Notes: a model not told the origin generated them from the sequence alone. A stretch of DNA of 15,947 nucleotides from Archangium sp. (GCA_031367385.1 JANLPS010000467.1:1-15947); one strand, 5' to 3'; counted from the first letter of the stretch, positions 1 through 15,947 are shown. A program made the numbers and translations.

Positions 1-2
1 CG

Positions 3-536
3 CATGGCCGCAACAACCGCCTCGATGGCCCCGAGGGCGTTGCCGAGCTGTTGACGGTGTTGGCTGACGGCGATCAGAAGACCCACGGCGCCGTGTGGAA
101 CAACCTGCTCTTCGCGAAACCGGGAGAGACGGTGTGGCAGATCATGGAGCGAGACCGCCAGGTGAGCGATGCCGCTGCGAGACATTCTGCGCTCCTCGAC
201 ACGCTCGCCTCGATGCTGGCCGAGCTCAGCCAGAAGACCCGCCCTCCCGAGGTCAAAGTGCGTTCGCGCGGTGAAAAAGCGCTGGTGACCGCGGTGAAGG
301 CGAGTGACGCCAGCCCCGTGTTCGCCGCTGTCGAGATCGCGAAAACGCCCGTCGAGGCCGAGACACTCGCGCGCTGGGCCAAGAACGCTCCCGAAGCACT
401 CGGAGGGCCGCAGACACAAAGGGCGCTCGAGGTGATGCGTCGAAACTTCGCCATGATGGCCGCTCGAACGAACCGCACCGACCTCTGGTCAGAGCAGATG
501 CTCGACCGCGAGTTGGGGCCGAATGCCAAGGGCTGA
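3..536 (+). CDS. Hypothetical protein, C-terminal part (5'-truncated by window edge)
   Basis: The frame is open from base 3 (HGRNNRLDGPEGVAELLTVLADG...) to TGA at 534-536 with GC3-rich codons. It converges on pyrD with a 2-bp gap. No recognisable motif. Confidence 0.65.
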   Translation, partial: HGRNNRLDGPEGVAELLTVLADGDQKTHGAVWNNLLFAKPGETVWQIMERDRQVSDAAARHSALLDTLASMLAELSQKTRPPEVKVRSRGEKALVTAVKASDASPVFAAVEIAKTPVEAETLARWAKNAPEALGGPQTQRALEVMRRNFAMMAARTNRTDLWSEQMLDRELGPNAKG

Positions 537-538
537 AG

Positions 539-1576
539 TCAGGCGTTTCGGCCGACCGCCTGCGCGATCGACGTGAGGCCCGCCTGGGTCACTCGCTCGC
601 TGAGCTCCTCGCACAACGAGGCCGGCAGCCCAGGCCCCCTGTAGATGAAGCCTGAGTAAATTTGCACCAGTGCCGCGCCCGCGCTGATTTTTTCCCACGC
701 ATCGTCGGCGGTGAAGATGCCCCCCACGCCGATGATCGGCAGCGCGCCTTTGCCGTGCGCGAAGGCCCTGCGAACCACTTCAGTCGAGCGTTGGCGCAGG
801 GGTTTCCCAGAGAGCCCGCCGACCTCGCCGGCCAGCGGGTGGGTAATTGACCGGGCGATGGTGGTGTTGGTGCAGATTACTCCGTCGACTCCGCAGGCGC
901 GAGCCACGTCGACGACGGTATCAATCGCTTCGTCAGCGAGATCAGGCGCAATTTTCAAGAACAGCGGTTTGCCGGTGACCGTTTCTCTCACCGCGCGCAG
1001 CAGGCCTTCGAGCGCCTCGGGCTCTTGCAGTTGCCTCAGGCCCGGCGTGTTCGGCGAGCTCAAGTTCACGACCACGTAGTCGCCGAGCGGGCCCAGCACC
1101 TTCGCGCAAGCGACATAGTCAGACGCGGCGTTCTCGAGCGGCGTGTCTTTGTTCTTGCCCAGGTTCACGCCGACCGGGCCGGGGCGCCACGACACGGCCT
1201 TGAGTCGCTGAGCGACGACCTCGGCACCGTGGTTGTTGAAGCCGAGCCTGTTGATCAGCGCCTCGTGCTCGGGCAATCGAAACAGCCGCGGCTTGGGGTT
1301 GCCCGGCTGAGGCCGGGGGGTGACGGTGCCGATCTCCACGAAGCCGAACCCGAGCCCGAAGAGCCCCGCGACCGCCTCGGCGTTCTTGTCGAGCCCCGCA
1401 GCCAGGCCGACGGGGCTCTCGAAGTCGAGCCCTGCGACGCGAGTGGCGAGCAGCGGGTTGGCAGCGGGTCGGAGCGACCGCGCGAAGGGCCCCATCGCCT
1501 TCAGCGCGGCGATGCCCAGGTGGTGTGCCCGCTCAGGGTCGAGCGCGAAGAGCAGCGATTTCGCCAGCTGGTACAC
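539..1576 (-). CDS. pyrD: Quinone-dependent dihydroorotate dehydrogenase (class 2)
   Basis: Motifs LDPERAHHL, GLAAGLDKNAE, GFVEIGTVTPRPQPGNPKPRLFRL, INRLGFNN, NLSSPNTPGLR (catalytic Ser), KIAPDL, NTT, GGLSGKP and IIGVGGI. GTG start. Confidence 0.97.
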   Translation of the reverse strand: MYQLAKSLLFALDPERAHHLGIAALKAMGPFARSLRPAANPLLATRVAGLDFESPVGLAAGLDKNAEAVAGLFGLGFGFVEIGTVTPRPQPGNPKPRLFRLPEHEALINRLGFNNHGAEVVAQRLKAVSWRPGPVGVNLGKNKDTPLENAASDYVACAKVLGPLGDYVVVNLSSPNTPGLRQLQEPEALEGLLRAVRETVTGKPLFLKIAPDLADEAIDTVVDVARACGVDGVICTNTTIARSITHPLAGEVGGLSGKPLRQRSTEVVRRAFAHGKGALPIIGVGGIFTADDAWEKISAGAALVQIYSGFIYRGPGLPASLCEELSERVTQAGLTSIAQAVGRNA

Positions 1577-1580
1577 GCGC

Positions 1581-2579
1581 TCAGCTCTTGGGAATGAACG
1601 AGTATTCGCGCGCCCAGGCCAGCGTCTGGTCGACCTGTTCGACCGTCAAGATGCGGTTCTTCTCGACCAGGTCGATCTCTTTCTGCATGTCGGTGTTGAG
1701 CAGATACGGGCCGTCGGTGTTGAAGGTGATTTTGACGCCACGGTCCCAAAACGTGCGAACGATGTGCTCGAACTCTTTGACGCCTTCGACTGCGTTGGTC
1801 TGAAGGTTCGAAGACGGGCAGAGCTCGAGCACGACATCGCGCTCTTTGAGCAACTTCATCGCGCTCTCGTCATACGCAGCGCGAATGCCGTGACCGATTC
1901 GGTTGGGCTTGAGCCGCTCGACGACGGCGATCACGCCCTCGGCGCCGGTGCCCTTGGTCTCGCCAGTATGAACGGTGGTCTTGAGGCCGCTCTTGCGCGC
2001 GTGCTCGAAGAGATCTTCGTACTTGGCGACCACTTCGGGCTTGAGCTCGAGCGCGTTCGACTCGGTGCCGGCGAGGTCGATGCCGAGCACTCCGCGGCTT
2101 CGGTACTTGATGGCCTTTTCGACGATCACCGAGTTGAGCGCGTGATCGAACTCGCGCGCCAGGCAGAAGATGAGGCAGGCCTTCACGCCGTACTCGAGCT
2201 GCGCTTTGTCCATACCGCGCAGGGCCGCGTGAATGATGTGGTCGAGGTCGAGCGCCGAGGCCAGGTTGCGCTTGGCGGGGTTGAAGCGAAGCTCGATCTG
2301 GGTCACCCGCGAGCTGCGATATTCTTTGCCGATGATCTCGTAGATCGCGCGCTCAATCGCGTGCGGAGAGCTCTGAATCTTCTCCGTCCACGTGTGCATG
2401 ATCTTCAGGTAGTCGTCGAGACCGGTGACCTTGTCGGGCGACGCGGTGATCAGGTCGACGAACTCGAAGTAATTTTTGACCGGGAGCTTGAAGCCCTGCT
2501 GATGCGCGATGGACCAGAGAATATGCGGGGCGACAGCGCCGCCGACATGAATGTGGAGATCGATGAGGTCGCGAGCCAT
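1581..2579 (-). CDS. add: Adenosine/adenine deaminase family amidohydrolase
   Basis: DLHIHVGG (HxH metal motif), GIDLAG, TVHTGE, RIGHGIRA, LELCPSSN, ITFNTDGP. Start is ATG at 2579 or 2585; the ORF track's 2594 is less likely. Confidence 0.88.
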   Translation of the reverse strand: MARDLIDLHIHVGGAVAPHILWSIAHQQGFKLPVKNYFEFVDLITASPDKVTGLDDYLKIMHTWTEKIQSSPHAIERAIYEIIGKEYRSSRVTQIELRFNPAKRNLASALDLDHIIHAALRGMDKAQLEYGVKACLIFCLAREFDHALNSVIVEKAIKYRSRGVLGIDLAGTESNALELKPEVVAKYEDLFEHARKSGLKTTVHTGETKGTGAEGVIAVVERLKPNRIGHGIRAAYDESAMKLLKERDVVLELCPSSNLQTNAVEGVKEFEHIVRTFWDRGVKITFNTDGPYLLNTDMQKEIDLVEKNRILTVEQVDQTLAWAREYSFIPKS

Positions 2580-2607
2580 GGCCATCTCTGCCACAGATCT
2601 TCGCGTT

Positions 2608-3378
2608 TTAGAACCCGCGAATTCGCTTCAGCGCCTCGTACGCTTGCTGAACCTGACGAAAGCGCTCCGCCGCCGCGGGAGTGGCCACCCGGTCGGGGTG
2701 ATTCTCTGCGGCGAGCCGTCGGTACGCGCTGCGAACCTCGTCATCGGTCGCGGTCGCAGGCACGCCCAGGGTGACGTAGTGCTCGGCGCCGGTGCCGAGA
2801 AATTGCTGGGCGATCTCCCTGCGCTGTTGTTCGTTGAGCTCGAAAGCGTCGACGATTCGCTTGAGTGCGTTGGTCTCTGAGTTGGTGAGCGGGCCGTCGA
2901 CCAGCGCGAGCTCGTACATCCACCGCGCGACCTGCTGCCGCTTCGAAGCATCGGTCTGTTGTCGCGCCGGGGGGATGACCAGGTCGAGGTCGCGGGGCGC
3001 GTGCCGCAGCTGGGCCTTGAGCGCGACCCGCACGGCCTCAATCGCCGTCGAGTCGAGCTTGCTGTGCTGTTCGAAGAACTCACGAATGACGCGTACTTCG
3101 AGGCGCGAGACCATGCCGTCGATGCGCGCGAGCTCGATGAAGAGCGGGCACATCGCGTCGATCAACGCGTGCGGCACGGCGACCACGGGCGACGGGGCAG
3201 GGCGCTGCTGCCTCGGCCAATCGGCCAGGGCCACTCGGGGCTGCTCGGGGTCTTGGTCGAGCAAGAAGTGACCCGCGGCGGCGCCGAGCAACGCCAGGGT
3301 CACCGCCAACGGCGCAGACCAGGCCAGGAGCATGCCGAGGGAGCCCCCAACCATCGCTCCGATGATCTTGCCGTACAT
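2608..3378 (-). CDS. djlA: DjlA-like membrane-anchored co-chaperone (TM anchor + TerB-like domain + C-terminal J domain)
   Basis: N-terminus MYGKIIGAMVGG plus a hydrophobic segment; TerB-like LARIDGMVSRLE and LALVDGPLTNSE; J domain YVTLGV...VRSAYRRLAAENHPD...FRQVQQAYE. ATG 3378 was chosen because the track's start at 3408 would overlap the folD start. Confidence 0.8.
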   Translation of the reverse strand: MYGKIIGAMVGGSLGMLLAWSAPLAVTLALLGAAAGHFLLDQDPEQPRVALADWPRQQRPAPSPVVAVPHALIDAMCPLFIELARIDGMVSRLEVRVIREFFEQHSKLDSTAIEAVRVALKAQLRHAPRDLDLVIPPARQQTDASKRQQVARWMYELALVDGPLTNSETNALKRIVDAFELNEQQRREIAQQFLGTGAEHYVTLGVPATATDDEVRSAYRRLAAENHPDRVATPAAAERFRQVQQAYEALKRIRGF

Positions 3379-3406
3379 GGCTCGATCGCCTACCACAGCA
3401 GGTTTC

Positions 3407-4258
3407 ATGGCTCAGTTGATTGATGGAAAAGTGCTCGCCGCCAAGGTTCGCGAAGAGCTCAAGGGTGATACCGCCGAGATCGTTCGCCGCTATGGCCGCG
3501 CGCCTGGCATCGCCGTGGTTCGGGTGGGCGAAGACCCGGCTTCGAAGGTCTACGTCACCTCGAAAGAGAAGACCGCGCTCGACCTGGGGTTCGGCTCGTG
3601 GCACCACCACTTCGAGACCAGCATCACCGAGCAGGAGCTCTTGGCGGTCGTGAAGAGGCTCAACGCCGACCCGATGGTCGACGGCATTCTGGTGCAGCTG
3701 CCCCTGCCGAAGCACATCAACAGCACGCTGGTGCTCGAGAGCATCGACCCCGCCAAAGACGTCGACGGCTTTCACGCGATCAACGCGGGCCACCTGTTTC
3801 AGGGCCGGCCCGGGCTGGTGCCATGCACTCCGGCGGGCGTGATGCGCATGCTCCAAGACATTGCCTACGACGTGACCGGCAAGAACTGCGTCGTCATCGG
3901 CCGGAGCACGATCGTCGGTCGCCCGATGTCGATGCTGCTGCTCAACGCCAGCGCCACCGTGACCATCTGCCACTTGAAGAGCGACGTGGCCGCCGAAGTG
4001 AAGCGCGCCGACGTGGTGATCGCCGCCGTCGGGGTCGCCAAGCTCGTCAAAGGCGAGTGGGTCAAACCCGGCGCGATCGTCATCGACGTCGGCATGAACC
4101 GCACGCCCGAGGGCAAGCTCTGCGGCGATGTCGACTTCGAATCGGCCAAAGAACGCGCCGCCTACATCACTCCCGTTCCCGGTGGCGTGGGCCCGATGAC
4201 CATCGCGATGTTGATGAGCAACACGGTCAAGGCCGCGAAAGCGCGTCTCTCCAAGTGA
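3407..4258 (+). CDS. folD: Bifunctional methylenetetrahydrofolate dehydrogenase/cyclohydrolase
   Basis: MAQLIDGK, VGEDPASKVYV..K, DGILVQLPLP, PAKDVDGFH, PCTPAG, VIGRSTIVGRP, NASATVTICH, IDVGMN, ITPVPGGVGPMTIAML. True start is ATG 3407, not 3332. Confidence 0.97.
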   Translation: MAQLIDGKVLAAKVREELKGDTAEIVRRYGRAPGIAVVRVGEDPASKVYVTSKEKTALDLGFGSWHHHFETSITEQELLAVVKRLNADPMVDGILVQLPLPKHINSTLVLESIDPAKDVDGFHAINAGHLFQGRPGLVPCTPAGVMRMLQDIAYDVTGKNCVVIGRSTIVGRPMSMLLLNASATVTICHLKSDVAAEVKRADVVIAAVGVAKLVKGEWVKPGAIVIDVGMNRTPEGKLCGDVDFESAKERAAYITPVPGGVGPMTIAMLMSNTVKAAKARLSK

Positions 4259-4267
4259 AGTGATGTC

Positions 4268-4293
4268 TGCCTTGATGGAGACAAACCAAGGCA
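4268..4293 (+). terminator. Stem-loop downstream of folD (possible weak terminator)
   Basis: TGCCTTG (4268-4274) pairs with CAAGGCA (4287-4293) around a 12-nt loop, starting 9 nt after the folD stop. There is no immediate U-tract. Confidence 0.3.
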
Positions 4294-4320
4294 AATAGCG
4301 CACATAGTTCGATTTTCTCT

Positions 4321-4372
4321 TTGTATTTACGCGTTATTCCCGAATAGTATCAAAAACGGGGCAATACTACTC
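4321..4372 (+). promoter_or_regulatory. Candidate sigma70-type promoter with overlapping inverted repeat, upstream of the SulP-gamma-CA operon
   Basis: AT-rich island with TTGTAT (4321-4326), 18 bp, TAGTAT (4345-4350). Inverted repeat GAaTAGTAT-N13-ATACTAcTC (4342-4372). Confidence 0.45.
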
Positions 4373-4384
4373 AGTCGCCTCCCA

Positions 4385-6445
4385 ATGGCGATCGTTCGAG
4401 AAAAAGAAGCCCCCTCCGGAGTGATGAAGTCGCTTCGCGCTGACTGGCGCGCCATGGCGGGGGCGTTCTTGAGCGAGTGGGGAGACGTCTTTCGCAGCCG
4501 GGCGCTGCCCTCTGACGTGCTGGCAGGGCTGACGGTCGCGGCGGTTGCGTTGCCCTTGAACCTGGCGTTGGCGGTGGCGAGCGGAGTGCCTCCGGCGGCC
4601 GGGTTGGTGGCGGGGGCCGTCGGCGGGCTCATCGCCGCGTCATTCGGTGGCGCCTCGTTGCAGGTGACTGGCCCGGCGGCGGCGTTGTCGGTGATGGTCT
4701 TGGCGGTCGCTGAGCGTTTCGGCGTGGTGGGCGTCGCCGCGGCGGCGCTGATGGTCGGGGTGATTCAGCTGGTCATGGCGTTCACCCGCGCCGGTCACCT
4801 CGCCAAGTTCGTGCCCGAGAGCGTGCTGGCGGGCTTCACCACCGGCGTGGGCCTGAAGCTCTTCGACTCGCAGCTGCCGGAGCTGCTCGGCTTCGACTAC
4901 CGGGTCTCCGAGCTCGCCGCGATGATGCATCGGCCCGAGTGGCTGCACGAAGTGAAGTGGACCTCGGTCGTCTGCGGGCTCACGGTTGCCTTTCTGGTGG
5001 TCTCGATGAAGAACCACAAGCGCTTCCCCGCGGCGATCGTGGGCATCGCGGTGGTGACCTTCATCGCGAGCTACGTGAACTGGGACGTGACTCGCGTCGG
5101 TGAGGTGCCGTCGTCCTTTCCGACTCCGGCGCTGCCGTTGCTCAAAGACAACCAGTGGCTCGATCTGTTCTTGCTGGCGTTGCCGTTGGGGCTGCTCGCC
5201 GGGGTCGAATCGCTGCTTTCGGCCAGCGTGGTCGATCGCATGACCGCGGGCACTGGGCGCAAACCGGTTCAGCCCTCGCTCGAGCTGTTCGGGCAAGGCC
5301 TGGCGAACATCGCGGTCGGTATGATGTCGGGCCTGCCGGTGTCAGGCGTGGTGGTTCGCAGCAGCACCAATGTTCAGACCGGCGCGAAGACGCGGCTGTC
5401 GAGCATTCTGCACGCGGTGTTTCTGGGCTGTGCGGTGCTCTTCGCGAGCGCCACGCTCTCGCGGGTGCCGTTGGCTGCGCTGGCGGGCTTGCTGTGCGTG
5501 ATCGGCTTTCGGCTGATCGAGCTCAAGACCTTCATCGAGCTGCTCAACCATCACAAGGTCGAGGCACTCGCCTTCGCGGTGACGTGCGTTGGCACGCTCA
5601 CCGGGCACCTGATGGCGGGGCTGGTGGCCGGCCTGGTGATCTCCGGAGTCGGGCGTTGGCTCGAGGGCATGCTGAACCCGGCGCGCAAGGTTCAGCCCGA
5701 ACGAAAACCCGGCATTCGCGCGGTGATGGCCAAGGCCGACGCGACCGCCCGCCACCCTGAGCACGCTCCCCAGTCGGCGCCCTCGAAGGCGCAGTGGTTG
5801 CCGAACGTGCGAGGCCGCGCGGTGCTGCCGAAGAGCGCTTTCATTCACCCCCAGGCCACGGTGATCGGCCGGGTGGTGTTCGGTGAGAACGTGCACATCG
5901 CCGCGGGAGCATCAGTGCGCGCTGACGAGGGCGCTCCGTTCTTCATCGGAGACGACTCGAACATTCAAGACGGCGTGGTGATTCATGCGCTGCAACAGAA
6001 GTGGGTGCAGGTCGGCGGCGAAGACTGGGCGGTGTACGTGGGCCGAAAGGTCTCGATGGCCCACAACGCGCTCGTGCACGGGCCCTGCTTCATTGGTGAC
6101 GGCTCGTTCATCGGGTTCAAAGCGGTGGTGCACGACTCGGTCGTCGGCAAGGGCTGCTTCGTCGGCATCGGCGCGGTCGTGGTCGGCGTCGAGATACCTG
6201 ACGGGCGCTTCGTGCCGAACGGCAGCATCGTCGACTCGCAAGACAAGGTCGACGCGTTGCCGCTCGCGCAAGAGTCGCAGATGCACTTCAACGAAGACGT
6301 GGTCGACGTGAACCGCGGGCTCGCTGCGGCGTATCGGTCAACCACGGCGGTCAATGAGGCCCTGGCCCGGCCCGCACGACCCGAGAAGGTCTCGGTGTGG
6401 TCGCAGGGTTGGGCGCGGGTCGCGGCCAAAAATCAGCGTTTTTAA
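4385..6445 (+). CDS. SulP/SLC26 anion (probably bicarbonate) transporter fused to C-terminal gamma-class carbonic anhydrase (CcmM/Cam-like)
   Basis: SulP signatures DVLAGLTVAAVALPL..A.ASGVPP..GL...GG...FGG...QVTGP, VPESVLAGFTTGVG, VESLLSA and ELFGQGLANI..GLPVSGVVVRSSTNVQTGAKTRLSSILH. After a roughly 55-aa linker there is a left-handed beta-helix with VRADEG, SNIQDGVVIHAL, MAHNALVHGP and VVDVNRGL. Start codon is uncertain (no clear SD). Confidence 0.9.
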   Translation: MAIVREKEAPSGVMKSLRADWRAMAGAFLSEWGDVFRSRALPSDVLAGLTVAAVALPLNLALAVASGVPPAAGLVAGAVGGLIAASFGGASLQVTGPAAALSVMVLAVAERFGVVGVAAAALMVGVIQLVMAFTRAGHLAKFVPESVLAGFTTGVGLKLFDSQLPELLGFDYRVSELAAMMHRPEWLHEVKWTSVVCGLTVAFLVVSMKNHKRFPAAIVGIAVVTFIASYVNWDVTRVGEVPSSFPTPALPLLKDNQWLDLFLLALPLGLLAGVESLLSASVVDRMTAGTGRKPVQPSLELFGQGLANIAVGMMSGLPVSGVVVRSSTNVQTGAKTRLSSILHAVFLGCAVLFASATLSRVPLAALAGLLCVIGFRLIELKTFIELLNHHKVEALAFAVTCVGTLTGHLMAGLVAGLVISGVGRWLEGMLNPARKVQPERKPGIRAVMAKADATARHPEHAPQSAPSKAQWLPNVRGRAVLPKSAFIHPQATVIGRVVFGENVHIAAGASVRADEGAPFFIGDDSNIQDGVVIHALQQKWVQVGGEDWAVYVGRKVSMAHNALVHGPCFIGDGSFIGFKAVVHDSVVGKGCFVGIGAVVVGVEIPDGRFVPNGSIVDSQDKVDALPLAQESQMHFNEDVVDVNRGLAAAYRSTTAVNEALARPARPEKVSVWSQGWARVAAKNQRF

Positions 6446-6460
6446 GAAAGAGGTGGCTTG

Positions 6461-7345
6461 ATGATGTTCGCACTTGGTCTTGCAGTCGGCGTGGTCGCAG
6501 CGGCCCTGTGGTTCGGGCGAAGCTGTCAGTTTCGGGTCGACGAGGGCCAGTGTGCCGTCGTCACCTCGTTCGGGGCGGCGAAGCGAAACCCAGCTGGGGG
6601 TCTGGTGACGTTCGGGCCTGGCATTCACGCGAAGTGGCCGTGGCAGATCGTTCACCGGGTGTCGCTGCGTGAGCAGTCGCTCGAGCTGTCGGGCGAAAAT
6701 GGCCAGCGGGTGATGGCCGCCGACGGCACGGTGCTGCGCCTCGAGGCCTCGCTGCGCTACACCCCGGAGATCGCTGGGCTCGAGCGGTTTCTCTTCGGGC
6801 TCAAGCGCCATGAAGAGCACATCAATGGGTTGTTCACCTGTCTGCTGCGAAGCGAAATCGCCAACATGGCGAAGCCCGCGGCGACGGAGATCATGACTCC
6901 GCACGCGGAGATGGCTGAGGCAGCAGGCTCGTACGGTCTGATTCGCCGCGAACGGAACCTGCTCAATCAACGCCTGGCTGACGTCTCGCAGAAGCGGCTC
7001 GGAGAAGTCTACGGCGTGAAGTTCTCAGCCGTCGACCTGCTCGACATTCTGCCGCCTGATGAGTTGGCCGATGCGCTGAACGCGGTGATGAACGCGCGCT
7101 CCGAGGCTGATTCACAGCGCTTCAAGGCCGAGAGCGAGAGCCGGCAGCAATTGTTGGCCGCGGAGCAGGGTGTCGACATCGCCCGCACCCATGCGTCTGC
7201 CGTTCAAATCGAGATGGACACGTTGGCCACGCACCTGTCGTCGCTCGACAAAGATGGAGTGCTCTCGCTCTACGTCGATCGCCGTCAGAACGAAGTGCTC
7301 GCCGAGTCGCGCACGCTGTACGTGAATGAAGGAGGCAAGCGATGA
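6461..7345 (+). CDS. SPFH (band 7/prohibitin) domain membrane protein, HflK-like
   Basis: SD AGAGGT at 6449-6454 before ATG 6461; N-terminal TM helix; FRVDEGQCAVVTSFG...PGIHAKWPW, TVLRLEASLRY, YGVKFSAVDLLDILPP; C-terminal coiled coil ALNAVMNARSEAD...AESE. Confidence 0.85.
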   Translation: MMFALGLAVGVVAAALWFGRSCQFRVDEGQCAVVTSFGAAKRNPAGGLVTFGPGIHAKWPWQIVHRVSLREQSLELSGENGQRVMAADGTVLRLEASLRYTPEIAGLERFLFGLKRHEEHINGLFTCLLRSEIANMAKPAATEIMTPHAEMAEAAGSYGLIRRERNLLNQRLADVSQKRLGEVYGVKFSAVDLLDILPPDELADALNAVMNARSEADSQRFKAESESRQQLLAAEQGVDIARTHASAVQIEMDTLATHLSSLDKDGVLSLYVDRRQNEVLAESRTLYVNEGGKR

Positions 7346-8229
7346 TCACCGAGCTCTTGTTTGGCGGGTTGACCGCATTGGGCGTGATTGGCCTCGCCGT
7401 GTTGGTGTTTCGGGCGATCACCGTGGCCGTCGAAGATGAAGAGACGGTGCTGGTGACCCGCTTCGGCAAGCTGGTGGCCCAGCTGCGAAAGCCCGGGCTG
7501 CACGTGCTGGCCGATAAGGTGCTGCCGTGGGTGACGGTGCATCGCGTGTCGCTGGCGCGTGATTTTCGCGAGCTGAAGAACGTGCACGTCAACGATGCAC
7601 GAGGCACGACCGTGGTCGTCGACGTGTGGATAGAGCTGCGAGTGGTCGACCCGGTGAAGGCCCTCTTCGCCGTCGAGCATTGGGATACGGCGACGCAAAA
7701 CCTGTTGATTCACGCGGCGACCGCGGCGCTCTCGAGCAAAGATTTTTCGCACATCTTGCGAGACAGCTCAGAGCTCACGGCGACGCTCGAGCGAGAGCTG
7801 TCGATTGAGACGGCGCGCTGGGGCGTGAAGGTCGAGCAAGTGTTCTTGCGCGATGTGAGCTTGTTGCCCGAGGTCTCACGGCAGCTCTTTGGAGCGGTCG
7901 CGGCGAGGCTCGATCGGGCCCGCGCGGTGATCGAAGAGCTGGGCAGGTTAGACGTGGCGCGGCTCGAGGCCGATACGGCGCAGCGGGTCGCCGCGTTGGT
8001 GGCCGAGGCGAAGTCGCAGTACCCGTTGGCGGTGGGGCGCGCGTTCAACTCGATGAAGCGCAACCCGCGGGTGCTCGACGCGTACACGACGTTGTTCGGG
8101 TTGGCCCAGCTTCGGCCGCATCGCACGGTGGCTTTTCGCGGGTTTCACAACGGCGAGATGCGCAGCGCCGACGCCGCGATGCTCGCCCCAGAGCTGCTGC
8201 ACGGCTCCGAAGTCGTGACGCCGAGGTGA
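7342..8229 (+). CDS. SPFH (band 7/prohibitin) domain membrane protein, HflC-like
   Basis: SD GGAGG at 7331-7335 and ATGA overlap with the upstream stop; N-terminal TM helix; VEDEETVLVTRFGKLV...PGLH, DARGTTVVVDVWIELRVVDPVKALFAV, RWGVKVEQVFLRDVSLLPEV; Ala/Glu-rich coiled coil. Confidence 0.87.
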   Translation: MITELLFGGLTALGVIGLAVLVFRAITVAVEDEETVLVTRFGKLVAQLRKPGLHVLADKVLPWVTVHRVSLARDFRELKNVHVNDARGTTVVVDVWIELRVVDPVKALFAVEHWDTATQNLLIHAATAALSSKDFSHILRDSSELTATLERELSIETARWGVKVEQVFLRDVSLLPEVSRQLFGAVAARLDRARAVIEELGRLDVARLEADTAQRVAALVAEAKSQYPLAVGRAFNSMKRNPRVLDAYTTLFGLAQLRPHRTVAFRGFHNGEMRSADAAMLAPELLHGSEVVTPR

Positions 8230-8261
8230 CCGCTTACGCCACTTGAATGAAGGGGAAGGCC

Positions 8262-9146
8262 TCAGGTTCTGGCCCGGAGCGCGCTCACAATCATTCGCGA
8301 GGCTGGGCTGCGGTTGAGCGTGTAAAAATGAATGCCCGGCACGCCTCGGTTGAGCAGCTCGAGGCACTGCACCGTCGCGTGGGCCACGCCGAGTTGCGTC
8401 ACCGCATCAGGCCGATCGCGAACCTTCTCGAGCTCCAACTGCAGCCGCATCGGCACCGTCGCGCCGCACATGCGGGTAAATCTTTGAATCTGGTCGTAGT
8501 TCGTGATCGGCATGATGCCTGGCACGATCGGCACGTTGATGCCGATTCGCCGCGCGCGCTCGACGAAATCGAAGAAGAACGCATTGTCGAAGAACAGCTG
8601 GGTGACGATGAAGTCGCAGCCTTGGTCGACCTTGATCTTCAAGTTGCGCAGATCGATTTCACGCGACGCAGTCTCGACGTGGCCTTCGGGGCACGCCGCT
8701 CCGCCGACTGAGAAGCCGAGATCTCTGCTCTGAATGAACTCGACCAGCTGGCTGGCGTACTGAAAGCCCCCGGCGTGTTGGGTGAACTGCTCTTGCCCCT
8801 TCGGAGGGTCACCCCGCAAGGCGAGCACGTTCTCGATGCGCCCCTTCGCGAGTCGGTCGAGCACGTCGCTGATCTCCGCGGCGGTGTGGCCGACGCAGGT
8901 CAGATGCGCCATCGGCTCGATGCCAGTGCGTTCTTTGATGTGCGTCACGAGCTCGATCGTTTTCTCGCGGGTGCTGCCGCCGGCGCCGTACGTCACGCTG
9001 ACGAACCCCGGCTCCAAGGAGCGCAGATCTTCGAGCGCAGCCCAGAGCTGCTTCTCGCCATCAGGCGTCTTGGGCGGAAAAAACTCGAAAGAGAAACACG
9101 GTTTCGAGGGGTTGAGCACGTTGCGAATCTTCACGATGCCATTCAT
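8262..9146 (-). CDS. metF: 5,10-methylenetetrahydrofolate reductase
   Basis: FSFEFFPPKT, FVSVTYGAGGST, PMAHLTCVG, NVLALRGDPP, PEGH, TQLFFDN, IVPGIMPI, GIHFYTLN. Start may be GTG 9134 (MKIRNVLN). Confidence 0.97.
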   Translation of the reverse strand: MNGIVKIRNVLNPSKPCFSFEFFPPKTPDGEKQLWAALEDLRSLEPGFVSVTYGAGGSTREKTIELVTHIKERTGIEPMAHLTCVGHTAAEISDVLDRLAKGRIENVLALRGDPPKGQEQFTQHAGGFQYASQLVEFIQSRDLGFSVGGAACPEGHVETASREIDLRNLKIKVDQGCDFIVTQLFFDNAFFFDFVERARRIGINVPIVPGIMPITNYDQIQRFTRMCGATVPMRLQLELEKVRDRPDAVTQLGVAHATVQCLELLNRGVPGIHFYTLNRSPASRMIVSALRART

Positions 9147-9153
9147 GCCTCGG

Positions 9154-9212
9154 TTGATTGTGCGAAACCAGTCTGTAGAGTGCGCGCGGTTTCGCGCATA
9201 AGAGGTTTCGCA
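9154..9212. promoter_or_regulatory. Divergent metF/gcvT control region with three copies of GGTTTCGC (one inverted)
   Basis: GCGAAACC at 9162-9169; GGTTTCGC at 9188-9195 and 9204-9211; candidate TTGATT (9154)-N16-TAGAGT (9176); SD-like AGAGG at 9201-9205. Confidence 0.4.
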
Positions 9213-10291
9213 TGCCTAGACAGACTCCCCTGAACGCCATTCACCGCAAGCTCGGCGCCCGAATGGTCGACTTCGCCGGGTGGGACATGCCGGTGCAGTA
9301 CGCCGGCCTCGAAAAAGAGCACGTGTCGGTGCGCACCGACGTGGGCCTCTTCGACGTCAGCCACATGGGCGAAATCGAATTTCGCGGCAAGGGCGCGCTC
9401 GAAGAGGCGAACCGGCTGATCACCAACGACCTCACCAAAGCTGCCGACGGTCAGGCCATCTACGCTGGGCTGCTCAACGAGAAAGGCGGCTTCGTCGATG
9501 ACGTGGTCGCCTACCGCTTCTCGCCCGAGCACATCTTCATCTGCGTCAACGCCTCGAACCGCCAGAAAGACTTCGAGTGGATGAGGTCGCAGGCCAAGAC
9601 CGTGAAGCCGGTCGACGTCTCCGATGACTTCGCGCAGATCGCCGTTCAAGGCCCCAAGGCGTTCGGCTTGGTTCAGCGGCTGAGCAAAGCGAACCTCGAC
9701 GGCATCGGCACCTACCGCTTCACCCAAGGCGCCATCGCCTCGGTCGAGTGCATCGTCTCGCGCACCGGCTACACCGGCGAAGATGGCTTCGAGCTCTACT
9801 GCGCGCCGGGGCAGGCCGAAAAATTGTGGCTCGCGTTGCTCGACGAGGGCAAGGCCGATGGTTGCGTGCCCGCGGGCCTGGGTTGCCGCGACTCGCTGCG
9901 CACCGAGATGAAGTTCGCGCTCTACGGCAACGACATCGACGACGCGCACACGCCGCTCGAGGCCGCCCTAGGGTGGATCGTGAAGCTCGACAAGCCCGAC
10001 TTCATCGGCAAATCGGTGTTGGTGGCGCAGAAGGCCGCTGGCGTGCCGAGAAAACTGGTCGGGTTCGAGCTGACCGAGCCTGGCATCCCCCGGCCGCACA
10101 TGGCGATTACCAGCAACGGCGAGAAGGTCGGCGAGGTCACCTCAGGCACGATGGGCCCCAGCATCAAGAAGGCCGTCGGCATCGGCTACGTGCCCACCGC
10201 ACTCTCGACCGAAGGCTCGGTTTTTCAAGTCGAAATGCGTGGCCGGCAGGTCGGCGCCCGCGTAGTGAAAACCCCTTTCTACAAACGCTGA
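9212..10291 (+). CDS. gcvT: Glycine cleavage system aminomethyltransferase T
   Basis: TPL..IH..LGARMVDFAGWDMPVQY, GLFDVSHMGEI, IAVQGPKA, SRTGYTGEDGFELY, GLGCRDSLRTEM..LYGND, VGEVTSGT..PS, VVKTPF. Confidence 0.97.
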   Translation: MPRQTPLNAIHRKLGARMVDFAGWDMPVQYAGLEKEHVSVRTDVGLFDVSHMGEIEFRGKGALEEANRLITNDLTKAADGQAIYAGLLNEKGGFVDDVVAYRFSPEHIFICVNASNRQKDFEWMRSQAKTVKPVDVSDDFAQIAVQGPKAFGLVQRLSKANLDGIGTYRFTQGAIASVECIVSRTGYTGEDGFELYCAPGQAEKLWLALLDEGKADGCVPAGLGCRDSLRTEMKFALYGNDIDDAHTPLEAALGWIVKLDKPDFIGKSVLVAQKAAGVPRKLVGFELTEPGIPRPHMAITSNGEKVGEVTSGTMGPSIKKAVGIGYVPTALSTEGSVFQVEMRGRQVGARVVKTPFYKR

Positions 10292-10313
10292 ACGAAGCAG
10301 GAGCGCTCACATC

Positions 10314-10700
10314 ATGGCCGCCGAATATCCCTCCAATTTGAAGTACACCAAAGACCACGAGTGGGCGCGCAAGTCGGGCACCGCCGTGCAAGTCGGAGTC
10401 ACCTGGCACGCCCAAGACGCGATCGGCGCCGTGGCCTACGTCGAGCTGCCCAAGGTCGGCACCACCGTCACCGCCGGCGGCACCTTCGGCGTCATCGAGT
10501 CGACCAAGGCGACCTCCGATCTCTTCGCGCCGGTGGCCGGCAAGATCACCAAGGTGAACGACGCGCTCAGCTCGAACCCCGGGTTGGTCAATGAAGACCC
10601 GTACCAGGCGGGCTGGCTGGTCGAGATCGAGCCGTCATCTGCGGGTGAATTCGACGCGCTGCTCGACTCGGCGACCTACACCAAGCTGTTGGGCGCCTAA
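10314..10700 (+). CDS. gcvH: Glycine cleavage system H protein (lipoyl carrier)
   Basis: PSNLKYTKDHEW, IESTKATSDLFAPVAG (lipoyl-Lys), VNEDPYQAGWL; SD AGGAG upstream. Confidence 0.96.
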   Translation: MAAEYPSNLKYTKDHEWARKSGTAVQVGVTWHAQDAIGAVAYVELPKVGTTVTAGGTFGVIESTKATSDLFAPVAGKITKVNDALSSNPGLVNEDPYQAGWLVEIEPSSAGEFDALLDSATYTKLLGA

Positions 10701-11884
10701 GGTTCTTGGGGGCGCAGCACGAGGGTGGGGGTGGCGCTTCGGCCCGCGACCATGCCGGTGCCCAGCTGACCGAACTCATTGAGGCCGGTGCAGAGCACGT
10801 TGCCGTCTTTGATCGCGCAGGCGTGAAAGCGGCCGGTCGCGAGCAATGAGTAGCCGGTGCCCACCGTCTGGGGGGCTGCCTCTTCGGCGGTGTAGGTACC
10901 CAGCCCGAGTTGCCCCTCGTAGTTGCGGCCCCAGTTCGTCCACGTGTTGTTGGTGCGCAGACCGCCCTGCGTGAACGTGTTGAGCGAGACGCTGACCCAA
11001 TCGCGGGTGACGCCGACCTCGGTCGGCACCGGTAACGCCGCCCCGGGGATGACGCTGCCCCAGCACCACAGGGCGCCATTGGTCTTGCGCGCGCACGAGT
11101 GATCTTGGGCACAGGCCATGTCGACCCAATCGGTGTCGGTGCCGACGCGGGTGAGGTGGCGCTCTTGAGCCGGGGTGCCCAAGCCGAGGCCCAGCTCGCT
11201 CGAGGTGTTGCGACCCCAGCAGAAGAGGGCGCCATCGGCCCGGAGGCCGCAGGTGTTGCCCTGGCCGGTCGCGATCTGCCGCCAGTCGCCCAGCTTGACG
11301 ACCCGGGGCGAGGCTTGATCAGCGCTGTCAGCCGCATCTTCGAGGCCGACCTGGCCCTCGAGGTTGTTGCCCCAGCACATCGCGCTCGCATCAGCCAAGA
11401 CCGCACACGCCGTGGTGAACCGAAAATCGAAGCTCGTCACCGCTTGGGGCAGCGGCACTTTTTGCGGCAGGTGCGTGGAGACCTTCGTGCCGTTGCCGAG
11501 CTGGCCGTTGGCGTTGATGCCCCAGCACCAGAGGGTGCTGTCAGTTTTGAGCGCACACGTCGCGCCATCAGCGGCGATCACTTTCTTCCAATTGGTGGCG
11601 GTGCCGACCCAGGTTGGGAGCACGGGGGTCGTCGAAGCCAATTGGCCGGCCTCTCCGTCGTCGTTCTTGCCCCAGCAGGCGATGCGGCCGCGAACGATGG
11701 CGCACGAGTGGTAGCTGCCCGCGCTCAAGTCGTCGACGAACGCGAGCACCCCGCCATCATCTTCTGGGGTGCCGGCATCGGAGCTGCTGCCCGCGTCGAT
11801 CGGCGCGAGGGTGAACACCTCGAGTGGCACGATGCAGCCGCTCAACACCGAGAGCGCGAGGGTCGCGATGAGCGTTCTCACCAT
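10697..11884 (-). CDS. RCC1/BLIP-II-like seven-bladed beta-propeller lipoprotein
   Basis: True start ATG 11884: MVRTLIATLALSVLSG|C (lipobox LSGC), then a DAG-rich linker and seven repeats of the type AG..HxCA...G.xxCWG.N..GQLG. Its stop overlaps the gcvH stop. The track's upstream extension to 12376 is an off-frame reading of the upstream gene. Confidence 0.88.
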   Translation of the reverse strand: MVRTLIATLALSVLSGCIVPLEVFTLAPIDAGSSSDAGTPEDDGGVLAFVDDLSAGSYHSCAIVRGRIACWGKNDDGEAGQLASTTPVLPTWVGTATNWKKVIAADGATCALKTDSTLWCWGINANGQLGNGTKVSTHLPQKVPLPQAVTSFDFRFTTACAVLADASAMCWGNNLEGQVGLEDAADSADQASPRVVKLGDWRQIATGQGNTCGLRADGALFCWGRNTSSELGLGLGTPAQERHLTRVGTDTDWVDMACAQDHSCARKTNGALWCWGSVIPGAALPVPTEVGVTRDWVSVSLNTFTQGGLRTNNTWTNWGRNYEGQLGLGTYTAEEAAPQTVGTGYSLLATGRFHACAIKDGNVLCTGLNEFGQLGTGMVAGRSATPTLVLRPQEP

Positions 11885-12831
11885 CGGGCCCCCACGCCCA
11901 GCTCGGCGAGCCCTGCGACGCCCCGGTAGGCGGTGCTCTCGGTGCCCGACACGCGAACCGATACGCCGCGCGCCACCCCGCCGATGCCCAGCCGAAACGA
12001 GGCCACGAAGTTGCCCTTGGTGACCCACAAGGTCGAGACGGCGAAGGCCGAGATCACCAGCGCCGAGGCGGTCTGCCCGACCACTTCGCTGGTTGCCGCC
12101 ACACCGTTGAGCGTGAGCCAGCGCAGGTCGAGCAGGGCTCCCAAGTCGAGCGAGAGGGCGCGGCCGGCGATGACCACGGCGCCGAGCATCAAGTTGCCGC
12201 CGGGAGCGAAGCCGTTGAAGACCCCGACTCCGACGTTCTTGGTTGGGGCCCAGCTCACCGCCGCGGCGAGCTCGATGACGAAGCGGTCGATGGCCCTGCG
12301 GGCGCTCAGGTCGGCCCCGAAGAGCGAAACGCCGCCACCGCTGAGCAGGCCGTGGCCTCGCACCGAGAGCGTCCACGGGCGGTCGGGTTCGGGCGGCTCG
12401 GGTGGCCTCAGCACGGGTATCACCTCTCGCGCCTCGCGGAGCAGCTCACTCGCACTCACACCTACAGCGAACGCCCATTGACCGACGGGCAAGGGTTCGA
12501 GGTCGAGCTTGCGTTGAACGCTGCGGCGCGCCGATGCGTCGCCGGCGCTGACCTCCATCTCGACCACGGTGTTCGAGTCGAACCGCATCACGATCTGCGC
12601 GTCAGCCGGCTGTGCGGGGCGCGCCTCGCACAGCCCTGAGACTTCGATTTCGGTGGTCAGCTCGCGGTGTACGCCACTGGCCCAGGAGCCGCCCCAGCCG
12701 GGGCCCTCGAAGCTCAGCGAAACCGTGGCGCGGCCAGGCGCACAATTCTGGGCCCAGGCGCTCGACGCCGCGAGGCACGACAACACCGACACCACCCATG
12801 CGCCCCAACGGCACGAAGACGACGACTTCAG
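11878..12831 (-). CDS. Secreted hypothetical protein, probable outer-membrane beta-barrel with an N-terminal periplasmic domain
   Basis: Signal-peptide-like VVSVLSCLAASSAWA|Q; N-terminal domain with two Cys; Pro-rich linker VLRPPEPPEPDRPW; alternating amphipathic Gly-rich beta-strands ending in LAELGVGARW (C-terminal aromatic). Start uncertain (CTG 12831, GTG 12795 or TTG 12852). Confidence 0.6.
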   Translation of the reverse strand: MKSSSSCRWGAWVVSVLSCLAASSAWAQNCAPGRATVSLSFEGPGWGGSWASGVHRELTTEIEVSGLCEARPAQPADAQIVMRFDSNTVVEMEVSAGDASARRSVQRKLDLEPLPVGQWAFAVGVSASELLREAREVIPVLRPPEPPEPDRPWTLSVRGHGLLSGGGVSLFGADLSARRAIDRFVIELAAAVSWAPTKNVGVGVFNGFAPGGNLMLGAVVIAGRALSLDLGALLDLRWLTLNGVAATSEVVGQTASALVISAFAVSTLWVTKGNFVASFRLGIGGVARGVSVRVSGTESTAYRGVAGLAELGVGARW

Positions 12832-13979
12832 GGAGTGACGGCAGGCGGGCAAAGCAGCTCGACGGTGGGGCGGTGGATGCCGCTCGGGAAGCGCTGAAGA
12901 TACTCACTTCGGGCCTCTTCACACGCCGAGATTCGCTTGGTCACCTGATAGGCGCGAACGAGGCGGGCTGCCACGTCTTCGCGCAGGGGGGCCGAGGGCA
13001 GCTTGGTCTGGGCCAAAACCAGGGGCGCAATCGCACCTTCGACGTCGTTCAGCTGGTCCATTCGCAGGCGGCCGAGCTCGAAGGCGGCGAGGCCTTCTTG
13101 GGCGCTGTTGGGGTGCTTGGCCAACAGCTCGCTGAGCATGGTCGCGGCCTTGGCGTAGTGCCCCAGCCGGCGCTCTTCTCGCACTTCGTCGAACAATTGG
13201 TCGGCGGTGGGCGCGGCCTTCGCGTCTTCATCGGGAGCGGCCTGAACCGCGCCCTTCGAGGGTGCCCCGCCGCCGCGAGTGGTGGAGCGGTGCGTCGATT
13301 GGTGCCGTTTCGGCGGCTTGGCGACATCGCTCGGCGCCGGGTCTTGATTCTCGCTCACGTCGCGCTCGTTCTCAGGCTCGACCGCGTCGAGGGGAGCGGC
13401 CTGCACCACCACCGGGCCGGCCGAGTCACCCGAGCCGACCCCGCTGGTATACTTCTGGCTGGCGGTGAGGTTCATCACGAACTGGCCGTGCTCGCGCACT
13501 TCGACGACGCCCTCGGTGACACTCACGATGGCCGACTCGCCGACGCGCTCGACGGCGAACTGGGTGCCGTGCACGCGAACCTCGGTGGTGCCAGCGACGA
13601 CGCGAAAGCTGCGAGCGGGGTTGTGCGACACCTTGAAGCTCGCCCGGCCATTGACCAGCTGAATCACCACGTCTGCAGGGGCGATGGCGACGAGCTGCGC
13701 CTGGCTCTTCGGGTCGAGGGTGAAGGTGCTGCCATCGGTGCCGAGTGCGACGGTGACTTCGGTGCTGGCGGTCTTGACGGTGGTGCCGGGGGCGAGGGTG
13801 TGGGTGCTGCGTGACCAGACGGCGACGCCGGTGCCGGCGACGATCAAGATCGCGGCGGCCGCGGCGAGGCGGGTCGGCCAGCGCGAGCGGCTCGGGAGCT
13901 CTTCGAACAGGCGCGAGACGAACGCGTCTTCGTTGACCTCGGGAGTGACGATGTACGATTTGAGGCTGTTGTCACCCAT
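12828..13979 (-). CDS. FecR-domain anti-sigma-like membrane protein with C-terminal TPR-like domain
   Basis: GGAG SD then ATG 13979, overlapping the sigma stop; TM LAAAAAILIVAGTGVAVW; FecR motif L.NGRASFKV.....FRV.AG...VRV.GT.F.V......VSV.EG.VEV; low-complexity linker; TPR-like helices (AATMLSELLAKHPNS...AAFELGRL...YLQRFPSG). Confidence 0.85.
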   Translation of the reverse strand: MGDNSLKSYIVTPEVNEDAFVSRLFEELPSRSRWPTRLAAAAAILIVAGTGVAVWSRSTHTLAPGTTVKTASTEVTVALGTDGSTFTLDPKSQAQLVAIAPADVVIQLVNGRASFKVSHNPARSFRVVAGTTEVRVHGTQFAVERVGESAIVSVTEGVVEVREHGQFVMNLTASQKYTSGVGSGDSAGPVVVQAAPLDAVEPENERDVSENQDPAPSDVAKPPKRHQSTHRSTTRGGGAPSKGAVQAAPDEDAKAAPTADQLFDEVREERRLGHYAKAATMLSELLAKHPNSAQEGLAAFELGRLRMDQLNDVEGAIAPLVLAQTKLPSAPLREDVAARLVRAYQVTKRISACEEARSEYLQRFPSGIHRPTVELLCPPAVTP

Positions 13980-14568
13980 GTGAAACTCCAATCAACTTGC
14001 GGTTCGCGGCCACCAAGCGCCGCTTCACCGTCGCGACCGAGACATCCATTCGTTCGGCGATCTCTTCGAGCTCGAGGCCTTCGACTCTTTGCAGCAGCAC
14101 CGCGACGCGTTCTTCAGGGTCGAGTGCTCCGACCGCCCGGTACAAATCGATGATGCCGTCTCGAATCTGCGGAGACGCGTCAGTCGAAATCGCGAGGTTC
14201 ATCTCTTCTTCTTTCGCCGGAGCGAGCCCCAGCCTTCTGCGCACATTCACCCGCCGGAGCCGCGAGCGAACCTCGGCAACGACGATGCTCGACAACCAGC
14301 CCGAGAAAGCCGCTGGCGCTTTGAGCGAAGGCAGCGCGGTCAGCATTCGAACGAACGCGTCGTGCGCGATGTCTTCGCTGTCTTGCTCCGGCGCCAATCG
14401 ATGCGCGAGACCGACCACTCGCGACAAATGGCGTTTGACCAACGCTGCTCTGGCCTGAAACTCCCCCGCTTGGGCGCGTGTCACCAACGCGACTTCGTCT
14501 TCGTCTACGCCCGGCGGCTTGCCCGACCCTGGCCTCCGAAACGGGAGGACTTGACCTGACCCGCCCAT
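13972..14568 (-). CDS. ECF-subfamily RNA polymerase sigma factor
   Basis: Region 2 LVTRAQAG...DSEDIAHDAFVR.....AFSGWLSSI; region 4 LDPEERVAVLLQRVEGLELEEIAERMDVSVATVKRRL; N-terminal QVLPFRRP. Confidence 0.92.
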   Translation of the reverse strand: MGGSGQVLPFRRPGSGKPPGVDEDEVALVTRAQAGEFQARAALVKRHLSRVVGLAHRLAPEQDSEDIAHDAFVRMLTALPSLKAPAAFSGWLSSIVVAEVRSRLRRVNVRRRLGLAPAKEEEMNLAISTDASPQIRDGIIDLYRAVGALDPEERVAVLLQRVEGLELEEIAERMDVSVATVKRRLVAANRKLIGVSHG

Positions 14569-14730
14569 TTAAGAATTCGCCGCCTTCATGGTTGTGAGAA
14601 TCGCGAGACCACGAACGAAGCTCAAGCACTCTCGCGGGGTTGCGAGTGTGTCAGAGCCGCACATGCCGTGTTTCGGCAAGGTGTTGAATTTAGTGCACAG
14701 GGGTGGGGCGTTGTGGCGCCGCTGCGTGTA

Positions 14731-14753
14731 GCCCGAGCGGAATCGGCTCAGGC
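14731..14753 (-). terminator. Stem-loop just downstream of the depolymerase stop
   Basis: On the minus strand, GCCUGAGC-7 nt loop-GCUCGGGC forms an 8-bp stem with one U-G pair, 11 nt after TAA. No U-tract follows. Confidence 0.3.
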
Positions 14754-14764
14754 CACCGGGTTTT

Positions 14765-15946
14765 TTACTGGCAGCGACCGGGCTCGAAATAGCCGGCGCG
14801 GGGTTCACGAACCCACGTCGAAACGGCCAACGACCACAACCCGATGTCTGCATTCGACCCGACCGCGCACGCGTGCCCGTTGTACGGGTTGCAGAGCCCG
14901 GCCCGGTGCGCCTGGGTGTGGGCGTAGTTGGTCGCGTAGATCTCCGAGCAGCTCCCGGCGTCTTTCTGGCCCGCGTCGGTTGGCCCGGCGTCTTTGGGGC
15001 CGGCATCAGGCACACCTGAATCGGTCGGCCCGGCATCTTTGGGGCCCGCATCAGGCACGCCCGAGTCGGTCGGGCCCGCGTCTTTGGTGCCCGCGTCGGT
15101 CCCCGCGTCTTTCGTGCCGGCGTCGGTGCCGGCGTCTTTGGTGCCCGCGTCGGTGCCGGCATCTTTGACGCCGCCATCGCTGCCGCCGCCGGTCAGACCG
15201 AAGAACTTCGCCGCGTACCCCGACGAGCAGAGCTTCACGTCGAGCAGATACGAGCCCGCCTGGCCGCACCCATTCGAGGGGTCGACCGCACTGCCGTGGT
15301 TCATGCCCGCCACCTTCCACTGCTCGACCAGCACGGTGCCATTCGAGTCGGCATACCGCTTCACCGTGGCCGCGCCGATGCTCTCGGTCGAGGTGGGCGA
15401 ATCGCTCAGGCCGTGAACATTCGTCCACTGCGTGACGCTCTCATCGGCGTTGACCGGCGCGACGATCGAGTCGCTGGCGCCATGCCAGATGGCGATGCGG
15501 GGCCACTTGCTGGTCCCGGAGGCTCCGGCGTTGCGAACCAAGTCACCCCACGCGGCGGCCGACTTGCTCTGCGCAGCGCTCATGCAGTTGAGGCCGCAGT
15601 TGTACGGAATACAGGCCATCACCGCGCCTGCCGAGAACACGTCGGGGTAGGCCGCGAGCGCCGCTTCAGCCATCGCTCCACCAGCCGACAGGCCGGTCAC
15701 GAACGCCTTGCTGACCGGGTACTTCGACTTCACGTAGTCGACCATCTGCTTCACTGAGAGCACCTGGCCGCCGTCTCGCCGAATGTCGCCGGCATTGAAC
15801 CACCCGAAGCACGACGCGCTCGCGGTAGTCTGCGGGTAGACGACGATGAAGCCGAGCTGGTCGGCGAGGGTGTTCCAGCCGGCTCCGACGTAGCTGTTGG
15901 CACTCATCGCGCAGCCGTGCATCGCGACCACCACCGCCACGTCGCC
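14765..15946 (-). CDS. phaZ: Extracellular short-chain-length PHB depolymerase family esterase (N-terminus beyond window edge)
   Basis: Oxyanion motif VVAMHGC, FIVVYPQ, CFGWF, lipase box VTGLSAGG, WHGASDSIV (Asp), GMNHG (His); DAG repeat linker; C-terminal PHB-binding-like domain C.E..ATNYAH..A.RA...AVGSN..IGL.......E...GYF..G.C. The frame stays open to the window end. Confidence 0.85.
   Translation of the reverse strand, partial: GDVAVVVAMHGCAMSANSYVGAGWNTLADQLGFIVVYPQTTASASCFGWFNAGDIRRDGGQVLSVKQMVDYVKSKYPVSKAFVTGLSAGGAMAEAALAAYPDVFSAGAVMACIPYNCGLNCMSAAQSKSAAAWGDLVRNAGASGTSKWPRIAIWHGASDSIVAPVNADESVTQWTNVHGLSDSPTSTESIGAATVKRYADSNGTVLVEQWKVAGMNHGSAVDPSNGCGQAGSYLLDVKLCSSGYAAKFFGLTGGGSDGGVKDAGTDAGTKDAGTDAGTKDAGTDAGTKDAGPTDSGVPDAGPKDAGPTDSGVPDAGPKDAGPTDAGQKDAGSCSEIYATNYAHTQAHRAGLCNPYNGHACAVGSNADIGLWSLAVSTWVREPRAGYFEPGRCQ
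14951..15166 (-). repeat. Intragenic tandem repeats encoding the DAG linker
   Basis: Three 27-bp units (KDAGTDAGT; 15086-15166), two 45-bp units (KDAGPTDSGVPDAGP; 14996-15085), then degenerate KDAGPTDAGQ and KDAGS (14951-14995). Confidence 0.9.
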
Positions 15947-15947
15947 C

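Follow-up and report, generated by a model that had tools for sequence, protein, structure and literature searches.

A three-gene cassette in Archangium

The window, meaning the whole stretch of DNA analysed here, comprises 15,947 nt from Archangium sp. (GCA_031367385.1 JANLPS010000467.1:1-15947); the cassette occupies positions 4385-8229 on the + strand, on which all features described below lie. The first gene (4385..6445) codes for a 686-aa fusion in which Pfam, AF2 and Foldseek recognise a SulP/SLC26 transporter, here called the type I core, and a gamma-carbonic anhydrase (CA); its start, MAI.R, is common to homologues. A 15-nt spacer (6446..6460) bearing a Shine-Dalgarno-like GAGGTG at 6450-6455 leads to the gene for an SPFH subunit, S1 (6461..7345), of 294 aa with one N-terminal transmembrane segment (TM). 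The S1 start was placed at ATG 6461, an in-frame TTG being also present at 6458. The gene for a second SPFH subunit, S2 (7342..8229, 295 aa), overlaps S1 in an ATGA with GGAGG upstream, and this -4 overlap was found again in 68/83 loci. With the reading frames verified, the picture drawn by a first-pass annotation of this DNA, three tightly coupled same-strand genes with a Shine-Dalgarno-bearing gap followed by an ATGA overlap, holds. From the spacing only, we infer that the three genes are co-transcribed.

The region between folD and the fusion (4259..4384) is AT-rich, as had been noted (44% GC over 126 nt vs 65% for the window), and possibly contains a promoter. It carries a 7-bp inverted repeat (4268-4293) without a T-run, and no promoter motif was common to the 6 aligned upstream regions. 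A sigma-70-like site was not found upstream of the fusion, and no terminator was called after folD; a putative promoter of the cassette's own is plausible. ORFs ending in RPP also lie upstream and may stall ribosomes. The annotation was also right that ftsH, hflX and nfeD are all absent from the window; the host genome has two FtsH-type (Peptidase_M41) genes, both on other contigs.

The fusion joins an SLC26-type transporter to a Cam/CcmM-type carbonic anhydrase

That a SulP and a gamma-CA share a single polypeptide was borne out by domain searches. Residues 42-400 (4508..5584) match Pfam Sulfate_transp (PF00916; E 6e-65, 220 bits vs a cut-off of 23), and gene 1 also matches hexapeptide repeats; no Pfam match to a STAS domain was found in it. 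In the AF2 model (mean pLDDT 82), a 45-aa linker joins the transporter directly to a beta-helix. Foldseek matched the model to SULTR4;1, BicA, SLC26Dg and Cam/CcmM, and the membrane domain reached TM-scores, normalised by target, of 0.86-0.88 to BicA and SLC26Dg, in keeping with the 14-TM inverted-repeat fold. Glu275 in TM8 and Arg325 in TM10 are invariant in 124/124 aligned fusions, which is the pattern of H+-coupled SLC26 proteins; BicA has Asp and Gly at the same columns. In SULTR4;1, the TM8 Glu mediates H+ coupling (PMC8298490). Among NCBIfam models the core is matched best by DauA, though below the cut-off, and no sulfur or dicarboxylate genes recur near the cassette. The type I core's next-closest relatives include many SulP-STAS-beta-CA fusions and one SulP-STAS-gamma-CA fusion, so this lineage has repeatedly been paired with CAs. 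Because the Asp of BicA is missing and the transport sites of the two core types described below differ, it is from the CA fusion alone that we take bicarbonate as the substrate, and the SulP domain is predicted to move it with protons.

The CA domain (aa about 478-655; 5816..6349) is a left-handed beta-helix whose best matches are CcmM (E 2.5e-49) and Cam (E 3e-46), those to YrdA/PaaY-type proteins being much weaker (E 1e-6 to 1e-15). The Zn-ligand histidines H534, H560 and H565 are invariant in 124/124 aligned fusions, as are R512, D514, E515, N526, Q528, D529 and N643. These seven we take to be R59, D61, E62, N73, Q75, D76 and N202 of Cam, the Cam numbering being anchored on alignments. At the column of the Cam proton shuttle Glu84, the 124 fusions have K (109), Q (10), R (3) or E (2). 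The Archangium residue is Gln, likewise the residue of CcmM 3KWC, an entry titled as an active structure. Judged by these residues, the gamma-CA is likely active.

Downstream of the CA, a tail with W-x3-W and an RF end (6353..6442) is disordered (pLDDT <50 across aa 657-686 in AF2) and constitutes a candidate docking motif. The last residue is F in 117/120 homologues and the end is RF in 112/120, with the Arg encoded by 5 different codons. That the RF end could arise as a side effect of the following gene's ribosome site was considered and rejected, given the five Arg codons and the presence of RF or KF in 57/58 loci with gaps of at least 8 nt. In the AF2 monomer model the tail is not docked on the transporter. 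One locus, L116, has no RF tail and retains S1 and S2, and among 89 loci another 10 have a changed tail. The S1/S2 alignment was screened for columns that vary along with the tail, and only lineage-wide changes came up.

S1 and S2 belong to an SPFH family separate from HflK/HflC

Both S1 (E 3e-21) and S2 (E 2e-17) match Band_7 (PF01145) over the cut-off. The SPFH arrangement of a TM anchor, SPFH1/2 domains and a coiled coil is seen by Pfam in both and by model and fold matches in S2, whose AF2 model (pLDDT 91) has a 64-residue coiled-coil helix (aa 176-239) and includes the coiled coil and C-terminal features seen in SPFH proteins that form domes. The closest solved relatives of S2 are stomatin and QmcA by sequence, and stomatin and the HflK/C entry 7VHQ by fold. 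A search of the ESM Atlas returned Band_7 clusters only.

The first-pass annotation had called the pair HflK/HflC-like, a label that is inaccurate in its details. Neither subunit comes near its NCBIfam equivalog cut-off (S1, 30 vs 134 bits for HflC; S2, 41 vs 159 bits for HflK). In a quick tree with only three named references, all long-branched, S1 grouped with one sister, A (SH-aLRT 98), and S2 with another, B (97), to the exclusion of E. coli HflK, HflC and QmcA; the check on branching proposed earlier thus did not refute the finding. Positive charges point the same way. In S1, K/R before the TM number 0 in 79/79 homologues and are commoner after it in 78/79, and S2 has a mean of 0.2 K/R before its TM, as in QmcA, against 2 in HflK and HflC. 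The SPFH domains of both subunits are accordingly predicted, by a charge bias that depends on the start codons we chose, to be cytoplasmic, that is, on the CA side, as in QmcA and stomatin. By these comparisons, S1/S2 belongs to a separate heteromeric SPFH family with a free-standing sister pair, and is not HflK/C. In 17 loci the sister pair was not accompanied by a SulP or gamma-CA gene; since it thrives without an adjacent client, the family can work in trans. Queries with E. coli HflK/HflC gave no close match in the host genome (best E 2e-4), and a YbbJ query gave none. Inter-protein covariation in 89 triads (effective number 52) was noise, with the top pairs in gappy ends.

The SPFH genes follow the fusion across phyla

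The annotation had proposed a neighbourhood search to see how constant the association is. Among the best 80 of 161 GTDB relatives, the fusion is followed by both SPFH genes, S1 and S2, in all 68 loci having at least 2.1 kb downstream, contig ends intervening in the remaining 12; conservation of the SPFH genes beside the fusion is thus confirmed. In 401 Myxococcota genomes, 35 had the CA domain, S2 was present in 35/35 of these and on the same contig in 33, and of the 3 S2 matches lacking a CA domain, two were partial remnants and one lay at a contig start. The class of Labilithrix (Polyangia) was sampled with 381 genomes, where S2 turned up in 33 places, every one of them in a genome with the fusion and 32 on the fusion's own contig. 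Seven of 351 Bdellovibrionota genomes had S2, comprising 5 triads, 1 contig start and 1 deletion remnant. Across these three samples S2 is thus seen only together with the fusion, where a contig breaks off, or as the leftover of a deletion. The search with S2 covered 1,133 genome slots and gave no intact S1-S2 pair without the fusion, two contigs beginning inside S1 or S2 having been set aside. Kinship among the genomes and overlap between the samples mean that these counts overstate independence. In Myxococcota and Bdellovibrionota alike, AT-rich genomes included, the genes remain coupled and in the same order, down to S-protein identities of 34-40%.

The distribution is patchy and the flanks vary. 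Of 101 loci, at most 12 shared any one flanking family, no fourth conserved gene was found beside the cassette, and nfeD, hflX, ftsH and protease genes were not among the recurring neighbours. A metagenome scan with a single protein gave 1 locus with S1 and S2, on which there is no upstream DNA, and plasmid searches gave distant SPFH and SulP matches only. Cultured carriers are Cystobacter fuscus and Labilithrix luteola, and fusion proteins are present in Archangium violaceum and Methylogaea oryzae (WP_221047802.1) as well.

A second clade (type II) combines an unrelated SulP core with the same CA, tail and SPFH pair, S1 and S2 being kept in 6/6 loci; RF ends occur in 62/86 type II proteins, and such proteins are present in Methylococcales. 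In 20-aa windows, type I and type II are 12-51% identical in the membrane domains and 51-82% in the CA domains, and their transport sites differ (T/Y95, S/C279, V/A322). The CA tree has 6 changes, suggesting several type II origins, of which well-supported branches force only 1. Since the same scaffold pair follows even an unrelated transporter type, S1/S2 is likely a cage around a predicted bicarbonate-handling machine. If the 5' part of gene 1 were exchanged, the genes behind it would come along simply through their position; the type II linkage therefore speaks for retention and not for contact.

As all 34 tested carriers have a beta-CA, as do 25/26 non-carriers, no essential need for the cassette is evident, and we rejected the idea that it replaces the housekeeping beta-CA. 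A link to DabA was likewise rejected (2/5 vs 3/5). No Rubisco match was found in the host (0/1 genome, 98% complete), which does not fit a carboxysome or CO2-concentrating role, and no reaction-centre match was found in that genome.

A proposed scaffold for a transporter-CA unit

On balance, though by no wide margin, we think it probable that S1 and S2 form a dome holding transporter dimers cross-linked by CA trimers, as an accessory CO2/bicarbonate/H+ unit. With its active site between subunits, the CA would have to form trimers, and TM14 is the dimer contact of SLC26 membrane domains. Joining a 2-fold transporter to a 3-fold enzyme in this way would give a cross-linked hexamer or patch. Like other SPFH pairs, S1 and S2 would alternate in one oligomer, building a cytoplasm-facing ring or dome around one dedicated client, the fusion. 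This ring would cap and stabilise the hexamer or patch, standing in for the lost STAS domain, which is described as stabilising the TM13-14 dimer centre (10.1101/518209). The linker, CA and RF tail would be the docking site, since these, unlike the transporter core, stay with the SPFH pair. CO2, bicarbonate and H+ would equilibrate at the transporter's inner mouth, making the unit an accessory pH/CO2 device rather than a basic bicarbonate supply. As a CA beside an importer would reconvert imported bicarbonate to CO2, we lean slightly towards export of respiratory CO2 as bicarbonate, or pH control. Stomatin offers precedents: its domes enclose AQP1 and UT-B (PMC13041759), and it binds and stimulates the Cl-/HCO3- exchanger AE1 (PMC5383999). 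The stomatin 16-mer is given there as only about 140-160 A wide (PMC13041759), and whether a transporter-CA hexamer fits a ring depends on the subunit number of S1/S2. The earlier proposal that the SPFH pair scaffolds or encloses the transporter-CA thus survives in its gene linkage and loses the HflK/HflC-like nature of the pair. A bolder version, a membrane-anchored microcompartment in which RF-tail-captured gamma-CA trimers are sealed by the SPFH dome over interchangeable SulPs, strikes us as doubtful.

The pair could instead be a dedicated folding or turnover factor that stabilises the 2-fold/3-fold fusion or passes it to FtsH, with RF as a recognition or degradation tag and no lasting compartment. 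FtsH is regulated by HflK/C, and FloA, together with NfeD, keeps unfolded proteins stable (PMC13086221); the tail is disordered with a hydrophobic last residue, and the host has two FtsH-type genes yet no close HflK/HflC match. The missing protease or nfeD neighbour, the scores under the HflK/C cut-offs and the predicted opposite membrane side nevertheless render this rather unlikely. We judge it distinctly unlikely that S1/S2 regulate the transporter externally or organise a lipid patch while the tail acts inside the fusion, as a transporter plug or CA-trimer clasp: the tail persists on an unrelated core and is undocked in the monomer model, and S2 has the elements of dome formers. For such regulation speak L116, where S1/S2 remain without a tail, and two reports, one that the activity of AE1 goes up with stomatin, no enclosure having been shown (PMC5383999), and one that a C-terminal helix blocks the SLC26A9 pathway (PMC11214054).

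Alternatively, the scaffold link is real and the substrate is another anion (sulfate, dicarboxylate or cyanate), the CA giving local protons or another hydrolase activity. The DauA match, though below its cut-off, an E/R site closer to SULTR4;1 and SLC26Dg than to BicA, and one CA served by two cores with different sites would suit this; the repeated pairing of the type I lineage with CAs, a CA in the Cam/CcmM clade (E 1e-49) rather than of YrdA/PaaY type, and the lack of recurring sulfur or dicarboxylate genes nearby leave it improbable. Most disfavoured, and in our estimate very improbable, is mere co-travel of SPFH genes with an unrelated job on a mobile cassette. Patchiness, variable flanks and a sister pair that stands alone would fit, but order and coupling outlast divergence to 34-40% identity in two phyla, and the intact fusion-less pair is missing from every genome slot searched, apart from the two contig starts set aside.

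Comparison with known systems

The clients and purpose of most bacterial SPFH proteins are an open question, and a 2026 Pseudomonas survey reports no conserved SPFH context beyond hflKC (PMC13086221). Here the genome names the client. The client-free sister pair, two unrelated cores, tail-less variants and cultured carriers are natural controls. The cassette also lets the idea of a transporter-CA metabolon be tested in hard-wired form and poses an unusual 2-fold by 3-fold assembly problem. Were the microcompartment version true, the cage would be a CO2/bicarbonate/proton reaction chamber with the membrane as its floor, and heterotrophic predators, apparently along with some methanotrophs, would be putting an SPFH cage to metabolic use. 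In agreement with the annotation's view of the triad as new, no published description was found in the literature searched, whose coverage was limited.

SulP-beta-CA fusions of the Rv3273 type were reportedly described by Felce and Saier in 2004. Such fusions and can-sulP pairs have been proposed to serve bicarbonate transport or pH control (PMC6458275, PMC11423575). Like the Archangium fusion they join a SulP to a CA, and they are among the type I core's nearest outside relatives. The Rv3273 type, however, has a beta-class CA after STAS, whereas Archangium gene 1 matches neither Pro_CA nor STAS and has a gamma-class, trimeric-type CA in place of STAS, a conserved tail ending in RF, and an SPFH gene pair that always follows. 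BicA shares the SLC26 fold and is, of the solved structures, the one closest to the core by sequence (E 2e-34), but the core scores 157 bits against an 880-bit cut-off, has Glu/Arg instead of the Na+-binding Asp, and lacks STAS, and so falls outside the BicA family. The CA resembles Cam of Methanosarcina and the N-terminal gamma-CA of CcmM (about 42-45% identity, rmsd 1.3-2.8 A, the same Zn and catalytic residues), and differs in being membrane-tethered, without Rubisco-like repeats and with Glu84 replaced, in a host without a Rubisco match.

HflK/C encloses a membrane enzyme. The HflK/HflC-FtsH system likewise has two tandem SPFH genes with a single N-terminal TM each; S1/S2 differ in their far lower scores, their own tree clade, the predicted opposite membrane side and the absence of an hflX/ftsH link. 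The QmcA-YbbJ (SPFH-NfeD) cage (PDB 8Z5G) is bacterial, cytoplasm-facing and built with an operon partner, and S2 matches it (E 5e-8), but it comprises one SPFH gene and nfeD, and the Archangium cassette two SPFH genes and no nfeD. The best sequence and fold match of S2 is stomatin, a cytoplasm-facing SPFH dome (the side being predicted for S1/S2) on transport proteins that include a bicarbonate exchanger. Stomatin, however, is found in eukaryotes and assembles as a homo-16-mer that serves many clients, whereas S1/S2 would be a bacterial hetero-pair genetically tied to one transporter-enzyme client.

Gene order and local context

In the window, three genes on the plus strand are as closely spaced as the first-pass annotation had described: the SulP-gamma-carbonic anhydrase (CA) fusion (gene 1, 4385-6445) is followed, after a 15-nt spacer containing GAGGTG, by the SPFH gene S1 (6461-7345), which overlaps the second SPFH gene, S2 (7342-8229), at an ATGA. 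The AT-rich region reported ahead of the cassette is also there (GC 44% vs 65% over the 126 nt 5' of gene 1); since no sigma-70 site was found 5' of gene 1, the promoter is a candidate only. The flanks are housekeeping one-carbon genes (folD, metF, gcvT and gcvH; 3332-4258, 8262-9146 and 9212-10700). Because this context is common to the window and its closest relative only, it is probably the insertion site of the cassette. On the minus strand, 10697-15940 holds a cluster whose labels were read from sequence only: an ECF-type sigma factor, a FecR-like anti-sigma factor, an outer-membrane-like protein, an RCC1-repeat lipoprotein and a PHB-depolymerase-like esterase with DAG repeats. The host assembly (7.97 Mb, completeness 98%, closest named relatives Myxococcaceae) also contains a partial second fusion copy, from the SulP end to mid-CA, amid insertion-sequence-like fragments (G000:C475:1263-1934).

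Linkage of the fusion and the SPFH pair

The SPFH pair proved to be conserved beside fusion homologues, as had been proposed: in the best 80 of 161 GTDB relatives, S1 then S2 followed the fusion in 68/68 loci with at least 2.1 kb of downstream DNA, and the 12 loci with less showed both genes (3), S1 (5) or a contig edge (4). The genome samples overlap and are related, so that these and the following counts are not independent trials. Among 401 Myxococcota genomes, 35 had a CA-domain match and 38 a strong S2 match; all 35 were also S2-positive, 33 of them on one contig. The three S2-only genomes were G379, whose contig begins inside S1, and G065 and G308, which carry partial remnants, the G065 remnant having the gene surroundings of an intact locus. 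Four more genomes matched only via the sister pair, a free-standing SPFH pair related to S1/S2. The class of Labilithrix (381 genomes) yielded 34 fused-CA places in 33 genomes, two stand-alone CA matches of 46% identity being set aside; all 33 S2 places lay in fusion genomes, 32 on the same contig; the G842 locus is split, and that of G1009 stops inside S2. The count in 351 Bdellovibrionota genomes, run in the S2-to-fusion direction only, gave S2 in 7; five of these were triads, one was a contig start, and in one a deletion joins a gene 1 stump to S2. In 14 others the sister pair was present. Among 101 loci, every neighbour family was confined to 12 or fewer; the conserved unit is three genes.

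Several loci deserve separate mention. At L115 (G535:C24), where a deletion fuses a 5' fusion stump to an intact S2, a Pfam LysR gene, which we take to be NhaR-like, immediately precedes the stump in the same orientation. At L082 (G308:C1:8066000-8078000), what is left of S2 is two genes away from a SulP-STAS + beta-CA pair encoded on the opposite strand; in this single case the triad was possibly replaced locally by that pair. One related group (L013, L017, L018, L038, L049, L064 and L077) has a divergent flotillin-like gene just upstream of the cassette (about 598 aa, labelled from sequence rather than by domain scan). Frameshifts in the fusion or an SPFH gene (L067/L086, L034, L041 and L143, including Cystobacter fuscus NCWS) may be sequencing error or decay.

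Small ORFs whose products have a signal or TM segment and an acidic stretch and carry RPP or PP...RLxL at the C-terminus lie upstream of the cassette at L016, L021, L026, L029, L033, L035, L043, L052, L054, L057 (5560-5856), L085 (5343-5648), L088 (9761-10048), L118 (9308-9748), L136-L141, L146, L149 and L152; none was found in the window. When same-strand ORFs were filtered for a hydrophobic N-terminus, an acidic centre and an RPP-like or PP...RLxL C-terminus, 16/83 other loci had one compared with 3/552 random anchors; the filter was written after examples had been seen, and it missed further ones in other loci. No Pfam family scored above cut-off in the 11 tested. They resemble stalling leaders of the CutF/CruR/RAPP type (cf. 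PMC9973294, PMC9426467 and PMC10951233) and are candidate ribosome-stalling leaders of the cassette.

The fusion protein

Domain searches assigned residues 42-400 of gene 1 to SulP, found no STAS match, and placed a hexapeptide-repeat domain in the C-terminal part, whose closest matches are CcmM and Cam (E about 1e-49 to 1e-46) and which YrdA-type proteins match far less well. The AF2 model (pLDDT 82) agrees: its membrane part matches SULTR4;1, BicA and SLC26Dg, the remainder Cam/CcmM. The three Zn histidines are invariant in the alignment of 124 fusions, as are R59, D61, E62, N73, Q75, D76 and N202 (Cam numbering, anchored on the Cam/CcmM alignments). The Cam Glu84 column is mostly Lys; the window fusion has Gln, as does CcmM 3KWC. 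TM8 Glu275 and TM10 Arg325 are kept in 124/124, whereas BicA has Asp and Gly in these columns. In SULTR4;1, H+ coupling runs through a TM8 Glu, and at that position BicA has an Asp that serves Na+ (PMC8298490). With these catalytic and TM8/TM10 residues conserved, gene 1 is likely to encode a catalytically active CA joined to a carrier coupled to H+.

The tail after the last helix is variable and disordered (pLDDT <50), and yet its end is constant: F is the last residue in 117/120 fusion homologues and RF the ending in 112/120, with a Trp within the final 25 residues in 105/120. The Arg is encoded by five codons and RF occurs whatever the distance to the following gene, so selection is on the protein sequence; an origin of the RF end as a side effect of that gene's ribosome site was rejected on the same grounds. 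A divergent subgroup (L146-L149) ends in KPF or KPL and has correspondingly divergent S1/S2, a natural specificity control. Two variants were seen besides: P0260 (846 aa), a SulP-STAS-gamma-CA protein with no RF tail and possibly an intermediate or a separate fusion, and P0245, with the window's type of core and a degenerate CA domain in which the RADEG motif is missing.

The SPFH pair

S1 and S2 exceed the cut-off for Pfam Band_7. The 'HflK/HflC-like' label did not hold in detail: their scores are a quarter of the HflK/HflC cut-offs, their charge bias at the TM differs, and in a quick tree with few references and long branches they separate from E. coli HflK, HflC and QmcA, sister A joining S1 (98) and sister B joining S2 (97). 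Not one of 79 S1 proteins has a K/R before the TM, and in 78/79 more follow it; in S2 the excess follows the TM in 58/76 and never precedes it. QmcA shares this pattern, whereas two K/R precede the TM in each of HflK and HflC. The bias predicts cytoplasmic SPFH domains, on the CA side of the membrane. The S2 model (pLDDT 91; one TM helix, a 64-residue helix) matches stomatin, HflK/C and QmcA.

The sister pair is widespread and about 25% identical to S1/S2 (L089-L093, L121-L131; in the host at G000:C470:13269-15280). Its surroundings in 17 loci lacked SulP and gamma-CA, and neighbours were shared among close kin only; we found no specific name for it.

A second transporter core

At L120 (Bdellovibrionota) a different SulP (type II, as opposed to the window's type I) precedes the same CA. 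Among the matches listed for this protein, which include Methylogaea oryzae and Methylococcales entries, 94/120 had the CA motif. Types I and II are 12-51% identical per 20-aa segment in membrane domains vs 51-82% in CA domains. The RF ending is present in 62/86 full-length type II proteins and S1 + S2 in 6/6 readable type II loci. Four type II S2 proteins form one clade nested among type I (support 96); in the CA tree types I and II are intermingled, although a single type II origin may still suffice. Type II loci with the same CA, tail and pair argue that the core is exchangeable while the other parts stay together. Since a 5' swap carries downstream genes along by position, this linkage is evidence of retention over long divergence and not of contact. 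SulPs that lack STAS and stand alone, some of them fragments, match type II cores as well as these match one another, and the core appears to derive from the family P0481, P0502-P0523. Its members are unfused SulPs, about 450-490 aa long, for which PF00916 is the sole domain listed; P0481 is itself a frameshifted fusion (L143).

A model and its alternatives

Gamma-CAs form trimers whose active sites are built from more than one chain (PMC8000050), and SLC26Dg dimerises via TM14 even without STAS, which stabilises the TM14 region and aids transport (10.1101/518209). A STAS-less transporter dimer tethered to a CA trimer would be cross-linked. SPFH domes are described that enclose transport proteins in red cells (PMC13041759), and stomatin is reported to bind and stimulate the bicarbonate exchanger AE1 (PMC5383999). 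On the strength of this expected cross-linking and these precedents we favour, with somewhat better than even confidence, a dedicated S1/S2 ring that would dock on linker-CA-tail and cap and stabilise the assembly, CO2, bicarbonate and H+ being exchanged at the transporter mouth. What is observed is linked genes with conserved residues; every later step is inferred. L116, where the RF tail is absent and the pair kept, counts against docking by the tail alone.

That the unit is a membrane-anchored metabolic microcompartment is less likely than not. It is unlikely that S1/S2 are a folding or turnover factor for the fusion, and slightly less likely still that they regulate the transporter from outside, for which stomatin and AE1 offer a precedent. 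That the scaffold link holds with a substrate other than bicarbonate is improbable. Hitch-hiking of the SPFH genes with the fusion is very improbable. As for the favoured ring-capped transporter-CA unit, its job would be accessory, because beta-CA is present in 34/34 triad carriers tested, the host has a DabA-type CO2 pump subunit (G000:C444:15138-17456), and DabA does not track triad presence. The host also has a Can-type beta-CA (G000:C23:15906-16556), and a Rubisco search of its genome gave no match.

The proposal that the system lacks an earlier description agrees with our search: no literature joining SPFH, carbonic anhydrase and SulP was found, most subscription journals and supplements lying outside the search, and a looser term set returned one unrelated Campylobacter paper. 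Felce and Saier reportedly described SulP-beta-CA fusions and pairs in 2004. Such beta-CA fusions and pairs are already known from two further papers (PMC6458275, PMC11423575).
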